Virus record (IMG/VR): IMGVR_UViG_3300030104_005963
Source: a virus
DNA length: 64,000 nucleotides
Reading direction: 5' to 3' (one strand)
In this document: one piece after another, positions 1 to 64,000 of the stretch
How positions within the stretch are numbered: position 1 is the first letter of the stretch
Layout of the letters: the number at the start of each line of letters is the position of its first letter
Position numbers and translations under genes: made by a program
Notes under the pieces: model-generated
What the model was told of the DNA's origin: nothing
Seen by the model: the letters and a program-made list of their open reading frames with translations, nothing else
Databases searched by the model: none

Positions 1-855
1 TGGGATAATGTAGTAGTTACAGAAGTTGATGAAGATCGTAGTGTAAATGCAAATGGTCTCCATTCGTTTGGAACAATCACCAAGACTGCCGTTGCGACTG
101 GTGCAGAATTGGTTAGTTACAGTGGATTTAGTGCTAGTAATTACTTGAAACAACCATACAATTCTGATTTAGCACCAGGAACAGCAGCATACAGTGTGTC
201 TTGTTGGTTTAAAACTGGTACATCAAGTACTGATCAATACATATTTGATCGCAATGGTGGTGGTAGTAACAACAGTAGAAATCTTTTACTAATTATGAGT
301 AGTGGTGCTTCTGGCAGCTCTGCTAATAAATTTCAATTCTGGCATAGAGATGGCAGCGGAAATGTTTCTGATATACATGTAACAGATAAGGTAGTTACAG
401 ATAATATTTGGCATCAAGTTGTTGCAGTAAATGATGGTTCAACTTATAGGGTGTATGTTGATGGAGAAGTATCATCAGTTACCAATTCAGTTATACGAAA
501 TGTTGGTAATGATAATAGTCCTCCAATGTTTATTGGTATCAGACATAGTGCGGGATCAACATTTATAACAGGAAGTATGGCATTGTTTAGATATTCTAAG
601 TCAGCACCTTCACCAGAACAAATCAAGAAGATGTATGAGGATGAGAAACATCTCTTCCAAGAGAACGCTAAAGCAACCTTATATGGTTCTTCTGATGCTG
701 TAACTGCACTTGCATTTGATGATGACACTAATCTATTACATGTCGGAACATCAGCAGGACGCAGTGAATTCCAGGGACTACGCCGAATAAATAATACAAC
801 GGATGCAGTTACTACCGCTATATCAGCATCCAATGGACTTGTAGCGGAGCAATAA
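1..855 (+). CDS. Virion structural/tail-fibre protein, C-terminal part (LamG/ConA-like domain); 5'-truncated
   Basis: The frame is open from base 1 (WDNVVVTEVDEDRS...), so 109 is not the real start. LamG-like motifs SVSCWFK, WHQVVAV, VYVDGE and MALFRYS are present. Confidence 0.75.
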   Translation, partial: WDNVVVTEVDEDRSVNANGLHSFGTITKTAVATGAELVSYSGFSASNYLKQPYNSDLAPGTAAYSVSCWFKTGTSSTDQYIFDRNGGGSNNSRNLLLIMSSGASGSSANKFQFWHRDGSGNVSDIHVTDKVVTDNIWHQVVAVNDGSTYRVYVDGEVSSVTNSVIRNVGNDNSPPMFIGIRHSAGSTFITGSMALFRYSKSAPSPEQIKKMYEDEKHLFQENAKATLYGSSDAVTALAFDDDTNLLHVGTSAGRSEFQGLRRINNTTDAVTTAISASNGLVAEQ

Positions 856-858
856 TCA

Positions 859-1998
859 ATGACAGTCAGAGTTAATAAAGATAGTTTTAATCTGAGAGAG
901 AAACTCTCAGAACTTGAAAGACCTATTGGGTTAAAAGGTTCTGATTTGATGAGTGCTGATACGGCACAAGAGGCACGAGACTTTATTAGTGCTGGTCGTA
1001 AGAATTTGATGATTAATGGAAGTATGGCAGTAGCACAAAGGGGAACCTCTTTTACAATCACAAGTGATTCACCAGCAATTTATCCTGCTGATAGATATAG
1101 ATTTCATTTGGGTGGTCTCGGACTTAGTGCCACTGTGACTGCAACAAGAGAAACTAGTTCTGGTGTGCCCGGATTCCCAAATAGTATTAAAATTAGTAAT
1201 GCTGGAAATAACGCAGGAGCAAGTAATACTGATTCCTGGATCAGGTATATAATGGAAGTCGCAGACTACAATTTTATTGATTGGGTTAATACTAAAAAAA
1301 GTTTAACTTTATCTTTTTATGCAAGAACAAATAAACCAGGTCAGAGAAGTGTTTCAATTGTTTCTGGCAATTTTGGACAAAATCATTATGTTGCCACCTT
1401 TACTTTAGATACCGTAGATGTCTGGAAAAAAATAGAAATTACTGTTCCACCACCACCTGCTTTCCCAACATCTGGGGATTTGGGGATGAGACTTTATTGG
1501 CCTATGTCGATTGGGAGTACTTATAGCACCACTACTACAAATCAATGGATTACTGCTCCACCACCACCTTCTAGCGGTACTCCTTTTGCTGCTACTGGAG
1601 ATCAGAAAATCACTGGTGTTGATGGAGCAACATATGAAATGACTGGTGTTCAATTAGAAGTAGGCAAAAATGCCACTGACTTTGAACATCGTTCTATTGG
1701 TGAAGAACTTGCATTGTGTCAGAGGTATTATACTCAGGCTAATACATCGGGTGCTGGAAATCCACTATTGTATTTTATGCAATATAGTAATAGTTATAGA
1801 ATGCTTGTAGCTGATTTTCCAACTACAATGCGTGCCGCACCAAGTTTTCAAGTAACCATGGGAACTGGTGCTGATGGTACTGGATTGACTCAAAGTTATA
1901 ATACTTCTCCTCACCAAGGTAAGGCATATGTGAATGTGGCATCCACTTCTGCTAACGCTAGTTGGATTTGGAAATACACAGCAGATGCGGAACTATAA
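859..1998 (+). CDS. Tail-fibre-associated virion protein (jelly-roll domain)
   Basis: 379 aa with GRKNLMINGSMAVAQRG and TGVQLEVG...TDFEHRSIGEELALCQRYY, motifs typical of phage tail-fibre proteins. Confidence 0.7.
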   Translation: MTVRVNKDSFNLREKLSELERPIGLKGSDLMSADTAQEARDFISAGRKNLMINGSMAVAQRGTSFTITSDSPAIYPADRYRFHLGGLGLSATVTATRETSSGVPGFPNSIKISNAGNNAGASNTDSWIRYIMEVADYNFIDWVNTKKSLTLSFYARTNKPGQRSVSIVSGNFGQNHYVATFTLDTVDVWKKIEITVPPPPAFPTSGDLGMRLYWPMSIGSTYSTTTTNQWITAPPPPSSGTPFAATGDQKITGVDGATYEMTGVQLEVGKNATDFEHRSIGEELALCQRYYTQANTSGAGNPLLYFMQYSNSYRMLVADFPTTMRAAPSFQVTMGTGADGTGLTQSYNTSPHQGKAYVNVASTSANASWIWKYTADAEL

Positions 1999-2000
1999 AA

Positions 2001-2501
2001 ATGTACAAATTAACTACTTTGCCAGAACTTGAATTAGTATCTGGAATATCTAAAGGAAATACTTTTATTCCTATAGATGAAGGAAACAGAGACTACCAAC
2101 AATTCATTCAAGATGTTGCCGAACAAGGCATTGGGATTGTAGAAGGTCCAGATGTAGTTGAACCTTCTTATGCAGAACTTAGAATGAAAGAGTATCCATC
2201 TCGTGAAGAACAATTTGATATGATGTACTGGGATAAAGTCAATGGAACCACAGTATGGGAAGATACTATTCAGGCAGTTAAAGATAAGTATCCCAAAACA
2301 ATCACAGGTGGAACTACTATTGCATCGGTTCCCACTTGGGTTCAAGAAGCAGCAGACAATTGGACCTATAATAAACAACTTAGAGAATATGTTAATGCTG
2401 TTGTAACACTTGAATCAGATCCGGATGAAGAAACTCGTGCGGCAGCGCAGGCAATAATTGATTCCACACCAAATTCAATAGTTGATTCGATAAATAACTA
2501 A
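2001..2501 (+). CDS. Tail-fibre assembly-like protein
   Basis: The likely start is ATG 2001, just after the upstream stop. Contains IPIDEGNRDYQQF and YAELRMKEYPSREEQFDMMYWD...VKDKYPK. Confidence 0.6.
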   Translation: MYKLTTLPELELVSGISKGNTFIPIDEGNRDYQQFIQDVAEQGIGIVEGPDVVEPSYAELRMKEYPSREEQFDMMYWDKVNGTTVWEDTIQAVKDKYPKTITGGTTIASVPTWVQEAADNWTYNKQLREYVNAVVTLESDPDEETRAAAQAIIDSTPNSIVDSINN

Positions 2502-2515
2502 TAAAGAACTGAGAA

Positions 2516-4261
2516 ATGGCAGTAGGCAATCCAATATCACTTACAGATAATGTTGCATCGAGAATTGTTTCTCAGACTGCGACGGCATCTCAAACGGATT
2601 TTACTATCTCTGGTGGATATAGACTCAATGCAATAAGTGTATATCGTAATGGTGTCAGACTTGTAAGTGGTAGAGATTATAGTGCCGCTGATGGTTCGAC
2701 TGTAGTATTGCTGTCTCCGGCAACTGTATCTGATTCTCTTGAGTTCCATATTTTTGATGACTTTCGTGTTGCTGATGCTATTGTATCAAATGCATCTCAA
2801 CAAAATATTGAAGGAAATATAACGATTACTGGTAATATTGATGCAACTAATGCACAATTACAATCATTAACAGTCACCAATGATGTAAGTATTGGTGGAA
2901 CACTAACATATGAGGATGTAAAAAATATTGATTCTGTCGGAGTTATTACTGCAAGAACCGATGTTCATGTCGGTGCAGGTTTATCCGTAGTAGGAATATC
3001 TACTTTAGGATCTTTGCAAGTTATTGGAACATGTACATTTAATGGTAATATAGATCTTGGTAATGCTTCTAGTGATACAATTACTGCCACGGGTAGATTT
3101 GATAGTGATTTAATTCCATCTGCCGATGATGAAAAAGATCTTGGAAGTTCCGCTCTTGAATGGAGAAATTTATATCTAGATGGAACGGCAAATATTGATA
3201 CTCTATCCATATCTGGTATCTCTACATTTACTGGCGATGTATTCATAGCAGACAAAATTGTTCATACTGGTGATACAAATACTGCCATTAGATTCCCTGC
3301 TGCCGATACAATTACTGCAGAAACTGGTGGAACAGAAAGACTTCGTATAACTTCTGCTGGTAATACTGGTATCGGAACTGCTAATCCAGTAGGAAATCTT
3401 GAGGTTAGAGATAGTAAAGCAAACTTAATCGTTGCAAAAGATGGTTTAACAGTCAAATCAAACTCTGATTTGCACACCACATACGATATGTTGCAAATTG
3501 GTGCTGGTGGTGCATTAGCAAGTTATAGCACCGCAACTGCAACAGCAGATACTCAACTTGTACATAATGCTTACAGACATTCTGGAGGCACTTTTAAGTA
3601 TAGGTATGCAGATACTGCTATGAGACTCAGGATGAATAGTCCTGGCGGTACATTTATATTTGAGAGTGCAGCAAGTGGTAGTGCAAATGCAGATATAACT
3701 TTTTCAGAAAAACTTCGTATAACTTCTGCAGGTCTGGTTGGTATCGGAACTAATAATCCAGAAGAAATTTTACATATTTTAGGTCCAACTGAAACAATTT
3801 CTAGCCGTGATGGTGTTACTTTACAACACTCTACTGCAACAGCAGATGCTGATAATGGACTACCTCTTGTTTGGTCTGGATACGTAGGTTCTGGTTCAGG
3901 ACTTCAAAACTATGGTCTTGCGTCAATTTGTGGAAGAAAAGAAAACTCAAATGCCGATGATGGTGCTGCATATTTACAATTTGGAATTGGCAGAGCTTCT
4001 GGTGCAATTATAGAAAGACTTCGTATCAATTCAGGTGGTAAAGTTGGTATAGGAACCACTAATCCAGCAGTATCACTTGACTTAGCAAGTAACACTGATG
4101 CTCTTTCACTTCCAACGGGTACAACTGCTCAAAGACCATCTGGCACCGACGCATATATAAGAAAGAATAGTACCAATAATGCCTTAGAGTTTTATAATGG
4201 TACGGAATGGGTAGAAATCATTACTGATTACTTCCCAACTGGTTCCACTACGTTAGGTTGA
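2516..4261 (+). CDS. Tail-fibre-like virion protein
   Basis: 581 aa, G/T/S/N-rich, with a GTLTYEDVKNIDSVGVITART motif and three ERLRI-type repeats each followed by G.IGT.NP. Confidence 0.75.
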   Translation: MAVGNPISLTDNVASRIVSQTATASQTDFTISGGYRLNAISVYRNGVRLVSGRDYSAADGSTVVLLSPATVSDSLEFHIFDDFRVADAIVSNASQQNIEGNITITGNIDATNAQLQSLTVTNDVSIGGTLTYEDVKNIDSVGVITARTDVHVGAGLSVVGISTLGSLQVIGTCTFNGNIDLGNASSDTITATGRFDSDLIPSADDEKDLGSSALEWRNLYLDGTANIDTLSISGISTFTGDVFIADKIVHTGDTNTAIRFPAADTITAETGGTERLRITSAGNTGIGTANPVGNLEVRDSKANLIVAKDGLTVKSNSDLHTTYDMLQIGAGGALASYSTATATADTQLVHNAYRHSGGTFKYRYADTAMRLRMNSPGGTFIFESAASGSANADITFSEKLRITSAGLVGIGTNNPEEILHILGPTETISSRDGVTLQHSTATADADNGLPLVWSGYVGSGSGLQNYGLASICGRKENSNADDGAAYLQFGIGRASGAIIERLRINSGGKVGIGTTNPAVSLDLASNTDALSLPTGTTAQRPSGTDAYIRKNSTNNALEFYNGTEWVEIITDYFPTGSTTLG

Positions 4262-7200
4262 GGTAAGAAATAATGGCAAACGAATATTTAAAGAGAACTC
4301 CTACCAGTAGTGGTAATCGTAGTGTATTTACTTGGAGTGGATGGGTAAAAAGAAATAACATCAATCAAGATTACTATCTTTTTTCAAGTGGAGATGATGC
4401 GAATAATATTTTTTATGTATCTATAAGAAGAGATGCTAACAATAACAATCTTACAGTGTTGTTTAGGGATGGTGATACAACCTCACACACATTAGTTTTC
4501 AACAACAATTCATTTAGAGATCCTGCATCTTGGATGCATCTTTTTGTTGCTGTAGACACTACAATTGTTGATTCAAAATCCGATAGATGTAAAGTTTATA
4601 TAAACGGAAAAAGACTTACTGGATGGACAACTGATCAACTAGCTAATATAACTCAAAATGGTGCTACACCAACTAATGCACAAGGAGAACTACACACGAT
4701 TGGAGAATATAGTGTAACTAGTGGATCGTATTCAGATATGCAAATATTTGATTACTTTCTTATAGACGGTCAAGCACTCACACCAGATGTGTTTGGTTTC
4801 TATAAAGACGGAGACGGTTATATGTCTTCTGGAACTGCAAACGCAACTGATTTCAAACCAGGTCAGTGGATGCCACATGCACCAAGGGTCATCAAAAAAT
4901 CTATTGAGAGAAGTGGTGGATTTGGTGTCAATGGTTTCTATCTGCCTATGAATGATAGTTCCAATCCTGGTGCTGACTTCCACTGTGATCCTAATAGTAT
5001 TATCAAACTGAAAGGAGAAGACTTACCACAACCACGTAATGGTGCTCCTACAACTTCTGATGCTTTTGTTAGTCAGTTGAGACAAGAAACAGGAGAACTT
5101 GGTTTTGATGGTGTTGTTAAATTTGATGGAAGTGGGGATTACTTAGAAATTCCTGATAGTGATGATTTTGATTTTGGATCTGGTGATTTTACTGTAGAAG
5201 CATTTGTAGAGGGCGCTAGAGGTGGAGGCCGAACAGGAAGTGTGGTTCTCAGTCAATCTATTGGTGGTGCTGCATCCAATTCTGCTTTTTATTTTGGTGC
5301 AGGAACTGACGGAACATCTTTGTATCTTTCTACTTCTGGAAGTAGTTGGACTAATTTTGTTGAATGTAGCACCTCTTCTACACTCCATAATAATGGATTT
5401 CATCATGTAGTATGGCAGAGAAGAAGTAATACTCTAGAAATATATGTTGATGGAATTCTACAACCAGTAACGGGTGGAAATGCTTCTTTTACTGGAACTA
5501 TATTTAATTCTTCAAGAGTAGTGGATGTTGGTAGACAATCAACATCTGGAAGTAATTTTAATGGTTTTATCTCCAATCTCCGTGTTGTCAAAGGTACAGC
5601 AGTATATACTGGAAACTTTACACCACCAACAGAACCACTCACAAATGTAACCAACACAAAACTCCTGTGCTGTAACTCATCAACTTCTGCAACAGCAGCA
5701 ACAGTTACACCTGGAACAATTACTGCGAATGGTGATGTCTTTGCAACCAGAAATGAACTGACTGGTTCTATTGTTCTTGCTGTTCCTGGTATATTAGATG
5801 AGACAAATAACCTTATAACTAATGGATCTTTCGATTCAAATACTTCTGGGTGGACCGTTATTGGAGGAGCATCTGCTACTGTTAATTCTGGTCAAGGTCA
5901 ATTAACAAACAATGGAACTAATAATAGTTCCTTAGACCAAACTATAACAACTGTAGTAGGTCGCAATTATCTAGTAACTGCTCTTATAACCCCACAGGGT
6001 GGTGGTCCACTTCCACGTTTGTATGCTGCTGGTACTTTTAGTTCAGTAGCATCTAATGCTAATGTCCAACAATTTGTATCTGTAGTACGTACTGCAACTT
6101 CAACATCAACAACCATTTCAATTAATGCTAATACAAATGTAAATAATGCAGTAACATTAATTGATGATGTAAAAGTATTTGATCTTAACCCAGTAGATTA
6201 CTCTGCTGATATCAGAGGAAGTGGAACTAATAAAACAGTTCAAGCATCACTTGGGTCAGGTGGTGTGGATCGTGAACTTGGTGGATATTATGGAAGTGCT
6301 ATCAATGCTAATGATAATAACTGTGGTCACGCATTTTCTGGAGCCGATGGTGCTTTTATTTGTCCAGGTGATTTTACAGTTGAATTCTGGTTAGATCCAG
6401 TAGTAGCAACGCAACCAATAGGAAACCCAAGAATACTTGGGCAAACAAATAATAGTGGTGGTAAGTGGGATATCTATATTGATAGCACTACCTCAACCAA
6501 TCGAATTTATACAATGGGAGGGGCAGTTGCTCTTACGGGAGGAAATGGTCCAGGTTTTGGAAACTTTGTTCCAGGACAATGGAATCATTTTTGTCTTGAA
6601 AGATCTGGAAGCATAATGACAACTTACATGAATGGAGTTGCTGTCTATACTCAAACATATACTAATACTATTGGCACCACTGATTTTCTATATCTTGGTT
6701 CTTATGGAGATCAAACTAATGCTCCTGGTTATGGTATTACAGGTAAAATTATGGACTTCCGTTTCTACAAAGGTCTAGCAAAATACAAGGGTGGTTTTGA
6801 TGTTCCCAAACCTTACACACCAGTAGGTATTGAGGCATTTAGAACAACTGCTGATACTTGTAAGAATAACTTTGCTACTTTAAATCCACTGGTTGGTGCA
6901 GGGATTGCAGCAAACGATAATGCTGCTGTTTTGAAGGATGGAAATTTATATTATGATAATGCTAACCAATCTTGGACAACTTCAACTATTGGAGTTTCTT
7001 CTGGAAAATATTATGCAGAATTTATGGTGGTTGGTGGGACTCTAGGTGGTAATCTTGGTGTCTGTGGTGATAATCGCCATGGCAGAAACAATCAACAATA
7101 TCATGCTGCTAGTGGAATTTCTTATATAAGATTGGCATCTACTTCTGTTACTAAAGATTACAATGCTACTAGTGTTACAGAGACAGCAGGAGATGCCCCT

Positions 7201-9923
7201 TTGTCTTTTGAGAGTGGTGCTATTGTAGGTATTACAATTGATTATGATAATAAACAAATTAAATATTATAAAAATGGGACTTTGATTCGTACTGATAGCA
7301 CCCCAGCATCATATACTCCTGTGGATTTTGCTTTCTATTTTCTTGCATTTAGAACAAATGATGGTGCCAGTGGAGCAAACTGGTCTGATGTAATAGCAAA
7401 CTTCGGTCAAAACCCAACCTTCTCTGGAACTACAACAGCAGGAACCAATGCAGATAGTAATGGTAAGGGACTGTTTAAGTATGCTGTGCCATCCGGTTTC
7501 CTAGCATTATGTGAGGACAACTTACCTGCTCCTGCTATTGCTGATCCTGGTGATAATTTTAAGTGTGTGCTTTGGACTGGTGATGGTAATAGTGGTAGAG
7601 GTATTACTGGTGTTGGATTCAAACCAGATTTTGTTTGGATTAAACGAAGAGATGGTTCATCTGATTATGTGCTCCAAGATTCTGTAAGAGGATTTGGTTC
7701 AGGAACTAAATTAGCATCTTCATCTACCAACACAGAAAGTTTAGTTAATAATGGTGCCACAGATCCAAAATGGGGATATGTAAATTCTACAAGTAATAAT
7801 GGATTTAGTTTGGCAGTATCGACAAATGGAGATCAAGTTAATTTATCAGGAAGTCCTTATGTTGCCTGGTGTTGGAAAGCAGGTGGTGCCGCAGTAACAA
7901 ACCATAATGGTAGTATCACATCACAGGTGAGTGCTAATCAAGATGCTGGGTTTAGTATTGCTACTTATTCTGGTAGCACGGGAAATTACACCTTTGGGCA
8001 TGGTTTGGGAATTGCTCCAAAATTTGTTATAATTAAGAATAGATCTGTTTCTTCTACTCCTTGGTTTATAATCACAAACGCAACGGGTAGTTGGCAATAT
8101 GGAAATATGTCCTCAACTTGGGGAGGATCTGCTGCTCAATCAACCAATTCTAGTGTTATTAATCTTGCCAACAATGCATATAACTGGTTCAACCAAAGTG
8201 GTAATGATTATGTCGCTTATTCTTGGGCAGAAGTAGAAGGATATAGTAAGATTGGATCTTATGTTGGAAATGCGAGTGCTGATGGACCATTTGTATATTG
8301 TGGATTCAAACCGGCATGGATATTAATTAAATGGATAGATGGATCAGCTTCTTGGGTGCTACATGATTCTTCAAGAACATCTACAAACCCATCTTCATTA
8401 GCATTAGTACCAGATGGTAATGGTGCTGAATTAGATGCTTCATCTCTACATATTGATTTTCTAAGTAATGGATTTAAAATTAGAAATACAAATGCTTCGT
8501 ATAATAATGCATCAACTTACGTCTTTATGGCATTTGCTGAGTCACCATTCCAGACTGCTAATGCTAAATAATTAGAAAGTTATAGTATAAAGATATAGGA
8601 AATGGCAGTTACCCAATCTACGAATCTTGCAGATTTTTCCAGTGGTGTAGACACTAGTGGTAATACAATCAACGTTGGAACTGCTCTCACATTAGGTCAT
8701 ACTCAAGGAGTACAGTTTCATACTCAACATTTACATGCAACAGGTTTTGAAGTTAATAATATTAATGCCTCTGGTATTATTACTGCCTCTTCTGCAAACT
8801 TCAATGGTAATGTCTCTATTGCTGGAACATTGACCTATGAAGACGTAACTAATATTGATTCTGTAGGTCTTATAACAGCAAGAACAGGAATAAAAGTTCT
8901 TAATTCTGGTGGAGTTCAAGTAGCAACTGGTGCAACAATTAATGGAACAACAAATACAATTACAGCACTGACAAATGGTAGTGAAAGACTTCGTATAACT
9001 TCTGCTGGGAATTTTGGGATTGGTGACACAAACCCTGACTTTAATCTTGTAGTCAAAAGTAGTACAAATACAAACGCTAACATTCTTGCCGTTAAAGATT
9101 CTGACGGAATAAAAATGGTATCAGTTGAGCAAGACTCCAACGGCAATGGAAGGTTGTTCGTACGAGATACATCCGGCAATCCAGATGTATTACTACATAC
9201 CAATGGCAATAGTTACTTTAATGGTGGAAATGTTGGTGTAGGAACTGATAATCCTGCTCTTAAACTTCACGTTGAAGATTCTGGTTCTCAAATAATTAGA
9301 TTTGCAAGAACAGGTATTGGAGCTGGAAGTCTTGATATTGATGGAGATGGTAATGCTGTATTCAATTCTCATACAACTAATGCCGATGTAATATTCCACA
9401 CACAAACAAACGAAAGACTTCGTATAACTTCTGGTGGTGAATTGGTATCAACTAATGGCACACTAAGAAGAAATGTAAGTGATAGTTCATTTACAGTTAG
9501 TGGTGATAGTGCATCTAATACTGGAGCAAATATCAATCTCTATGGTGCTAGTCATAGCAGTCTTGCAAGTGTATTCAGAGTAAGAACAGGATCAACAGAA
9601 AGACTTCGTATAACTTCTGATGGTACAATTCTTGCCGGTGGTCAATCTAGTAGTTATGACGGTGGATTTGTAAACCTTGAGTTAAGAAAAGATTCAAATA
9701 CTGTTGGCGGCAGTATGACTCTTATCAATGACACAGCATCACAAGCAGGTGCAACTTGTGAAATTGATTGTTACCAAAACTTTAGAGGTGCTGGTAAGAT
9801 TGTCTTTGGTAGAGAGAATGCCAACAACTGGCAATCATCTGCTGGTGGTGCTGCTTCTTTCCTTGCATTCCATACAAATAATGCAGGAACAATTGCAGAA
9901 AGACTTCGTATAACTTCTGCTGG
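3335..9923 (+). repeat. Dispersed 22-nt repeat GAAAGACTTCGTATAACTTCTG (encodes ERLRITS)
   Basis: Exact copies at 3335, 8983, 9412, 9598 and 9898; variants at 3707 (GAAAAACTTCGTATAACTTCTG) and 4013 (GAAAGACTTCGTATCAATTC). Confidence 0.95.
4273..8571 (+). CDS. Large virion structural protein with LamG and SPRY-like domains
   Basis: 1432 aa with several LamG-like units (FTWSGWVKR, FTVEAFV, FTVEFWL, WNHFCLER) and an SPRY-like unit (SSGKYYAEF...GAIVGITIDYDNKQIKYYKNG). Confidence 0.8.
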   Translation: MANEYLKRTPTSSGNRSVFTWSGWVKRNNINQDYYLFSSGDDANNIFYVSIRRDANNNNLTVLFRDGDTTSHTLVFNNNSFRDPASWMHLFVAVDTTIVDSKSDRCKVYINGKRLTGWTTDQLANITQNGATPTNAQGELHTIGEYSVTSGSYSDMQIFDYFLIDGQALTPDVFGFYKDGDGYMSSGTANATDFKPGQWMPHAPRVIKKSIERSGGFGVNGFYLPMNDSSNPGADFHCDPNSIIKLKGEDLPQPRNGAPTTSDAFVSQLRQETGELGFDGVVKFDGSGDYLEIPDSDDFDFGSGDFTVEAFVEGARGGGRTGSVVLSQSIGGAASNSAFYFGAGTDGTSLYLSTSGSSWTNFVECSTSSTLHNNGFHHVVWQRRSNTLEIYVDGILQPVTGGNASFTGTIFNSSRVVDVGRQSTSGSNFNGFISNLRVVKGTAVYTGNFTPPTEPLTNVTNTKLLCCNSSTSATAATVTPGTITANGDVFATRNELTGSIVLAVPGILDETNNLITNGSFDSNTSGWTVIGGASATVNSGQGQLTNNGTNNSSLDQTITTVVGRNYLVTALITPQGGGPLPRLYAAGTFSSVASNANVQQFVSVVRTATSTSTTISINANTNVNNAVTLIDDVKVFDLNPVDYSADIRGSGTNKTVQASLGSGGVDRELGGYYGSAINANDNNCGHAFSGADGAFICPGDFTVEFWLDPVVATQPIGNPRILGQTNNSGGKWDIYIDSTTSTNRIYTMGGAVALTGGNGPGFGNFVPGQWNHFCLERSGSIMTTYMNGVAVYTQTYTNTIGTTDFLYLGSYGDQTNAPGYGITGKIMDFRFYKGLAKYKGGFDVPKPYTPVGIEAFRTTADTCKNNFATLNPLVGAGIAANDNAAVLKDGNLYYDNANQSWTTSTIGVSSGKYYAEFMVVGGTLGGNLGVCGDNRHGRNNQQYHAASGISYIRLASTSVTKDYNATSVTETAGDAPLSFESGAIVGITIDYDNKQIKYYKNGTLIRTDSTPASYTPVDFAFYFLAFRTNDGASGANWSDVIANFGQNPTFSGTTTAGTNADSNGKGLFKYAVPSGFLALCEDNLPAPAIADPGDNFKCVLWTGDGNSGRGITGVGFKPDFVWIKRRDGSSDYVLQDSVRGFGSGTKLASSSTNTESLVNNGATDPKWGYVNSTSNNGFSLAVSTNGDQVNLSGSPYVAWCWKAGGAAVTNHNGSITSQVSANQDAGFSIATYSGSTGNYTFGHGLGIAPKFVIIKNRSVSSTPWFIITNATGSWQYGNMSSTWGGSAAQSTNSSVINLANNAYNWFNQSGNDYVAYSWAEVEGYSKIGSYVGNASADGPFVYCGFKPAWILIKWIDGSASWVLHDSSRTSTNPSSLALVPDGNGAELDASSLHIDFLSNGFKIRNTNASYNNASTYVFMAFAESPFQTANAK

Positions 9924-11142
9924 TTCAGTCGGTATCGGACTAACTAATCCATCTCATAAACTTCATGTTAATGGAGGACTTAAGGGAGATTATATAGAAA
10001 CAAGTGCTCATGCTGTTTGGACTCAATCCGTTGATACAGGGACCGGAGGAGAGTCGGGAGGAGTCATACTTAAAACAAATCCGGATCAAACTAGTTCTAA
10101 TTTAAGTGGAGCATTTATATACAGAGTCAGGGCAGTTGTAAAAGGCACCGGTACAGATACGGGGGCTGCGTGGTTAGTCTATTACAATGAAGCAGCTGCT
10201 CAGTATGTAGTAAGATTTGTCTCTAGGAGCGGAACCAGTTCAAACCATCCTCGACTAAGGATTGTTAATACCAATCAAATGGAGCTCTATACAACTCATA
10301 ACAGCAATTATCCTGTAAGAGTCGTCACAGAGAGATTCTATACAGAAGAACCTGATTCTACACTACATGCAATGGGTAGTGATTACCATTGGCAAAGAAA
10401 TGCTAACAATTTAAGTTACACTGATGGTAATATTACTACCAATGCTTTAACCGCGAATCCCCTCAATCTAACGTCAACTAATGGTTGGGTAAGGTCTGCA
10501 TACGGCGCAATTTCTAATAGTACAGTATCAACTCTAAACAATTTATTAATTGGTCAGAATATGAGGGGATACCTCTCTGGAATTGACGGAAGTAGTTCTA
10601 ATAATAATTTCTATCATACTGTAACTCACGGGGCCATGGGGTATAATGGAATTGAATTTTGTTACAATGGAGTAATGAAGTTCTTCGCCGGTACTGGTGG
10701 AACAACTGCTAACAACTCATTCACTCCAGGATTAAGATTCCAAATACAGAACACGATGGCATCATTCATGGATGGCACTTCTGTATCTCAGGGTGATTCA
10801 GTTGCTTTCCATAACGGAATGCGTAGTTACAGCAATAGAGGTTATGTTGCAGGAAACGGCACAGTATCATGTACTCTTAATGTTGCTAATTCACAGACTA
10901 CATATCTTGTAATAGCTGGTTTCAATCACTACGGTCTCTTAAGTTACGGATGTACATACATGGCATTTACTGCAACGGGCACATCCGGAGAAACTACAAA
11001 TATTATTAATGATACTCCCACCAGTCTGGGTGGTGGTTGGTCTGTAAATCAAGGATCCACAACACAACTTGTAGTTAGTAAATCTGCGGGTTCCTATGTA
11101 GGTGGTGGATACTGGTTTGTCCACATTATGGCGGCGTCTTAA
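8602..11142 (+). CDS. Tail-fibre protein
   Basis: 846 aa with GTLTYEDVTNIDSVGLITART and four ERLRITS repeats; immediately followed by a fibre-assembly chaperone gene. Confidence 0.8.
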   Translation: MAVTQSTNLADFSSGVDTSGNTINVGTALTLGHTQGVQFHTQHLHATGFEVNNINASGIITASSANFNGNVSIAGTLTYEDVTNIDSVGLITARTGIKVLNSGGVQVATGATINGTTNTITALTNGSERLRITSAGNFGIGDTNPDFNLVVKSSTNTNANILAVKDSDGIKMVSVEQDSNGNGRLFVRDTSGNPDVLLHTNGNSYFNGGNVGVGTDNPALKLHVEDSGSQIIRFARTGIGAGSLDIDGDGNAVFNSHTTNADVIFHTQTNERLRITSGGELVSTNGTLRRNVSDSSFTVSGDSASNTGANINLYGASHSSLASVFRVRTGSTERLRITSDGTILAGGQSSSYDGGFVNLELRKDSNTVGGSMTLINDTASQAGATCEIDCYQNFRGAGKIVFGRENANNWQSSAGGAASFLAFHTNNAGTIAERLRITSAGSVGIGLTNPSHKLHVNGGLKGDYIETSAHAVWTQSVDTGTGGESGGVILKTNPDQTSSNLSGAFIYRVRAVVKGTGTDTGAAWLVYYNEAAAQYVVRFVSRSGTSSNHPRLRIVNTNQMELYTTHNSNYPVRVVTERFYTEEPDSTLHAMGSDYHWQRNANNLSYTDGNITTNALTANPLNLTSTNGWVRSAYGAISNSTVSTLNNLLIGQNMRGYLSGIDGSSSNNNFYHTVTHGAMGYNGIEFCYNGVMKFFAGTGGTTANNSFTPGLRFQIQNTMASFMDGTSVSQGDSVAFHNGMRSYSNRGYVAGNGTVSCTLNVANSQTTYLVIAGFNHYGLLSYGCTYMAFTATGTSGETTNIINDTPTSLGGGWSVNQGSTTQLVVSKSAGSYVGGGYWFVHIMAAS

Positions 11143-11154
11143 TTTTTAACTATT

Positions 11155-11568
11155 ATGGAAAATACATTTAAAGTACCAACAGAAACTACAAAAACAAATT
11201 TTGTTTTTAACCAGGACGGGTCTATTAGATTAGCCGCAGAAAATCTTGCGGGAATCATTGTAGAGGAAACTGATATAGTTGTAGAATCAGATATTCAGAT
11301 CGAATACAATAAGATATACAAATTAGTAAATGGTGAGATTATTGCCGAGAACTATGAGATGCCTTTAGAATTAATAAATGCTTCTCTCTGGGATGAAGTC
11401 AGGAAGAAAAGAAATAAACTCTTGAAAGAGACTGACTGGATTGTAACAGTCTCTAATGAGAATGGCACAAGTGTTCCTGATAATTGGAAAGAATATAGGC
11501 AAGCTCTTAGAGATATTACAACTCAGGATGATCCTAAGAACGTCACTTGGCCGATTAAACCATCTTAA
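11155..11568 (+). CDS. Tail-fibre assembly chaperone
   Basis: C-terminal WDEVRKKRNKLLKETDW...WKEYRQALRDIT...WPIKP is the classic tail assembly chaperone signature. Confidence 0.85.
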   Translation: MENTFKVPTETTKTNFVFNQDGSIRLAAENLAGIIVEETDIVVESDIQIEYNKIYKLVNGEIIAENYEMPLELINASLWDEVRKKRNKLLKETDWIVTVSNENGTSVPDNWKEYRQALRDITTQDDPKNVTWPIKPS

Positions 11569-11583
11569 AAATTTTTTAAATAA

Positions 11584-11612
11584 TTGACTTTTAAATTTAA
11601 CTAAGATATAAT
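11584..11612 (+). promoter_or_regulatory. Sigma70-type promoter
   Basis: TTGACT (11584)-17 nt-TATAAT (11607), upstream of the glutaredoxin gene. Confidence 0.75.
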
Positions 11613-11636
11613 ATAAAGTATTTAATTTTTGTTGTC

Positions 11637-11873
11637 ATGACTTATATCATTTATTCCAAAACCAATTGTCCTTATTGCACAAAGGTTAAGAGTGTGTTAG
11701 AATTGACAGAGCAAAGACATGTGGTTTATGTTTTAGATAGAGATTTTACACGAGAGGAGTTCTATCAAAAATTTGGTGTAGGATCTACATTTCCACAAGT
11801 TATTTGTGATGATAAACAATTGGGAGGTTGCGTTGACACTATCAAATTCCTCAGAGAACAACGAATCATATAA
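11637..11873 (+). CDS. nrdC: Glutaredoxin (T4 NrdC-like)
   Basis: 78 aa with the CPYC active site, TFPQV and GGCVD. Confidence 0.9.
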   Translation: MTYIIYSKTNCPYCTKVKSVLELTEQRHVVYVLDRDFTREEFYQKFGVGSTFPQVICDDKQLGGCVDTIKFLREQRII

Positions 11874-12081
11874 ACCTGTAATAAATAAAAATAATATTAA
11901 TGTAAATCGTGGTGTTGAACTCTTTCTTAATGGAGGTAAAAAGAAGCAAAATCAATTTCATATTATCTTTGATAAGATGGTTTGCTTTTTAAATAGGGAA
12001 GTTACCATCCATTTTGAATTTTCTTTTAATCTTAAAAAGAAAAAGGTAGTTCCCAGGAGGAAAAACAATGTTAGCAGTTAG
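11806..12081 (+). CDS. Hypothetical protein (start uncertain)
   Basis: Fills the gap between glutaredoxin and the 12068 ORF; the annotated ATG overlaps glutaredoxin by 68 nt. Confidence 0.45.
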   Translation: MMINNWEVALTLSNSSENNESYKPVINKNNINVNRGVELFLNGGKKKQNQFHIIFDKMVCFLNREVTIHFEFSFNLKKKKVVPRRKNNVSS

Positions 12082-12298
12082 TTTAGTTTTTGGTTCATTT
12101 ATAACAGTACTTTTTTTAATTGTAGGACTTATTGGTGGATGGACTGCTAGAGAATACATGATGAATTATCGGGAAGTACCAAGACCTCACCCCGAAATGT
12201 TTGATAACCAAGGAAATCTTATTCCTGATGAGGTCATAGCATTTAATTTTGAAAACTATTATGACGACAACGAAGAAAGCAACGACGAAGAAAACTAA
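12068..12298 (+). CDS. Hypothetical small membrane protein
   Basis: N-terminal hydrophobic helix, HPEMFD motif and acidic tail; AGGAGG Shine-Dalgarno upstream. Confidence 0.7.
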   Translation: MLAVSLVFGSFITVLFLIVGLIGGWTAREYMMNYREVPRPHPEMFDNQGNLIPDEVIAFNFENYYDDNEESNDEEN

Positions 12299-12866
12299 GA
12301 CGGTTACTGTGACGGCAAAATCCTCTACTAATTTAAATCTTCCAAAAAATCCTTTTATGTTTGAGGTTTTGGATTTAGTTTCCAGACAAAGATCTAAGGC
12401 AAAAAAGATTGAAGTTCTCAAAAAATATGAAGAACTTTGCCTTAAGGGAATTCTTATTTGGAACTATGATGAATCTATTGTAACTCTTCTTCCTGAAGGT
12501 GAAGTTCCATATGCAGATCCTGAGGATCAAGTCACTTATAGTGGAACTCTTTCTACAAAAATTGATGAAACAATTCGTAAGTTGCACGAGAATGGTTCAT
12601 TTTCACTAGGAGCCGGTGATTCTCAAGGTAGAACAACTATTCGTAGAGAATTTAAAAACTTCTATCAATTCGTAAAAGGTGGTAATCCAGGTTTAAATAG
12701 CATTCGTCGTGAGACGATGTTTATTAACATTCTTCAAGGTCTTCATCCATTAGAAGCAGAAATCCTATGTTTGGTAAAGGATGGAAATTTAGAAGACAAA
12801 TACAAAATTACAAAGGAAATTATATCGGAAGCATATTCGGACATTAAATGGGGAGGACGTTCTTAA
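12261..12866 (+). CDS. Hypothetical protein
   Basis: The likely start is ATG 12261. Long ORF in operon context (RRETMFINILQGLHPLEAEILCLVKD). Confidence 0.7.
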   Translation: MTTTKKATTKKTKTVTVTAKSSTNLNLPKNPFMFEVLDLVSRQRSKAKKIEVLKKYEELCLKGILIWNYDESIVTLLPEGEVPYADPEDQVTYSGTLSTKIDETIRKLHENGSFSLGAGDSQGRTTIRREFKNFYQFVKGGNPGLNSIRRETMFINILQGLHPLEAEILCLVKDGNLEDKYKITKEIISEAYSDIKWGGRS

Positions 12867-13222
12867 TGGCAAATCAATTGGGTGATGCACCCGTTCGTAA
12901 AAAAGATGAAGAAATGGAACAATCAAATACAGATAGTGGAGCAGTTAATCCTTTAAAATATGGTTGTGAAATTATTCTAGAAAAAACAACAATGGAAAAA
13001 GTAAAGGATAAATCTTTTCCTACTGATGCTAGAATTGTAAGGTATGTTGAAAATGGTGTGGAACATATAGATCTTACCAGAGGTAAGAAAATGGTAAACA
13101 TTTTTGATATGTACTATGATAGATACGGAAAAAATTCCGTAAAGGCAATCGACTTTGGATATGGTTCAGTCAATCCAAAGATGTGGGGTTACAAGTCACC
13201 CGAAAAGAAAAAGCGGAAGTGA
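12866..13222 (+). CDS. Hypothetical protein
   Basis: ATG 12866 overlaps the upstream TAA (TAATG), suggesting translational coupling. Confidence 0.7.
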   Translation: MANQLGDAPVRKKDEEMEQSNTDSGAVNPLKYGCEIILEKTTMEKVKDKSFPTDARIVRYVENGVEHIDLTRGKKMVNIFDMYYDRYGKNSVKAIDFGYGSVNPKMWGYKSPEKKKRK

Positions 13223-13282
13223 ATTCCTAGATATCGGAAAAAAAATTCCGGAAAATTTTTGGTCTGTAGGGTTTTTTAAAAA

Positions 13283-13471
13283 ATGAGCAAAGGATTTGAT
13301 ATAGATTCTGTCGATATTGAAATGTCGAAAGAAGATATGAAACAATTAATTAAAAAATACAAAAAATTAAAAAAATATCAAAATTCTAATTTTCATGCCA
13401 TTCGTAAATTGAACGGTGAGAATACGATTATTGATGAACTAATTAAAGAATCGGAAGATTACAAAATGTAG
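13283..13471 (+). CDS. Hypothetical protein
   Basis: 62-aa ORF with phage-like composition; its stop codon lies inside the NtcA-type box. Confidence 0.6.
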   Translation: MSKGFDIDSVDIEMSKEDMKQLIKKYKKLKKYQNSNFHAIRKLNGENTIIDELIKESEDYKM

Positions 13472-13482
13472 CACATAATACA
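13467..13482. promoter_or_regulatory. NtcA-type binding site
   Basis: TGTAGCACATAATACA matches TGTA-N8-TACA and ends 7 nt upstream of a -35 box. Confidence 0.6.
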
Positions 13483-13489
13483 AAACTAC

Positions 13490-13518
13490 TTGACTATATA
13501 ATAGAGAGGGTTTATAAT
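13490..13518 (+). promoter_or_regulatory. Sigma70-type promoter
   Basis: TTGACT (13490)-17 nt-TATAAT (13513). The predicted +1 (about 13525) coincides with the first base of the aptamer-like RNA. Confidence 0.8.
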
Positions 13519-13524
13519 AGACCC

Positions 13525-13756
13525 ATCGTTCATCCCATTATGTGGGACGCAAGTAAGTCGTGGAACGGATCGTTCATCCCATGTTAATAGAAGTACTTCT
13601 ATCTACAGCACTTACATGTCAAGAATCCGATACTTTATTGTTGAGGATTGAAAAACATGAAAACTTACCAGAAATGGTAAAGAATGAACTGGTTGAAACT
13701 GTAAAGGACTCAACTAATTCTAAGTGTATATGGGACGCAAACGACTAAAGGAACGG
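13525..13756 (+). ncRNA. Glutamine-riboswitch-like (glnA/Downstream-peptide family) double aptamer
   Basis: Two units of CGUUCAUCCC...UGGGACGCAA...GGAACGG with P1 CGUUC/GAACG and P2 UCCCA/UGGGA. An AAGUAAG...AAAG E-loop-like segment and complementary AGUCG/CGACU are present. It lies directly upstream of a DUF4278-like gene. Confidence 0.7.
13581..13748 (+). CDS. 55-aa ORF nested inside the riboswitch-like structure
   Basis: ATG 13581 to TAA 13748: MLIEVLLSTALTCQESDTLLLRIEKHENLPEMVKNELVETVKDSTNSKCIWDAND. The track starts it at GTG 13560. Confidence 0.55.
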   Translation: MLIEVLLSTALTCQESDTLLLRIEKHENLPEMVKNELVETVKDSTNSKCIWDAND

Positions 13757-13789
13757 ACCTAAAAATCCAATTACTTTAGGAGTAACAAA

Positions 13790-13954
13790 ATGAACACACT
13801 AAACATCATCAAAAGACAAATCGATAAGCAGGCAGCCCTGCACGATGCACAAATCAGAGTCACCAAATATCGTGGTGTCTCCTGTGAAGTGCATCAGGCA
13901 AATGAGGAAACTCACGGCACTTTCTGCTACCGTGGTCGTACTTACACCAAATGA
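13790..13954 (+). CDS. DUF4278-like small protein (not in ORF track)
   Basis: AGGAG Shine-Dalgarno at 13778. Translation MNTLNIIKRQIDKQAALHDAQIRVTKYRGVSCEVHQANEETHGTFCYRGRTYTK has two YRG motifs, the DUF4278 hallmark. Confidence 0.75.
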   Translation: MNTLNIIKRQIDKQAALHDAQIRVTKYRGVSCEVHQANEETHGTFCYRGRTYTK

Positions 13955-13961
13955 TTGATAT

Positions 13962-13989
13962 GAGAGGGTTAAGAACCCTCTCTTTTTTT
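13962..13989 (+). terminator. Rho-independent terminator
   Basis: GAGAGGGTT-aag-AACCCTCTC followed by T7. Confidence 0.9.
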
Positions 13990-14125
13990 ATACTTATATG
14001 AAAAAGAAACAAATGTTAGTGAATTAACACAAACGAGTCTATATAATATAGAATTAAGGAATAATCTTATGAATTGAAATTCATGACTTTGTTATGATAA
14101 AAAAAATTTACTTACGGGAGATTAA

Positions 14126-14305
14126 ATGCACAATAGACTATCTCGTAATCAATTAGCAGAATGGAATCATTTTGAAAAGTTATCAAATAGGTATAATGAA
14201 GAATTAGATTTGATAAATGATTATTTTGACTGTTTAATTGAGTGTGATGACGACCAAGGAACTTGTAAAAGAATTTGTAAAAATTTGCTTAATGTGGGGG
14301 GTTGA
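14126..14305 (+). CDS. Small four-Cys protein (not in ORF track)
   Basis: GGGAG Shine-Dalgarno; MHNRLSRNQLAEWNHFEKLSNRYNEELDLINDYFDCLIECDDDQGTCKRICKNLLNVGG (59 aa). Confidence 0.7.
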   Translation: MHNRLSRNQLAEWNHFEKLSNRYNEELDLINDYFDCLIECDDDQGTCKRICKNLLNVGG

Positions 14306-14320
14306 CTACCCTCCTTTTTT
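14296..14320 (+). terminator. Rho-independent terminator
   Basis: GGGGGGT-tgact-ACCCTCC followed by a T run. Confidence 0.75.
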
Positions 14321-14353
14321 TGTGTAAAATGATAAGGTTATATTCTATTTCTT

Positions 14354-14533
14354 ATGGAAAAGGAAAGACTCAAATTAATAGTTAAAAATTTAGAACTATT
14401 AGTTGATTCTCTCAAGGCAGAAATATTTTCTGATGAAGAAGCTTATCTTGATAAGAGAGAAAATTTTGATGATCCTCCACACTACTATGGAGATTACGAT
14501 GAACTTTATGACGATGCTGGTTACTCCGACTAA
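14354..14533 (+). CDS. Hypothetical protein (not in ORF track)
   Basis: MEKERLKLIVKNLELLVDSLKAEIFSD...YDDAGYSD (59 aa), ending 6 nt before thyX. Confidence 0.7.
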   Translation: MEKERLKLIVKNLELLVDSLKAEIFSDEEAYLDKRENFDDPPHYYGDYDELYDDAGYSD

Positions 14534-14539
14534 AAACTT

Positions 14540-15175
14540 ATGACAGTAAAACTTGTTAGTATTACTCCCGATGCGGAGAAAATGATGGCATATGTTGCTC
14601 GGGTGAGCAATCCATCAAATCAGGATAATGAAAAATATTCTGGTCTTCTAAAATACTGTATTAAGCACAATCACTGGAGTGTGTTTGAACAGAGTTACAT
14701 GACTCTAGAAATTGAAACTACAAGAGCGATTGCATCTCAAATACTGCGCCATCGTAGTTTTACATATCAAGAATTTTCACAACGATATGCAGATTCTTCA
14801 CTTTTAGGTGAAAAAATCAAACTTCCAGAATTAAGAAGACAGGATACTAAAAATCGTCAAAATAGTATTGATGACCTTGATCCATTTACCGTTCAGAATC
14901 TAGAACTGCAGATGCAGACTCTGTTTGATTCTTCCATGGCACTGTATCAGCAGATGTTGGAACGAGGAGTGGCAAAGGAATGTGCAAGAAATGTGCTTCC
15001 ACTCTGTGTAGGCACTAAAATTTACATGACCGGTTCATGTCGATCATGGATCCATTACATAAATTTGAGGTCCGCAAACGGCACTCAGAAGGAGCACATG
15101 GATGTCGCACTCGCATGTAAGGAAGTGTTCACAGAGCAGTTCCCTGCCGTTTCTGAGGCACTAGAGTGGATCTAA
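14540..15175 (+). CDS. thyX: FAD-dependent thymidylate synthase
   Basis: HNHWSVFE, QILRHRSFTYQEFSQRY, KECARNVLP and RSWIHYINLR...QKEH motifs. Confidence 0.97.
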   Translation: MTVKLVSITPDAEKMMAYVARVSNPSNQDNEKYSGLLKYCIKHNHWSVFEQSYMTLEIETTRAIASQILRHRSFTYQEFSQRYADSSLLGEKIKLPELRRQDTKNRQNSIDDLDPFTVQNLELQMQTLFDSSMALYQQMLERGVAKECARNVLPLCVGTKIYMTGSCRSWIHYINLRSANGTQKEHMDVALACKEVFTEQFPAVSEALEWI

Positions 15176-15200
15176 ATACGTTTATATTGAATTCATAACA

Positions 15201-15446
15201 ATGGCAACATATCCTGTAAAGCATAAAGAGACTGGTGAAACGAAAGATGTTGTAATGAGCATTCATGACTGGGATCAGTGGAGAGAAAACAATCCCGAAT
15301 GGGAAAGATACTATACTCCTGAAAATGCACCATCCTTTGGTGAAGTTGGTGAATGGAAGGATAAACTTCGTAAGAAAAATCCTGGTTGGAATGATGTATT
15401 ATCAAAGGTTAAAAAAATGCCCGGTTCATCCATAAACAAAATTTGA
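15201..15446 (+). CDS. Hypothetical protein
   Basis: 81-aa ORF between thyX and phoH, preceded by the late-type promoter CTAAATA at about 15173. Confidence 0.75.
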   Translation: MATYPVKHKETGETKDVVMSIHDWDQWRENNPEWERYYTPENAPSFGEVGEWKDKLRKKNPGWNDVLSKVKKMPGSSINKI

Positions 15447-15447
15447 T

Positions 15448-16206
15448 ATGGCACGAAGAAAAAGAGCATCTGCAGAACAACCCATTGGGGTTGGATTAAC
15501 TGCAAAGCAGATGAAAAGGAAAAAACCTCTCAGTCAGGAATATTTGGTCGATATTGAACCACTCTCCGAGAATCAAAAAGTACTTTTTGATTCTTATAGG
15601 AATGGAAAACAAATTGTCGCCTATGGATGTGCAGGAACAGGTAAAACCTTTATTACTCTGTATAATGCATTGATGGATGTTCTCTCTGAGAATACTCCAT
15701 ATGAAAGAATCTATCTTGTCCGTTCTCTTGTGGCAACCAGGGAAATTGGTTTTCTTCCTGGAGATCATGAAGACAAGGCGGATATTTACCAAATTCCTTA
15801 TAAGAATATGGTGAAATATATGTTCCAAATGCCATCTGATGCTGATTTTGAGATGCTTTATGGTAATCTTAAATCACAGGATACGATTAAATTTTGGAGC
15901 ACATCATTTCTTCGTGGAACAACTCTTGATAATTCTATTGTCATTGTCGATGAGTTCCAAAATCTCAACTTTCATGAATTAGATTCTATTATCACTCGTG
16001 TTGGTGAAAATACCAAAATTTGTTTCTGTGGTGATGCCAGTCAATCGGATCTGACAAAATCAAATGATAGAAATGGTATTGTTGACTTCATGAACATCTT
16101 GAGAAAAATGCAATCTTTTGATATAATAGAGTTTGGTGTCGATGATATTGTTCGTTCTGGACTTGTCAAGGAATACATTATTGCAAAAATGGAATCAGGT
16201 TTTTAA
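15448..16206 (+). CDS. phoH: PhoH-like ATPase
   Basis: GCAGTGKT Walker A, EIGFLPG, FLRGTTLD, IVDEFQN, TRVGEN and GDASQSDL. Confidence 0.97.
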   Translation: MARRKRASAEQPIGVGLTAKQMKRKKPLSQEYLVDIEPLSENQKVLFDSYRNGKQIVAYGCAGTGKTFITLYNALMDVLSENTPYERIYLVRSLVATREIGFLPGDHEDKADIYQIPYKNMVKYMFQMPSDADFEMLYGNLKSQDTIKFWSTSFLRGTTLDNSIVIVDEFQNLNFHELDSIITRVGENTKICFCGDASQSDLTKSNDRNGIVDFMNILRKMQSFDIIEFGVDDIVRSGLVKEYIIAKMESGF

Positions 16207-16934
16207 TGGAAATATTCAGAGATTATGAATTGGGTAAGAAACTTAATTTTCAATATTCAAATTCAAATCCTTTCCCTCACATAGTTTTAGATAATTTTAT
16301 TGATTCTACTGTTGCTATGCAATGTTTCAATGAATTAAAAACTACAGACTATTGGGCAAATGAATCATCCAATAATGCATATATGTCACCACATCAAGTG
16401 AGTAAGTTTTTTACTCCTTGGGATACTAATAGCTTAGAGCAACTTAAGTACATAACACCTACTGTTTACCACTCTCTTAAATATTTTAATTCTAATATAT
16501 TCCTCTCATATCTTGAGGATTTGACCGGTATTAAAGGATTGATGGGTGATCCAGGTTTTTCTGGTGGTGGTGCTCATCAGATAAGAACTGATGGTAAGTT
16601 ATCATTACATGTTGACTTCAATATTCATTCTAAAACAAGATATTTTAGAGTTCTTAATCTTCTTATCTATCTGAATCCTGAATGGGATAAAGAATGGGAA
16701 GGTGCATTGGAGTTGTGGGATTTGGATAATAAGAAACTTGCTCATAAGATATATCCTATCTTTAATAGAGCAGTTATCTTTACTTTGTCTGACAAGTCAG
16801 TTCACGGGCATCCTATTCCACTAAAGACACCAGAAGGAATTGAAAGATATTCTTTAGCACTTTATTATTATATTGAGGAACCAAATCAAGATTATTATGA
16901 AAGAACTTCGGTAGTTTGGCATGATTTCAATTGA
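16206..16934 (+). CDS. 2OG-Fe(II) oxygenase (prolyl-hydroxylase-like)
   Basis: FPHIVLDNF, LSLHVDFN (HxD), LNLLIYLN...EGALELW, FNRAVIF, HGH and RYSLALYYY. Confidence 0.9.
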   Translation: MEIFRDYELGKKLNFQYSNSNPFPHIVLDNFIDSTVAMQCFNELKTTDYWANESSNNAYMSPHQVSKFFTPWDTNSLEQLKYITPTVYHSLKYFNSNIFLSYLEDLTGIKGLMGDPGFSGGGAHQIRTDGKLSLHVDFNIHSKTRYFRVLNLLIYLNPEWDKEWEGALELWDLDNKKLAHKIYPIFNRAVIFTLSDKSVHGHPIPLKTPEGIERYSLALYYYIEEPNQDYYERTSVVWHDFN

Positions 16935-17488
16935 CGAGATTTAATATGCACGATTCAGCAATGTGGTGGGGAAAACAATTTCTTAATAATTATTCTATAA
17001 AAGGAAAAATTTTAGAAGTTGGATCCTGTAGACAGATAAGACAATATGAATCTTATCAGAGTAAATCTACAGTTTATGAGGAAGCGTTGAGAGATCAACA
17101 ACCTAAAGATTCTGAATGGATTGGTGCTGATATTTCACCAGGACCAGGAGTAGATGTAGTTTTAAAGGATCCTCATATATTACCTTTCCCTGACGGACAT
17201 TTTGACGCATCAATAAGTTCAAGTGTTTACGAACATGTATTATTCCCTTGGGAATTATTTAAAGAACAGTGTAGATGTGTTAAAGTGGGAGGACATATCT
17301 ATATTAATGCTCCTTCGTCTGGAGATTATCATCCATATCCAATTGATGCTTGGAGATTTTATTTAGATTCTGCTCGTTCACTTCAAGGTTGGGCAGCAAA
17401 GGCAGGATATCCAGTCTTTTGTCATCATGCAAGTACAGATGCTGGTACACATTGGAATGATTTTGTTGCTGTCTACATTAGAGAATAA
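16931..17488 (+). CDS. Class I SAM-dependent methyltransferase
   Basis: ILEVGS, WIGADI...VDVV, LPFPDGHFDASISSSVYEHV and VKVGGHIYINAP. TTG start overlaps the upstream stop. Confidence 0.85.
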   Translation: MTRFNMHDSAMWWGKQFLNNYSIKGKILEVGSCRQIRQYESYQSKSTVYEEALRDQQPKDSEWIGADISPGPGVDVVLKDPHILPFPDGHFDASISSSVYEHVLFPWELFKEQCRCVKVGGHIYINAPSSGDYHPYPIDAWRFYLDSARSLQGWAAKAGYPVFCHHASTDAGTHWNDFVAVYIRE

Positions 17489-17499
17489 TTTTTAATGAC

Positions 17500-18180
17500 A
17501 TGAATTTTAAACACGTTGATATTGAACTTCCAAATCTTGAACGGGAGACAATTGATGGGGTACGATATTATAAAGTCCCCGATGAGGAAGAATTACTGCG
17601 ATTGGTTTCCATTACTTCTGTAACTAGTCACTTTAATAAAGAAATCTTTGTAAAATGGCGTAAAAAAGTTGGTAATGAAGAGGCAGATCGTGTCACAAAA
17701 GCGGCAACTGGTCGTGGTACTGACATGCATACTCTTACGGAGCATCATTTAAAAAATGAAGATTTACCTAAAGTTCGTCCTATTTCAGAGTTCTTATTTA
17801 AGATTGCTAAACCAGACTTGAATAAAATTGATAATATTCATGCTCTGGAAAGTTCCCTATATAGTAAACAACTTGGTATTGCCGGGACGGTTGATTGTAT
17901 TGCCGAATATGAAGGCGAACTAGCAATAATTGATTTCAAAACATCCAAGAAACCAAAACCACGAGAGTGGATCGACCATTATTTTGTACAGTGCATGGCA
18001 TATGGTTGTATGCTGTACGAACTGACAGGAATTTCTGTCAAAAAACTTGTAATTATTATGGCTTGCGAAAATGGAGAATGCATCGTCTATGAAGAACGAG
18101 ACAAATCAAAATACATCAAACTTCTTACCCAATACATTAGAAAGTTTGTTGCAGATAAACTGGAACTCTATGGAACCTAA
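17500..18180 (+). CDS. PD-(D/E)XK exonuclease (RecB/Cas4-like fold)
   Basis: SITSV, GTDMH, E...GTVDC...IIDFKTS and QCMAY motifs. Confidence 0.88.
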   Translation: MNFKHVDIELPNLERETIDGVRYYKVPDEEELLRLVSITSVTSHFNKEIFVKWRKKVGNEEADRVTKAATGRGTDMHTLTEHHLKNEDLPKVRPISEFLFKIAKPDLNKIDNIHALESSLYSKQLGIAGTVDCIAEYEGELAIIDFKTSKKPKPREWIDHYFVQCMAYGCMLYELTGISVKKLVIIMACENGECIVYEERDKSKYIKLLTQYIRKFVADKLELYGT

Positions 18181-18430
18181 TAAAGAATTAGAAAAAGAAA
18201 TTGAGAAAAAGTTTTTAACACCTGCAAAGTTTGCTATAGAAATAGAAAACATTGTTGCCGAAGAAAAACTCAATTATATTGATGCGATTGTTCATTATTG
18301 CGAAATCAATGAACTTGAAATAGAATCTGTGACTAAGTTAGTATCTAAACCACTGAAAGAAAAACTGAAGTGGGATGCGACTCAACTTAACTTTATGAAA
18401 AAAACATCAAGAGCAAAACTTCCTTTATGA
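18170..18430 (+). CDS. gp33: Late promoter transcription accessory protein gp33
   Basis: The likely start is ATG 18170. FAIEIENIV...NYIDAIVHYCE...SKPLKEKL; sits directly before gp59. Confidence 0.85.
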   Translation: MEPNKELEKEIEKKFLTPAKFAIEIENIVAEEKLNYIDAIVHYCEINELEIESVTKLVSKPLKEKLKWDATQLNFMKKTSRAKLPL

Positions 18431-19023
18431 CCGTGACTCCTTTTGAAACTTATCAACATTATCTGTCACTTAAAAATCATTTTACAAATCCTAAATATGA
18501 CTTCTTTCGTTATGGTGCTAAAACACGAGCTACTGTAACTTCTTTTAATAAAAGAAAGGATAAATATTGGTTTGAAAAAACTTCCCGAAAATATTCGGAT
18601 CAAGAAGTTGTTCAATTTCTTGTATCTAACTTTATTTCATCTGATAACCCACAAAACTTATGGATTGGAGAAATTATCAATTCTGGAGAAAGAAACTACG
18701 CCGAGTGGATGAAACGACAGCAGAGTTTAACTTACTTGTTCAAAGAACAAATGAACACATTGTTGTCGGAAAACGAATTAGAGAATGTCTTCAATTGCTC
18801 CAAAGGACATCCAGTAATTCTAAAAAAATATTTGGCAGGAGAAGTAAGTATTGAGAATGTCGTTATTTGTGAGAAAATTTTTTCTTTTCGTGAAAAGTTT
18901 GATAAAAAATTAGATGATCCTGTGTGGGAAACCGTCAGTCTAAAAATACAGAAGTATTTGCCATTTCTAAATATTGATGTGTTCCACTACAAAAAAATTC
19001 TGAGGAAAATAGTAGATGAGTGA
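18427..19023 (+). CDS. gp59: Loader of gp41 DNA helicase gp59
   Basis: YLSLKNHF...YDFFRYG...SFNKRKDKYWF; located between gp33 and gp32. Confidence 0.88.
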   Translation: MTVTPFETYQHYLSLKNHFTNPKYDFFRYGAKTRATVTSFNKRKDKYWFEKTSRKYSDQEVVQFLVSNFISSDNPQNLWIGEIINSGERNYAEWMKRQQSLTYLFKEQMNTLLSENELENVFNCSKGHPVILKKYLAGEVSIENVVICEKIFSFREKFDKKLDDPVWETVSLKIQKYLPFLNIDVFHYKKILRKIVDE

Positions 19024-19348
19024 GTTTTTTAATTCTGAAATTATTCAGGAAGAATTAAATAAAATTAATAATATTCAGGAAGAACTATATTCTGATGCAA
19101 CATCTTTTGGTATGATGTCTCGTAAAGAGAAATTAGAACATATTGAGATGATGGTTGAACTTCTTGAAAAACAAAAAGTTATGTATACAAGATTATCACT
19201 TTCTGAAGATCCTGAAGCTGTTGAAATGAAAGAAAATTTAAAAAAATCTGTGGTTCTGATGGGTTTTCCACCAGGAACCGATATGAATGTCTTATTTTCC
19301 ACCATGGAACAAACCGTAAAATCTCTCAGGGACTATATTGACGCCTGA
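19016..19348 (+). CDS. DUF1825-like hypothetical protein
   Basis: FFNSEIIQEEL...LLEKQKVMYTRLSLSEDPEA motif. Confidence 0.7.
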   Translation: MSEFFNSEIIQEELNKINNIQEELYSDATSFGMMSRKEKLEHIEMMVELLEKQKVMYTRLSLSEDPEAVEMKENLKKSVVLMGFPPGTDMNVLFSTMEQTVKSLRDYIDA

Positions 19349-19366
19349 GGGCAACGTTGCTATAAT
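19338..19366 (+). promoter_or_regulatory. Sigma70-type promoter of gp32
   Basis: TTGACG (19338)-17 nt-TATAAT (19361). Confidence 0.8.
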
Positions 19367-19411
19367 ATCCAAGTCAACCAAACTAATCCGACAAAATCCG
19401 AGGTAATCCTA

Positions 19412-20335
19412 ATGTCTTTTGCTGATCTTAAAAAGCAATCTAAACTTGGCTCCCTGACTGCCAAACTGGTCAAGGAAGTCGAAAAGATGAACACCACCAA
19501 CTCAGGTGATGATCGTCTCTGGAAACTGGACGTTGACAAAAGCGGCAATGGTTATGCCGTAATCCGTTTCCTCCCTGCTCCTAACGGTGAAGATCTGCCG
19601 TTTGTGAAGCTTTACTCCCATGCCTTCCAAGGTCCTGGTGGTTGGTATATCGAGAACTCTTTGACCACTCTGGGTCAGAAAGATCCCGTGTCCGAATATA
19701 ACACCATGTTGTGGAACAATGGTACAGATCTTGGTAAGGAGACTGCACGTAAGCAGAAACGTAAACTGACTTATATTAGTAACATCTATGTGGTCAAGGA
19801 TCCTGCCAATCCTGAGAATGAAGGCAAAGTGTTCCTGTATAAGTATGGTAAGAAAATCTTTGACAAACTGACTGCAGCAATGCAACCTGAGTTTGAAGAT
19901 GAAGAGGCAATTGATCCATTTGATTTCTGGCAAGGTGCCAACTTCAAACTGAAGGCAAAAAATGTTGCCGGTTATCGTAACTATGACTCTTCTGAGTTTG
20001 CACGTCAAGAACCACTTCTTGATGATGATGATGCCATGGAAGCAATCTGGAAAGGTCAGTATTCTCTACAAGAGTTTGTTGCCGCAGACCAGTTCAAAGA
20101 CTATGATGCTCTGAAGAAACGTATGGACTATGTTCTTGGTAACAAGGGCACTTCTAGTTTCCAAGATCGAGAAACTGTCGAAGAAGAAGAAAACTTCCGT
20201 CGTGAGAGTCGTGGTGAAGATTTAAATGATCTGAGTGAAGGTCGTGGTAATTCATTCAACTCTCCGGACATCACACCTTCAAATACTGAAGACGATGACG
20301 ATGCACTGAGTTACTTTGCCAAACTTGCCGAGTAA
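19412..20335 (+). CDS. gp32: Single-stranded DNA-binding protein gp32
   Basis: DDRLWKL, GNGYAVIRFLP, WYIENSLTT, YKYGKKIFDK and an acidic tail ending DDDDALSYF. Confidence 0.97.
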   Translation: MSFADLKKQSKLGSLTAKLVKEVEKMNTTNSGDDRLWKLDVDKSGNGYAVIRFLPAPNGEDLPFVKLYSHAFQGPGGWYIENSLTTLGQKDPVSEYNTMLWNNGTDLGKETARKQKRKLTYISNIYVVKDPANPENEGKVFLYKYGKKIFDKLTAAMQPEFEDEEAIDPFDFWQGANFKLKAKNVAGYRNYDSSEFARQEPLLDDDDAMEAIWKGQYSLQEFVAADQFKDYDALKKRMDYVLGNKGTSSFQDRETVEEEENFRRESRGEDLNDLSEGRGNSFNSPDITPSNTEDDDDALSYFAKLAE

Positions 20336-20340
20336 TAGAG

Positions 20341-20366
20341 AAGGAGGGTTAATACCCTCCTTTTTT
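20341..20366. terminator. Terminator between convergent gp32 and gp53
   Basis: AAGGAGGGT-taat-ACCCTCCTT followed by a T run. Confidence 0.85.
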
Positions 20367-21021
20367 ATGTGACTCTAGTATTTTCTGTTTTAATTAAAGA
20401 TTTATTAATAAACTGAGAAGACTCAGTATAAACCATTTCGTTTCTCATATCATTCAAGAATTGTTGTAGATATGATGGTTTCAAAAGATAAATGGTTTCT
20501 TTCTTTTGATTTTCTCTTGTTTCATAGACATAATTAGAAATTGTAGATATAATATCTGGTCCTGACCTTTCAATATATGTTTCTCCAGTTCTAAATCTAA
20601 TAGAATAATCTTCATCAACAACTAAACCTTTTGGCAATACTATATTGCCATCAGAATTTTTAATTTCTTTAGTTTCATAATGATGAACTCTATTAATATT
20701 TTCTAGACCATATTTACTTACGGTGTATTCATATAAGTCTCTACTTGATAATGGCCACTGGTCTCTAACATTAATAATATTTGCAGAAAGTAAGACAACC
20801 CAATCTAAATTTGATTTTCCATAGATTTCTTCTGCTATTGTATCAGGTCTTGCACCCTCTCTAATTTCGTATTTGTTGAAAAGAGTGAAGATGTTTTGAA
20901 GATCATCTCGAATCTTCATTCTACGAAAAATATTTTTTGCCTTGACATAACTAGAACTTGATATCCTAGTGGCAAATGGTGACTGATATTCTACGTCTGG
21001 AAGTTCTCTAAAATAACCCAT
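20365..21021 (-). CDS. gp53: Baseplate wedge subunit gp53
   Basis: YFRELPDVEY, ARPDTIAEEIYG...DWVVLLSANI...QWPL and VHHYET. Confidence 0.88.
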   Translation of the reverse strand: MGYFRELPDVEYQSPFATRISSSSYVKAKNIFRRMKIRDDLQNIFTLFNKYEIREGARPDTIAEEIYGKSNLDWVVLLSANIINVRDQWPLSSRDLYEYTVSKYGLENINRVHHYETKEIKNSDGNIVLPKGLVVDEDYSIRFRTGETYIERSGPDIISTISNYVYETRENQKKETIYLLKPSYLQQFLNDMRNEMVYTESSQFINKSLIKTENTRVT

Positions 21022-21956
21022 TAGAATCCTACTCCGTCTTCTTCTGTTAATGTATTATAATCTTCGGCATATATAGGGTTCAGTTCTTGGAACTGAAGTG
21101 AAAGTTGCATATGAACTGGTGTTGTATCATCATATGTTGCATAAGTTCCGGAACCTGTATAATTCACTGCCATATTCAGTAATGCCATAGGTTTAAATTT
21201 ATTCAAAAACTTATGATCATTACCTCCTGTCTTATATGAAAGTTGGAATACATCTGGAGATGATATGAATAATCCTCTAGATTCATCTTCGATATTGGAA
21301 CTGCCAGTTCCGTTCTTTTTAGCATTCATACTTCTCTTAAAAATTCGTATAATATTTTTAATCACTATACTTTCAGTTTTATCTCTCGGTGCCAAATCAA
21401 ATTGAAAGTTAAAAGATCTTAAAGTCACATTATTGAATAATAATTCCATATTTGGGTTCACTATTTGTCCGGTTTGTCTTGTGACAACTCCCTGTGCATT
21501 GACATTGGTAAATTGACCAACTGCCTTTGCCGCAATAAATGAATTTCTTATTCCTGCACTTATTCCTGTCAAATCTTCAGCGAAAGCTCCTGCCCCAGTC
21601 AAAAAACCTGCGGCAGTTTCTACAAAACCCTCGTTACTACCAATAGCTGCAGCTGAAAGACCAATACCTCTGGCGGCAAGTCCATTCAGACTATCTTCAC
21701 CCCAATTAACTGCATTGCTATCCTGAATATTTTCAGGAATTGGAAGAAAAATAGTTGCTATTGGTGTCTCTATGTTTTCTGCTACAGTATTTGAAGATGT
21801 TGGTTGCTCAAATTGACTTCCCTCAAATCCAGGCGCCTGATACTTTACAACTTTTATTTGCAAAAAATCGGTATCCTCTTCTATTTGAGAAACTGGATAT
21901 CTGAGTGGATCAACTTTTTTTTCCTGAAAGTAAGAGGTGATGGTGAGATCTGGCAT
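21021..21956 (-). CDS. gp48: Baseplate tail-tube cap gp48
   Basis: IFLPIP..IQDSNAVNW, NPNMELLF...LRSFNFQF and VNYT...L.LQFQEL. Confidence 0.85.
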   Translation of the reverse strand: MPDLTITSYFQEKKVDPLRYPVSQIEEDTDFLQIKVVKYQAPGFEGSQFEQPTSSNTVAENIETPIATIFLPIPENIQDSNAVNWGEDSLNGLAARGIGLSAAAIGSNEGFVETAAGFLTGAGAFAEDLTGISAGIRNSFIAAKAVGQFTNVNAQGVVTRQTGQIVNPNMELLFNNVTLRSFNFQFDLAPRDKTESIVIKNIIRIFKRSMNAKKNGTGSSNIEDESRGLFISSPDVFQLSYKTGGNDHKFLNKFKPMALLNMAVNYTGSGTYATYDDTTPVHMQLSLQFQELNPIYAEDYNTLTEEDGVGF

Positions 21957-21972
21957 TATTGTTTTTAGTTAT

Positions 21973-22350
21973 TTATTGGAAATTGTTGGTTTTTTTACCA
22001 AAAGGTATTTCACGAACATCTGCAAGTTCATCTGGATAGATTTCATACAAGTTTCCTTGAAGTTCTTCCCATGTATATTGACGAACTTGTCCCCAGTGAT
22101 AATTAAACCCACGAAATCCCCAACGAAAAATATCTGTCACCGCGACAAGAGGATTCTGATCATATTGTATGTTTGGTGTTTTAGGTATGTATATAAAAAT
22201 ATAATATTTTCCGACCTCAGGAATAGTTTCGTAAGAATCACTTACGGCATTCATTAATTCAATCATTAAATCATCAGGATCTTCACCACCTATTAGACCA
22301 TTTATGACACCTCTAACACGATTACTATTATCATCGGTTGGATAAATCAT
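21973..22350 (-). CDS. gp2-like (DNA end protector-like) protein
   Basis: GKYYIFIYIPKT...YDQNPLV...GFRGFNYHW resembles the gp2 core and lies next to gp4. Confidence 0.5.
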   Translation of the reverse strand: MIYPTDDNSNRVRGVINGLIGGEDPDDLMIELMNAVSDSYETIPEVGKYYIFIYIPKTPNIQYDQNPLVAVTDIFRWGFRGFNYHWGQVRQYTWEELQGNLYEIYPDELADVREIPFGKKTNNFQ

Positions 22351-22784
22351 TGACGAATACCCAAATCATCCTCTGTCATAATTTTAAATTTCCACTGACG
22401 ATCTTCACAAAACTCTTGTGCAGATTTCCACTTTGCTTGATTCTTTACATACTCTTTCACTTCATAGATATAACCTTTAGTTTTTCGTTTCGGAACTTTT
22501 GGTTCTGAAACTTGTCTTTTGGGTTTAATCTCGACCAAATACTTTTGTATTTTGTTTCCTTCTTTGACCTTTATATAAAAGTCTGGGAAGTAACGATGTA
22601 TTCTATTATCAAGAGGTGATTTATATGGAAGAGCAATTTCTTCACTACTCCATTCCAGGATATTTTCATTTTTATCACAGTAAACCATAAACTTTCTTTC
22701 CCATAAAGAACGATAAATTACGTTCGTTGGGTCACCTTTATATTTCTGAGGATAAGAAGGTTTATATTTTCCTTTATATGACAT
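22347..22784 (-). CDS. gp4: Head completion protein gp4
   Basis: YKGKYKP..PQKYKGDPTNVIYRSLWE...WSSEE...YFPDF...EIKP...NQAKW. Confidence 0.92.
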   Translation of the reverse strand: MSYKGKYKPSYPQKYKGDPTNVIYRSLWERKFMVYCDKNENILEWSSEEIALPYKSPLDNRIHRYFPDFYIKVKEGNKIQKYLVEIKPKRQVSEPKVPKRKTKGYIYEVKEYVKNQAKWKSAQEFCEDRQWKFKIMTEDDLGIRQ

Positions 22785-22826
22785 CTAAATACTTAATAAT
22801 CTAAGTCAGCATAATTTATTTAGATG
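22782..22826. promoter_or_regulatory. Divergent T4-type late promoter pair
   Basis: CATCTAAATA (22782-22791) and its reverse complement TATTTAGATG (22817-22826). Confidence 0.75.
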
Positions 22827-23555
22827 ACGGTATCAAAGAAGAGAATAACTGATTATGTTTCAACGATTGCACATGTTGCTCAGACATCTCACTATCAAGT
22901 ATTTTTTAGTGGATTAACTGGTGGACTGACAAATTTTTTGGAAACTAAAGAAGTAAATAATAGATTTATTCTTGAAGAATCTGGTCTTCGTTGTAGTAGT
23001 GCCTCTATTCCTGGTAGTTCTCTTGCCACTGCAAGTATTAATGGTAATTATATGGGTGTCCAGGAAAAAATGGTACATTCTAGAATTTTTACAGAAATGA
23101 ATCTAGAATTCTTTGTTGATCGAGACTATAAAATAATTAAATTTTTTGAATTTTGGATGGATTATATTACTAATGGATCAGAAATTGGAAACGTAAGAAA
23201 ATCTGATGCCGGATATTTTTATAGAATGAGATATCCTAGAGATCGTGATAATGGATATAAGTGTGATAAAATTAAAATTATAAAATTTGAACCAAGTCAT
23301 GGAAAAGAATTAGAATATACATTTTATGGTGCATTTCCTATAAATTTTTCATCCACACCTGTTCAGTATGGTAGTTCTGATGTTTTGAGAGCAAATGTGA
23401 CTTTTAATTATGAAAGATATATTGCCGGGAAAGAAAAAAGTATTGATGTTGCCAAACAAGAACAAATTGAATCAGTAGTTGATGATTATGGAAGAACTCT
23501 GGAAGAAGCTAGAAGAATCGTTGATGGTGGTAATGAAGTTTTAATTGGATTTTAA
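22824..23555 (+). CDS. Tail-tube-like baseplate protein (gp54/gp19 family)
   Basis: LRCSSASIPG, F..WMDYI and YTFYGAFPI...V.F.YE tube-fold pattern. Confidence 0.7.
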   Translation: MTVSKKRITDYVSTIAHVAQTSHYQVFFSGLTGGLTNFLETKEVNNRFILEESGLRCSSASIPGSSLATASINGNYMGVQEKMVHSRIFTEMNLEFFVDRDYKIIKFFEFWMDYITNGSEIGNVRKSDAGYFYRMRYPRDRDNGYKCDKIKIIKFEPSHGKELEYTFYGAFPINFSSTPVQYGSSDVLRANVTFNYERYIAGKEKSIDVAKQEQIESVVDDYGRTLEEARRIVDGGNEVLIGF

Positions 23556-23606
23556 TAATCTTGTTTATCAAACTAAATAAAAATACTGAACTTGTCATAG
23601 GATATT

Positions 23607-24329
23607 ATGCCTTTACCAAAGATTGCGACACCGACATATGAGTTGGAATTACCATCAACCGGAAAGAAAATTAGATATAGACCTTTTCTAGTTAAAGAAG
23701 AAAAGGTTCTTATTATTGCAATGGAATCTGAAGATCAAAAACAAATTACAAATGCAATTAAAACAGTAATTTCTAATTGTATTTCATCCCGTGGTGTAAA
23801 GGTAGATCAGTTATCTACTTTTGATATTGAATATCTTTTCTTAAACATCAGAGGTAAATCTGTAGGTGAACAAGTCGATGTTCTTATTACATGTCCTGAT
23901 GATGAAGAAACACAAGTTCCGGTGACAATCCCTCTTGATGATATCAAAGTTCAGAAAGATCCCGAGCATAATAAAGATATTAAACTTGATGATAAATTAA
24001 TCATGAGGATGAGATATCCTTCTATGGCAGAATTTATTAAATCTAATTTTAGTATTTCTGATGGATCTCTTGGTGTATCCGAATCATTTGATTTGATAGC
24101 ATCTTGTATTGAACAAGTTTATAGTGAAGAGGAGTCATGGAGTGCTTCTGATTGTACCAAAAAAGAACTTGTGGACTTTATTGAGCAATTAAGTTCTAAA
24201 CAATTTAAAGAAATTGAAAAATTTTTTGAAACAATGCCGAAGTTGTCTCATACAATTATTGTTATGAATCCTAAGACAAAAGTCGAAAATGAAATTGTTC
24301 TGGAAGGGTTATCATCTTTTTTCGCGTGA
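23607..24329 (+). CDS. gp26: Baseplate hub subunit gp26
   Basis: MPLPKI..PTYELELPSTGKKIRYRPFLVKEEK...FDIEYLFLNIRGKSVGE. Confidence 0.92.
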   Translation: MPLPKIATPTYELELPSTGKKIRYRPFLVKEEKVLIIAMESEDQKQITNAIKTVISNCISSRGVKVDQLSTFDIEYLFLNIRGKSVGEQVDVLITCPDDEETQVPVTIPLDDIKVQKDPEHNKDIKLDDKLIMRMRYPSMAEFIKSNFSISDGSLGVSESFDLIASCIEQVYSEEESWSASDCTKKELVDFIEQLSSKQFKEIEKFFETMPKLSHTIIVMNPKTKVENEIVLEGLSSFFA

Positions 24330-24511
24330 GTATGGCACATATTGATCTTGTGTCATACTATAAAATTAATTTTTCCTTGATGCAGCACCATAAATACTCA
24401 TTAACGGAAATAGAAAATATGATTCCGTGGGAAAAAGATGTGTATGTGGCACTTCTTCAACAATATATTGAAGAAGAAAATCTAAAACATCAGCAGCAGA
24501 ATGGTATTTAA
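24326..24511 (+). CDS. gp51: Baseplate hub assembly protein gp51
   Basis: YYKINFSLMQHHKYSLTEIENMIPWEKDVYV. Confidence 0.88.
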   Translation: MSMAHIDLVSYYKINFSLMQHHKYSLTEIENMIPWEKDVYVALLQQYIEEENLKHQQQNGI

Positions 24512-26135
24512 TAGTCAGGCATTTAAAGCACCACAATTAGGAAGAAAAAGAGTTTCTATGAAGAAAACTCTGGGTGATGCCGCTCAGTCTGGAGTAAATC
24601 CTGCTACAGGAGAATATCTTAGTTCTGGTGAAAGAAAAGCACTATTTAAAAAAAGAACTGTAAGTGCAGAAAAAGTTTTTGGAAAACCTGGAGCTCTTGT
24701 AAAAATAAACAATCTTGAGTCGATTGTAAAAACAAGTAAAGATGAAGAAAAAAAAGGTGAATCATCAACAGACACAGAATCATTAGGAACTAGAGTTTCT
24801 TCTCTTGAAAAATCTATTGTTACTATACAAGAATCGATAAAGAAACTATCAGAATTTTTAGTTGATGATGCAAAGAAAGAACAGCAGTTATTATTAAAAG
24901 GACAGAAGACAGAAGATATTACAAAAGAAAAGGAAAAAAGAAAAAGAAAAGAATTTGGATTAGAATCTGTTGCCAAAGGAATTGGTAATACTCTTCTGGC
25001 ACCAATCAAAGCAATTGGTGGTAAAGTAAAAGGTATTTTGTCTAGAGTATTAGAATTTCTTAAAATTCTTTTTATTGGTTGGTTGACTGATAAAGGAATA
25101 AAAGCTTTTAGATCTTATATGGACGGCAACAAAGAAGAATTTGAAAAAATTAGAAATAATATATTAGGAGCACTTGGTATTGTTGGGGGCATTATTGCCG
25201 GTGTTAGTGGTGGTCTGGCAGTAATTCCGGGATTAGTTTTAGGTATTATTCCTATCATTGCCAAAATTGGTGCGGCAATAGTAGGATTTTTATTATCTCC
25301 AGCCGGATTGATTGCATTGGCAGTCGCAGCAGGTGCTTTTGCAGTTAATAAAATAGATACAATAGTTCGAGGAGGTGCTGCTGGAGCAGAATATGATGAT
25401 AAAGCAAAGAAAGAAGCAGCTGAGAGTGGAATAATGATAGGAAGTGGTGGTACTGGTGTATCTCTTTTAAATAAAGATGGCACTCTGAGAGAAGTAAATG
25501 CATATGATCTTCCGGAAGGTGATCCACAAAAACTTCCAGGTCCAAGTTTAACGGGAAGAAAAGCAATTCCTGGTAAAGAAAATAGAAATGCCAGAATTAA
25601 GTTAAATTTAAAGAATCCAGCACATAGAGAATATATTAAAAAGGTTGATGGACTAGAGGCTTTTAAACGATATGATGCTGCCGAAAAATTTTATAGAACA
25701 CGAATTGCGGAAAAAGATAAAGTAAGAGCAAGCAAAAAAGAAGAGTTAGAAAAAATAAAAGAAAATAAAAATCTCACAAAAGAGGAAAGAGAAGAAAAAA
25801 GAAATAAAGTAAATTTAAAATATAAAACAGATTTGGATCAACTGTTTAAGAGGTTGACACCAGTTGATTCTACACCAACACCTACACCTACACCACCTTC
25901 AACACCCATACCAACTCCAACTCCACCAGTAACCAGTCTTGCTCAGACAAGAACAGTTCCTACAGCAGAACCAAAGAAAAAACCAACAGTAATTTTTAGA
26001 CCTAATCCTCAGGTTCAACAAAAAGAACCTGCATCTGTGACAAATGGAAATAGTGAAACTCCAAATATTTCATCATCAAATCCAAATAATTTTTATACCA
26101 TGTATTCACAAATACAATATAACGTGGTAAGATAA
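24501..26135 (+). CDS. Baseplate hub/tail-length protein (gp29-like, tentative)
   Basis: 544 aa with coiled-coil charged regions, a central hydrophobic G/A/I/L stretch and a PT-rich linker. Confidence 0.45.
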   Translation: MVFNSQAFKAPQLGRKRVSMKKTLGDAAQSGVNPATGEYLSSGERKALFKKRTVSAEKVFGKPGALVKINNLESIVKTSKDEEKKGESSTDTESLGTRVSSLEKSIVTIQESIKKLSEFLVDDAKKEQQLLLKGQKTEDITKEKEKRKRKEFGLESVAKGIGNTLLAPIKAIGGKVKGILSRVLEFLKILFIGWLTDKGIKAFRSYMDGNKEEFEKIRNNILGALGIVGGIIAGVSGGLAVIPGLVLGIIPIIAKIGAAIVGFLLSPAGLIALAVAAGAFAVNKIDTIVRGGAAGAEYDDKAKKEAAESGIMIGSGGTGVSLLNKDGTLREVNAYDLPEGDPQKLPGPSLTGRKAIPGKENRNARIKLNLKNPAHREYIKKVDGLEAFKRYDAAEKFYRTRIAEKDKVRASKKEELEKIKENKNLTKEEREEKRNKVNLKYKTDLDQLFKRLTPVDSTPTPTPTPPSTPIPTPTPPVTSLAQTRTVPTAEPKKKPTVIFRPNPQVQQKEPASVTNGNSETPNISSSNPNNFYTMYSQIQYNVVR

Positions 26136-26136
26136 G

Positions 26137-27678
26137 ATGGCACTAGCAGCAGTCGCGGCAGGAGCAGTAAAAATAGGAGCAATGGTAGGTAAAACTGCTA
26201 TTGGAGTCACTAAGGTTGCCGGATCTACAATAAGATCTGGTGCTAGAGTTGGAAGTCGTGCGACTGCAAAAGGTGCCAAGAAAGTAAATGCCGGACTTAA
26301 AAAAGCAATACTTCAAAGAAAGAGAGTTCAGGCAAATACTTTTTTGAAAAATCAAAGGAGAAAGAGAAGAAATGTTGAATTGCAAAAAAGAAATACAAAA
26401 GAACAAGAACTGGAAAAAAGAAGTATAATTAAAGGTGGAAAGGGAATTCAAGTTCCTACTATTGCAAGAAACCCTTTACAGGCACTGATTGAGTTTTTAT
26501 CCACAATACTTATTGGTTGGTTAATAAATAAACTTCCTCAAATTATAGAATGGGCAAAAAAACTAATATCTTTTGTCAAGAAAACTATCAAGATAATTGG
26601 AAGTTTTTTCAGTAATCTGAAAGATGCTCTGTCTGGTGTTGTTGACTTATTCAAAAATACTGCCGAAGCAATCAAAAATTTTGATTTTGCCGATAAAGAT
26701 AAAAAAATACGAGATTCCTTTGATAAATTAAAAGAATCTTTTAACAAGATGGGAAAAGATATTGAAGATGGTAAAAAACTTTTAAAAGAAACCACACAGA
26801 AAAGTCCTCAAGAAATAATGAGTCAGGAAAGATCTGAACTAATGTCAGATCCCGATCAAGTAAAATCTGAAATAGAAAGAGTGCGAACTGGTGAAACTCC
26901 AACAGTGCAACCTCAAACTCCAATGACTGGAGATTTATTCAGCACTATTGCTGGTAGTGAAGGTGGAGTAAATTCTGTAAACAGAAGAACTGCTGGTGAT
27001 ACTCCTGGTGGTGCAAAATCTATTTTTGGTAAAAATCTCACCGATATGACTATTAGTGAAATTTATGCTGCTCAACAATCTGGAAGAGTATTTGCTGTAG
27101 GTAAATATCAAATAATTCCGAGTACGATGACAGGATTTATTAATTATTTGAGAGGACAAGGTATTGATCCTGACAAAACAAAATTTACAGAAAAAATACA
27201 AGATTTTTATAAACCATATACTGTTAATGTAAAGAGACCTGCTGTTGGAAATTATCTTAGGGGTAAGGCAACTATTAATGATGCAAATTTAGCACTAGCT
27301 GCCGAATTTGCATCTATAGGTGTTCCTTATGATATGAAGAAAGGTTCTTATAATGGAACTTGGCCTAAGAGTGATATTAAAAAAGGTGATAGTTTATATT
27401 CAGGTGTAGGTGGAAATAAAGCATCAATTTCACCAGAAGAAATACAAGCATCTCTCCGTGGATCTAGTGGAGAAAAAAATATTTCTCCTTTACCAAGAGC
27501 AGAAACTAATTTAAAAATGGATACAACTTCTGAAGATATTGTTGTAATTGATGAACAACCAGTTCCAATATCTTCACCAATAGTTAGAGGTTCTTCATCA
27601 GTTGTTTTTATTCCAGTCGGACCTTCATTAAATAGTATGTTGAAACAACAATTACTTTTAGATTTAGCATATACCTAA
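26137..27678 (+). CDS. Virion protein with lysozyme-like domain
   Basis: IAGSEGG...LTDMTISEI...AVGKYQIIPSTM...LAAEFASI glycosylase-type motifs after a basic N-terminus. Confidence 0.75.
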   Translation: MALAAVAAGAVKIGAMVGKTAIGVTKVAGSTIRSGARVGSRATAKGAKKVNAGLKKAILQRKRVQANTFLKNQRRKRRNVELQKRNTKEQELEKRSIIKGGKGIQVPTIARNPLQALIEFLSTILIGWLINKLPQIIEWAKKLISFVKKTIKIIGSFFSNLKDALSGVVDLFKNTAEAIKNFDFADKDKKIRDSFDKLKESFNKMGKDIEDGKKLLKETTQKSPQEIMSQERSELMSDPDQVKSEIERVRTGETPTVQPQTPMTGDLFSTIAGSEGGVNSVNRRTAGDTPGGAKSIFGKNLTDMTISEIYAAQQSGRVFAVGKYQIIPSTMTGFINYLRGQGIDPDKTKFTEKIQDFYKPYTVNVKRPAVGNYLRGKATINDANLALAAEFASIGVPYDMKKGSYNGTWPKSDIKKGDSLYSGVGGNKASISPEEIQASLRGSSGEKNISPLPRAETNLKMDTTSEDIVVIDEQPVPISSPIVRGSSSVVFIPVGPSLNSMLKQQLLLDLAYT

Positions 27679-29031
27679 ATGTCAGCAGCAGCCGCCTCTC
27701 TTTACGAAACCCTAGCAATTCAATCAAATGATGGGGAAAAAACCGTTGATATTCGACTGGGGACTATTTCTATTGATTATTATGAGGATATATTTTCTCC
27801 GACAGTTACTGCAAAAATTAAAGTTGTAAATACCGGAGATACTATAGGATTAGAGAAAAATGATCCTAATAAACGATCTCTTTATAATGGACTACCTCTT
27901 CGTGGAGGTGAACGTATTGCAATGAAAATATTAGATAGAGGAGTGGGAAAAACCGGACTTGATTTTGCAACAGATCCAAATGATTATCTTTATGTTTCTA
28001 GTATTACTGATGTTGTTTCCGAAACTCAAAGAGAAAGTTTTACATTACACTTAGTTTCTAGAGAGGCAATAACAAATGAAACAGCAAGAGTTGTAAAAAA
28101 ATATCCTACAGGTTTAACTATTGATGATTCGGTAAAAAAAATATTAACCGAAGTATTAAAAACCAGATTCGATGATAATTTAATTGAAAAATCTCAAAAC
28201 AAATATGGTTTTATTGGAAATTTGAGGAAACCATTTACAGTTCTAGTTTGGTTGGCATCAAAGGCAGTGCCTGTAAGTTCTGGTGATGCTACTGCAGGAT
28301 TTGTTTTTTATCAGACACAAGATGGATTTAATTTTAGATCAATTCAAAATTTAATTGATGATGGAGTTAAAAAGGCAAAGGAAAATCAAGTTCCTGAGTA
28401 TGTTTATACTGAAGTAAATGAATCACAAATAGATAGAACTGATAATAATGATTTCCAAATTACTACATATACCACTGATAGAAATCAAAATTTAATTGAA
28501 AAACTTAGACTTGGAACGTATGCAAGTCAGAGAATGTTTTTTAATCCATTAACATTTAATTTTACGACACCCGAACAAGGACTATTCCAATATAGCAACT
28601 ATGGAAATAAGGCAGGAAATCTTGGAGATCCAATCGATTTACCTCCTCTTAGTGAAACATCTGAAAAAACATTAGGACAAACACCTACGAGAATATTATC
28701 TTCTGTTCTTGATATTGGAACAATGGAGAAAGATGTATCTGTTGATAAAAATGCAGATCCAAGTGAAAATCAGGCACAAGCCATCATGAGATATAATGTT
28801 TTGTTTACACAGACTGTAAGTATGACTGTTCCTTGTAATACTAATTTGAGAGCAGGAGATGTTATTAAATGTCTTTTTCCTAAAATTTCTAGGAATGATG
28901 GTCAAGAATTTGACCCTGATCAAAGTGGTCTATATATGATAAAGGAATTATGCCATCATTTTGATAAAACAAGATCTTTTACATCTATGTTGTTAGTTAG
29001 AGATACTTTCGGATTATACACTGGAAAATGA
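27679..29031 (+). CDS. Baseplate hub/tail protein (gp27-like, tentative)
   Basis: YYEDIFSPTVTA, LPLRGGE, LRAGDVI and SGLYMIKELCHHF; lies directly upstream of gp5. Confidence 0.6.
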   Translation: MSAAAASLYETLAIQSNDGEKTVDIRLGTISIDYYEDIFSPTVTAKIKVVNTGDTIGLEKNDPNKRSLYNGLPLRGGERIAMKILDRGVGKTGLDFATDPNDYLYVSSITDVVSETQRESFTLHLVSREAITNETARVVKKYPTGLTIDDSVKKILTEVLKTRFDDNLIEKSQNKYGFIGNLRKPFTVLVWLASKAVPVSSGDATAGFVFYQTQDGFNFRSIQNLIDDGVKKAKENQVPEYVYTEVNESQIDRTDNNDFQITTYTTDRNQNLIEKLRLGTYASQRMFFNPLTFNFTTPEQGLFQYSNYGNKAGNLGDPIDLPPLSETSEKTLGQTPTRILSSVLDIGTMEKDVSVDKNADPSENQAQAIMRYNVLFTQTVSMTVPCNTNLRAGDVIKCLFPKISRNDGQEFDPDQSGLYMIKELCHHFDKTRSFTSMLLVRDTFGLYTGK

Positions 29032-31310
29032 TAGAAGAAACACTACTAAAAAGTAATTTTATAGGAAGAGACGGATTTCGTTGGTGGATTGGTCAGATTC
29101 CTCCTGGAGAATCTTTAGGTTCTCAGAATAAGGGTGAAGGATGGGGAAATAGATTTAAGGTTAGAATTTTAGGTTATCATCCTTACAGTAAAGATGACTT
29201 ACCGGATGAAGATTTGCCATGGGCAGGTTGTTTATTACCGGCAACATCAGGAACGGGATCTTCAAATCTTGCTCAGAGTGTAAAGTATCGTCCCGGTGAT
29301 GTTGTTGTTGGTTTCTTTATGGATGGGGATAATGCACAAATTCCTATGATTATGGGTGCATTTGGTAGAACTGGTCAAGTTCCACAGCAAGCAGCATCGG
29401 GTGCATTTGTTCCTTTTACCGGATACACTTCAAACATTCCTGAACCTAATGGAACACTAGTTTCGGATGAATCTAATGAACAAAATAGTGATAGTCAACC
29501 AACTCCAAGAAGTATTAGTGGTGAGCAAACTGAAAAAATAAATTCTAGTGGTAATAGTGGGAAAACAGAAATACCGGCATCAAAAGCAGATGGACAAGTA
29601 ATTTCACCTGCAAATGCATGTGATGATAATTTTATGGATGAAGTGACTAGTGTTCTTGAAAATTTTCTTGGAAGTGTTCCTGGTATCAATGGTGGAATAC
29701 TAGGTGAGGCATCAGATTTCCTCAATGATGTAAATGCCGTTGCTAAAAAAATACAAAGATTAGCAAATAATCCAGTATCAACGATGATGGATTCTCTTTA
29801 CAGAGAATTTATACCATTGATGCGAGGAGGTTTAAATGCACTATATGAGTCTGTTAAAAACTCTAAAGGCACTCTTGCAGCTATAGCTGCTATTAAAGCA
29901 ATGGTTCCTCCTATGGTTGCAATTCAAGATCAACTTGCATGTCTGACCGGTAAAATTATTGGTGGTCTTACTGATACGATTAAAGGAATGATTGAGGATG
30001 CATTAATAAACATTGTAAATTTTGGAACTTGTGTTGCCGAACAATTTGCCGGAGATTTATTGAATAAAATTATGGATCAAATTGTTGATGGAATGTCCGG
30101 AGTATTAAAAGGTATTGAACCAATTTTAAAATTTATTAATGTTGATGTAAGAGAAATACTTAGTTCAACTTCTGATATGATAGCAGCTGCAGCAGGATTT
30201 TTTGATTGTAATCAGGAAAAAGGTAAATGTACAGGTAGAGTTAGAAAATGGACATTGGGTTATGGTGCCGATGGGAGTTTTGATTTACAAAAAACATTTG
30301 ATAATGTCATGGATCAAATAAACGTTCAAAATGCATTGAGTCTTCTTAATATTAATTTACCATCTGTTCCAGATATAGGTGGATTAACTTCTACTTTATC
30401 TGGTCTGGGTATTGATCTTCCATCATTGGGAGTAAATATAGATGATTTTGCTAATAATTTACCAGGATTACAATCTACATTATCTGGATTAGGTGTAAAT
30501 TTACCAGAATTAGGTGTTAATATAGATAATTTTGCGGGTGTAGTTACAAATTCTCCATTTACAAAACCTGATTGTGCGACACCTTCTGCTTGTGGTGGTC
30601 CTACGGTCAAAATATTTGATGGTGATGGAATTGGTGGTGCAGGTAGGGCAATACTTGGTGGAATTGTTCAAAATACACCAAATCTTAGTGATTTATCAAG
30701 TAATGTTGTTAAAACCGCAAGTATTATTGGAGTTGAATTAACTGATCCCGGTTCTAATTATTTCTATAAAGAACCACTGATTAGTTTTAGTGATTCATGT
30801 GGATTGGGATATGGTGCTGTTGGAAAAGCAATTGTTAATTTTGAAACGGGAGAAATTAAAAATATTGTGATGATATCTGAAGGAGAAAATTATCCTGCTG
30901 CTTCCGGAACTATAATTCCTGAGGATGAAACCGAAATTGATCCAAATGATCCAGGACCAGAAGACCCCACTGGACCAATTGATCCAGGAATTCCTGTTGG
31001 TATTGTTGATATAGAAATAGAAGATCCTGGTAACGATGTTCCTGAAGAACCTGAAATTATTATAGATCCTGGTATAGATCCTCCTCCGGGTGAATTGGGT
31101 GAACCAATATTGGGTGAACCAATATTTGATGTTCGTGTTGAGGATGGAAGAATAATATCTGTAAAACCAATAAATATTATTCAGGTAAATACTTTACCGA
31201 CATTGCGTGTCTCAGGTGGTACTGGTGCAATATTGAGACCAGTTATTGGAAGAATACCAGAATCGAAACCAGGACAAAAGGTAATACAAGTCATCGACTG
31301 CATAACATAA
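29028..31310 (+). CDS. gp5: Baseplate hub subunit gp5 (N-terminal OB-fold)
   Basis: FRWWIGQI...RFKVRILGYH...LPWA...GDVVVGFFMDG...PMIMG. No T4-type lysozyme domain was recognised. Confidence 0.85.
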   Translation: MIEETLLKSNFIGRDGFRWWIGQIPPGESLGSQNKGEGWGNRFKVRILGYHPYSKDDLPDEDLPWAGCLLPATSGTGSSNLAQSVKYRPGDVVVGFFMDGDNAQIPMIMGAFGRTGQVPQQAASGAFVPFTGYTSNIPEPNGTLVSDESNEQNSDSQPTPRSISGEQTEKINSSGNSGKTEIPASKADGQVISPANACDDNFMDEVTSVLENFLGSVPGINGGILGEASDFLNDVNAVAKKIQRLANNPVSTMMDSLYREFIPLMRGGLNALYESVKNSKGTLAAIAAIKAMVPPMVAIQDQLACLTGKIIGGLTDTIKGMIEDALINIVNFGTCVAEQFAGDLLNKIMDQIVDGMSGVLKGIEPILKFINVDVREILSSTSDMIAAAAGFFDCNQEKGKCTGRVRKWTLGYGADGSFDLQKTFDNVMDQINVQNALSLLNINLPSVPDIGGLTSTLSGLGIDLPSLGVNIDDFANNLPGLQSTLSGLGVNLPELGVNIDNFAGVVTNSPFTKPDCATPSACGGPTVKIFDGDGIGGAGRAILGGIVQNTPNLSDLSSNVVKTASIIGVELTDPGSNYFYKEPLISFSDSCGLGYGAVGKAIVNFETGEIKNIVMISEGENYPAASGTIIPEDETEIDPNDPGPEDPTGPIDPGIPVGIVDIEIEDPGNDVPEEPEIIIDPGIDPPPGELGEPILGEPIFDVRVEDGRIISVKPINIIQVNTLPTLRVSGGTGAILRPVIGRIPESKPGQKVIQVIDCIT

Positions 31311-31311
31311 T

Positions 31312-31956
31312 ATGGGAACTAGACCGAACGAAAACTGGGAAAGAAGGACCATTGATAGTAGAAGTCCTAAATTTAGAATTGATGTCGCCAATCCAGAAAT
31401 GGGTGCCGAAGGTGCTGATGTCTACAAAATTTATGCGGTCACAGACAATGATGATGTAAATCTATGTTCTTTAAGTGAGGGTGGAAAATATAAAATTCAT
31501 AATGATAAATCTCTAGAAATTGTTGCAGGAATGACTAACACCGAGGGTGGTGTTGATATTGTCATTGCCGGAATGAAAGGTGATGTTCTAATCACCGCAA
31601 TGAGAGATGGTCAGGTCAAAATTAAAGGTGCTAATATCGCAATTCAGGCAGATGAAGACATTGATTTGATTGCAGGTAGAAATATCAATATTAATGGTAA
31701 GGCAAAAGTTTTACTAAAAGGAAATAAGGTTCATGCAGATGGACTATTAGGTAATTTGGTAGAAGAAACCAGTGGAAGTTTTGTAATGAGAGTTTTTAAC
31801 GGAGTGGCTGGTGGAGCAGTTGGTATGGATTATCTTAGAGGAGCTAGTGAACTTAAAGATGCCTTGGGTGGAGTAGCTGCTGTTGCCGGTATTGGTAATC
31901 CTTCCCTTGGTCTTGCTGCAAATGTTCTAGGCAATTTCTCTCAGAGTTTATTCTAA
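31312..31956 (+). CDS. Baseplate spike-like protein (gp5 C-terminal beta-helix-like)
   Basis: Alternating beta-repeat pattern GQVKIKGANIAIQADEDIDLIAGRNININGK; follows gp5. Confidence 0.5.
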   Translation: MGTRPNENWERRTIDSRSPKFRIDVANPEMGAEGADVYKIYAVTDNDDVNLCSLSEGGKYKIHNDKSLEIVAGMTNTEGGVDIVIAGMKGDVLITAMRDGQVKIKGANIAIQADEDIDLIAGRNININGKAKVLLKGNKVHADGLLGNLVEETSGSFVMRVFNGVAGGAVGMDYLRGASELKDALGGVAAVAGIGNPSLGLAANVLGNFSQSLF

Positions 31957-31957
31957 C

Positions 31958-34900
31958 ATGTCATACGAACAGGTATTTGGTCTATCATCTCAATTTAATG
32001 AAGATGTAATCTTTTTAAAAGATGTTAAAATTGACGGGGCAATAACTTTTGGTGGTCCTATACGTTTTGATGTTCCAGTAACATTTGGAGAAGATGTTAC
32101 TTTTGAGAAAAGTATATTTGTTGGTGAAAATGCGACTATTGATAATAATTTGAGTGTTGGTGGTATCAGCACATTCACCGGTTTTGTAGATGTAAACAAT
32201 AGTATGGACGTTGCGAGCATACTAACTGTTCGTACAAGATTGGATGTTGGTGTTGCTGGAACAGCATTAAATGTTGATACAAGAACAAATAATATTGGAA
32301 TATTTACATCCGATTCAACTGATGGATCTAGACTTTCTTTTGGATTTAATGAAGAAGGATTAATTATTGATACAAGAACAAACAATATTGGAATATTTAC
32401 AGCAAATCCGGTACAATCGTTTCAATTCAATTCTGGTATAAGTTCAACCTTTGTAATTACAGATGAGGGAAGAGTTGGAATTGGTAAAACAAATCCAGAA
32501 AATGGGATAGTTGGTCTTGATACATCGGCACAAGGTGAATTAAAACTTGATATTGATGGAACTATTTCTATTTCAAGAAATATCTATGACTCTGCTGGTT
32601 CTCCCGGTGTAAATGGTGCATTTTTAAATCGAGATGCCAATGGAATACGTTGGGTAACATTTGAACCTGCATTCTCTGAGGGTATTTTTATTCAAGATGA
32701 AGGAACTTTTATTCCTATAGTTGGTGCGGCACAATCATTTACAGTTTTAAATTTTGTTCAACTCAATAGTCAAGGTACAGGCACTGATACTCTCATTCCT
32801 ATTCCTGACCCAGCTAACCCTACTGAAATTGCAAAAATACAGACGCAAGATTTGTGGGGATTTACTGGTAATGACATTTATAGATTGTCTAAGGTTGGTA
32901 TTAATAATAATAGTCCAAGTGCTCAATTAGATATAGATGGAACTGTTCATGCTACCGGTGATGTTGACTTTGATTCAAAATTAAATGTAGATGGTGATAC
33001 CACTCTCGAAAAAACCACCACCGATGGTCTTCTTGATATAAATGATGGTGGTCAGGCAAATACCTTCAAGGTAGAAGATCTAACAAATGATAGAGTTGTT
33101 ATTGCCGGTACTGGTGGTGAAATTGAAGATGATGAAAATTTAACATTTGATGGATCTAAACTTTTTGTTGGTGTTAATTTAGAGGTAGATGGATTAGTTA
33201 CATTTGATGATACAACAGATGCAACTAGTACTACTGATGGAGCTGTTGAAATTGCCGGTGGTGTTGGAATTGTTAAAAAATTATTTGTTGGTGATGATAC
33301 AAAAATAGAAGGCACTACACAATCAATTTCAAATACTACGGGAGCACTAATTGTTAGCGGTGGTGTTGGTATTGCTAAAACTGTTAATGTTGGAGGTTCT
33401 CTTGGTGTAGGTGGAACAGGAAAATTTGGTGAGTTATTGGAATTGGATGGTCCATTAAAAGATTTTAATGATAGTGTTGCTACTGGAAAAACCGATTATC
33501 GTTTATCATCAATTTATCATGATTCTGGAACTGGAATTGGTGTATCATGGAGACCACCGGGTGTTCAAACTAAAAAAACAGTTTGGGTTTCTAAAAATGG
33601 TAGTGATTTAAATAGTGGATTACTTGAAGGTGATGCAAAGGCAAGTCTTGGAGGTGCCGCTGCAGTAGCACAAGAAGGAGATACAATTAAGATAAGACCC
33701 GGAAAGTATCTTGAAAATAATCCTGTTGGATTAAGAACAGATGTATCAGTTACTGGTGAAGATTTGAGACTCGTAACCATAGTTCCAGAAAATAAAAATG
33801 ATGATGTCATTCATGTTCGTCGTGGTTGCTTAGTCGAGAACTTAAGTTTTGCCGGTGGTGTTGTTGGTAGTGGTGTAGAAATAGGTTGTGATCGTGCAGG
33901 TGCAGTCGCATTTCCACCGACACAAACTGATATTACTGCCGGTATATCTGTTCGTGCAAGAAGTGGATTTACTGGTTTAGGACCAGCAGATGAAGGTTCG
34001 TCAGGAAGATGGAGATCACCATATATAAGAAATTGTACTAACTTCATGACAGGAAGTATTGGTATGAAAATTAATGGTGATCATGCCACGGCAGCTGATG
34101 AAGATTCTGGTGCAGATTTAAAATCTATGGTATGTGATTCATTTACTCAGTATAATGAAGCTGGTATCGGTGTATCTCTTTCTAATGATGCATATGCACA
34201 GTTAGTTTCTATCTTTACAATTAACTGCGATATTGCAATATATGCCGAAACAGGAGGACAATGTGACCTGACAAACTCCAACTCTTCCTTTGGTAATTTT
34301 GGATTAGTTGCGGTTGGACTCGGTGCAACTCAATATACAGGATTTGCCTCTAATACAAATAGTGCCAAAGAAATTATTATCGAAAATGAACCTGGAACTG
34401 ATACTATTGTCGCATATGGTGTGACAGATACTGGAAATGATGATCAAAGACCATTTGATGGTCAGGCATTATATTTTAAAATTAATAATGTTGGAAGACA
34501 AAATTATCCGACAGTTCCGGCATTTGATAGACTTACGGCACCAATGAAGGAATTGGATGCTATTAATATTATTCCTGGAGCAGATTTAACCGGATATAGT
34601 GCATTAAATCCACCATCAGTGACTATTTTAGATGCAGATATTGTAGGAAATCCTGGTCGTGGACCCTTGGGACCAGAAGGAATTATTGCAGAAGGTTCTG
34701 CGACAGTTGATCAAACTGGAACTATCACAGAATTTAATGTAATTGCAAGTGGAAGAAATTATCTGCCAACACAAAATCTTGTTGTGGATGTAGATGGTGA
34801 TACTGAAATTGCAACTGCTGTTATGGAACCAATTTATTATACTGTTTTTGAGGCAACCGAAAATACTGGATATCAAGCACCAGGTCAACCTGACCCAGGT

Positions 34901-35257
34901 CCTGGTATTACAACAATTACTTTTAATGAATTCATACCATATGCAGTATTTCCAGATGATCCTTTTACTCTTCAAAGAATCAGTCGTATTCTGACCAGTT
35001 CGCACTCATTTGAATACGTTGGTACAGGCACCGACATAAATAGATCGACACCTCTTGTTGGTGGTGTCACTATTAAAGCGAACGAAATTGTCGCTTCTAA
35101 AGGAGCACAAATTCCTTTTACATCTACTGATCAAAAAGGCAATTTTGATATTGGTGAAGGTCTCCAAATTGATCAAACTACATCTACAATTCGTGGTCGA
35201 GATTTTAGTAGAGCAATTCAAGTAGAAGTTACACCCTTAATATTGGCACTGAGATAA
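31958..35257 (+). CDS. Large virion structural protein (beta-helix/pectin-lyase-like C-terminal half)
   Basis: VWVSKNGSDLNSG...GDTIKIRPGKY...GEDLR and SPYIRNCT...MVCDSFTQYN; N-terminal fibre-like repeats. Confidence 0.7.
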   Translation: MSYEQVFGLSSQFNEDVIFLKDVKIDGAITFGGPIRFDVPVTFGEDVTFEKSIFVGENATIDNNLSVGGISTFTGFVDVNNSMDVASILTVRTRLDVGVAGTALNVDTRTNNIGIFTSDSTDGSRLSFGFNEEGLIIDTRTNNIGIFTANPVQSFQFNSGISSTFVITDEGRVGIGKTNPENGIVGLDTSAQGELKLDIDGTISISRNIYDSAGSPGVNGAFLNRDANGIRWVTFEPAFSEGIFIQDEGTFIPIVGAAQSFTVLNFVQLNSQGTGTDTLIPIPDPANPTEIAKIQTQDLWGFTGNDIYRLSKVGINNNSPSAQLDIDGTVHATGDVDFDSKLNVDGDTTLEKTTTDGLLDINDGGQANTFKVEDLTNDRVVIAGTGGEIEDDENLTFDGSKLFVGVNLEVDGLVTFDDTTDATSTTDGAVEIAGGVGIVKKLFVGDDTKIEGTTQSISNTTGALIVSGGVGIAKTVNVGGSLGVGGTGKFGELLELDGPLKDFNDSVATGKTDYRLSSIYHDSGTGIGVSWRPPGVQTKKTVWVSKNGSDLNSGLLEGDAKASLGGAAAVAQEGDTIKIRPGKYLENNPVGLRTDVSVTGEDLRLVTIVPENKNDDVIHVRRGCLVENLSFAGGVVGSGVEIGCDRAGAVAFPPTQTDITAGISVRARSGFTGLGPADEGSSGRWRSPYIRNCTNFMTGSIGMKINGDHATAADEDSGADLKSMVCDSFTQYNEAGIGVSLSNDAYAQLVSIFTINCDIAIYAETGGQCDLTNSNSSFGNFGLVAVGLGATQYTGFASNTNSAKEIIIENEPGTDTIVAYGVTDTGNDDQRPFDGQALYFKINNVGRQNYPTVPAFDRLTAPMKELDAINIIPGADLTGYSALNPPSVTILDADIVGNPGRGPLGPEGIIAEGSATVDQTGTITEFNVIASGRNYLPTQNLVVDVDGDTEIATAVMEPIYYTVFEATENTGYQAPGQPDPGPGITTITFNEFIPYAVFPDDPFTLQRISRILTSSHSFEYVGTGTDINRSTPLVGGVTIKANEIVASKGAQIPFTSTDQKGNFDIGEGLQIDQTTSTIRGRDFSRAIQVEVTPLILALR

Positions 35258-35258
35258 T

Positions 35259-36260
35259 ATGGCAATCGCACCACTTAATAAATTTATTACGAAGGCAGTT
35301 CCGGTTACACCAAGTGAGCAAGTAGTTTATGAGGCGCCACAAGGATCAAATTCTATTGTACTTTATGTTGCCGTAGCAAATGTTGGTATAGGAAATACTT
35401 ATCCATTAGTTACTTTTACACATAGAAGAGAAAGTACGGCAACTAGAACTTCAGGAAATATTAGAAATATAAGATTACTCAAAGATATTGAAGTTCCACC
35501 ACAAGATGCCGTCATTATTATTGATGGTAGATTAGTTTTAGAAAGAAATGCAAATATAAGAGATTCTGTTATAATTAGAGGATATCAATCTGGTGTTGGA
35601 ACTGTCTATGATGCACAATATGATCATGTGACAGGATTAACTACTATAACCACCTATGATGATCATGGATTGAGTGTAGATGATGATATTGTACTTGATG
35701 GATTAGCATTTGATTGTGCATCTACGGCAGGAATTACTGGTCCTATTTTTCCTGCACCACAAACAACTTTTAAGGTAGAAACTGTAGGAACAACTACAAC
35801 TTTTACGACAAACACGGGAACTGTGGTTAGTTTGCCTCACACTTTTAGACCATCTCTTCATCGGTTTGTTCGTGCTAATCCAGATCCCATTACTATTGTT
35901 TCAGGTGCAGTTCCTGCAGCAGGAACAAAAATACAAGTAATAAAAGGAACCACATATGATTCCGTAACCGGAATACTTTCAGTCACGGCATCTGCACAAC
36001 ATAATCTAACAACAGGTGATACTATTCGATTTACTAATGAATCTTTAGTTTTTAAGTGTTCGCAGGATAATTTTACTGATGAAAAAAAATATCCTCGTGC
36101 GAGTGATCCTGCCAATAATTTAAATGCACTTGGTGTTACAACTTTTGTGGGAATCGCAAACACTTTTACTGTAAATGTCGGAGTTCAAACTGGTGGTGGA
36201 ACTGTATCACCAGCACAAATGGAACTTATTATGAGTGTTCTAGAAACTAGCACAGTATAA
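35259..36260 (+). CDS. Virion structural protein
   Basis: 333 aa with two YD.VTG modules, in the late structural operon. Confidence 0.6.
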   Translation: MAIAPLNKFITKAVPVTPSEQVVYEAPQGSNSIVLYVAVANVGIGNTYPLVTFTHRRESTATRTSGNIRNIRLLKDIEVPPQDAVIIIDGRLVLERNANIRDSVIIRGYQSGVGTVYDAQYDHVTGLTTITTYDDHGLSVDDDIVLDGLAFDCASTAGITGPIFPAPQTTFKVETVGTTTTFTTNTGTVVSLPHTFRPSLHRFVRANPDPITIVSGAVPAAGTKIQVIKGTTYDSVTGILSVTASAQHNLTTGDTIRFTNESLVFKCSQDNFTDEKKYPRASDPANNLNALGVTTFVGIANTFTVNVGVQTGGGTVSPAQMELIMSVLETSTV

Positions 36261-36266
36261 TAAATT

Positions 36267-39200
36267 ATGGCAAAGTATTTTAGTGGTGGTAAAGCCAGAA
36301 AACGTGAAAGGGAAAGAATAGATCCTGAAAGATATAGATATCTTAATTTAGCAAATGCCGAACCAGATCTTGGTGATCCTCTAGTTGGACCATCATCTGA
36401 AGGTGTAAACCCCATAGTTTCCGGCGACCAATATATGATTGTTGCCGTTGAAGGGTATCCTGGACAAAGATTTTGGATCCCAAATCAAGGTGGATTAATA
36501 CCAGGATCTATTAGTGTTTTTGATGAAACTGTCTTAGTTGGATCATTAAGTAGTATTACACAATTAGATTTTCGTGGTCAGGGTATTAAAGCCACCACTG
36601 CAACTGTAAAAACATCCACGATTACTTTAAATGGAAATGCTACTTTTAGTAAAAGCCAGTTAGTAACACAATCTGGTAATTCAGGAGTTAGTGGTATCGT
36701 AAAATTTGGAACCACAAATGCCGGTATTGTAACTCTTACAAATGTTAGTGGATCTTTTGACTTTTCTGGAACTGCTGGTGCATTATTGCAAAATGGCAGT
36801 AGTACTGGAAGAACTCCAACATCAGTTTCAATTTTTAATGATCCCAGTATTAGAGCAGAGATAGAAGTAACACCAGAGTTTTTCTCTGAAAATAGACAAT
36901 TTATTTTTAATGATAATGATGAGTTTAATGGAGCATTAAATCTAACATATAATCAATTAAATGATTATGTCGGTGTTGGTACTACTGCTGCAACACAGAT
37001 GCTTCATGTTCAAGGTAATCTCAGATTAACCGGAACATTGTATGATGTTAATAATACACCTGGCACTGCTGGACAACTTTTACAAAAAGTAAGTTCTAGT
37101 GGAGATGGTGGAATACAATGGGTTGATGAAGGAAGTATAGAACCAGATGCCGGTGGAATTCGTGGTAGTGTGCAATATCACAATGCCGCCGGAAAAATAG
37201 GTGGAGCACCTAATTTTGTCTTTAATGATATAAATGGTGTCAATAATGTGGGTATTGGAAGTACTTTACCAAAAGTTGATTTGGATGTTGTTGGTGTTGC
37301 ATCAATAACTGGAAATTTAAAAGTAGGAACACTCAATGTTCAGGGCATTTCCACATATAGTGGTGATTTGGATATTAATGCAAGTGTCGATATTTTAAAT
37401 AATTTAAATGTAAATGGTAATTTAGATGTAGATGGAACCTCTACATTTAATGATCCGGTAGATATAACTGATGATACTGAATCTAATAATGCAACCACAG
37501 GTGCCTTAAAAGTTACTGGTGGTGTTGGTATTGCAAAAACTATTCACATTGGAGAATCATTAAATCTTTTAGATAATAAAAAAATAAATCTTGGTATTGC
37601 TAGTGATTTGCAAATATATCATAATGGAACAGATTCATATATTGATAATAACACCGGTCATTTATACATTAGAAACAATGTAGATGACGATGATGATGGA
37701 AATATCTACATTCAAGCAAAGTCTGGTGAAGATGGAATTGTTATTAATGATGATGGAAAGGTAGAACTTTATCTTAATGGAGTTAAAAAGTTAGAAACCA
37801 ATACTAGTGGAATTGAAGTATTTAATACTATAACGGCACAAACTTTTAATGTAGTTGATAGTGAAGTAACAGATATTATAGTTACTGGACTTGCCGATAT
37901 ATTCAGAGCAGATATTGAACAATTAACTGTCGTCAATGGTGTTGGTATAGCAACGATTAAAGAAATAGATGCCACTCATACCGATACCGATACTTTAAAT
38001 GTAGGAATTGCGGCGACCACTGCAAGATTGGTGGTTGATAATGTTGTTATTGATGGAAATGATATTTCTGCATCAACTGGTAATTTAGTATTAACTACAG
38101 CCGGTGTTAATAATGTTGTTGACATTAACAGACCTACTAGAATTTCAGATATCACCGAATTTTTGGGACCCGATGCGGCACTAATTGTTTCTGGTGGTGT
38201 TGATATCAATAAAAAATTGAATGTTGATGGGGACGTTGGTTTTACAACAAATACAGAATCTGTTAACACTTCTTCTGGAGCACTAGTTGTTAGTGGTGGT
38301 ATTGGAGTAAGTAAGAGTGTCAATATTGGACTTGGATTAACCGTATTTGGAGATGGAGTTGGTATCGATGTAAATCTTGCATCTAATGGAGGCATTACAA
38401 CAACTGGTGGTGATTTATATGTCGGTGGTGATTTATATGTTTTAGATGATATTTTTTATGATGAACTTAGTGGTAGAGATATGGTTATTACCGGTATCGC
38501 CACTATAAATCAATTAGAAGTTGGACAACCAAGTAATGATTTAGTTGGTATTACTGATATTCTTGATGAAGATGATATGGCATCAAACAGTGCAGTAGCA
38601 CTGGTTACACAACAGTCTATTAAAACATATGTTGATAATCAAGTAACTGCACAAGATTTAGATTTTCAAGGTGATACTGGAAGTGGTTCAGTTGATTTAG
38701 ATTCTCAAATATTTGATATTGAAGGAACTACAAATGAAATTGTAACTGTTGCATCAAATCAGAAGATTAAAATTGGTCTTCCAGATAATGTAACTATATC
38801 CGGCAATTTAAATGTAAACGGGAATACCATTCTTGGTGACGGCAATGCAACTACTGATGCTGTAACATTTAATTCTACAGTTAATAGTCATATTCTTCCT
38901 AGTGCTACTGAAACATATGATCTTGGTTCACCTAGTTTAAAATGGGATAACGTATATGCAAAAACTTTTTTAGGTCAATTTATTGGTAATGCTGATACTG
39001 CATCGAAATTAGAAACACCTATAACAATTACCTTAGGGGAACTTCCTGATTCCTATAGTGCAGGAGTCACTGATGATATTATCTCTATTGGAAAAACATT
39101 TGATGGACAACAAAATGTAGGATTTGCACTCTCACTGACAAATACTGGTGTTTCTTCTGACATTTATGGTGATAGTTTATCTGTCGCACAATTTAGAGTT

Positions 39201-41243
39201 GATGCCAGAGGAAGAATAAGTGAGGCATCTACTATTGCAATTAATCAGGCAGGACTTACTGCCGGACAGGCGGATAAAATAAAAGTAAATCAAGAGGATA
39301 CTGATACAACATGTTTTATAACATTTGTTGGAGAAGATCCAAGTGGAACGTATCAAACTCTCCTTGGTGATGATGCATTAAAATATAATTCTAGTGCAGA
39401 TTTAGTGACCATGGGTAACCTTTCTGTTACCACAAATGTAACTATTGGTGGAACACTAAATGCAAATGGTAATGTAAATCTTGGAAATGCCGCTACTGAT
39501 GAATTAAGTATTAATGCTGATATTATTACTCATGTTCTACCAAAGCATGATTCTACCGGCATTACTGATACTAGTGGAAAAGATATTGGAGCAGCAGGTT
39601 CTAGATGGAGGAAAATGTATGCTAATGAATTTGTAGGTGCTGTTTCAGGCACTGCAGATTCTGCAAATACAATTTTGGTAGGATCAAGAGATACAAATGG
39701 ATCTCATTATCTGACATTTGTTGACTCTAATAATTCAACTGCAGGTTTTGAGAGTCTTTATACTGATGCTGGAATATATTATAATCCATCTACAAATGCA
39801 CTTAATATTTCTGGACCAACAACCATTGGAGGTTTATTAAATGTAAACGGGAATACTATTCTTGGAGATGTCGATGCACCTATTGATGATACTGTAACAT
39901 TTAATTCCACAGTTAATAGTCATATTATTCCTAATGCTGATAGTACATATGACCTTGGTACAACTAATATTAGATGGTCAACAGTATTTGCAGATACATT
40001 TAATGGACAATTTGCTGGTACTGCTGATCGTGCAACACTTGCTGTTAATCTTGTTGGTGGCGGTGCAGGAAGTATACCATATCAATCAGCAACAGATACA
40101 ACAACATTTGTAGTTGATCCCAATACAGCTGATAAATTCCTCACGTATAATAATGATGATGATGAACCTCAATGGGCTACTGTTCAGGCAGATCAAATTT
40201 CTGGTCTAACAGATGCTATTCAAGATACTAATCTTGTAGGTGCTCAAGGTTCAGTAGGTGCTCAAGGTGCTCAAGGTTCTCAAGGTTTTCAAGGTCAAAC
40301 TGGTAATCCAGGTGCTCAAGGTTCAGTAGGTGCTCAAGGTTTTCAAGGTCAAACTGGTAATCCAGGTGCTCAAGGTTCGAGAGGATTCCAAGGTGATAAA
40401 GGAGATGTTGGTGCTCAAGGTTCAGTAGGTTCTCAAGGTTCAGTAGGTGCTCAAGGTTCAGTAGGTTCTCAAGGTTCAGTAGGTGCTCAAGGTTCAGTAG
40501 GTGCTCAAGGTTCGAGAGGATTCCAAGGATTCCAAGGTGATAAAGGAGATGTTGGTGCTCAAGGTTCTCAAGGTTCTCAAGGTTTTCAAGGTCAAACTGG
40601 TGATCCAGGTAATCCAGGTGTTCAAGGTTCTCAAGGTTTTCAAGGTCAAACAGGAGATCCGACAGGAGCTGTTACATTAGGGACCGCTCCATATTTTAGT
40701 TATATTGAATTAAGAAGAGATGGTGGTGATAATTATGGTGGATTTATTGATTTTGTGAAAGACAGTAGTCCAGCTAATAATAATGTCAATTCTCCAAATT
40801 ATCATGCAAGAATGGTTTTATATACTACCAATAATTCTCAAACTGTTGGTGCAGCTGCTGGTAATGCAAACACTAACGAAGTTCAACTATGGAATTCTAA
40901 ATTTGCTGTTCATGGTAATATTACTGCATTTACCTCCGATATTAGACTGAAGAAAGATATCGAACCAATTAAAAATGCTCTTGAAAAAGTTCAATCAATT
41001 CGTGGATTTACATATTCTCATAATGAAATTGCCAAACAATTAGGATTTGGAGAGGAGAGAAGATGGTCTGGTGTATCCGCACAGGAAATTGAAAAGGTAT
41101 TACCAGAGGCAGTGTTCCCGGCTCCTGTCGATGATAAGTATCTGACGGTACAATATGAAAAAATTGTTCCTCTTCTCATTGAGGCAGTTAAAGAACTCAA
41201 GGAAGAGGTCAATGACCTGAGGTCTCAGATCCAAGGGGGTTGA
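36267..41243 (+). CDS. Long tail fibre with collagen-like segment and C-terminal intramolecular chaperone (peptidase S74)
   Basis: 1658 aa with 47 Gly-X-Y triplets; TSDIRLKKDI...GVSAQE...YEKIVPLLIEAVKEL at the C-terminus. Confidence 0.88.
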   Translation: MAKYFSGGKARKRERERIDPERYRYLNLANAEPDLGDPLVGPSSEGVNPIVSGDQYMIVAVEGYPGQRFWIPNQGGLIPGSISVFDETVLVGSLSSITQLDFRGQGIKATTATVKTSTITLNGNATFSKSQLVTQSGNSGVSGIVKFGTTNAGIVTLTNVSGSFDFSGTAGALLQNGSSTGRTPTSVSIFNDPSIRAEIEVTPEFFSENRQFIFNDNDEFNGALNLTYNQLNDYVGVGTTAATQMLHVQGNLRLTGTLYDVNNTPGTAGQLLQKVSSSGDGGIQWVDEGSIEPDAGGIRGSVQYHNAAGKIGGAPNFVFNDINGVNNVGIGSTLPKVDLDVVGVASITGNLKVGTLNVQGISTYSGDLDINASVDILNNLNVNGNLDVDGTSTFNDPVDITDDTESNNATTGALKVTGGVGIAKTIHIGESLNLLDNKKINLGIASDLQIYHNGTDSYIDNNTGHLYIRNNVDDDDDGNIYIQAKSGEDGIVINDDGKVELYLNGVKKLETNTSGIEVFNTITAQTFNVVDSEVTDIIVTGLADIFRADIEQLTVVNGVGIATIKEIDATHTDTDTLNVGIAATTARLVVDNVVIDGNDISASTGNLVLTTAGVNNVVDINRPTRISDITEFLGPDAALIVSGGVDINKKLNVDGDVGFTTNTESVNTSSGALVVSGGIGVSKSVNIGLGLTVFGDGVGIDVNLASNGGITTTGGDLYVGGDLYVLDDIFYDELSGRDMVITGIATINQLEVGQPSNDLVGITDILDEDDMASNSAVALVTQQSIKTYVDNQVTAQDLDFQGDTGSGSVDLDSQIFDIEGTTNEIVTVASNQKIKIGLPDNVTISGNLNVNGNTILGDGNATTDAVTFNSTVNSHILPSATETYDLGSPSLKWDNVYAKTFLGQFIGNADTASKLETPITITLGELPDSYSAGVTDDIISIGKTFDGQQNVGFALSLTNTGVSSDIYGDSLSVAQFRVDARGRISEASTIAINQAGLTAGQADKIKVNQEDTDTTCFITFVGEDPSGTYQTLLGDDALKYNSSADLVTMGNLSVTTNVTIGGTLNANGNVNLGNAATDELSINADIITHVLPKHDSTGITDTSGKDIGAAGSRWRKMYANEFVGAVSGTADSANTILVGSRDTNGSHYLTFVDSNNSTAGFESLYTDAGIYYNPSTNALNISGPTTIGGLLNVNGNTILGDVDAPIDDTVTFNSTVNSHIIPNADSTYDLGTTNIRWSTVFADTFNGQFAGTADRATLAVNLVGGGAGSIPYQSATDTTTFVVDPNTADKFLTYNNDDDEPQWATVQADQISGLTDAIQDTNLVGAQGSVGAQGAQGSQGFQGQTGNPGAQGSVGAQGFQGQTGNPGAQGSRGFQGDKGDVGAQGSVGSQGSVGAQGSVGSQGSVGAQGSVGAQGSRGFQGFQGDKGDVGAQGSQGSQGFQGQTGDPGNPGVQGSQGFQGQTGDPTGAVTLGTAPYFSYIELRRDGGDNYGGFIDFVKDSSPANNNVNSPNYHARMVLYTTNNSQTVGAAAGNANTNEVQLWNSKFAVHGNITAFTSDIRLKKDIEPIKNALEKVQSIRGFTYSHNEIAKQLGFGEERRWSGVSAQEIEKVLPEAVFPAPVDDKYLTVQYEKIVPLLIEAVKELKEEVNDLRSQIQGG
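40239..40661 (+). repeat. Collagen-like Gly-X-Y repeat
   Basis: 47 uninterrupted triplets (GAQ, GSV, GFQ, GSQ, GQT, GNP...) built from ggtgctcaa/ggttca DNA units. Confidence 0.95.
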
Positions 41244-41268
41244 CAACCATGCCCAGATGCCCTATAAT
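41240..41268 (+). promoter_or_regulatory. Sigma70-type promoter
   Basis: TTGACA (41240)-17 nt-TATAAT (41263), with the GATGCCCTATAATAC context also seen in the early region. Confidence 0.85.
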
Positions 41269-41297
41269 ACGTGGGTAGTCAAGGGAACACCCCTCAC

Positions 41298-41498
41298 ATG
41301 AACAGCACCGAAGAGTATCTGGAAAAGGTCGTCATCGACATCTGCACCAAGACCTTCACCCTCTATAGTGATGGAGGCAACACTCGCACTATTGATTGTG
41401 AAAACTCCGATCAATTCATGAGTATTTTTCTCCTTATCAGAGACAAACTAGAAGAAGAACAAATCGAATATAATGGTGTTTCAGTTTGTGAGGAGTAA
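41298..41498 (+). CDS. Hypothetical protein
   Basis: The likely start is ATG 41298 after an AAGGGA Shine-Dalgarno; the track start at 41271 lies at the predicted transcription start. Confidence 0.65.
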   Translation: MNSTEEYLEKVVIDICTKTFTLYSDGGNTRTIDCENSDQFMSIFLLIRDKLEEEQIEYNGVSVCEE

Positions 41499-41501
41499 TT
41501 T

Positions 41502-41699
41502 ATGGAACAACTAAATAATCCAACTATTAAATTTTATTCCGTGGATTATTGGGAAAAAAATTGGGAAGACTTGATAGAAAAAGTTGAAAATGGAGAACAC
41601 ATAGGAATAGAGAACGAGAATGGAAATAAAGCAATAATGATACCTGCAGATGATGAACTTATACGAATATACACGGAGTTAAACAACGACGCACAGTAG
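41502..41699 (+). CDS. Hypothetical protein (weak Phd/YefM-like pattern)
   Basis: 65 aa, NWEDLIEKVENGEHIGIENENGNKAIMIP; GAGGAG Shine-Dalgarno. Confidence 0.6.
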   Translation: MEQLNNPTIKFYSVDYWEKNWEDLIEKVENGEHIGIENENGNKAIMIPADDELIRIYTELNNDAQ

Positions 41700-41709
41700 T
41701 TCATCATCA

Positions 41710-41797
41710 GCTCGTGAGACTTGGTAGTCAGAGAGGTTTTATAAACCTTTTCCGCCAGATTAGCGGCTTTGAGGTGGTTCGAATCCACCCACGAGTA
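41710..41797 (+). tRNA. tRNA with TAT anticodon (nominal Ile), atypical
   Basis: Acceptor GCTCGTG/CACGAGT, anticodon arm GAGGT-TTTATAA-ACCTT, T arm GGTGG-TTCGAAT-CCACC; long variable arm and short D arm. Confidence 0.75.
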
Positions 41798-41800
41798 TTT

Positions 41801-41873
41801 GCTTCCTTAGCAATCTGGTGAATGCAGCAAACTCATAATTTGCCTAAGGAGAGTTCGATCCTCTCAGGAAGCA
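41801..41873 (+). tRNA. tRNA-CAT (elongator Met or Ile2)
   Basis: GCTTCCT/AGGAAGC, GCAAA-CTCATAA-TTTGC and GAGAG-TTCGATC-CTCTC. The G1-C72 pair indicates it is not an initiator. Confidence 0.92.
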
Positions 41874-41879
41874 CCTAAC

Positions 41880-41964
41880 GGGACGGTGGCGGAATTGGTA
41901 GACGCACCAGACTTAAAATCTGTTGATCATTAAGATCGTGAGGGTTCAATTCCCTCTCGTCCTA
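41880..41964 (+). tRNA. tRNA-Leu(TAA)
   Basis: GGGACGG/TCGTCCT, D loop AATTGGTAGA, CCAGA-CTTAAAA-TCTGT, variable arm and GAGGG-TTCAATT-CCCTC. Confidence 0.93.
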
Positions 41965-42015
41965 CTTTAAACCTAACTAAATAAAATATAGAAATAGTAT
42001 AGAAGCAGTAATACA

Positions 42016-45000
42016 ATGCCTCTGAATAAATTAGAGAACTTTCTGAAGAATGTAGAAGGTCGTATTCTATATGTTAGTCCGGCAGATCTTGACTCTACTG
42101 ACAGCATATTAAATCAAGGTAATTCTCAAACCAAACCATTTAAAACTCTGCAGAGAGCATTAATTGAAGCTGCGAGATTCTCTTATAATGTAGGAAGAAA
42201 TAACGATAGTACAGAAAAGACCACCATTCTTCTCATGCCAGGTGAGCATGAAGTTGATAATCGTCCAGGACACACAATAAGAGATGCTGGTAGTGAAGGA
42301 CTTCAATTAAAAAAATCTGATGGAACTACTGTATCAAATGAAAGTATAAGTCTTAAATTAGAAACAAATTTTGATATAAATCAGGAAGATAATATTCTTT
42401 ATAAGTTCAATAGTGTACATGGTGGAGTCATTGTACCTAGAGGAACTTCTATTGTTGGTCTTGATTTAAGAAAAACAAAGATAAGACCAAAATATGTTCC
42501 AAACCCAACTGATGATACCGTACCATACTCTGCCGTTTTTAGAGTAACCGGTGCATGTTATTTTTGGCAGTTCAGTATTTTTGATGGAAATGAATTAGGA
42601 AAAGTATATACAGATCATAAAGTTTTTAATAATACATTAAATCAAGTACAACCAACTTTTTCTCACCATAAACTTACTTGTTTTGAATATGCTGATGGTG
42701 TAAATGATGTGCAAGATACTGGTCTTACAGACCTTGATATGTACTATTATAAACTATCTCGTGCATATAATACTGCATCTAATAGAAATATTGAAGAGAA
42801 GTTTTTGGTTGATGGTAGTGGAACAGGACTAGATGGTTTTGCAAAACAAAGACCAGAATGGGAGATTGTTGGTGCATTTGCAAATGATCCTGTTACAGTT
42901 ACAAAAATACAGTCTGGTTCTCTTCCAGGTGTTCCTACAAATCAGATAACAGTTACCACACAGGGAGCACATAATTTTTCTGTAGGAACTCCAATTAAAA
43001 TTAAAGGAGTAAGTAGACCTGAATATAATATTTCAACAAAGGTAGCAACAACTGATCCAGTTTTTGATAATAAATTTACATATACACTACCAGATTTTCC
43101 TATAGATCTTGACCCTGAACCTGAAGTTGATGGTGCCCTTATAACTATTGAGACCGATACAGTATCTGGTGCATCACCATATATCTTCAATATCTCTCTA
43201 CGTTCCGTATGGGGTATGAATGGGATGTGTGCGGATGGTTCCAAAGCATCAGGTTTCCGTTCAATGGTTGTGGCTCAATTTACTGGAGTGAGTCTGCAGA
43301 AAGATGATAGAGCATTTGTAAAATATGATCCTAGTAGCAGAGTATATCGAGGTCTTACCATTGACCCAGTAAAAGGAACTAAACTTGCTTTAGAATCTTC
43401 ATCTATTAGTGGCGCCACAGTTTATCATTTAGACTCTGAGGCAATTTATAGAAAAGATTGGCAGACAACTCATGTTAAGATAACAAATGATGCAGTCTTA
43501 CAGATTGTTTCTGTATTTGCCATTGGTTATGCGAAACATTTTGAGGCACAAAGTGGTGGTGATGCATCAATCACCAACTCAAACTCTAACTTTGGTCAAC
43601 TAGCTCTCGTTGCCGATGGATTTAAAAAAGATGCATTTAAGAAAGATGATAATGCATTTATAACACATGTTATCACACCAAAAGCAATTGTTTCTAAAGA
43701 AGAAGATATTGAATGGGTACAAATTAGTGCAAAAATTATTACAGGTGAAACTGATAGATTATATCTATTCGGATATTCTGAAAATGCAAGTGATACTAAT
43801 GATAAACCACACTCTAAAGATATTAAACCACCTTTCCTTACACAAGGATTCCGAATTGGTGCGAGAGTAGGTGAAAAGTTATATGCAAATATTGAGGGAT
43901 ATCCTGGTAGTGGACCTGATGGTACGTCTGTAGCAGACATTTTAATGCATGAACAGGGATCATCAATTGCGACTACTAGTGCCAGAAGAACTGTTTATAT
44001 AAATGCCGCTCTGGGATCTGAGGGTACATTTAGAACTTCAAATGCCCAGGGAACGACGATACCACATGATTTTGCTACAGGAGAAAAAATTATTGTTATT
44101 GCTGAAGATGGTGATTTACCAGAAAATATTCTGGAACATAAAGTTTATTTTGCTATAACTCAAAGTGCCGATGGCAATTTAACAAATTCAAGACTACGGT
44201 TAGCATTATCATTTTCCGATGCCGAAAATAATGTTGCAATAAAAAATACTTTTATTAATATTCCCGATACAAATAACCCAAGACTTAAAATAACAACCAG
44301 AGTAACCGACAAGGAAGCAGGAGATGTAGGACATCCAATTCAGTATGATACAACTGAAGGATGGTATATTACCACTAATCGTAATTCAGAAATTAGACAA
44401 AAAATTATTGAACAACTACAGGCTGCTGCTCTCGATCCTGATTTAGAACCACTTAAAAGAACTGATATATCTTTCTTCTTTAGAATTCCCGATACTAGAA
44501 GTCTAGATGATAAAATATTTAAAACAAGAGTATCAATTCCAAAAGAAGTACAAAATGGAAAAAATATTCAAAATGGATTTGTTCTTCAAGAATCTTCTTC
44601 AACTAATGTAAGAACAGTAAATGATTTAAAACTTAGTGGTAATTTGACAGCATCTGATTTTGCATATCAAAGAAACCAGAGATTTATTAGTAGTTGTCAA
44701 TTTACTGCTGGATCAGGTTCAACTCCAGGCACAGTTACGGTAGAAACAGAACGCCCACATAATCTTCAAAATGGTGATTTAGTTAAAATTGATGGAATTA
44801 GAAATAGTGATAATACTGATGGTGTTTCTGGAAGAGGATATAATATAGAGACAAAGGTTGATGTTGTTGACAACATGACATTCAAATATGATGCACCAAT
44901 TACTTTAAGCACTCAACCGACAACCAATTTCCGTATTGATAAATCTCCAGAAATAGGAGGAGTTAGTATTGCATCTTCCTTACCAAGATTCACTAGAAAA

Positions 45001-48000
45001 GATTTACAATCAAATTTATATTTTTATAGAAATGATGTTGTAACAGAATATGATGAGGGAGTAGAGACCGGTGTATATCATGGATATCAATTATTTGCCG
45101 ATTTAAAAGTTCCAACTGAATTTGATGAAAATGAATATGGACAGACAGTTGTTGATTTATATCCACAATTAGATCGTGATAATCATAATGATACACCTCG
45201 TGCCGCAAAATCATTTGCCCTTAGAGCTCCTCTCGGAAAGGTTGTCACTAATGATCTTCTGAATAGTATTACTAGAGAATCAATTGATAAATTACTTGTT
45301 AAATTTGGATCTGGAATGGATATATCATCATTCGTAGATAGTAGTAATACTGGTCTCATTCAATTAGAAAGAGATCATAATATTCGTGGTATTGCCTCAG
45401 CAGTATTAGAGAATGGTAGTAATTCTGGAATGACCGATGGTACATATGAAAATGTAAAAATATTTAATGGTTCAGTTGCTGGAGGTAATTGGAGCGGAGC
45501 TTTAGGAAAGGTCACTATCAATGGTGGAGCAATACAAGCTGGATATGAAATTACAAATCCAGGTTCAGGATTTTCTCCATCTGGAACCGAATTTGGACAC
45601 TGGGATAATACTGTTATTGGTGGTTCTGATGGTGCTGCCAGATTAGGTAGTGCTAGTGGTGTAGCACTTAAAAATGATAATTTAACATCTTCACACGAAA
45701 ATCTTGTCATACAAATTACAGGTTCTGGTATTAGAGAGGATGCATATTTTAGAACCAAATCTATTCCAACATCAAATAGAATTGAAATATACAAAACTAC
45801 AAATGATCCTATTATTAGTTCTGATCAATATGTCTTTATTGTCGGGAGTGCTTCCAATATAAGCACAATTAGTGATTCAAATGGAACAGTAACTGTCACC
45901 ACTACAAGACCTCATGGTCTAGAAAAAGGAAATAGATTCCAATTAAATGATAGTAATAACAATAATTTAGGAGCATTTATTGTATTTGATAAAAAAAATC
46001 CAACTGAGTTTGTATTTAATAGAGGTGATACAAATATCAGTGCAACTTCTGGTTGGATTTTAAAACATGGATTGTCCGCAAATGATGGATTCACCGGAAA
46101 AGGTGGAGAAAATCTAAGTGTAAGAGGAACTCCACTTTATGGTCTTGAAGATGGGATACTTACTGGTGGTATGAGTGCCGAAGGAACTACAATATCATTT
46201 GATCTTTTTGATATACCTAATATAGGTATTCAGAAGGGTGCCGGAGTAAGATTCCCACAAGGCAGTTACATTCAAATTGATGATGAAATTTTAAGAATTG
46301 CATCATTTACGGATAGTAGAACAGATGGTTCATTACCTGGTACTACTGTTATTCGTGGTGTATTTGGAACTCGGGCGTCAGCACATGTCAGTGGTTCTTT
46401 AGTGATAAAATTGAGTCCTATTCCATTGGAACTGCACAGATATTCAATTCTTCGTGCCTCTGGACATACATTTGAATATCTTGGATATGGTCCTGGTAAT
46501 TATTCTACCGCACTTCCACAAGTTCAAGTCAAAACACTTACAGAAAAAGAAGAATTCTTATCACAGGCACAAGAAAAAGCAGCAGGATCTGTTGTTTATA
46601 CCGGTATGAATGATAAGGGTGATTTCTTTATTGGCAATTCAAAAAAATCTGCACTGACTGGTGAAGAAATCACATTTGATAATCCTGTTCCGACTGTTGC
46701 CGGTGAAGATCCTTCGAGATTAAGTGTGGTATTTGATGAGGTTACAATTAAAGAACGACTTGTCGTCGAAGGTGGTAGAAACAATAATATTCTTTCACAG
46801 TTTGATGGACCAACCAACTTTAATGAAAATGTTAGATTTGGTAGAGATTCAAAAGTAACCATAAAGAATGATACATTAGCAGCTGACGGTGGAGCACTTT
46901 CTGTTGATGGTGGTGTTGTTGTCGATGAAGATTTAGATATTGGTGGAAACATCAAAACTAATGATCTTACCGTAACTGGTAACACCAAGCTTGGTAATTC
47001 ATTACTTAATGATGAGATAGAATTAAAAGCAGCATTTACTTCATCATTAATTCCTAAAACTGAAAGTACTTATAATATTGGAACTAGTGATTATACATGG
47101 AATAATCTTTATGCTGGTGGAACTGGTTTTATTAATAAAATTCGTATTCTAGATTCTGAAGATAATACTCTTGGCGGTAAAAATAGTGGTTCTGCTCAAT
47201 TTGATGGTGGAGTAGGTATTGAAAAATCTCTCACTGCTGGTGGTCAAATTCAAGCAAATACAGGATTCAGACTTCCATATACTATGACTCTTGCATGGAA
47301 AGACGATAGTCTACAAATATATCATGAAAATGATGGTGAAAATGCAATCATTAAGTATGATGGAACGGCAGAGAATAAGGGAATGTTCCTTTTTGGTCAA
47401 AATACTGTTCTCACAAATAGAGATAATACTGAAGCATTTATTGAATGTTATGGTAATGTTTCTAATAATGTAAGTAATATATCTGAAACACATGTCAGAC
47501 TATGTGCAGGTGGGAATGTAAAACTGAATACAAAGAGTGCTGGTGTTGATATCAATGGACAACTTGATGTAACTGGAAATGCAAGTTTTGCTAACAATAC
47601 TGTAACAATTGGAAGTAATACAGTTACGGCAGAAACATTTGCAGGAACTGCCGCGGTGGCACAGAAAGTTAAAATGAGAGGTGCAATTCAAGATGCCAAT
47701 GGTGGAGATGATGGAAAATCTAGTGATATTTTTACAGTTTTATTAGGACCGACTTCAAGCACTAATACTGGCAAAGGTGAGCAACAGGTTTATAGAACAA
47801 GACATCTATATTTTAATATTGCTGAAAGTGACGGAGCTAACTCTGCTGATCGAGCACTTCTCGTAAATGGTGATATTATCGCATTTGCTGGCAAAAGTCT
47901 TTCTGCATCTGACGATAAATTAAAAACTGATAGATCTCCGATCAGTGATGCACTTAATAAAGTCAATTCTATAAACGGATTTACTTATAACTGGAATGAT

Positions 48001-48228
48001 AAGGCAAAAGACCTACTAGATTTAAAATCAGATAAACTTCAAATTGGTGTTTCTGCACAGGAAGTTCAATCAGTTGTTCCTGAAGTAGTTAAATCTACAC
48101 AAGTTCCTAATGGTGATGAAGAAATTCTAGTTGTTTCATATGAGAAACTTGTTCCTCTCTTAATTGAGGCAATCAAGGAACTCAGTGATAAGGTTGATAA
48201 CCTTGAACAAAAATTATCAGATAAATAA
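42016..48228 (+). CDS. Very large virion structural protein with C-terminal S74 chaperone
   Basis: 2070 aa. N-terminal ILYVSP...PFKTLQRALIEAARFSY and beta-helix motifs; C-terminal SASDDKLK...GVSAQEVQ...YEKLVPLLIEAIKEL. Late promoter CTAAATA at about 41977. Confidence 0.85.
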   Translation: MPLNKLENFLKNVEGRILYVSPADLDSTDSILNQGNSQTKPFKTLQRALIEAARFSYNVGRNNDSTEKTTILLMPGEHEVDNRPGHTIRDAGSEGLQLKKSDGTTVSNESISLKLETNFDINQEDNILYKFNSVHGGVIVPRGTSIVGLDLRKTKIRPKYVPNPTDDTVPYSAVFRVTGACYFWQFSIFDGNELGKVYTDHKVFNNTLNQVQPTFSHHKLTCFEYADGVNDVQDTGLTDLDMYYYKLSRAYNTASNRNIEEKFLVDGSGTGLDGFAKQRPEWEIVGAFANDPVTVTKIQSGSLPGVPTNQITVTTQGAHNFSVGTPIKIKGVSRPEYNISTKVATTDPVFDNKFTYTLPDFPIDLDPEPEVDGALITIETDTVSGASPYIFNISLRSVWGMNGMCADGSKASGFRSMVVAQFTGVSLQKDDRAFVKYDPSSRVYRGLTIDPVKGTKLALESSSISGATVYHLDSEAIYRKDWQTTHVKITNDAVLQIVSVFAIGYAKHFEAQSGGDASITNSNSNFGQLALVADGFKKDAFKKDDNAFITHVITPKAIVSKEEDIEWVQISAKIITGETDRLYLFGYSENASDTNDKPHSKDIKPPFLTQGFRIGARVGEKLYANIEGYPGSGPDGTSVADILMHEQGSSIATTSARRTVYINAALGSEGTFRTSNAQGTTIPHDFATGEKIIVIAEDGDLPENILEHKVYFAITQSADGNLTNSRLRLALSFSDAENNVAIKNTFINIPDTNNPRLKITTRVTDKEAGDVGHPIQYDTTEGWYITTNRNSEIRQKIIEQLQAAALDPDLEPLKRTDISFFFRIPDTRSLDDKIFKTRVSIPKEVQNGKNIQNGFVLQESSSTNVRTVNDLKLSGNLTASDFAYQRNQRFISSCQFTAGSGSTPGTVTVETERPHNLQNGDLVKIDGIRNSDNTDGVSGRGYNIETKVDVVDNMTFKYDAPITLSTQPTTNFRIDKSPEIGGVSIASSLPRFTRKDLQSNLYFYRNDVVTEYDEGVETGVYHGYQLFADLKVPTEFDENEYGQTVVDLYPQLDRDNHNDTPRAAKSFALRAPLGKVVTNDLLNSITRESIDKLLVKFGSGMDISSFVDSSNTGLIQLERDHNIRGIASAVLENGSNSGMTDGTYENVKIFNGSVAGGNWSGALGKVTINGGAIQAGYEITNPGSGFSPSGTEFGHWDNTVIGGSDGAARLGSASGVALKNDNLTSSHENLVIQITGSGIREDAYFRTKSIPTSNRIEIYKTTNDPIISSDQYVFIVGSASNISTISDSNGTVTVTTTRPHGLEKGNRFQLNDSNNNNLGAFIVFDKKNPTEFVFNRGDTNISATSGWILKHGLSANDGFTGKGGENLSVRGTPLYGLEDGILTGGMSAEGTTISFDLFDIPNIGIQKGAGVRFPQGSYIQIDDEILRIASFTDSRTDGSLPGTTVIRGVFGTRASAHVSGSLVIKLSPIPLELHRYSILRASGHTFEYLGYGPGNYSTALPQVQVKTLTEKEEFLSQAQEKAAGSVVYTGMNDKGDFFIGNSKKSALTGEEITFDNPVPTVAGEDPSRLSVVFDEVTIKERLVVEGGRNNNILSQFDGPTNFNENVRFGRDSKVTIKNDTLAADGGALSVDGGVVVDEDLDIGGNIKTNDLTVTGNTKLGNSLLNDEIELKAAFTSSLIPKTESTYNIGTSDYTWNNLYAGGTGFINKIRILDSEDNTLGGKNSGSAQFDGGVGIEKSLTAGGQIQANTGFRLPYTMTLAWKDDSLQIYHENDGENAIIKYDGTAENKGMFLFGQNTVLTNRDNTEAFIECYGNVSNNVSNISETHVRLCAGGNVKLNTKSAGVDINGQLDVTGNASFANNTVTIGSNTVTAETFAGTAAVAQKVKMRGAIQDANGGDDGKSSDIFTVLLGPTSSTNTGKGEQQVYRTRHLYFNIAESDGANSADRALLVNGDIIAFAGKSLSASDDKLKTDRSPISDALNKVNSINGFTYNWNDKAKDLLDLKSDKLQIGVSAQEVQSVVPEVVKSTQVPNGDEEILVVSYEKLVPLLIEAIKELSDKVDNLEQKLSDK

Positions 48229-48241
48229 CTAAAAAGGCATA

Positions 48242-51241
48242 ATGGCAAATTATATAAAGTCATTTAATTTTAGGAATGGGGTGCAGGTTGACAATGATAA
48301 CTTCATTGTTAATGCTGCTGGTCGAGTTGGAATCGGAACTACCGTACCTGATAAAATTCTTGATGTAAGAGGAAATGCCAAAGTTGTAGGACATATTACC
48401 GCAACGGATGCAAGTGTAAGTGGAATTGTAACTGTAGGAAGTATTACCATAAATGGAAACACCGGAACAATAAGTGCCACTAATTTTTCTGGTGCTGGTG
48501 GAGATTTTGGTAATGCACCAGTTGTTGCTATATCAACCATCGGATTTATTGCTGGTCCAACTGGATTAACGACAACAAATAATTTAGGTATTGGAACAAA
48601 TAGTACTGGATTTCAACTACAAGTAGGAGGAAATCCATCATCTTCTATAGGATTTGGTGTTACTGATGGTAATGTAACAGCAAGTGGAAATTTAAAGGTG
48701 AGTGGAATTACCACACTTGGAATTACTACTACCACAACTTTATTTTCAAATAATTTAAGATCTGATAAAGTTACAACTAGAAAGGTCATAGTTGGTGCTA
48801 ATATTGTTGCAGAAGCAGGTATTGTTACATCACTTCTATTTGATGGCAATTTGACCGGTAATGTGACCGGCAATGTAACCGGTAATCTTAATTCTACCGG
48901 TGTATCTACAGTTGGTACACTTAAAGTTGGTACTGGTATTACCGCCTCAGGTGGAATTATAACTGCCACTACATTTGATGGTAATATAACCGGCAATGTA
49001 ACCGGTAATCTTAATTCTACCGGTGTATCTACAGTCGGAACACTTAAAGTTGGTACTGGTATTACCGCCTCAGGTGGAATTATTACCGCAACAACATTCG
49101 ATGGTAATGTAGCAACCGCAATATCATTTGCCAATGCCAGAAACTTTAGTGTTACTGGGGATTTGGAAGCAAGTTCTGTATCATTTGATGGAACTGCTAA
49201 TGTTTCATTAGCATCAACACTTTCAAATAGTTTTAGTGCTAATACTTCGGGTATTATTACTGCCGCAACCATAGTTGGTTCTGCAGGTTCATTTAGTTCC
49301 ATTGGTATTCATACATCGGCACCAACAACTGATTTACAGATTAGAAAGTCGTCTGGTGAAGCAATATTAGAAGTTATTTCAGATACTGGTAGTGCTTCTA
49401 TTAGTATTGGAAAAAATACAGGTGCCGGAACAAGTAGTGCATCATTTAATTATGGTTCTACAAGTGGATTTGGAAATTTCAGTACACCAAAATCACTTGA
49501 TATTATAAACAGAGATACTGGTAATATTAATTATTTCTTATCTAATACTGCGTTAACAGATTCTGGATTTATCTGGCACAGAGGATCGGCTAATCAGTTA
49601 ATGACATTGACTAAGGGAGGAAATCTGGGAATTGGCATTACAAATCCAACACATAAATTACATGTTCAGGGTATTTCTACATTTACTGGGCCCGCACATT
49701 TTGATGGAAATTTAACTGTTGATTCAAATCTATCTATTACTGGGTCTTTATCTGTTCGAGACATAACCAGTAGTATTGATATTAATGGTATTGTAACCGC
49801 AACTAAGTTTGTTGGAGATGGATCTGGACTTACTAATCTAATAGGTACTGGTTCTGGAGTTGAAATTCGAAATGATGGATCACCCGTAGGAACAGCTTCA
49901 ACAATAGACTTTATAGGAACTGATGTAACCGCAACAATTTCTGGTGGTGTTGCAAGTGTAGAAATTACTACTTCTGGTGGAGGATCTTCTGGTGTTACTG
50001 TAAAAAATAGTGGTTCGACAGTTGGTATTGCCACAAATATAGATTTTGGAAGTAATTTATCTGTATCTGCAGTTTCTGCCGGTATCGTAACAATTACTGC
50101 CTCTGGTGGAGGAACTTCTGATATAGCATCTTATGCACATAACGCAGGAGTATCTACAGTAGCAGGAATAGCAACTTATACATCAGAATGGACATTAGGA
50201 AATAATGGAACTAGTCATTATACATTTACTGGTCCAGGTCTGACTGGTGCCGAAGATGATCCAGAAATTTATTTGATTAGGGGACAACAATATAAGTTCA
50301 CTAATAATATGAATGCTCATCCCTTTAAGATTCAGAGCACTCCAAATGGATCAAATCCTGCTGATTCAGGAACTGTATATAATGATGGAATTACAAATAA
50401 TCTTGTATCTAATGGCACATTAACTTGGAATGTTCAGTTTGATACCCCTTCTATACTATATTATCAGTGTACTTCTCATACTAATATGGGAGGTATTATT
50501 CGTATTTTAGATGCGGTAACTACAGACTCCAGTGTTACTGATGTTATTACAATTTCATCTTCAACTGATGTTTTATCTGCCGTAGATCCCGGTGCAGATA
50601 GATTAGTATTTTGGGATGAATCTAATAATAAATTATCATACTTGACCGTTGGTGCTAATCTTACTCTTAATGATGACATCATTAGTGCTACTAGTGGTGA
50701 TGTTGTTGTTAATGATACAACACCACAACTTGGTGGTAATTTAGATCTTAATAGTAAAGACATAACCGGAACTGGTAATGTTAATATTACTGGTGTTATA
50801 ACGGCAACATCTTTTAGTGGAAACTTAACCGGTAATGTTAATTCTACTGGTGTATCTACAGTTGGTACACTTAAAGTTGGTACTGGTATTACTGCATCAG
50901 GTGGAATTATAACTGCCACTACATTTGATGGATCTTTAAAAGGTCTTCCTCAAAATGCTCAAACATCGGCATATGTATTAGTCGCATCTGATGCAGGAAA
51001 ACATGTCGCAATTAGTACCGGAGGAGTCACTCTTAATACTGGAATATTTGAAGTTGGGGATACAGTTACGGTGTTTAATGATTCGGCATATACTCAAATG
51101 ATCAATGCTGCTTCTGGGGTAACTGTGAGAAGAGTATCTATTGGTGATTTGGGAAGTAGAGGATTGAATCAATACGGTCTTGCAACAATTATGTGTATTA
51201 GAAATAATGAGTATGTAATTTCTGGAGCAGGATTAACATAA
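48242..51241 (+). CDS. Tail-fibre-like protein with internal repeats
   Basis: 999 aa, G/T/S/I/V-rich, with a cupredoxin-like segment (HPFKIQ...LYYQCTSHTNMGG). Preceded by GATAAATA. Confidence 0.75.
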   Translation: MANYIKSFNFRNGVQVDNDNFIVNAAGRVGIGTTVPDKILDVRGNAKVVGHITATDASVSGIVTVGSITINGNTGTISATNFSGAGGDFGNAPVVAISTIGFIAGPTGLTTTNNLGIGTNSTGFQLQVGGNPSSSIGFGVTDGNVTASGNLKVSGITTLGITTTTTLFSNNLRSDKVTTRKVIVGANIVAEAGIVTSLLFDGNLTGNVTGNVTGNLNSTGVSTVGTLKVGTGITASGGIITATTFDGNITGNVTGNLNSTGVSTVGTLKVGTGITASGGIITATTFDGNVATAISFANARNFSVTGDLEASSVSFDGTANVSLASTLSNSFSANTSGIITAATIVGSAGSFSSIGIHTSAPTTDLQIRKSSGEAILEVISDTGSASISIGKNTGAGTSSASFNYGSTSGFGNFSTPKSLDIINRDTGNINYFLSNTALTDSGFIWHRGSANQLMTLTKGGNLGIGITNPTHKLHVQGISTFTGPAHFDGNLTVDSNLSITGSLSVRDITSSIDINGIVTATKFVGDGSGLTNLIGTGSGVEIRNDGSPVGTASTIDFIGTDVTATISGGVASVEITTSGGGSSGVTVKNSGSTVGIATNIDFGSNLSVSAVSAGIVTITASGGGTSDIASYAHNAGVSTVAGIATYTSEWTLGNNGTSHYTFTGPGLTGAEDDPEIYLIRGQQYKFTNNMNAHPFKIQSTPNGSNPADSGTVYNDGITNNLVSNGTLTWNVQFDTPSILYYQCTSHTNMGGIIRILDAVTTDSSVTDVITISSSTDVLSAVDPGADRLVFWDESNNKLSYLTVGANLTLNDDIISATSGDVVVNDTTPQLGGNLDLNSKDITGTGNVNITGVITATSFSGNLTGNVNSTGVSTVGTLKVGTGITASGGIITATTFDGSLKGLPQNAQTSAYVLVASDAGKHVAISTGGVTLNTGIFEVGDTVTVFNDSAYTQMINAASGVTVRRVSIGDLGSRGLNQYGLATIMCIRNNEYVISGAGLT
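48866..50932 (+). repeat. Approximately 41-aa repeat, three copies
   Basis: TGNVTGNLNSTGVSTVGTLKVGTGITASGGIITATTFDG at 48866 and 48989 (123-nt period), with a third copy at about 50828. Confidence 0.93.
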
Positions 51242-52269
51242 TGACAGTATCCATAGTTTCGACAAATATAGGAAGTCAGGTTGGAATATCCTATAGTTTT
51301 ACCTCACATCTGGATAAAAACGATTTAACTAGACCTACTATATCTTTAAATATTCATCATTTGAATGAAGGTCCAAGTGCATCAAAACCTGTAATGGTTT
51401 CTATTCATGGTGGCGGATGGTATGCCGGTGATAAAAATAATTTTGATAGATATAAACCAAAATTTTTTAATGAATTGGGTATGATATATGTAAGTATCAA
51501 CTATAGATTGTGCAGACCATATAGTACAACAAATGATGGTGTATATGGTGATTGGGATGTTAATAGGGTAAAATTTCCGACAAATGTACAAGACTGTGCA
51601 AATTCCCTGAAATGGATTCGAGATAATATCTCTAATTATGGAGGAGATCCAAATAATATAAATTTATTAGGACATAGTGCAGGAGCACATCTTGCATTAT
51701 TGTTATCTACAAATACAGATTATATTAATGCTGTAGGAGTTCCTACAAGTTCTATTAAATCTTGCACTGCTATTGACACTACATTTTTAAATATATCAAG
51801 TTCAATTTCTGATAATGAATCAGTTGAAGGTAATGCAGCATTACTTTGTAGAAATGCATTTGGAGTTGAATATGATGCTAGTCGTTCTGGTGGATTTAAT
51901 GATTTTTCCGGTACTACGGAGCAAAATGCGGCATATACTGCGGGTTCTCCAGATCAACATGTATCAGCTGGAATAGTGACTAATTTCTTATTATGTATTC
52001 AAGGTAATACATCTAGAAGAAATAAAATGATTGCATTTAGAGATTCACTTCAAACTGCAGGAATTGGTAATTCATTATGTCTATACTTTGCTTCTGGGGG
52101 ATCAAATGCCACATATACACATGAAGAATTTCAAATATTTATTGGTGCCCCAACTGATAAACCCGATGGTGCTTATATTCCAACATCTACGGCCCTGGCT
52201 GGAGGACATGCAGATGTAGGCATAAGTACATTCATTTCTAGATACTTAACTCAAATAGGAATAATTTAA
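51241..52269 (+). CDS. Alpha/beta hydrolase (esterase/lipase family)
   Basis: IHGGGWYAGDK oxyanion motif, SINYRL, GGDPNNINLLGHSAGAHL nucleophile elbow and a C-terminal His (YTHEEF). Confidence 0.88.
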   Translation: MTVSIVSTNIGSQVGISYSFTSHLDKNDLTRPTISLNIHHLNEGPSASKPVMVSIHGGGWYAGDKNNFDRYKPKFFNELGMIYVSINYRLCRPYSTTNDGVYGDWDVNRVKFPTNVQDCANSLKWIRDNISNYGGDPNNINLLGHSAGAHLALLLSTNTDYINAVGVPTSSIKSCTAIDTTFLNISSSISDNESVEGNAALLCRNAFGVEYDASRSGGFNDFSGTTEQNAAYTAGSPDQHVSAGIVTNFLLCIQGNTSRRNKMIAFRDSLQTAGIGNSLCLYFASGGSNATYTHEEFQIFIGAPTDKPDGAYIPTSTALAGGHADVGISTFISRYLTQIGII

Positions 52270-52284
52270 CAACAGAGGTATAAT

Positions 52285-54093
52285 ATGGCACTTCAAGATT
52301 CAGGACCACTTAGAATTACTCAGATATCTAATGAATTTGGCATAGGTGCAAAACGAAGTCTAGGAGATTATAGAGTTAGGCAAACTGTTGGTGATATGAC
52401 CCTATCACTTGATGAAGGTATTCCTATGAGAACTGAAGGGTCTGAACCTGATACCACTACCGAAATTAGATTTAGTCAATTTTATAATAAAAGATTAAAT
52501 GTAGTTGTTCTTTATGATGAGGACATCGTAGCAGATCCTAATAGTTCTAACGAAGATGAACGAATTAAAAGAGTTGATGGAGCTCATAATATATACAGTT
52601 CGAATAGAGAACTTAATAATGGTATTGTAAATACAATTAGTCCTGACCCATCCTTTACAGCTCCTGAAAACGGTTCAGGATCAAAAATTACGTTACATGT
52701 TACAAAAAAACTTGGTAGTAATAAAGATTCTAGAAAAAATTTTGACCCAGATAATACCGGTACACACCGTTCTGCTTTAAGAACTGGTAATCCTAGTTAT
52801 TGGAATAAATCTGATGTCACTCCAATAATGCATATAAACATTGGACCTAATGCTATTGTTTCTGGTGCAGGTGGTAATGGAGGAAAAGGTGGAAGAACAT
52901 TCGATGTTAATGACGGTAATGGTCAACCTGGTGAAGTTGGTTCAAGTGCTATTGGTATTGCATTTCCAGTTGAAAAAATAACAATTCAAGAAGGAGGAGT
53001 CGTTCAAGCCGGATGTGGAGGCGGTGGAGGAGGCGGTGCAGCTGCCGGGGAATTATCTGAAACTGATGAAAGAGTCGGTGGTGCCGGTGGTGGAGGTGGA
53101 GCAGGATTACCGGGAGGTATAGCAGGAAAAGCAGGTAGTGATGCAAACACTACTGATGGAACCTCGACTAATGAAGGATATAAGAATGTAGAACATCAAC
53201 CACAAGATGGTGGAAATGGATCTCAAACTAGTGGTGGAGGCGGTGGAAAAGGTGGTGCAAATAATGAACAAAATTCAGATAACACTCCCACGGCACAAAG
53301 TGGTGGAGGAGGTGGTGGAGGAGGTCAAACTGTTGGTGAAGGTGGTGGTTTTTTTAATTTAGGAGAATCTTCTAACGTCACCGGTTTTACTATACGATGG
53401 AGTGGAACATTTGTACAACCAGGTGACCCTCCCACAAGAGATCCGAATGGTAGTGAAGCAAGAAGTGGCACCGGTGCCGGACATTCGTTTGAATGGGCAC
53501 CAAATGCTTCTGCCAACACTGCTTTAAGAGATGCTACACTTGGTTGGGAGAGTACGAGTGATTCCCCAATTGTGCAAAATAATGTAGAAATGCTGAACCA
53601 CCCAAGTGGTTCAGGATCAAATTTTAAAGTTGATATTAAATATTCACCATATCAAAAAAATGAAGATGAGGGTACTAGTATTTTTCAAACTGCGATAGAA
53701 ATTACGAGAATTGCAAATCAAGGTAATGGGTATAGTGAAGGTGATGCCCTTACAACACAGTATTGGATTGACAATGCCTTATCACCTGATGGAGCAGAAG
53801 CCAATCGCAGAATTATTAATGTCTCTGAAGTTGAATCCGTAGCAATTTCAGGCAATGGTTCTGCCGGTAATGCATCTGTAAATTCATTCATTACTAATAT
53901 CAGTAACAATGATGGAAAAGGTGGAAATGGTGGAAATGGTGATGCAGAAGGATCGGGTCAAGATACAGGTAGTGGTGGTGCAGGTGGTCTTGGTGGTTAT
54001 GCAATAATTACTAAAGATGTTGATTTACCTGATATTATAGGAACAGGTATAATAGGGAGAATTGAAAAAGGTGATAGTGAAATTGTAATATAA
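52285..54093 (+). CDS. Glycine-rich virion protein (polyglycine, adhesin-like)
   Basis: MALQDSGPLRITQISNEFG N-terminus and several GGGGG blocks. Confidence 0.65.
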   Translation: MALQDSGPLRITQISNEFGIGAKRSLGDYRVRQTVGDMTLSLDEGIPMRTEGSEPDTTTEIRFSQFYNKRLNVVVLYDEDIVADPNSSNEDERIKRVDGAHNIYSSNRELNNGIVNTISPDPSFTAPENGSGSKITLHVTKKLGSNKDSRKNFDPDNTGTHRSALRTGNPSYWNKSDVTPIMHINIGPNAIVSGAGGNGGKGGRTFDVNDGNGQPGEVGSSAIGIAFPVEKITIQEGGVVQAGCGGGGGGGAAAGELSETDERVGGAGGGGGAGLPGGIAGKAGSDANTTDGTSTNEGYKNVEHQPQDGGNGSQTSGGGGGKGGANNEQNSDNTPTAQSGGGGGGGGQTVGEGGGFFNLGESSNVTGFTIRWSGTFVQPGDPPTRDPNGSEARSGTGAGHSFEWAPNASANTALRDATLGWESTSDSPIVQNNVEMLNHPSGSGSNFKVDIKYSPYQKNEDEGTSIFQTAIEITRIANQGNGYSEGDALTTQYWIDNALSPDGAEANRRIINVSEVESVAISGNGSAGNASVNSFITNISNNDGKGGNGGNGDAEGSGQDTGSGGAGGLGGYAIITKDVDLPDIIGTGIIGRIEKGDSEIVI

Positions 54094-55331
54094 TGGCACT
54101 TCAATCATCAGGACCGATTAGTTTTCTAAATCTTATTGCTGAGTTTGGTAATCCTGGAGGAGGAAGTCACGATTTAGGTGCATATAGAGTATCACAAACA
54201 GTTGGTGAAATGAATAATTTGCCTCTTGATGAGGGAATTCCTCAAGGTAATAGTCAAATAAGTTTTGAAGATTTTTATGGTAAAAGATTAAATGTAATTG
54301 TTCACTATTCTGGTACTCAAGAACGTCCTGGTGGTGCAAGAGCAAAATATAATGGCAACAATGCCTCTGACGTACCTGTAATTGTTATTGGTGGAGGTAG
54401 AAATAGACCTGCAAATAGTTCAGGAAAGGACGTAACCATACATGTTTCAGGCACACTTCATGGAAGTGAATCACATAGTCAACTCGATTGCACATTAAAA
54501 ACTGGTGGTGGTTGGAACTCTGGAACAATATTAAACGTTAATGTTGGTGAAGAAGGAAAAATTTTTGGTGCCGGTGGTGATGGAGGAAAAGGTGGAAGAC
54601 CGGAAAGTGAAGAAGGTGATGGCCTCGATGGTGAAGATGGGTCTAGCGCACTAGGTCTCGGATATAATATCACTGAACTAAGAGTGCAAACTGGAGGAAT
54701 AATCTCTGCCGGAGGTGGAGGAGGAGGAGGTGGCGGTGGTGCCAGAGGTGAAGGGGGTGAATCTGACGAAAGAGTTGGTGGTGCCGGTGGTGGAGGTGGT
54801 GTAGGAATACCGCACGGTGTAGGTGGTTTTGGAGGTACTAATCCGGCCGATGCGTTAGGATCAGTTTATATTGCGGCATCAGAAGCAGAAGAAGCATATG
54901 GTAATGTAGAATATCAACCAGGAAATGGTGGAAATGGATCTGAAACTGATGGTGGAAATGGTGGTCACGGAGGTGCAAATAATGAACAAGATGATGATGA
55001 TTTTAGTAATGATGAAGAATCTTCGGCCCAAAGTGGTGGTGGTGGTGGAGGAGGAGCACCTCAATCTAACAATGAAGGTGGAGAAGGTGGTGGAGATTAT
55101 ACATCTTACGGACCAGGTAGTGGAAGAACAGCTGCTCAAGATGGAAGCACTGAAAAAGGTGGAGATGGGGGTCAGGCTGATGCAGAAGGAGGTGAACAAA
55201 TAGAGGGATCAGGTGGAGAAGGTGGTGAAAATGGTTATGCAATAATTACAAATTCTGGTGTATCTATTTCTAATACTGTCGGTAGTAGTAGAATTAAAGG
55301 TCGTACTTTGCCAAATACAAACTTTACTTAA
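54093..55331 (+). CDS. Glycine-rich virion protein, paralog of 52285-54093
   Basis: MALQSSGPISFLNLIAEFG; shares YRV.QTVG.M..L.LDEGIP, KRLNV, DERVGGAGGGGG and GGANNEQ with the upstream gene. Confidence 0.65.
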   Translation: MALQSSGPISFLNLIAEFGNPGGGSHDLGAYRVSQTVGEMNNLPLDEGIPQGNSQISFEDFYGKRLNVIVHYSGTQERPGGARAKYNGNNASDVPVIVIGGGRNRPANSSGKDVTIHVSGTLHGSESHSQLDCTLKTGGGWNSGTILNVNVGEEGKIFGAGGDGGKGGRPESEEGDGLDGEDGSSALGLGYNITELRVQTGGIISAGGGGGGGGGGARGEGGESDERVGGAGGGGGVGIPHGVGGFGGTNPADALGSVYIAASEAEEAYGNVEYQPGNGGNGSETDGGNGGHGGANNEQDDDDFSNDEESSAQSGGGGGGGAPQSNNEGGEGGGDYTSYGPGSGRTAAQDGSTEKGGDGGQADAEGGEQIEGSGGEGGENGYAIITNSGVSISNTVGSSRIKGRTLPNTNFT

Positions 55332-55364
55332 ATAGAACATAATAAAATATAATAATTAAATATT

Positions 55365-56018
55365 ATGCAAAATACTGAAAAATTATCGGTAACTTTATTT
55401 AATGATCCCTTCCCACATATGATATGCGATGATTTTTATAATCCCGAAGAACTAAAACTTATATGGGAAGAACTTAATTTTTATACAAAACCAGGAAAAT
55501 TATTAGAGGCAAAAGATTATGGTGGTGTTGTCGGATATACGAATGCAAAAGCTTTAATGCTAGACTCTATCTATAGAGATTATGGTAAAAGTAATGGTAT
55601 AAATTATAGAAATCTATCAAATATATTAACGGTTAATAGAAAATTATTTACGAGTGGTGTCTTAGATGCATTTGCAGGTGTACATGATTGTTGTTGTATT
55701 GCAAATCAATCAAATAATGATACTACAAAAATAAGATATTATCATGATGGTGAAGGATATGATCCACATACCGATAAAGGATTTCAGTTTTTAGGATTTT
55801 CATATTTTTATAAAGAACCTAAAAAATTTACAGGTGGTCAGTTATATTTTCCAAAATATGATTATGAAGTTCCTTGTGATAATAATTCAATGATTGTTTT
55901 TCCTGGATGGGTAGAACATGGGGTAAAAGAAGTAAAGATAGAAGACTCTGATTATTTTGATGGTTGTGGAAGATATGCCATAACATCATTCTTCGGATTT
56001 AAACCAAGAGAAGTTTGA
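55365..56018 (+). CDS. 2OG-Fe(II) oxygenase
   Basis: PFPHMICDDFY, YDPHTD (HxD), FTGGQLYF, VEHGVKEV and RYAITSF. Confidence 0.9.
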   Translation: MQNTEKLSVTLFNDPFPHMICDDFYNPEELKLIWEELNFYTKPGKLLEAKDYGGVVGYTNAKALMLDSIYRDYGKSNGINYRNLSNILTVNRKLFTSGVLDAFAGVHDCCCIANQSNNDTTKIRYYHDGEGYDPHTDKGFQFLGFSYFYKEPKKFTGGQLYFPKYDYEVPCDNNSMIVFPGWVEHGVKEVKIEDSDYFDGCGRYAITSFFGFKPREV

Positions 56019-56043
56019 CAAAATATCAAATTACGAGTAGAAT
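56015..56043 (+). promoter_or_regulatory. Sigma70-type promoter
   Basis: TTGACA (56015)-17 nt-TAGAAT (56038). Confidence 0.6.
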
Positions 56044-56144
56044 ATCTTTGCTAAGGTTGATGGGACACTTTAAGAACTGTCTACTAACTTTAGATACCGG
56101 TGCATTATGCCCTATAATACAGAGGTAATCAAGGGAGAACCCTC

Positions 56145-56285
56145 ATGGTCTGTGAAGTCAAACTCTATGTTGCTGGTGAAACTTTCTACGAGACTGTTCG
56201 TGCGGCAAATTATGATGATGCTAAAAAAGTAGCACTAGCAAGAAATCCTAATGCAAGAGTTATCAGTGTAAATGCCAAATTCTAA
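56145..56285 (+). CDS. Small early hypothetical protein (not in ORF track)
   Basis: MVCEVKLYVAGETFYETVRAANYDDAKKVALARNPNARVISVNAKF, after a GGGAG Shine-Dalgarno and a promoter. Confidence 0.7.
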   Translation: MVCEVKLYVAGETFYETVRAANYDDAKKVALARNPNARVISVNAKF

Positions 56286-56523
56286 TAAGTTTTTAAAACC
56301 ACATATTCCACGACCAGGATTGCTTGAACCAAAACCAGGTAATCCTTTGGGATATGTGACAAAAGATGGTAAATGGGCTGCAGTTCCATTAGGTAATAGT
56401 AAAAAATTTATTATTATACATAATGGAAGTGTGGTTCATCAGACGCGCACTTATGATTCAGCACTGAACTTTATTAAAAAAGGTATCAAAAATGAAGGAT
56501 CAAAACGGAATCGAAGACAATGA
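56272..56523 (+). CDS. Hypothetical protein
   Basis: 83-aa ORF in a tightly packed operon. Confidence 0.6.
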   Translation: MPNSNKFLKPHIPRPGLLEPKPGNPLGYVTKDGKWAAVPLGNSKKFIIIHNGSVVHQTRTYDSALNFIKKGIKNEGSKRNRRQ

Positions 56524-56710
56524 ATCTAGTGACATTAAATGGAATCGAGGACTGGATATTTTTATTGAGTCCGTTTATAAACCTGATTCTTCATTAAGAC
56601 AATGTGCTCACAATCAAAAATGTTATCATGAACTCATGTGGGTTCGTGAAAACGTGTTAAACTATCTTAAAACACTTAGAAAAGAAAATGCATATTCCAC
56701 GTATTCATGA
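56492..56710 (+). CDS. Hypothetical protein
   Basis: KWNRGLDIFIESVYKPDSSLRQCAHNQKCYHELMWVR; part of the packed operon. Confidence 0.6.
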   Translation: MKDQNGIEDNESSDIKWNRGLDIFIESVYKPDSSLRQCAHNQKCYHELMWVRENVLNYLKTLRKENAYSTYS

Positions 56711-56912
56711 CGGAGATAAAGTAACCTATATTGGTTGCTGTAAAGAACAACTTAACTGGGGTAATAATGATAATCCCGATGATGTATTAGAACGAGGAAA
56801 AGAATATACAGTAAAAATGACTGAAATGCACACCTCACATACAAAGTTAATTATTGAAGGTTATGATGGTAAATTTAATTCTGTTTGTTTCTTGAAAGGA
56901 GAAGACCAATGA
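56688..56912 (+). CDS. Hypothetical protein
   Basis: 74-aa ORF overlapping its neighbours. Confidence 0.55.
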   Translation: MHIPRIHDGDKVTYIGCCKEQLNWGNNDNPDDVLERGKEYTVKMTEMHTSHTKLIIEGYDGKFNSVCFLKGEDQ

Positions 56913-57127
56913 GTCAATTTGATCCGGCAGAAATAGTGTTACAAAGCACTGCCAAAATGTTTGAATATGAAAAGTTATCACGTCAAATTGAAGAATGTGA
57001 TGATATTGATACACTTAGAGACATGGCAAGGTGCTGGATTAAATTGTATATGAAACAGCAAGAAACCATGAGAACTATTGGACTTGAAAAACAACCACTT
57101 CCTAAAAGAAAGGATGATGAAGGTTAA
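56909..57127 (+). CDS. Hypothetical protein
   Basis: The likely start is ATG 56909, overlapping the upstream stop, after AAAGGAG. Confidence 0.6.
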   Translation: MSQFDPAEIVLQSTAKMFEYEKLSRQIEECDDIDTLRDMARCWIKLYMKQQETMRTIGLEKQPLPKRKDDEG

Positions 57128-57129
57128 TT

Positions 57130-57306
57130 ATGTACGAGGAATTAGATTGTTTTGAAAGAGCACTACAACATTTTGGTACGAGAGTAGAGATTATAACTGC
57201 CTTAGAAATGGGTAAAAAAATGAAACCTGAAGAAGCATATCAGATGATTAAAGAAGAGATTAAAGAACTAAAAAAGTGTCGTAAAAAGTTTAAAAAAGAT
57301 GCCTGA
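57130..57306 (+). CDS. Hypothetical protein (not in ORF track)
   Basis: MYEELDCFERALQHFGTRVEIITALEMGKKMKPEEAYQMIKEEIKELKKCRKKFKKDA (58 aa). Confidence 0.65.
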   Translation: MYEELDCFERALQHFGTRVEIITALEMGKKMKPEEAYQMIKEEIKELKKCRKKFKKDA

Positions 57307-57460
57307 TGATTCTCTCAAAATTCATGAAAACGATGATGGTTCATTTAGTATGGAATGGGATCGAGAAGACCAGAAATGGAACTGGTTGAATGACTTGACA
57401 AGTGCCGAGATCGAGACTATGCTACAGGAAGCAATCAAAAACTATGGAGGAACTCAATGA
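57299..57460 (+). CDS. Hypothetical protein (not in ORF track)
   Basis: MPDDSLKIHENDDGSFSMEWDREDQKWNWLNDLTSAEIETMLQEAIKNYGGTQ (53 aa). Confidence 0.6.
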   Translation: MPDDSLKIHENDDGSFSMEWDREDQKWNWLNDLTSAEIETMLQEAIKNYGGTQ

Positions 57461-57771
57461 ACATGGATAAAATTGACTATAAAAATTATTCTCTTGAAAA
57501 ATTGAGTGAATTTATTTCAGACGCACTTCAAAGTGAGGCAACACCCACAGAAATTTACAGCACTATCACCACAACCCTAAAAAAAGAAGTTGAATATCAT
57601 GATGTTTGTAGAAGACAGGCACAGGATATTTTAGATCTGATGCAAGATAAAGGTGATAGTAATCTTGACTTAAATCAAGATTATGGACAAAGTTTTATCT
57701 CGGCGGCATTTAATGATACAATTTCATTAGAAAATGACGATAAAACTATCAAATTTCCTGCTCGATACTAA
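57457..57771 (+). CDS. Hypothetical protein
   Basis: 104-aa ORF with GGAGG Shine-Dalgarno. Confidence 0.6.
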   Translation: MNMDKIDYKNYSLEKLSEFISDALQSEATPTEIYSTITTTLKKEVEYHDVCRRQAQDILDLMQDKGDSNLDLNQDYGQSFISAAFNDTISLENDDKTIKFPARY

Positions 57772-57800
57772 TAAATATTACAACAAAAAAGTAAACTACA

Positions 57801-58028
57801 ATGGAAAGCGTAGAAAAGCATATTGAGGTTGATAAAAAGATCCTTGAAGATCCCACAACTTCACCACAACAACGTCGGCATATTGAAGGAGAACTTCATG
57901 AACTTGAAGTTTATGTAACTAATCACAAGAAAGAAATTGCGGATGGTGATCATCATGACCCCACTGCACTTGAACTATTTTGTGAAGTTATGCCAGAAGC
58001 AGATGAGTGTCGTATCTATGATGACTGA
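57801..58028 (+). CDS. cp12: CP12 Calvin-cycle inhibitor (auxiliary metabolic gene)
   Basis: C-terminal HDPTALELFCEVMPEADECRIYDD matches the CP12 C-x8-C-R-I-Y-D signature; 75 aa. Confidence 0.9.
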   Translation: MESVEKHIEVDKKILEDPTTSPQQRRHIEGELHELEVYVTNHKKEIADGDHHDPTALELFCEVMPEADECRIYDD

Positions 58029-58313
58029 ATGAATCTTCCAACATCATTCCCTCATGAACCTCCTACAGGTTATCATTACGAGGTTGAACAATTCAGACCT
58101 AATGTGGTTTCTATCTGGTTACGTCATCCCGATCATTTCAATTATACTAATGATCCTGTACGCACTATATGGGGTTTCTTTAATACAAAGAAAGGACTGT
58201 ATTATTCACCCATCAATCATAAAAAAGTCGGAGAAGAAGTTAATATCACTGATACCAGAAATTACACTTCAATGCAAATAAAATATCAAGGACTGGAAGG
58301 TTTCTTTGTGTGA
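58029..58313 (+). CDS. Hypothetical protein
   Basis: FPHEPPTGYHYEV...IWGFFNTK...YYSPIN. Confidence 0.65.
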   Translation: MNLPTSFPHEPPTGYHYEVEQFRPNVVSIWLRHPDHFNYTNDPVRTIWGFFNTKKGLYYSPINHKKVGEEVNITDTRNYTSMQIKYQGLEGFFV

Positions 58314-58390
58314 CGGTTATCGCACTGTCTACCACCTCTTGACGGGGTGGTTTTTTTATGCCATAATATATTCATATTCATCAGGCATCT

Positions 58391-59581
58391 GTGACCATCA
58401 CTCTCCGTCCGCATCAGCAACGTGGTATTGATCGTATGAGTGAGTATAACAAAGGTCAACTTATCTTTCCTACTGGAGCAGGCAAAACTCTCACGGCTAT
58501 CATGGATGCCAAGAGAGTATTTGAGACTGCAACATCTCACAAAACCATTGTGATTGTTGCTCCTCGTATTCTGCTTGCAGAGCAACTTTGCAGTGAGTTT
58601 CTGGAAGTTATTCAACGCAATGATGTGCATGTGATGCACGTTCATAGTGGTGAAACTTCTTTCTTTGGCACCACTAAGGTTGAGAAGATTCGGATGCACG
58701 ATTCTATTTGCAAGACTGCCGGTGAGCATCAACTTATCTTCACTACTTACAACTCTTTGGGTCGTATCGTAGATGCAGATGTTGAGGTCGATACAATCTA
58801 CTTTGATGAGGCACATAACAGTGTCAAACGCAACTTTTTCCCTGCCACCGAGCACTACAGTCAGGAAGCTAATCGTTGCTATTTCTTCACTGCCACTCGT
58901 AAGACTTCGGTCACTATTATGAAACCTGGCATGAATGATCATGCTGTTTATGGTGATGTGATCTGTCGTGTTTCTGCACCTGAACTGGTGGAGGGTGGAT
59001 ATATTCTTCCTCCTAAAGTAAAGGTGATTGATATGGAAAAGGTTGACCGTCATTCTATCACTCCTAATCTTGAGAGTGGTAATATTCTCACCACGATTGA
59101 TGACATCAACATCAAAAAGATTTTGGTCTGTGCAAAAACCACAAAACAACTGACTAACATTTTCCTGACTGATTTTGCCTATCAGTTGGAGAAACGTGGT
59201 TATTCTTATTTGTATATTACTGCCAAAACTGGTGCTGTTATCGATGGTAAGAAAGTATCCCGTGAGAAGTTCTTTGAGACTCTGAACGCTTGGGGTAAAG
59301 ATTCTGACAAAAAGTTTGTGGTTCTTCATCGTTCGATCCTATCCGAAGGTATCAACGTCAGTCAACTGGAAGCTGTTATTTTCATGCGTAACATGGATGT
59401 AATTGAAATGACTCAAACTGTGGGTCGTGTGCTTCGTAAAGGGGGTTCAGATAAGACTTATGGGTTCTGTGTCGTTCCCGTATATTCCAAGGTTGGTGTG
59501 AGCACTCAGAGGGGATTGCAGACGGTAATTGATACCGTTTTTGAGAAGGGTGAGATGCTTGATTCTGTCGTTCGTCGTTAA
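58391..59581 (+). CDS. SF2 DEAH-box helicase/ATPase (ResIII-like), copy 1
   Basis: LRPHQ Q-motif, PTGAGKT, DEAH, FTAT, LSEGINV and QTVGRVLR. Confidence 0.9.
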   Translation: MTITLRPHQQRGIDRMSEYNKGQLIFPTGAGKTLTAIMDAKRVFETATSHKTIVIVAPRILLAEQLCSEFLEVIQRNDVHVMHVHSGETSFFGTTKVEKIRMHDSICKTAGEHQLIFTTYNSLGRIVDADVEVDTIYFDEAHNSVKRNFFPATEHYSQEANRCYFFTATRKTSVTIMKPGMNDHAVYGDVICRVSAPELVEGGYILPPKVKVIDMEKVDRHSITPNLESGNILTTIDDINIKKILVCAKTTKQLTNIFLTDFAYQLEKRGYSYLYITAKTGAVIDGKKVSREKFFETLNAWGKDSDKKFVVLHRSILSEGINVSQLEAVIFMRNMDVIEMTQTVGRVLRKGGSDKTYGFCVVPVYSKVGVSTQRGLQTVIDTVFEKGEMLDSVVRR

Positions 59582-59662
59582 TGGACCAGTCTATGAACTG
59601 TCCACCAACCGTTGAAAGGGCACCAGGATGCCCTATAATACAGAGGTAATCAAGGGAGGGAC

Positions 59663-59857
59663 ATGCGGACCACCACTGCCACATACAACATTCGTGTTGA
59701 AACTTGTGACTTCAAAGTGATAGAGTTCCAACGCACATTGCCCACCAAACCAACAACACAGAAAGGTATTAAAGCACAGAATAACAAACTAGAACAATGG
59801 GTAATGAAAGAGTTACCCTACTGGACTAAAATTGACATCACACCCCTGTTTTCTTGA
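59663..59857 (+). CDS. Early hypothetical protein
   Basis: First ORF after the promoter element; GGGAGG Shine-Dalgarno. Confidence 0.65.
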   Translation: MRTTTATYNIRVETCDFKVIEFQRTLPTKPTTQKGIKAQNNKLEQWVMKELPYWTKIDITPLFS

Positions 59858-59862
59858 AACTA

Positions 59863-60030
59863 ATGATTACTTCAAAAGCACAAATGATCAGAGTAATGTC
59901 ACAATGTCAGGATGCTGATACTCTTACCCGTGAACAAAAGTTTCAAGTATTTGTTAGGGTATGCGACAATCTGCTTGAGGAAGGTAAAATTAGCAAAGTA
60001 AATCACAAACGTTGGACTGAAATCTGGTAA
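59863..60030 (+). CDS. Hypothetical protein (not in ORF track)
   Basis: MITSKAQMIRVMSQCQDADTLTREQKFQVFVRVCDNLLEEGKISKVNHKRWTEIW (55 aa). Confidence 0.6.
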   Translation: MITSKAQMIRVMSQCQDADTLTREQKFQVFVRVCDNLLEEGKISKVNHKRWTEIW

Positions 60031-60071
60031 ATCACTAAAGTTCATTCTTCAACCCTTTTTCTTTCTTCATC

Positions 60072-60503
60072 ATGGCAACCCGAGCACGAATTGGTCTTCA
60101 AGTTGGAAACTCCATCGTTTCTGTTTATCATCACTGGGATGGTTATCCTCAGTGGTTGGGTCGTATTTTGAACACACATTACACCACAAAGAGTCAAGTT
60201 ATTGACCTAATTGATGGTGGTGATATGTCTACTTGTTGGACAAAAGAACGTTGGACTGATAAGGAACTTGCTCCTTATGTAAAAGAAATTAAAGAATCTG
60301 AAGAATATGGTCCACAATACTATGCACAACGTGGTGAAGATTGCCCTCCTCGTTTAGATGAATCTATCACCGAGTTCATCAATAACAATGAAGAATATGG
60401 ATATATTTTCAAAGATGGTGAATGGTTCTGTTATGATACTAAGTCCTGGAGTGATACTTTTGCCCAGATTATAGATATTCCAGAAGGAGCTTTAGCAGTA
60501 TGA
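60072..60503 (+). CDS. Hypothetical protein
   Basis: MATRARIG...SVYHHWDGYPQWLG...EEYGYIF. Confidence 0.7.
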   Translation: MATRARIGLQVGNSIVSVYHHWDGYPQWLGRILNTHYTTKSQVIDLIDGGDMSTCWTKERWTDKELAPYVKEIKESEEYGPQYYAQRGEDCPPRLDESITEFINNNEEYGYIFKDGEWFCYDTKSWSDTFAQIIDIPEGALAV

Positions 60504-60685
60504 ATGACTTAGAAAAACTTTCTCATGATGAAAAAGAGGCACTGGCAGAAGATTGTGAGGACTTTCTTCTGCACCGACATATTCCGTTACACTCACATAG
60601 CTATGATAACATCATCCTTCAGGCAATTAGGGAGGGTTATCAAATAGATAAGTTTGATCGTTTCATTAACAAACCAGCAGCATAA
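60500..60685 (+). CDS. Hypothetical protein
   Basis: 61 aa; ATGA overlap with the upstream gene. Confidence 0.6.
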   Translation: MNDLEKLSHDEKEALAEDCEDFLLHRHIPLHSHSYDNIILQAIREGYQIDKFDRFINKPAA

Positions 60686-60872
60686 ACTGTATGTCCTATG
60701 GTCATTCATCCTGCTACAATTAACTTTTGTTGTTTTATTTTGATGACATTCATCATACTGAATGAACTTGGTAAAACACCACCACCAACGTGACACTACA
60801 ATAAGTGTCACACCGCATCCTGAAACCCCACCAGGATGCCCTATAATACATTTGTAATCAAGGGACGACCCC

Positions 60873-61325
60873 ATGACAACCACTTTCACAGACTACGTTG
60901 CTCAGCAGGATGCCCGGAATACTTTGCAACTTAAAGTGCGTGAGTATTGCCTGATGTTATGTGAGGCACTGGAGCAGGATTTTGTCAAAGATTCTCTCCG
61001 TCGTGCTGACTTTTTCCTGAGAACTGATCCTGAGTATCGTCAACAACGTATTGAAGATATTAAAGCAGGTAAAGATATGTACAAGTTCTACATTGAGACT
61101 GGTCGTAAATATTATAAAATAATCATGGAAACTGGTAATGGTTCACGTAGTGTTCATGCTTTCGTAAACATCAAGACTGGTGAATTACACAAGGCAGCAT
61201 CATTCAAGGCACCGGTAAAAGAACCACGTTTCGATATGCGTGTCATCAAAGAACGTGAATGGGTATTTGAAAACTGTGATTGGGCAGGTAGTTATCTCTA
61301 TAAGAACGCATACTATAATGGTTGA
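60873..61325 (+). CDS. Early hypothetical protein
   Basis: First ORF after the promoter element; GRKYYKI...SVHAFV...TGELHKAASFKAPVK...DWAGSYLY. Confidence 0.7.
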   Translation: MTTTFTDYVAQQDARNTLQLKVREYCLMLCEALEQDFVKDSLRRADFFLRTDPEYRQQRIEDIKAGKDMYKFYIETGRKYYKIIMETGNGSRSVHAFVNIKTGELHKAASFKAPVKEPRFDMRVIKEREWVFENCDWAGSYLYKNAYYNG

Positions 61326-61328
61326 GAT

Positions 61329-61478
61329 ATGATTGTAAATCTTACAAAAAATGAGATAAAGCATCTTGTCTACCTTCTAGGTAGGGGAGATGCTGATTAT
61401 CCTGAACTGAATGGTAATCTATTGAAAAAACTAGAACCATTGACTGACATCTGCACATGTAAAGAAAAGGAGAATTAA
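61329..61478 (+). CDS. Small hypothetical protein (not in ORF track)
   Basis: MIVNLTKNEIKHLVYLLGRGDADYPELNGNLLKKLEPLTDICTCKEKEN (49 aa). Confidence 0.45.
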   Translation: MIVNLTKNEIKHLVYLLGRGDADYPELNGNLLKKLEPLTDICTCKEKEN

Positions 61479-61532
61479 CTCAAAAACATTCAAATTAGTG
61501 TTATAATTAGTTCAGTCAATTCAGAGGTTACT

Positions 61533-61694
61533 ATGAATGATCAACGTCACTATCACACCGAAAATGAACGTCGTCAACTTGATGGTGTTGTCACTGATTC
61601 GGATAAAAATGGATGGAACGTATCTAAACTGAATCGAATGAAAACACGAGTGAACAACTTACCTGATGACTCTTTGATCGTTGATGACAACTAA
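61533..61694 (+). CDS. Small hypothetical protein (not in ORF track)
   Basis: MNDQRHYHTENERRQLDGVVTDSDKNGWNVSKLNRMKTRVNNLPDDSLIVDDN; AGAGGT Shine-Dalgarno. Confidence 0.55.
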   Translation: MNDQRHYHTENERRQLDGVVTDSDKNGWNVSKLNRMKTRVNNLPDDSLIVDDN

Positions 61695-61745
61695 AGAAAA
61701 ACTTGTATTCATTTCATCATTCATTTGGTTTCTTCATTGGGGCAC

Positions 61746-62222
61746 ATGTCTAGCATCTACACTTCTGGATACGGTTATTCTAAGAAACTCTGTGAGGATA
61801 TTACCTCTTGGTTTATGAATAAGTTCTATCCACGTCATAAGATTGATGTAGAAATTGTTCATCGTGGATTGAAACGTGATCAGGTTGTAGGTTATTGTGA
61901 CGTGATCGGTCGATCATACCGGCCACGTCACTTCCTAATTGAACTTCAGTCTCATATGTCTGAGGAATTGTATACAAAAACTCTTTTTCATGAACTGACG
62001 CATCTGGGACAGTGGGTAGATGGTTCTCTGCGGTTCCGGCATGGAAAAATGAGATATTGTCAAGAACCGGTCGAAAACTACGATTATGAGGACCAACCAC
62101 ATGAAATTGAAGCACGCAATGAAGAGATAAGACTATATGAGATGTACTTAAATGCCAAACAAGGTAGTCCAGTCGAACAAGTGGCACAGCACGGGTTTCA
62201 AAACCGTCTCTGTGCTGTATAA
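61746..62222 (+). CDS. Putative zinc metallopeptidase (HExxH)
   Basis: TLFHELTHLGQW with a downstream QPHEIEA; the likely start is ATG 61746. Confidence 0.7.
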   Translation: MSSIYTSGYGYSKKLCEDITSWFMNKFYPRHKIDVEIVHRGLKRDQVVGYCDVIGRSYRPRHFLIELQSHMSEELYTKTLFHELTHLGQWVDGSLRFRHGKMRYCQEPVENYDYEDQPHEIEARNEEIRLYEMYLNAKQGSPVEQVAQHGFQNRLCAV

Positions 62223-62245
62223 TATCTGTATTGATTCAAGAGGTT

Positions 62246-63649
62246 ATGGCATTTCAACTCCGTAGTTATCAGCAGACCATGCTCGATGCTATGCTGAGTA
62301 ATTCTAAGGGTTATTTGACCTGTGGTACAGGTGCTGGCAAGACTTTTACATTCATCAGTGATTGCCGTCGATTCTTGACACCTGGCAATGTGATTGTTGT
62401 TGTTGCTCCTCAGCATTTGCTGTCTAAACAACTCTTCAATGAGTTTGATTGTCATCTCTCAGATGTAGATTTTGTCTATCGTCAAGTTTCCTCTGATCCT
62501 GAGACTTGGAAGCGTAATCGTAAGAACCTCAAGTTTCGTGTAAAGGTACAACCACAGTCACCAACTACGTTTGTCGATGAGATTGAACAGACCTATTCTG
62601 TTGCACAGAAAGCACAGCAACCGCTGATTCTTTTCTCCACATACAAGAGTCTTCAGCGTGTTGTTTCTGCTAACATCCCTGTGACTGTTGTCTACTTCGA
62701 TGAGGCACATAATGCAGCAAATGTTGATAATTTCCCTCCTGTTGAGTCTATCGTCGAAGTAGCAGATCATTCTTATTTCTTTACTGCTACTCCTTGTTTT
62801 AGTGATTCACCAACTGGCAGAGGTTTCGGTAACACTGCCGTGTATGGTGAGCATATTGCTAATATCAAGTTTGGTGATCTTGTAGAGTATGGATCTATCG
62901 TTGAACCTGTGCTGCATCTTGCTCACAGCAACGCTGAGAAGAGGAATCTTGATGAGATTTCTGCTGACGTTGACACTCTGATGGAGATAGTTAACCACTA
63001 CGAAACAAAGTTTTGCGATACCGGAGCACATAAGATTCTGGTTTCATGTCGCGGCACTGCTAACATTCAGGGCATGCGCCTCGCTATGATTAAGTGGGCA
63101 AATAACAAGGGTTACGATCTTCTGTCTGTTGATAGTGTGAATGGTGGATATATGAATGAGATGCAGATCTCTACTCCTAATGCTAAAGGTAAGTTTCTTG
63201 GTAAACTTAATGAACTGGGCGAGGACTTGACTCAGAAGATGATTGTTCTCCACTACGATATGCTCGGTGAGGGTATCGATGTTAAGGCATTCACAGGTAC
63301 AATTTTCATCCGTAATATCATGTCTAGTATCAAAGCAGTGCAGGCAATGGGTCGTGTGATTCGTTCCTCTCCTGGCAAAAAGTATGGCATTGTAACAGTC
63401 GTTCAACATGGCGATGATAGTGACGATGCATGGCACTGTATGGCAGGAATCGTCAATCAATTGCTCACTCAAGGTGTGCCAGTTAGTGGTATCTTGACTG
63501 ACGTGACTGGTCGCGGTAAGGAAGAAGAAATTGTTGAAGATTTGAATGAAAATCTTCAACAACGTATCTTCGATTATAATATTGAATGGCAGCATTCTTT
63601 TATGATTAAGGAGCTCATGTCTACTGGAAATCCCCTGGACATTTTCTGA
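62246..63649 (+). CDS. SF2 DEAH-box helicase/ATPase (ResIII-like), copy 2
   Basis: LRSYQ, GTGAGKT, DEAH, FTAT, LGEGIDV and QAMGRVIR; ATG 62246 after an AAGAGG Shine-Dalgarno. Confidence 0.9.
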   Translation: MAFQLRSYQQTMLDAMLSNSKGYLTCGTGAGKTFTFISDCRRFLTPGNVIVVVAPQHLLSKQLFNEFDCHLSDVDFVYRQVSSDPETWKRNRKNLKFRVKVQPQSPTTFVDEIEQTYSVAQKAQQPLILFSTYKSLQRVVSANIPVTVVYFDEAHNAANVDNFPPVESIVEVADHSYFFTATPCFSDSPTGRGFGNTAVYGEHIANIKFGDLVEYGSIVEPVLHLAHSNAEKRNLDEISADVDTLMEIVNHYETKFCDTGAHKILVSCRGTANIQGMRLAMIKWANNKGYDLLSVDSVNGGYMNEMQISTPNAKGKFLGKLNELGEDLTQKMIVLHYDMLGEGIDVKAFTGTIFIRNIMSSIKAVQAMGRVIRSSPGKKYGIVTVVQHGDDSDDAWHCMAGIVNQLLTQGVPVSGILTDVTGRGKEEEIVEDLNENLQQRIFDYNIEWQHSFMIKELMSTGNPLDIF

Positions 63650-63735
63650 CCACTGTGCCAATTAACAAGTGTCACACCATCTCCTTTTAGGGGTGGTATA
63701 CTATGCTATAATTACAAAGTAATCAAGGAAAGCAA

Positions 63736-64000
63736 ATGACTGCAGCCCCAGTTGCCACCTATTTCCAAAAACGCGAGGCATTGCGTGAGTATTTCAATCA
63801 AGGTATGAGACCTGTTGATGGCAGGAAACCTATTCCCGAAGATATTGCACAGCAGATGGTGAGGGAACTTATCGATTTTGGTGTTTCGAGGGATGCAAAG
63901 ATTGGTGTCTATGATACTTTTTTGACACTGGTTCTCACACTTCAAGAGAACGGTTTCACTAACATTGTTGTATTGGAGAATAAGCATCATGATTTGACAT
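63736..64000 (+). CDS. Hypothetical protein, 3'-truncated (not in ORF track)
   Basis: MTAAPVATYFQKREALREYFNQGMRPVDGRKPIPEDIAQQMVRELIDFG... is open to the window end, behind the sixth promoter element. Confidence 0.65.
   Translation, partial: MTAAPVATYFQKREALREYFNQGMRPVDGRKPIPEDIAQQMVRELIDFGVSRDAKIGVYDTFLTLVLTLQENGFTNIVVLENKHHDLT

Follow-up and report, generated by a model that had tools for sequence, protein, structure and literature searches.

We analyzed a 64,000-nucleotide stretch of viral DNA (IMG/VR record IMGVR_UViG_3300030104_005963), which is called the window throughout this text. It probably carries an early T4-like cyanophage transcription unit that is complete in itself and the RNA of which opens with a nested double glutamine aptamer. 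This unit would lead from an NtcA-type box and a promoter via the nested aptamers to an intrinsic terminator. The element is a variant of the glutamine riboswitch, and it would be expected to bind glutamine. Its two cores share one P3 helix, and the P2 stem of the inner core closes around a protein gene. The coordinates of the features are given in Table 1.

Table 1. Features of the transcription unit and its repeat units; positions refer to the window and + marks the strand presented
Feature	Position	Strand	Remarks
NtcA-type box GTA-N8-TAC	13468..13481	+	Read from sequence
Sigma-70-type promoter TTGACT, 17-nt spacer, TATAAT	13490..13518	+	11/12 consensus positions
Outer P1, 5' strand CGUUC	13527..13531	+	Pairs with 13751-13755; partner from J1-N2 covariation
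P2a hairpin of the outer core	13533..13547	+	UCCCA, loop UUAUG, UGGGA
Outer junction CGC and E-loop 5' strand AAGUA	13548..13555	+	C13550 is the linchpin base J1
S1 AGUCG, 5' strand of the shared P3	13556..13560	+	Pairs with 13742-13746
Inner P1' hairpin GGAACG-G, loop AU, CGUUC	13562..13575	+	N1 is G13568
P2b of the inner core, UCCCA(U) 13577-82 with (A)UGGGA 13730-35	13577..13735	+	Closes around the gene
Nested gene, 55 codons (phrog_504)	13581..13748	+	AUG in the P2b 5' strand
Inner junction CGC-AAA	13736..13741	+	C13738 is the linchpin base J2
S2 CGACU, 3' strand of the shared P3	13742..13746	+	S1/S2 covariation
E-loop 3' strand AAAG and outer P1 3' strand GAACG (13751-55)	13747..13756	+	N2 is G13756
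Candidate expression platform	13758..13782	+	CCUAAA 13758-63 with UUUAGG 13775-80, overlapping SD AGGAG 13778-82
Downstream 54-codon gene, DUF4278-like (IF17-like)	13790..13954	+	
Intrinsic terminator	13962..13989	+	9-bp stem and T run
Unit 1 motifs	CGUUC 13527-31; UCCCA/UGGGA 13533-37/13543-47; ACGC-AAGUA 13547-55; AGUCG 13556-60; GGAACGG 13562-68		
Unit 2 motifs, 5' part	CGUUC 13571-75; UCCCAU/AUGGGA 13577-82/13730-35		
Unit 2 motifs, 3' part	ACGC-AAA 13735-41; CGACU 13742-46; AAAG 13747-50; GAACG 13751-55		

The locus and its homologs

The window represents a T4-like cyanomyovirus, and the nearest phage records for the region come from Synechococcus and Prochlorococcus phages (about 70% identity). 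Altogether, 435 phage records matched the region and in 189 of them at least 80% of the query was covered. Because the region is conserved in these 435 records, chance can be ruled out. A glutaredoxin-like ORF is located near the element, as are ORFs that we took to be ThyX-like and PhoH-like when judging their sequences by eye and not by family search. Elsewhere in the window there are two adjoining tRNA genes (41801-41873, 52.5 bits; 41880-41964, 55.1 bits), the second of which has a long variable arm.

An earlier sequence-only reading of this DNA had described two aptamer-like units, and the motif coordinates that it gave for both of them agree with our direct reading of the sequence. Units 1 and 2 are direct repeats. 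The 14-nt sequence ATCGTTCATCCCAT occurs exactly twice, at 13525 and 13569, and a 31-nt stretch is repeated at 74% identity (13539-69 vs. 13727-57). For the 12-mer CGTTCATCCCAT, two matches were counted in the window whereas 0.23 were expected. Further copies of the composite motifs were not found in the 64 kb window.

Homologs were collected from IMG/VR by three pattern scans with the anchor AAGUA-S1-GGAACG-linker-CGUUCA. These scans yielded 335 loci and, after motif-anchored parsing, 248 unique full elements on viral contigs. Since AAGUA, the first GGAACG and the second CGUUCA were set by the anchors, conservation of these three motifs is no evidence; the remaining parts were free to vary. 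A MAFFT alignment of the 89 gene-free (compact) homologs is called A2 in the following.

The sequence-only reading had proposed a search with the Rfam glnA and Downstream-peptide models, and its outcome was divided: the window scored below both thresholds and the compact homologs passed that of Glutamine. At the gathering score, no Rfam match was obtained in the window region. Under relaxed conditions, unit 1 alone reached 31.4 bits with Glutamine (RF01739; gathering score 35) and 27.6 bits with Glutamine-II (RF01704; gathering score 33). For the compact homologs, the Glutamine model gave 37.6-41.4 bits, and it reads each of them as a single aptamer whose P3 carries an insert of 39-52 nt. With a covariance model built here (R1), which cannot bridge the 147-nt gene, only the 5' half of the window's element was recognized (30.2 bits), and the 3' half was assigned wrongly. 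When a 17-base gapped pattern was run on genome contigs, the hits were mostly chance matches, and one real nested element (L394) was present among 120. The contig that carries it (JBIPLY010000594.1, 3.7 kb) is binned as Acetobacteraceae and is probably a phage contig that was binned into a lake MAG.

Upstream of the element, the NtcA-type box was recovered in 192 of the 240 unique homolog upstream regions (0.034 expected per region) and its position peaks 58-62 nt before the first CGTTC. In the homologs, TTGAC lies 36-40 nt and TATAAT 13-16 nt upstream of CGTTC. The promoter of the window places the putative transcript start at about 13524-13526, which is 0-3 nt before CGUUC. The -10 box of the window is located within an inverted repeat (GGGTTTAT / ATAGACCC, 13508-13524). 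Among the homologs, the sequence of this repeat changes and the repeat itself persists; arms of at least 6 nt were counted in 120 of 226 upstream regions, compared with 15 of 226 shuffles. T4-type phages possess promoter stem-loops, which the inverted repeat at the -10 box resembles.

The association with DUF4278 genes to which the sequence-only reading had pointed also holds. The downstream gene matches phrog_545 (E 3e-28), and in the first 117 homologs read beyond the aptamer, the N-terminus of the next ORF is nearly always of a DUF4278 type (MNTLN..., MAQVTYRGV... or something close to these), as judged from the ORF start and not by family search. Its score against Pfam DUF4278 (PF14105) was 21.6 bits, which is below the cut-off of 25.3 (E 2.9e-4), and YRG motifs are present. 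We take this gene to be a relative of IF17, the inhibitor of glutamine synthetase. In some homologs (for example L014, L022, L071, L077, L106, L115), an optional insert of the form AACGGAUCC-hairpin-GAGAAGGUUAA was observed between the second GGAACG and the SD. Its hairpin covaries (CAGC/GCUG, CAUC/GAUG, CUCG/CGAG, CUGC/GCAG), and the insert is absent from the window.

One P3 helix shared by two cores

The P1 strands of the outer core, CGUUC and GAACG, were invariant in all 89 compact homologs. As in glutamine-I RNAs, a P2 hairpin (13533-47) begins one base after CGUUC. Its positions 1-3 were paired in 100% of 117 homologs with up to four pair types, and in A2 all three aligned pairs showed changes on both sides. 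When P2a and P2b were considered together, positions 1-5 were paired in 92-100% of the sequences (79% for P2a position 5), again with several pair types. The E-loop that marks the base of P3 in glutamine-I aptamers (AAGUA/GAAG) is formed in the window by AAGUA (13551-55) and AAAG (13747-50). AAGUA, which was part of the search pattern, matches the Rfam Glutamine consensus, and RAAG-GAACG was found in all 248 parsed homologs (GAAG in 184, AAAG in 64).

Glutamine-I aptamers have a local P3 hairpin. No such hairpin was found in the element, in which the P3 strands enclose the inner core and the gene. Thus, the sequence-only reading was right in stating that neither unit has a P3 of its own, and its main suggestion, that 13556-60 and 13742-46 form one P3 across the units, was borne out by compensatory changes among the 248 unique homologs. 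S1 and S2 occurred in 32 distinct combinations, one of which is the AGUCG/CGACU of the window, and the helices mainly comprise 5, 6 or 8 pairs. Compensatory pairs were found at position 1 (A-U, G-C, C-G), position 5 (G-C, A-U) and position 8 (U-A, G-C, A-U). When A2 was scored with the nested structure, 93.8% of the cells were paired as compared with 83.5% in shuffles (0 of 500 reached the observed value), and eleven pairs showed changes on both sides. In slid controls on the same alignment, pairing fell to 25-54%. The homolog alignment that had been suggested as a covariation check therefore gave a positive answer for P2 and P3, and no covariation for P1 and P1', which are invariant. In the homologs with an 8-bp P3 (159 of 248), positions 3 and 6 are conserved mismatches (C/A or A/C in more than 85%) and might represent a motif with tertiary contacts or protonated pairs. 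The shorter, 5-bp P3 has a U-A pair at position 3.

Starting from S1, the inner core follows the order P3 strand, one spacer base, GGAACGG, 2-nt loop, CGUUC-A-P2b-ACGC-AAA, P3 strand, and its P1' helix is 13563-67/13571-75. RNAfold formed the P1' hairpin in the window as well as in 5 of 5 compact homologs, and the ACG of the inner junction was invariant in A2. The inner core does not have an E-loop. AAA stands opposite one base (C) in its place and thus, the affinity of this core could be poor. Among the 81 gene-containing homologs, P2b was paired across the gene at positions 1-4 in 100% and at position 5 in 93% of the sequences, with CG, UA, UG and AU as pair types. The minimum-energy fold closed P2b in 49 of 50 gene-containing homologs; taken alone, a 5-bp stem that closes about 150 nt is weak. 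With 39 codon-aligned nested genes, RNAalifold did not detect a conserved internal helix besides the closing P2b. As to folding energies, the gene-containing P2b segments (window 13577-13735 and 50 homologs) had a mean z of -3.8 against mononucleotide shuffles, a folding excess that stems in part from the closing stem. For window 13523-13800, a z of -3.9 against dinucleotide shuffles was obtained.

P1 and P1' never vary, so that covariation cannot tell which GAACG is the partner of a given CGUUC. These partners were therefore assigned by means of the linchpin pairs and by homology to solved structures. We refer to the linchpin bases of units 1 and 2 as J1 and J2 and to the bases after the first and second GAACG as N1 and N2. 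In the solved glutamine-II structure, the strand leaving the CGUUC-attached hairpin lies in the groove of the CGUUC/GAACG helix, and the linchpin C after this hairpin pairs with the G after GAACG (PMC6698751). For the glutamine-I structure (Ren et al. 2015), an equivalent long-range pair is described in PMC6698751. Since this pair is seen in solved structures, it reports which CGUUC-hairpin unit sits on which GAACG.

Here, we found that J1 and N2 (C13550-G13756 in the window) form a Watson-Crick pair in 248 of 248 unique homologs (C-G 158, G-C 90). Thus, the element shows the glutamine-I feature of an ACG(G/C) junction whose linchpin base reaches across to the position 3' of P1. The J2-N1 pair (C13738-G13568 in the window) was counted by motif-anchored parsing, since MAFFT had split the N1 column in A2. 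It was paired in 234 of the 248 homologs (C-G 193, G-C 38, U-A 2, G-U 1) and mismatched in 14. The inner G-C variant occurs together with several P3 sequences, including the AGUCG/CGACU of the window. In the window itself both linchpins are C-G and do not discriminate between the possible folds, so that its fold was assigned by homology. RNAfold predicted the nested topology in 5 of 5 compact homologs.

Two folds had been offered in the sequence-only reading. The nested one is sustained by the crossed linchpin covariation. The other one assumes side-by-side 'kissing' aptamers: P1 would form within each unit, between that unit's own CGUUC and GAACG, and nothing but the S1/S2 duplex would connect the two. 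The sequence of the window allows such an arrangement, both of its linchpins being C-G, and glutamine-II RNA can be split and swap strands: in crystals it forms a strand-exchanged dimer, and it also works when made of two pieces (PMC6698751). However, own-unit pairing requires J1-N1 and J2-N2, and this combination would result in G/G plus C/C in 79 and C/C plus G/G in 36 unique homologs, so that the fold fails in at least 115 of them. Moreover, the E-loop strands AAGUA and RAAG come from different units, and a 2-3 nt linker would have to span a helix of 5-8 bp; between N1 and the second CGUUC, the linker measures 2-6 nt among the homologs. We therefore regard side-by-side aptamers as very unlikely.

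The sequence-only reading had stated that the described tandems consist of independent aptamers, and in the literature consulted glutamine tandems are indeed treated as separate riboswitches in series (PMC9481103). This survey (Sherlock 2022) files 157 glutamine doublets and 4 triplets as pseudo-cooperative and makes no mention of nesting or of a shared P3. The present element could be placed in the same group, with the gene as a long spacer between two independent riboswitches, but this assignment is hardly tenable. Both units lack a separate P3 and a complete E-loop, the pairs of P3 and of the two linchpins form between the units, no SD platform follows unit 1, and the gene is located inside P2b and not between the aptamers. 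Instead of complete serial aptamers, each with its own platform as in PMC9481103, we found a shared P3, crossed linchpins and one SD platform.

From these comparative data we conclude that the outer core corresponds to a glutamine-I aptamer with 13527-31/13751-55 as its P1, and that the inner core is its circular permutation. This architecture is well supported by covariation. In glutamine-II RNA, the ligand is contacted by C1, G2, G18, C39 and G40 (PMC6698751). These contact bases are invariant in both cores and therefore, the RNA probably binds two glutamines.

Genes enclosed in the P2 loops

What looks like a 147-nt 'loop' in the inner P2 is in fact a protein gene. It matches phrog_504 (E 1e-18) and is annotated as CDS in other cyanophages. 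Single-base differences were distributed over codon positions 1/2/3 in the proportion 3647/755/8533. The encoded protein has two invariant Cys, and AlphaFold predicts a two-helix hairpin (pLDDT 81.8). Its C-terminus WDAND is encoded by the P2b 3' strand, ACGCAAA and S2, and the stop codon UAA (13746-48) takes its U from the end of S2 and both of its A from the start of the E-loop 3' strand. In 76 of the 81 homologs with a long P2b insert, the ORF starts at an AUG within the P2b 5' strand and its stop codon overlaps the 3' strand of the E-loop; these 76 ORFs end with D-A-x-D or D-A-x-x-D. In the other five, four ORFs stop earlier and one reads on. The region had been described as a 5' leader, and this holds true in part; the 'loop' of unit 2 is a conserved protein gene and thus, the region is not only leader.

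A second gene family (about 66 codons, hydrophobic N-terminus, two Cys) was observed in P2a of the outer core in other homologs, for example L014, L019 and L043. The stop codon of these genes lies in the P2a 3' strand or is a UAA made up of the E-loop GUA and the A that is the first P3 base. Some of the products with the latter kind of stop end with ...IGRK.

Compact and gene-containing forms of P2a and P2b were found in all four combinations (91, 96, 29 and 32 homologs). Such a distribution would also result from cassette shuffling, and one may ask whether the conserved blocks are no RNA sensor and were kept as coding sequence (WDAND tail) or as borders of a DNA recombination or promoter cassette. 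The blocks do flank small genes and a palindrome extends over the -10 box. On the other hand, the gene-free compact homologs keep the same blocks, the helices covary at the RNA level, and the invariant bases are the glutamine contacts of the solved structures. These data make an explanation without an RNA sensor highly improbable.

In the homologs with an AGUCG-type S1, a GGAG motif that begins with the final G of GAACG and continues through N1 into the linker was observed 10 nt before the nested AUG. Of the 51 gene-containing homologs 50 have this motif and of the 11 compact ones none, and the window (GGAU) is the exception. This association with the gene may come from shared ancestry.

The GGAG motif would fit ribosome binding at this site, and it is one of the arguments for a refolding switch. 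According to this explanation, unit 1 folds alone during transcription in a glutamine-II-like manner (13527-31 with 13563-67) and later re-pairs or toggles to the nested form, depending on a ribosome over CGUUC 13571-75 and AUG 13581, so that both pairings are functional. Two more observations point in this direction: the 3' half is transcribed about 180 nt later, and both Rfam glutamine models align unit 1 alone with 13527-31/13563-67 as P1. However, the corresponding scores (31.4 and 27.6 bits) are below threshold, the window with its GGAU does not share the motif, and the motif itself is open to the genealogical explanation given above. If a ligand-bound state of unit 1 alone had been selected, J1-N1 pairing would be expected, and this pairing fails in at least 115 homologs. 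Taken together, these findings render a refolding switch rather unlikely, although it is less improbable than the other alternatives, and we base the following considerations on the nested double aptamer.

Relation to known RNAs and possible mode of action

The closest relative of the element is glutamine-I (glnA RNA, RF01739), exemplified by the Synechocystis gifB/IF17 leader (PMC6212724). Both share P1 CGUUC/GAACG, the CGUUC-A-P2 arrangement and the ACG(C/G) junction, which a linchpin pair ties to the base following P1. Below P3 both have an AAGUA/RAAG E-loop, and both are followed by a DUF4278 gene; the compact homologs pass the Rfam threshold as RF01739. In contrast to glutamine-I, P3 of the element is no hairpin. 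Its strands are 182 nt apart in the window and enclose a permuted second core, a gene occupies a P2 loop, the window scores below threshold, and the linchpin of the window's class is C-G as in glutamine-II. With glutamine-II (Downstream-peptide, RF01704), exemplified by the yfr6/DUF4278 leaders of Prochlorococcus (PMC2864571, PMC6698751), the element shares the bases of the ligand site, the ACGC...GGAACGG form of the linchpin, the marine picocyanobacterial ecology and the downstream DUF4278 genes. It differs from glutamine-II in that it has an E-loop and that its supported fold does not include an H-type pseudoknot between the 5' CGUUC and a hairpin loop. The CGUUC/GGAACGG pseudoknot in a local 3' hairpin loop that defines glutamine-II was not found in the element, where the linchpins assign the first CGUUC to the distal GAACG.

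Tandem glycine riboswitches also consist of two like aptamers that are physically joined and serve one expression platform (PMC9481103, Table 1), and by this likeness cooperative sensing is plausible for the present element. However, glycine aptamers are arranged serially and docked by tertiary contacts, whereas here one aptamer is nested and permuted. Group I and group II introns carry ORFs in peripheral loops of a structured RNA, and these ORFs run into core sequence. Unlike these introns, the host RNA is here a small metabolite sensor, and start and stop of the gene overlap its helices.

In riboswitch surveys, phages contributed almost nothing except two glutamine aptamers (PMC5473149); McCown 2017 likewise gives two for cyanophages. 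In papers on individual phages, glnA matches are single; that of S-CREM1 measures 99 nt, a length which fits the nested compact form. A search of the accessible literature for permuted or double glutamine aptamers retrieved nothing relevant, no description of the nested double layout was found there, and we found no account of another natural riboswitch that encloses a translated gene in a stem.

Glutamine binding and regulation by the nested element would be expected. In the supported nested fold, the outer core forms a glutamine-I-type three-way junction with P1, P2a, the ACGC junction and the AAGUA/AAAG E-loop. The helix 13556-60/13742-46 serves as P3 in place of a hairpin and carries the permuted second core at its far end, and P2b closes around the translated 55-codon gene. 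In the proposed mechanism, glutamine should stabilize both P1 helices and the linchpin pairs. The stabilized fold would then act in the manner of the Synechocystis gifB switch: it would alter how accessible the SD in front of the DUF4278-like gene is, and the response would probably be ON. In the class with a G-C outer linchpin, the SD can pair with a stretch starting at N2 in 56 of 63 homologs, which fits the published model. The SD-masking hairpin of the window is weak (RNAfold, -3.5 kcal/mol) and its register is not conserved in the C-G linchpin class to which the window belongs (common to 16 of 133 homologs only). Thus, the sign of control is uncertain in the window.

The same fold would bury the start codon of the nested gene together with the nucleotides immediately before it. 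Since this start region lies within P1' and P2b, the folded sensor should hinder translation of the nested gene. Conversely, ribosomes on this gene would have to melt P2b, the inner junction and P3, and therefore sensing and translation should compete on one RNA. An extension of this mechanism, which we put forward tentatively and do not consider probable, is reciprocal control of two small proteins by glutamine, with the enclosed gene OFF and the IF17-like gene ON. With ligand bound, the nested fold would bury the start of the enclosed gene and leave the SD of its IF17-like neighbor free. Ribosomes translating the enclosed gene would unfold both sensor cores, and translation would thus act as second input to a cooperative two-site riboswitch.

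A glutamine doublet of this kind is one folded object, built from two cores around a common helix, with the inner one circularly permuted. Hundreds of cyanophage sequences contain it, and at Rfam thresholds it is mostly invisible. The gene-free homologs (about 90-105 nt) offer a compact natural model for cooperative sensing, for circular permutation of RNA and for competition between folding and translation. With an NtcA-type box in front of the promoter, a predicted glutamine sensor in the leader and a putative IF17 relative downstream, early expression of the phage would be tied to the nitrogen status of the host.

Follow-up and report, generated by a model that had tools for sequence, protein, structure and literature searches.

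The locus and its transcription unit

The window, i.e. the whole stretch of 64,000 nucleotides of viral DNA that was analysed, contains at positions 13490-13982 of the plus strand a single small unit, which is composed of a promoter, two glutamine-riboswitch-like cores, a nested ORF, an IF17-like gene and a terminator (Table 1). A promoter-like box of the same kind is also located upstream in relatives, and the transcript is expected to start at approximately 13525-13526, exactly at the first core.

Table 1. Features of the transcription unit, given in positions of the window
Feature	Position	Strand	Remarks
Sigma-70-like promoter, TTGACT-17 nt-TATAAT	13490-13518	+	11/12 matches
Repeat a (unit 1), 5' core strand CGUUC	13527-13531	+	C1-C5 in glutamine-II numbering
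Repeat a, short hairpin UCCCA-UUAUG-UGGGA	13533-13547	+	5-nt loop
Repeat a, CGCA ligand strand and joining strand, 3' core strand GAACG, G13568	13548-13568	+	GAACG at 13563-13567
Repeat b (unit 2), 5' core strand CGUUC	13571-13575	+	
Repeat b, long-range hairpin, 5' strand UCCCAUGU	13577-13584	+	core UCCCA at 13577-13581; holds the nested AUG
Nested gene	13581-13748	+	55 codons and stop; phrog_504
Repeat b, long-range hairpin, 3' strand AUAUGGGA	13728-13735	+	core UGGGA at 13731-13735, including the Trp codon
Repeat b, CGCA and joining strand, 3' core strand GAACG, G13756	13736-13756	+	CGCA at 13736-13739; joining strand formed by codons A-N-D-stop; GAACG at 13751-13755
P3, 5' strand CUAAAG	13745-13750	+	includes the stop codon (13746-13748)
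P3, 3' strand CUUUAG	13774-13782	+	CUUUAG at 13774-13779; overlaps the Shine-Dalgarno sequence AGGAG of the next gene (13778-13782)
Downstream microprotein gene	13790-13954	+	54 codons; two YRG motifs; IF17-like (weak DUF4278 match); phrog_545
Intrinsic terminator	13962-13982	+	9-bp stem, then T run

Both repeats open in the same way. In repeat a, CGUUC is followed by a single A and then by the hairpin, and repeat b begins two bases after repeat a with the identical sequence CGUUC-A-UCCCA (13571-13581). The original prediction described unit 1 as having a loop of 5 nt and the same stem in unit 2 as enclosing a long insert. This description is exact to the base, with 149 nt lying between UCCCA and UGGGA of repeat b. 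The A of the nested start codon (AUG, 13581-13583) is the final base of UCCCA, and the frame is terminated by UAA; in the ORF list, the same frame starts at an in-frame GTG farther upstream. Reading of the sequence also confirms that the last codons (UGG GAC GCA AAC GAC UAA) overlie the 3' strand of the hairpin together with CGCA and CUAAAG. Next to these elements, the 5' core strand of repeat b can pair with the 3' core strand of repeat a (13563-13567), which yields a hairpin of 5 bp and a loop of 3 nt. The minimum-energy fold of positions 13525-13795 (ViennaRNA; -68.8 kcal/mol, z -3.98) predicts the repeat-a hairpin, this inter-repeat hairpin, the long-range helix of repeat b and P3.

The nested gene and the helix that closes around it

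Comparative sequence analysis confirmed the nested ORF as a genuine conserved protein gene. A tblastn search with the ORF matched 296 phage records, with a coverage of at least 80% in 292 cases, and nearly all belong to Synechococcus or Prochlorococcus phages, among them the siphovirus S-SKS1. IMG/VR holds at least 410 relatives. The nested frame is open in 166/166 distinct nucleotide versions, stop codons interrupt the remaining five frames in 161-166 of these versions, and only indels in multiples of three occur. The homologues have a length of 53-56 codons, save four versions with 66 codons. For the interior of the gene, we obtained a pS of 0.69, a pN of 0.29 and a dN/dS of 0.20 (166 versions; 0.34 for close pairs), and across this whole interior the third codon positions are the most variable ones. 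Synonymous variation is found even within the ELVET motif and the two cysteine codons, i.e. in residues that are themselves invariant (C13, ELVET and C49; the C-terminal WDAND is invariant as well). The complete 55-codon ORF that had been proposed to form the P2 loop of the second aptamer is thus a real gene: the comparison of frame and dN/dS across homologues, suggested together with this proposal, yielded a frame that is open in every homologue and a ratio of the purifying type (approximately 0.2-0.3).

The encoded protein belongs to phrog_504, a phage family of unknown function, with a full-length profile match (E 1e-18, residues 2-55 against positions 1-53 of 53). A model generated with AF2 from 20 homologues (pLDDT 79) predicts a short N-terminal helix and two further helices (residues 13-25 and 31-44) that are bracketed by the two cysteines, while the WDAND tail is of low confidence and unstructured. 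No match was obtained in Pfam, and a Foldseek comparison of the model with the PDB gave none below an E-value of 2.7. A search for look-alikes in the ESM Atlas returned just viral clusters without names and hence no function. A host homologue was not seen among 185,579 species genomes that were searched with one peptide pattern; two MAG contigs matched, and both consist of phage-like DNA.

The stem around the gene required a directed search. Across an alignment of 83 sequences, all five pairs of the commonest stem type are constant. Since such an invariant stem is uninformative, we predicted that a C in place of U at the outermost position of the 5' strand should be accompanied by a G in place of A in the 3' strand, and used a pattern search in which the four stem bases were left free and U was disallowed at the first of them. 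This search identified 33 distinct loci with CCCC in the 5' strand, and 33/33 possess GGGG in the 3' strand (a double change from U-A to C-G), by which the encoded WDA is changed to WGA. In stems with UUCC or UUUC, G-U pairs are kept. Altogether, ten stem variants from 234 distinct loci are complementary without exception across distances of 153-290 nt. The compensated variants show that the hairpin closing around the nested gene is a real long-range helix of 5-8 bp, and the ORF sits, as supposed, in the loop of a genuine stem. Because the same layout is present at 234 distinct loci and the ORF in 292 phage records, the arrangement is more than chance. S-SM2, S-RIM2 and Syn1 are examples of phages with this layout. 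As a competing partner, the strand of the unit-1 hairpin was considered for the 3' half of unit 2. This pairing is possible in the window, where both units carry UCCCA, but was rejected, since the stems of the two units differ in most relatives and covariation is seen between the two strands of each stem.

The site is also occupied by other genes. Alternative stems at the repeat-b site are perfectly complementary over 6-8 bp and each of them encloses a different small gene: the stem GAUUAUGG/CCAUAAUC a gene of 92-95 codons, which continues through the sensor core, the Shine-Dalgarno sequence and the start of the next gene, the stem GACUAUGG/CCAUAGUC a gene of 63-65 codons, the stem GUCUAUG/CAUAGAC one of 52 codons, and the stem GUUUAU/AUAAAC one of 74 codons with a signal-peptide-like start. 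Different small two-cysteine genes are found in the same hairpin site of other phages. The hairpin of repeat a can hold a gene as well: at 50 of 171 distinct loci (approximately 30%), a gene of 65-75 codons lies inside it. This gene belongs to phrog_6471, its dN/dS is 0.16 and its remaining frames are all closed. Start and stop codon of the repeat-a gene are part of one covarying helix, in which the A of the former pairs with the U of the latter, and the stem changes together with the type of stop codon: UCUUAUG/CAUAAGA goes with UAA, UCUCAUG/CAUGAGA with UGA and UCCUAUG/CAUAGGA with UAG. Three pairs were counted in the short form of the repeat-a hairpin (83 sequences), and two of them show compensatory changes. 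The families phrog_504 and phrog_6471 are alike in their hydrophobic N-terminus and their Cys-x35-Cys core, the elements follow one another in the same order in both AF2 models, and hhalign aligns the families over the Cys-to-Cys region with a probability of 45% (E 2e-4). Tentatively, profile comparison and predicted models point to two families that are probably paralogous.

With regard to the start codon, the original prediction placed the AUG within the 5' P2 strand. This is correct for the window, where AUGU pairs with AUAU, but pairing of the whole AUG cannot be generalized, as most relatives of the UCCCA stem type pair solely its A. In the stem types other than the commonest, the entire AUG is paired. 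The sequence GGAG upstream of the nested AUG is absent from several linker variants.

At the other end of the gene, codons and sensor core coincide. In the WDAND codons, pS is only 0.027 compared to 0.69 in the interior, which corresponds to an approximately 25-fold lower level of synonymous change (166 versions), and the third positions are almost invariant (GAC in 163/166 and GCA in 165/166 versions). It is therefore the RNA core that dictates the tail of the nested protein. The proposed overlay of aptamer sequence and protein code is found precisely here, with C-terminal codons that double as core and synonymous sites that are nearly fixed.

The stop codon is likewise part of a helix, by which the ribosome-binding site of the next gene is partly covered, since its middle base covaries with the partner in P3 (A-U 45, G-C 31, G-U 7, unpaired 0; 83 sequences). 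The core strand GAACGG sits in the loop of P3, as in the glutamine-II fold. As the stop codon lies inside P3, a ribosome that reaches it must have opened P3 together with this core strand. The 54-aa protein encoded downstream belongs to phrog_545 and matches PF14105 (DUF4278) weakly (E 2.9e-4; 21.6 bits with a cut-off of 25.3). DUF4278 has been linked to IF17, and genes of this type are the usual output of glutamine riboswitches (PMC6212724). A stop codon within a covarying helix and beside the next Shine-Dalgarno sequence would give a concrete form to the earlier idea that one RNA controls two proteins. A pairing of CCUAAA with UUUAGG was also considered as a general mask of the Shine-Dalgarno sequence and discarded, since by eye the relatives with UGA and CUUCAG are without a partner.

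It might be argued that the nested gene is just a passenger in a loop that tolerates inserts and has taken up small genes several times, so that helix and gene are both under selection without any regulatory link and the sensor works only on ribosome-free mRNA. This is conceivable insofar as the same loop harbors five or more different small genes in different phages, the repeat-a gene is present or absent among related phages, loops of 22-45 nt resemble the remnants of deletions, the genes in the loci L256 and L116 end well short of the 3' strand, and an HNH-like gene adjoins the element in L109. However, the start codon is located in the 5' strand for every stem type and is fully paired in most of them, the stop codon is located in a covarying helix (in P3 for the gene of the window, in the hairpin itself for others), and one variant even continues through the aptamer, the Shine-Dalgarno sequence and the next start codon. 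A passive cassette does not need such fixed placements of start and stop, and we consider this explanation doubtful. We prefer a regulatory link between the nested gene and its helix.

Relation to glutamine riboswitches and pairing of the cores

At the gathering thresholds of Rfam, only two tRNAs are detected in the whole window. Unit 1 scores 31.4 bits with RF01739 (E 6e-5), which is below the gathering score of 35, and 27.6 bits with RF01704, which is below that of 33; unit 2 is not reported by Rfam because of the insert. The same applies to related loci, since 0/20 exceed the Rfam thresholds and their unit 1 scores 22-30 bits. Formally, the element would have to be classified as a sub-threshold relative of the glutamine riboswitches.

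The contacts to glutamine and metal in glutamine-II riboswitches comprise the pair C1:G40, a triple of G18 with G2:C39, the stacking of C19 and the long-range pair C19:G41 (PMC6698751). Both repeats possess CGUUC-A, CGCA right after the hairpin and GAACGG, so that all these contact nucleotides could be mapped. C1, G2, G18, C19, C39 and G40 plus G41 are nearly invariant in both repeats (alignment of 83 sequences; 234 loci). The 5-bp core helix is complementary at five of five pairs, and its one variable pair covaries, yet with the partner from the other repeat. The adjacent hairpin is supported as well, by many compensated stems in repeat a and by the ten complementary variants in repeat b.

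The variable pair is of special interest for the topology of the cores. In a covariation search that left both positions free, the base that opens the 3' strand of repeat a and the base that ends the 5' strand of repeat b turned out to be G/C at 213 and C/G at 21 of 234 loci, with 0 mismatches. Every one of these combinations is paired if the two repeats pair crosswise, whereas pairing in cis would create C-C and G-G mismatches in both cores of the 21 loci. The outer strands behave correspondingly: the repeat-a 5' strand CGUUC is invariant save for CGUUU in three loci (L097, L141 and L297), and an A in the 3' strand of repeat b (AAACG) is present in three loci, all of which have this U approximately 230 nt away. 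There is no locus with a pair that fits cis pairing and fails crosswise. The covarying pair corresponds to C5:G36, one of just two non-conserved core pairs in the family (PMC6698751). For the other one, U4:A37, directed scans found no variants, and this pair is therefore uninformative. It fits the crosswise arrangement that the glutamine-II riboswitch crystallized as a domain-swapped, strand-exchanged dimer with a hybrid core helix in each binding unit, and that a glutamine-II RNA made of two pieces still binds glutamine (PMC6698751). Judging from the covariation, the 5' strand of repeat a most likely pairs with the 3' strand of repeat b and the 3' strand of repeat a with the 5' strand of repeat b, so that the leader would form an interlocked double sensor. 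The original prediction of two independent units that fold in cis has to be revised in this respect, since the core covariation fits a pairing with swapped partners and the helix of unit 2 is probably not formed in cis.

It is also possible that the repeats are independent cis aptamers after all and that the inter-repeat hairpin is only a ligand-free alternative, in competition with the two core helices and extending over the sequence that precedes the nested AUG. The pairs of 213 of the 234 loci fit one topology as well as the other, and for positions 13525-13577 the energies of inter-repeat hairpin and cis helix differ little (-9.5 vs -8.2 kcal/mol). Moreover, C5:G36 is poorly conserved, so that a mismatch at this pair may be tolerated. 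A natural single-repeat form with a nested gene exists in L023 and L024, for which only cis pairing is possible. The covarying sites between the repeats are just about 10 nt apart, and the spread of one haplotype by recombination could therefore account for many of the 21 cases; these 21 C/G loci are scattered over the ORF tree and include four linker variants. The outer change to U-A represents a single lineage with three sequences. In three loci, both joining strands are longer by 3 nt together, which fits a symmetric exchange and could also result from gene conversion. Nevertheless, independent cis aptamers would have to accept C-C and G-G mismatches in both helices at 21 distinct loci, the change to U and A at a distance of about 230 nt is explained solely by the outer crosswise pairing, and no pair anywhere fits cis and not crosswise. 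We therefore regard independent folding as rather unlikely and favor the interlocked cores.

Apart from their topology, the repeats might be diverged relics, or sensors of something else, which fulfil only a structural or translational role and do not bind glutamine. All Rfam scores, those of the 20 relatives included, are indeed below the gathering thresholds. This is hard to reconcile with the near invariance of all reported contact nucleotides for glutamine and metal in both repeats over 234 loci, with the nearly invariant synonymous sites where codons cover these nucleotides, and with a downstream gene that is probably of the type usually under the control of this riboswitch, which makes the loss of glutamine binding distinctly improbable. 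Finally, that the insert is a structured RNA domain with an untranslated ORF that is open by chance, as might be suggested by some hairpins within the insert in the minimum-energy fold, is extremely improbable in view of the variable third positions, the dN/dS of 0.2-0.3, a frame that is open in 166/166 versions while the other frames are closed, indels by threes, the assignment to a PHROG family, and cysteines and ELVET that are invariant though their codons vary.

Working model and comparison with known systems

Taken together, we interpret positions 13490-13982 as one short mRNA, the leader of which is a double glutamine-sensor-like RNA with a gene nested in one of its helices, with crosswise cores and with sensor folding that is gated by translation. 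We assign a probability of roughly 0.6 to this working model. On physical grounds, the long-range helix could not form while a ribosome occupies the nested ORF, and the AUG would be covered once the helix is closed. The sensor should therefore be unable to fold while the nested gene is translated, and vice versa, and a coupling of translation and sensing would follow from the geometry deduced from the alignments. Initiation at the nested gene would be possible only with an open helix, i.e. on nascent RNA before the 3' strand has been synthesized about 150 nt later, or on an unfolded sensor. The distance of approximately 150 nt between start codon and closing strand would represent a co-transcriptional window for initiation. 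A ribosome terminating within P3 would unzip P3 and the adjacent core strand and thereby transiently expose the ribosome-binding site of the IF17-like gene, by which the expression of this gene might be coupled to that of the nested gene. On ribosome-free RNA, the helix would close, the AUG would be buried, and the double sensor would set the translation of the IF17-like gene according to the glutamine level.

A more far-reaching interpretation, which we put forward only tentatively and hold to be somewhat less probable than not, is that cyanophages use intramolecular domain-swapped glutamine sensors, the loops of which serve as slots for small two-cysteine genes. Because the start codons, and often also the stop codons, belong to the sensor, such an RNA might act as a timer and a nitrogen gauge at the same time. 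A burst of nested proteins would be produced while the RNA is nascent or unfolded, with terminating ribosomes opening the next cistron, and the folded, ribosome-free RNA would then report glutamine to the IF17-like gene. If this is true, tandem copies would naturally adopt the strand exchange that was seen in the glutamine-II crystal and has been regarded as an artefact of crystallization.

Riboswitch aptamers are usually treated as compact non-coding modules that precede the genes they control. Complete genes within an aptamer, the core of which partly consists of codons, tie together folding, putative sensing and the translation of up to three microproteins on a transcript of approximately 450 nt. 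The element offers a natural test case for translation-gated folding of aptamers and possibly also for strand-swapped tandem aptamers. Scans with covariance models miss such elements because of large loop inserts and sub-threshold cores. Judged by this arrangement, phrog_504, phrog_6471 and phrog_545 are widespread phage genes that appear to be wired to the nitrogen status of the host during the infection of marine Synechococcus and Prochlorococcus.

The closest known system is the glutamine-II riboswitch (Downstream-peptide motif, RF01704; Prochlorococcus, PDB 6QN3, PMC6698751). It shares with the element described here the core CGUUC/GAACG, the third strand CGCA, the long-range C-G pair, the position of the 3' core strand in the loop of a helix beside the ribosome-binding site, and probably a small DUF4278 gene as output. 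The hybrid core helix of its crystal structure is the pairing suggested here, by covariation, within one RNA. In contrast to glutamine-II, there are two repeats, which are probably interlocked, and the score stays below the Rfam threshold (27.6 vs 33 bits). Moreover, the first hairpin of glutamine-II has a tetraloop, whereas here a long-range helix of 5-8 bp encloses a gene of 55 codons, and some of the core doubles as coding sequence.

The best Rfam match of unit 1 is the glutamine-I riboswitch (glnA RNA, RF01739; Synechocystis gifB leader, PMC6212724), which it resembles in the layout of P1 and P2 and in an AAGUA-type joining strand in repeat a. The gifB leader controls an IF17-type gene that is switched on with glutamine (PMC6212724), and the downstream gene here is IF17-like; more generally, glutamine riboswitches turn translation on at high glutamine (PMC6212724). 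Tandem copies are known for the glutamine-I family (PMC2864571). The element differs from glutamine-I in its long-range pair, which is C...G as in type II and not G...C, and in its score below the threshold of 35 bits.

Glutamine riboswitches in cyanophages have been in the literature before, and so have tandem copies. However, neither a gene in an aptamer hairpin nor a strand-swapped tandem is described in the literature on glutamine riboswitches that we covered (Ames and Breaker 2011 and Ren et al. 2015 were outside its scope), and the glutamine-I literature describes neither a nested gene nor crosswise pairing. No nested gene is described in PMC2864571, PMC6212724, PMC6698751 and PMC7357161, nor in PMC9004378, PMC9964418, PMC12379486 and PMC10690425.

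Outside the glutamine riboswitches, group I and group II introns resemble the element in that a complete ORF is placed in the loop of a helix that belongs to a functional RNA and closes across the ORF, so that translation competes with folding. Yet these introns are self-splicing and mobile and their ORFs encode homing endonucleases or maturases, whereas the element is a ligand-sensor-like leader, the helix and sensor core of which incorporate the start and the end of the ORF. In the phage MS2, a long-distance pairing closes the start of the maturation gene, which is open only on nascent RNA, so that a kinetic window for translation results. The MS2 leader differs from the nested-gene RNA in having no ligand sensor and in a closing partner that lies upstream in the leader and not at the end of the gene. 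The tandem glycine riboswitch, finally, consists of two similar aptamers in one leader that are in mutual contact and act as a unit. Its aptamers dock through tertiary contacts and hold no gene inside, whereas the two repeats described here most likely exchange their core strands around one.

Putative pairing of the 5' core strands with the start of the IF17-like gene

The IF17-like gene, the microprotein gene downstream of the two glutamine-riboswitch-like repeats, starts with AUGAAC, and this hexamer is complementary to GUUCAU, the 5' core strand of each repeat. The GUUCAU/AUGAAC pairing forms the outer helix of the minimum-energy fold. Among 163 relatives, the gene starts with AUGAAC in 127 and with AUGAAU in ten. 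Since AUGAAC also encodes the conserved N-terminal Met-Asn of the protein, the pairing is unproven. The putative pairing would result in a simple on-switch, in which the start codon loses its pairing strand to the glutamine-bound state.

A useful natural control for pairing of the core strands in cis is provided by two related phage loci, L023 and L024 (480-700), which possess only a single repeat. The first repeat is absent here, and the end of an upstream gene directly abuts the CGUUC of the single repeat, which contains the nested gene.

Features of the window: complementary strands, ORFs and tRNA genes
Feature	Position	Remarks
GUUCAU, 5' core strands of the two repeats	13528-13533 and 13572-13577	complementary to 13790-13795 (AUGAAC)
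Two 59-codon ORFs downstream of the unit	14126-14305 and 14354-14533	one with four cysteines, one acidic
211-aa ORF	14540-15175	position of the annotated thymidylate synthase in relatives
Two adjacent tRNA genes	41801-41964	Rfam tRNA, 52.5 and 55.1 bits

Variation of the nested gene and the joining strands

The nested gene, which lies within the hairpin of the second repeat and ends with the codons for WDAND, differs in length between related loci. In L116 it stops 17 nt upstream of the 3' hairpin strand and does not encode the WDAND tail, so this tail is dispensable for the protein. In L256 and L236, the gene in the second repeat encodes a protein of 74 amino acids, with a signal-peptide-like N-terminus ahead of the two-cysteine core. 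This arrangement hints at a role of the nested-protein family outside the cytoplasm and at a disulfide bond. The joining strands vary as well: in three out of three such loci (L016, L058 and L085) they are 3 nt longer in both repeats of the same locus, which in the second repeat corresponds to one added codon and gives WDAKDD or WDAKAD.

An additional hairpin in the P3 loop and a locus with an HNH-endonuclease-like ORF

An additional hairpin is present in the P3 loop, between GAACGG and the Shine-Dalgarno sequence, in 26 of 171 relatives (L002, L014, L025, L034, L035, L103 and others), and is absent from the equivalent positions of the window (13757-13773). From 5' to 3' it consists of GGAUCC, a 4-bp stem with a GAAA-type tetraloop, and GAGAAGG. 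The stem shows compensatory changes (CUGC/GCAG, CACC/GGUG, CAUC/GAUG and CUCG/CGAG), and the hairpin might serve as a tetraloop module in a tertiary contact.

In the related locus L109 (reverse strand), the element seems to have received a mobile gene: a cysteine-rich, HNH-endonuclease-like ORF replaces the IF17-like gene. Approximately 300-900 nt past the junction, 3' of the second repeat, a duplicated core fragment is followed by a terminator-like hairpin and then by a further CGUUCAUCCCA half-site and this ORF.

Further features of the window

The second gene of the tRNA pair possesses a long variable arm. Closer to the unit, the acidic 59-codon ORF has a homologue at the same position in the related siphovirus S-SKS1.

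Follow-up and report, generated by a model that had tools for sequence, protein, structure and literature searches.

A DUF4278-like cyanophage microprotein gene behind a predicted double glutamine aptamer, with a conserved anti-Shine-Dalgarno strand in the aptamer core

The window, by which we mean the whole 64,000-nt stretch of viral DNA from IMG/VR record IMGVR_UViG_3300030104_005963, contains a compact unit of ~465 nt in which a promoter is followed by a predicted double glutamine aptamer, a first small gene (ORF A) and, as the last element before the terminator, a second small gene (ORF B). All features of this unit lie on the + strand. The region shares ~70% DNA identity with T4-like cyanomyoviruses (Kyanoviridae) of marine Synechococcus, and its neighbours, ThyX and PhoH downstream and a DUF6433 protein upstream, form the set that is usual for these phages. 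The promoter, which directly precedes the aptamers, is of the sigma70 type (13490-13518; TTGACT-17-TATAAT, with 11 of 12 consensus matches), and its hexamers are kept upstream of the aptamers in relatives. Judging from the promoter position, transcription would start at around 13524-13526, and the sigma70-like character of the promoter suggests early expression of ORF B. The unit is closed by an intrinsic terminator at 13962-13989, consisting of a 9-bp stem with five GC pairs, a 3-nt loop and a tail of seven T residues, and this hairpin is also present in SynMITS9220M01. A search for a terminator between the aptamers and ORF B found none. Both flanks of the unit carry further elements. On the upstream side, a perfect NtcA-type GTA-N8-TAC sequence (13468-13481) overlaps the stop codon of an upstream 62-aa ORF, its centre lying ~50 nt before the predicted transcription start as compared with the canonical -41.5. 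On the downstream side, the next unit (14014-14320) encodes a 59-aa protein of phrog_665 (E 1e-26). A terminator belonging to that unit lies at 14296-14314, and a TTGACT-17-TAAAAT promoter starts within it.

ORF B (13790-13954) encodes a DUF4278-like microprotein of 54 aa, identified through homologues, coding pattern and profiles as a member of phrog_545 ('Gp198 family'; E 3e-28). It starts with an ATG at 13790, ends with a TGA at 13952-13954, and is preceded by the Shine-Dalgarno (SD) sequence AGGAG at 13778-13782, 7 nt 5′ of the ATG. A tblastn search with ORF B retrieved 379 phage records, 373 of them with at least 80% coverage and nearly all from Synechococcus phages, in which the homologues are labelled 'hypothetical protein' in GenBank (T4-GC 937, 'gp198'); a large protein collection held 360 clusters. 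Among 69 distinct coding sequences, the summed entropy at the three codon positions was 25/17/55, and lengths of 162 or 165 nt were found and no others. Since homologues occur in 373 records, phrog_545 is matched and the substitution pattern is that of a coding sequence, we conclude that ORF B is a genuine and widely conserved gene of T4-like cyanophages. The sequence-only reading from which this analysis started had proposed a 54-aa ORF with its own terminator and two YRG motifs; the homologues, entropy and lengths place ORF and terminator well beyond chance, and the motifs were indeed found at residues 27-29 and 47-49. Contigs from the metatranscriptome libraries of three studies (runs X16-X18) hold the ORF B region or close relatives of it. 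Such contigs show neither transcription, ends nor strand, and they are at best a hint of expression. When contigs of prokaryote genomes were scanned for the family pattern, the sole locus obtained (L084, NHGE01000043.1) was a contig of the 'Euryarchaeota archaeon TMED129' MAG, which is probably a mis-binned cyanophage contig. Host homologues of ORF B were obtained through the profile search only, and not through this pattern scan.

DUF4278 (PF14105) was the sole meaningful Pfam match of ORF B. The match that had been anticipated from the sequence was thus obtained, with residues 17-52 aligned to profile positions 19-57, but its score of 21.6 bits (E 2.9e-4) stays below the gathering cut-off of 25.3 bits. 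At E<=0.01, DUF4278 was the sole family matched by 14 of 21 relatives, the best value being E 1.4e-4. Additional evidence came from a search of 1.8 billion representative proteins with the family profile, which gave 109 matches. The weaker ones included proteins of 57-62 aa with sub-threshold DUF4278 scores, together with the protein P0211, which was found at E 2.6e-6 and itself scores 38.8 bits on DUF4278, above the cut-off. Alignment of the phage profile with P0211 by hhalign gave 97.4% and E 1e-11 over 54 columns, the full length. Furthermore, 45 sequences keep Y27-R28-G29 and Y47-R48-G49 with little or no variation, and ORF B has the N-terminal helix motif MNxLxLIR...AQ in common with its DUF4278-type relatives. 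Because the ORF B profile links to a protein that is itself above the Pfam cut-off, ORF B is by profile homology a distant, peripheral member of the DUF4278 superfamily, and not a clean Pfam member. This supports the DUF4278-like assignment made initially, on the strength of the sole, sub-threshold Pfam match and of transitive profile homology.

The AlphaFold model of ORF B (pLDDT 80) shows a helix (residues 3-23), after which the YRG motifs form two short hairpins. Searches of the PDB, with this model by Foldseek and with the ORF B sequence profile, returned no match. In the glutamine synthetase (GS) inactivating factor IF17, DUF4278 constitutes the N-terminal moiety, which stabilises IF17 and is dispensable for GS inactivation, while GS binding has been placed in the C-terminal part (PMC6212724, PMC6316151). 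ORF B ends five residues after the second YRG motif and is without an IF7-like C-terminal GS-binding region; its Pfam match is restricted to the DUF4278 part. ORF B may modulate host nitrogen assimilation, as initially proposed, although DUF4278 is not the moiety of IF17 that binds GS. The DUF4278-only proteins behind glutamine-II riboswitches of marine picocyanobacteria have no known function (PMC6212724, PMC6316151). What the sequence-only reading had taken as established about DUF4278, IF17 and glutamine riboswitches agrees with these two reports.

The leader between promoter and ORF B did not stand out in a routine annotation: an Rfam scan of the whole window at the gathering cut-off reported two tRNAs only, and the match to the glutamine riboswitch family RF01739 was visible only at E-value thresholds. 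This match corresponds to aptamer unit 1 (13525-13571), which scored 31.4 bits (E 8.8e-5), below the cut-off of 35 bits. It consists of P1 (13527-31/13563-67), a P2 that covaries across relatives (13533-37/13543-47) and the strand AGUCG at 13556-60, and it has no P3 of its own. Aptamer unit 2 is split. Its 5′ half (13571-13584) comprises the P1 strand CGUUC (13571-75) and the 5′ strand of P2, UCCCAUGU (13577-84), which includes the start codon of ORF A, and its register is identical to that of the compact second aptamers of relatives. The 3′ half (13728-13756) comprises the 3′ strand of P2, AUAUGGGA (13728-35), the core GACGCAAACGACUAAAGG and the P1 strand GAACG (13751-55). Unit 2 was undetected by RF01739 in the window because an ORF sits in its P2 loop. 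However, the pattern ACGCA..GGAACG occurs twice in the window, versus 0.08 occurrences expected, and both units show the P1 CGUUC/GAACG and a covarying P2 around a conserved core.

The long-range P2 of unit 2 covaries across the nested ORFs of different phages, for instance as CCCA/UGGG, CCUCAU/AUGAGG, CUUAU/AUAAG or UCAUG/CAUGA. Within 40 ORF-bearing aptamers, its third pair was CG in 32, UA in seven and UG in one, and the paired fraction of P2 was 0.875 versus 0.811 in shuffles, a value reached by none of 2000 shuffles. Covariation of P1 and P2 thus persists across nested ORFs of 150-220 nt. The strand AGUCG of unit 1 (13556-60) is complementary to CGACU of unit 2; both are nearly invariant and their variants wobble-compatible only, so that covariation is weak. 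The pairing is consistent with a P3 that is common to both aptamers. When folds were enforced, the interlocked aptamers gave -67.0 kcal/mol and the side-by-side aptamers -61.1 kcal/mol, the interlocked state being the nearer to the unconstrained minimum (MFE) of -70.0 kcal/mol. Relatives with a single canonical aptamer including P3 (L048, L066, L080) score 51-53 bits on RF01739 (cut-off 35) and carry it directly before their ORF B homologues, which lends support to the earlier proposal that the ORF sits directly behind glutamine aptamers. In the relatives L015 and L045 the second aptamer is compact, and L045, taken as one nested aptamer, scores 46.4 bits on RF01739; other relatives nest different ORFs in unit 1 or unit 2. 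The leader of the unit is best described as a predicted double glutamine aptamer, which would bind glutamine if this assignment is right.

The gene enclosed by unit 2, ORF A (13581-13748; 55 aa, phrog_504, 'gp197', E 1e-18), lies wholly within the P2 loop, and the unit 2 core supplies the codons for its C-terminal WDAND as well as its stop codon. It is present in 289 phage records, its length varies by multiples of three only and variation is highest at third codon positions; ORF A is a real gene. Besides this form, variants from seawater metatranscriptome libraries (runs X16 and X17; window 13568-13733) have a compact P2 hairpin of ~21 nt in place of ORF A, and the two forms coexist in the sampled seawater communities. 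Other nested genes were seen at related loci. At L071:903-1103, L010, L054, L007 and ~30 other loci, the P2 loop of unit 1 encloses a conserved gene for 66-68 aa (PYGWHMSCERF). The AUG of this gene is base-paired to a CAU beside the gene's own stop codon, and the stop type (UGA, UAA or UAG) shifts jointly with the P2 partner. At L028:933-1139, L033, L051 and L052, the gene found in the P2 loop of unit 2 belongs to a third nested family, of 56-57 aa (MFEFILFANL...). Here P2 is CUUAU/AUAAG, and the ORF ends before the aptamer core without reading into it.

Of 48 distinct relatives, 46 retain the AGGAG of ORF B, and in the window this sequence is contained in a strand, CUUUAGGAG (13774-13782), that pairs with an anti-SD strand, CGACUAAAG (13742-13750), located in the core of aptamer 2. 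This anti-SD overlaps both the ORF A stop codon and the CGACU strand. The mask CGACUAAAG/CUUUAGGAG, which was first read from the window's own fold, is part of the MFE structure of 13728-13800 (z = -2.55) and of that of the whole 286-nt leader (z = -4.15), and it includes tandem G-A mismatches (13743-44 opposite 13780-81). Across 48 distinct sequences the mask was paired in 99.1% of cells, as compared with 40-64% when the partner strand was slid. The pair 13747/13777 was GC in 26, GU in 13 and AU in nine of these sequences, mismatches being absent and A-C never seen (Fisher p = 2e-4), and 13750/13774 was GC in 30 and GU in 17. Four of the seven mask pairs are invariant, which leaves a single covarying pair and one GC/GU pair as the basis of the covariation.

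Between linkers that are otherwise nearly identical, the difference is precisely the double change that preserves the mask, CUGAAG...CUUCAG versus CUAAAG...CUUUAG. On a tree built from ORF B only, at least six A/G switches and at least eight U/C switches have occurred at the covarying sites; a test of independent pairs on this tree had four pairs to draw on and little power. Supporting the pairing further, an exact-pattern scan of 2.9 million viral contigs (IMG/VR) found at least 120 contigs with the A-state anti-SD and TTTAGGA and at least 120 with the G-state and TTCAGGA, whereas the mismatched combination of A-state and TTCAGGA was found in none. On the anti-SD side, the base that varies falls at the second position of the ORF A stop codon (UAA or UGA), and the variable base on the SD side is non-coding; coding constraint is therefore no explanation for the correlation. 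The same anti-SD and SD are present in many phages with a compact second aptamer and without ORF A (L015, L045). Single-aptamer phages of the L048 type are without the CGACUAAAG/CUUUAGGAG mask, and another platform must therefore serve there. Together these findings show a conserved anti-SD that, by sequence comparison, overlaps aptamer nucleotides and is maintained in evolution.

Masking of the SD had also been proposed at the outset, in a different place: two hairpins local to the linker just past P1, CCUAAA (13758-13763) with UUUAGG (13775-80) and UUACU (13771-13775) with AGUAA (13781-85), were to be the output of the switch. Both pairings do occur in the window, and the first mask begins 2 nt after the aptamer as had been read, P1 of unit 2 ending with GAACG at 13755 and CCUAAA starting at 13758. 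Moreover, helix 1 (CCUAAA/UUUAGG) is the MFE structure of the isolated linker and also of the linker once the aptamers are enforced. Yet the local fold of 13757-13795 (-3.5 kcal/mol) is no better than that of shuffles (z = -0.67; 44 of 200 fold as well), and the duplexes, at -4.0 kcal/mol for helix 1 and -1.5 kcal/mol for helix 2 (UUACU/AGUAA), are weaker than the core mask at -6.6 kcal/mol. In 48 aligned distinct leaders, helix 1 was paired in 53% and helix 2 in 73% of cells, with neither covariation nor an excess over shuffles, so the pairing of CCUAAA is not conserved. Close relatives that combine CCUAAA with CUUCAGG have an uncompensated A-C mismatch in helix 1 while the same change is compensated to G-C in the core mask, and long-linker relatives are without CCUAAA altogether. 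It is thus quite improbable that the linker hairpins are the switch output, although helix 1 may serve as a weak residual mask in the window's lineage. The proposal of a translational switch by SD masking remains the best reading; the helices assigned to it give way to the conserved anti-SD in the aptamer core (13742-50). A further small hairpin in the linker, GGA 13755-57 with UCC 13766-68, was paired in 84% of cells, as compared with 83% after a one-column shift of the partner. The long-linker loci (L045:1117-1206, L015:1118-1206 and others) carry ~28 extra nt between aptamer and SD. Within this stretch are the sequence AAAGGAG, which resembles an SD, and a hairpin with a GNRA cap, the 3′ strand of which (GGGU or GCAG) has more than one partner available; the stretch looks like a more elaborate expression platform. 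At L085:1300-1683, a distant relative, P0219 (60 aa), adjoins a DUF3155 gene in a layout that is alike by eye, with a different inter-unit helix sequence (AGCC.AUG.GC with GCAU.CGCU) and a mask on both sides of the SD. Rfam gave no match on this contig.

Conceivably, the leader could act without any switch of this kind, either on mRNA stability or processing, for example through access of RNase E, or simply as a conserved leader that does not respond to a ligand. In Synechocystis, RNase E acts on both the gifB mRNA and its riboswitch (PMC8682795), and the aptamers in the window have no P3 of their own and score below the Rfam cut-off. However, conservation of the core nucleotides speaks against it, as does covariation of P1 and P2 even where ORFs of 150-220 nt intervene, and covariation of a mask that is specific to the SD would not be accounted for by a pure stability element. 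We consider this explanation very unlikely.

The anti-SD nucleotides belong to the aptamer 2 core, including the CGACU strand that can pair with AGUCG of unit 1. Given this overlap, folding of the aptamer and masking of the SD would be mutually exclusive. Without a folded aptamer, CUUUAGGAG would be held by CGACUAAAG and the SD of ORF B would be masked; glutamine would stabilise the aptamer fold, withdraw the anti-SD and permit initiation at ORF B, as in an ON switch. ON logic of this type, with occlusion of the ribosome-binding site (RBS) by the 3′ region of the aptamer, has been proposed for gifB (PMC6212724) and for glutamine-II (PMC6698751), and ON behaviour has been shown for gifB (PMC6212724). 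ORF B would then probably be made only at high host glutamine. In modelling of the window, the accessibility of the SD went from 0.41 to 0.35 when the aptamers were enforced, helix 1 taking over. As accessibility is nearly unchanged in the model, thermodynamics alone predicts no clean ON state, and the ON state in the window would be a weak hairpin of -3.5 kcal/mol rather than a free SD.

ORF A could add a further layer to this regulation. The anti-SD contains its stop codon UAA (13746-48), which precedes the AUG of ORF B by 41 nt, and ribosomes that terminate there would open the mask transiently; with the start codon in P2 and the stop codon in the anti-SD, translation of ORF A would also prevent folding of aptamer 2. 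This connection between ORF B and the nested gene had not been drawn in the sequence-only reading. One could go further and suppose that ORF B is mainly coupled to the translation of ORF A, the riboswitch gating ORF A and the terminating ribosomes melting the mask. The position of the stop codon and the location of the start codon within the covarying P2 would suit such coupling, and ORF A accompanies ORF B in about three-quarters of the phage records (289 versus 373). Against this, anti-SD and SD are unchanged in many phages that lack ORF A and have a compact second aptamer, L015 and L045 among them, showing that the mask is independent of ORF A. In addition, glutamine would under the coupling model turn ORF A off and thereby ORF B off, the opposite of the ON behaviour of gifB. 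We therefore regard predominant coupling as unlikely.

The best explanation of the locus, which we hold to be reasonably probable, is that ORF B is a DUF4278-like phage microprotein switched ON by glutamine via the anti-SD in the aptamer core. Binding of glutamine, the ON direction, the coupling of ORF A to ORF B and a role in host nitrogen metabolism are parts of this picture that we infer. A more far-reaching version, offered tentatively and on balance doubtful, assigns a triple role to 13742-50 as glutamine core and shared P3, as stop region of ORF A and as anti-SD of ORF B, and has ORF B mimic host DUF4278 microproteins and rewire nitrogen assimilation. If the triple role is true, the ligand, the translation of ORF A and the initiation of ORF B would compete on one RNA, and through this competition host glutamine would govern the ratio between the two phage microproteins.

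The pairing of glutamine riboswitches with DUF4278 microproteins is familiar from cyanobacteria, and the present findings show that a phage version of it exists in hundreds of cyanophages. With its defined and covarying SD mask, the phage version provides a compact system of ~300 nt for studying both riboswitch output and the function of DUF4278-only proteins. Should ORF B act on the nitrogen metabolism of the host, it would count as a ligand-gated auxiliary gene by which infection is tuned to host nitrogen status in the ocean. The overlap of anti-SD, nested-gene stop codon and aptamer core is an unusual arrangement for linking sensing to translation. The glnA RNAs of cyanophages, the DUF4278 family and the logic of SD occlusion by riboswitches were already known. 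New, as far as the literature could be searched, are the phage gene as a peripheral DUF4278 member, the phage expression platform and the nested genes.

Cyanophage glnA RNAs described in Rfam and genome papers (S-CREM1, PMC9964418; Weinberg 2010, PMC2864571) belong to the same RNA family and likewise occur in T4-like cyanophages, and a tandem arrangement was previously noted (PMC9964418, PMC2864571). Within the searchable literature, these reports give no DUF4278-like identity for the gene behind the RNA and no description of the expression platform or nested ORFs, and searches for S-PM2 gp198, for cyanophages with inactivating factors and for riboswitches with nested ORFs returned nothing relevant. 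Cyanophage CP12 (PMC7760959) is likewise the phage counterpart of a small regulatory protein of the host, used to redirect host metabolism. This resemblance is an analogy only, the target of CP12 having been demonstrated (PMC7760959) whereas none has been for ORF B.

In the leader of Synechocystis gifB, which encodes IF17, a type-1 glutamine riboswitch (RF01739) lies upstream of a DUF4278-bearing gene, as here (Klahn et al. 2018, PMC6212724). The mechanism proposed there is also alike, the RBS being paired with the 3′ portion of the aptamer until the ligand melts this helix and turns translation on (PMC6212724). However, the single aptamer of gifB includes a P3, whereas the window has two P3-less units that have one helix in common, unit 2 enclosing an ORF; and IF17 carries the C-terminal IF7-like GS-binding region that is absent from ORF B. 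The closest system is that of the picocyanobacterial DUF4278 microproteins behind glutamine-II (Downstream-peptide) riboswitches, such as the Yfr6 ORF, PMM1846, of Prochlorococcus MED4, whose expression goes up with nitrogen excess (PMC6212724, PMC6316151, PMC2864571). Like ORF B, these proteins are small (~33-60 aa or more), have YRG motifs and consist of the DUF4278 region only, and their genes are directly downstream of a glutamine aptamer. In contrast to them, ORF B is phage-encoded, has a conserved N-terminal helix (MNTLxxIKxQI..HDAQI) and falls below the Pfam cut-off. Its predicted sensor is a double interlocked aptamer of the glnA type instead of a glutamine-II element, and its anti-SD, unlike those of the picocyanobacterial systems, overlaps the stop codon of a nested gene.
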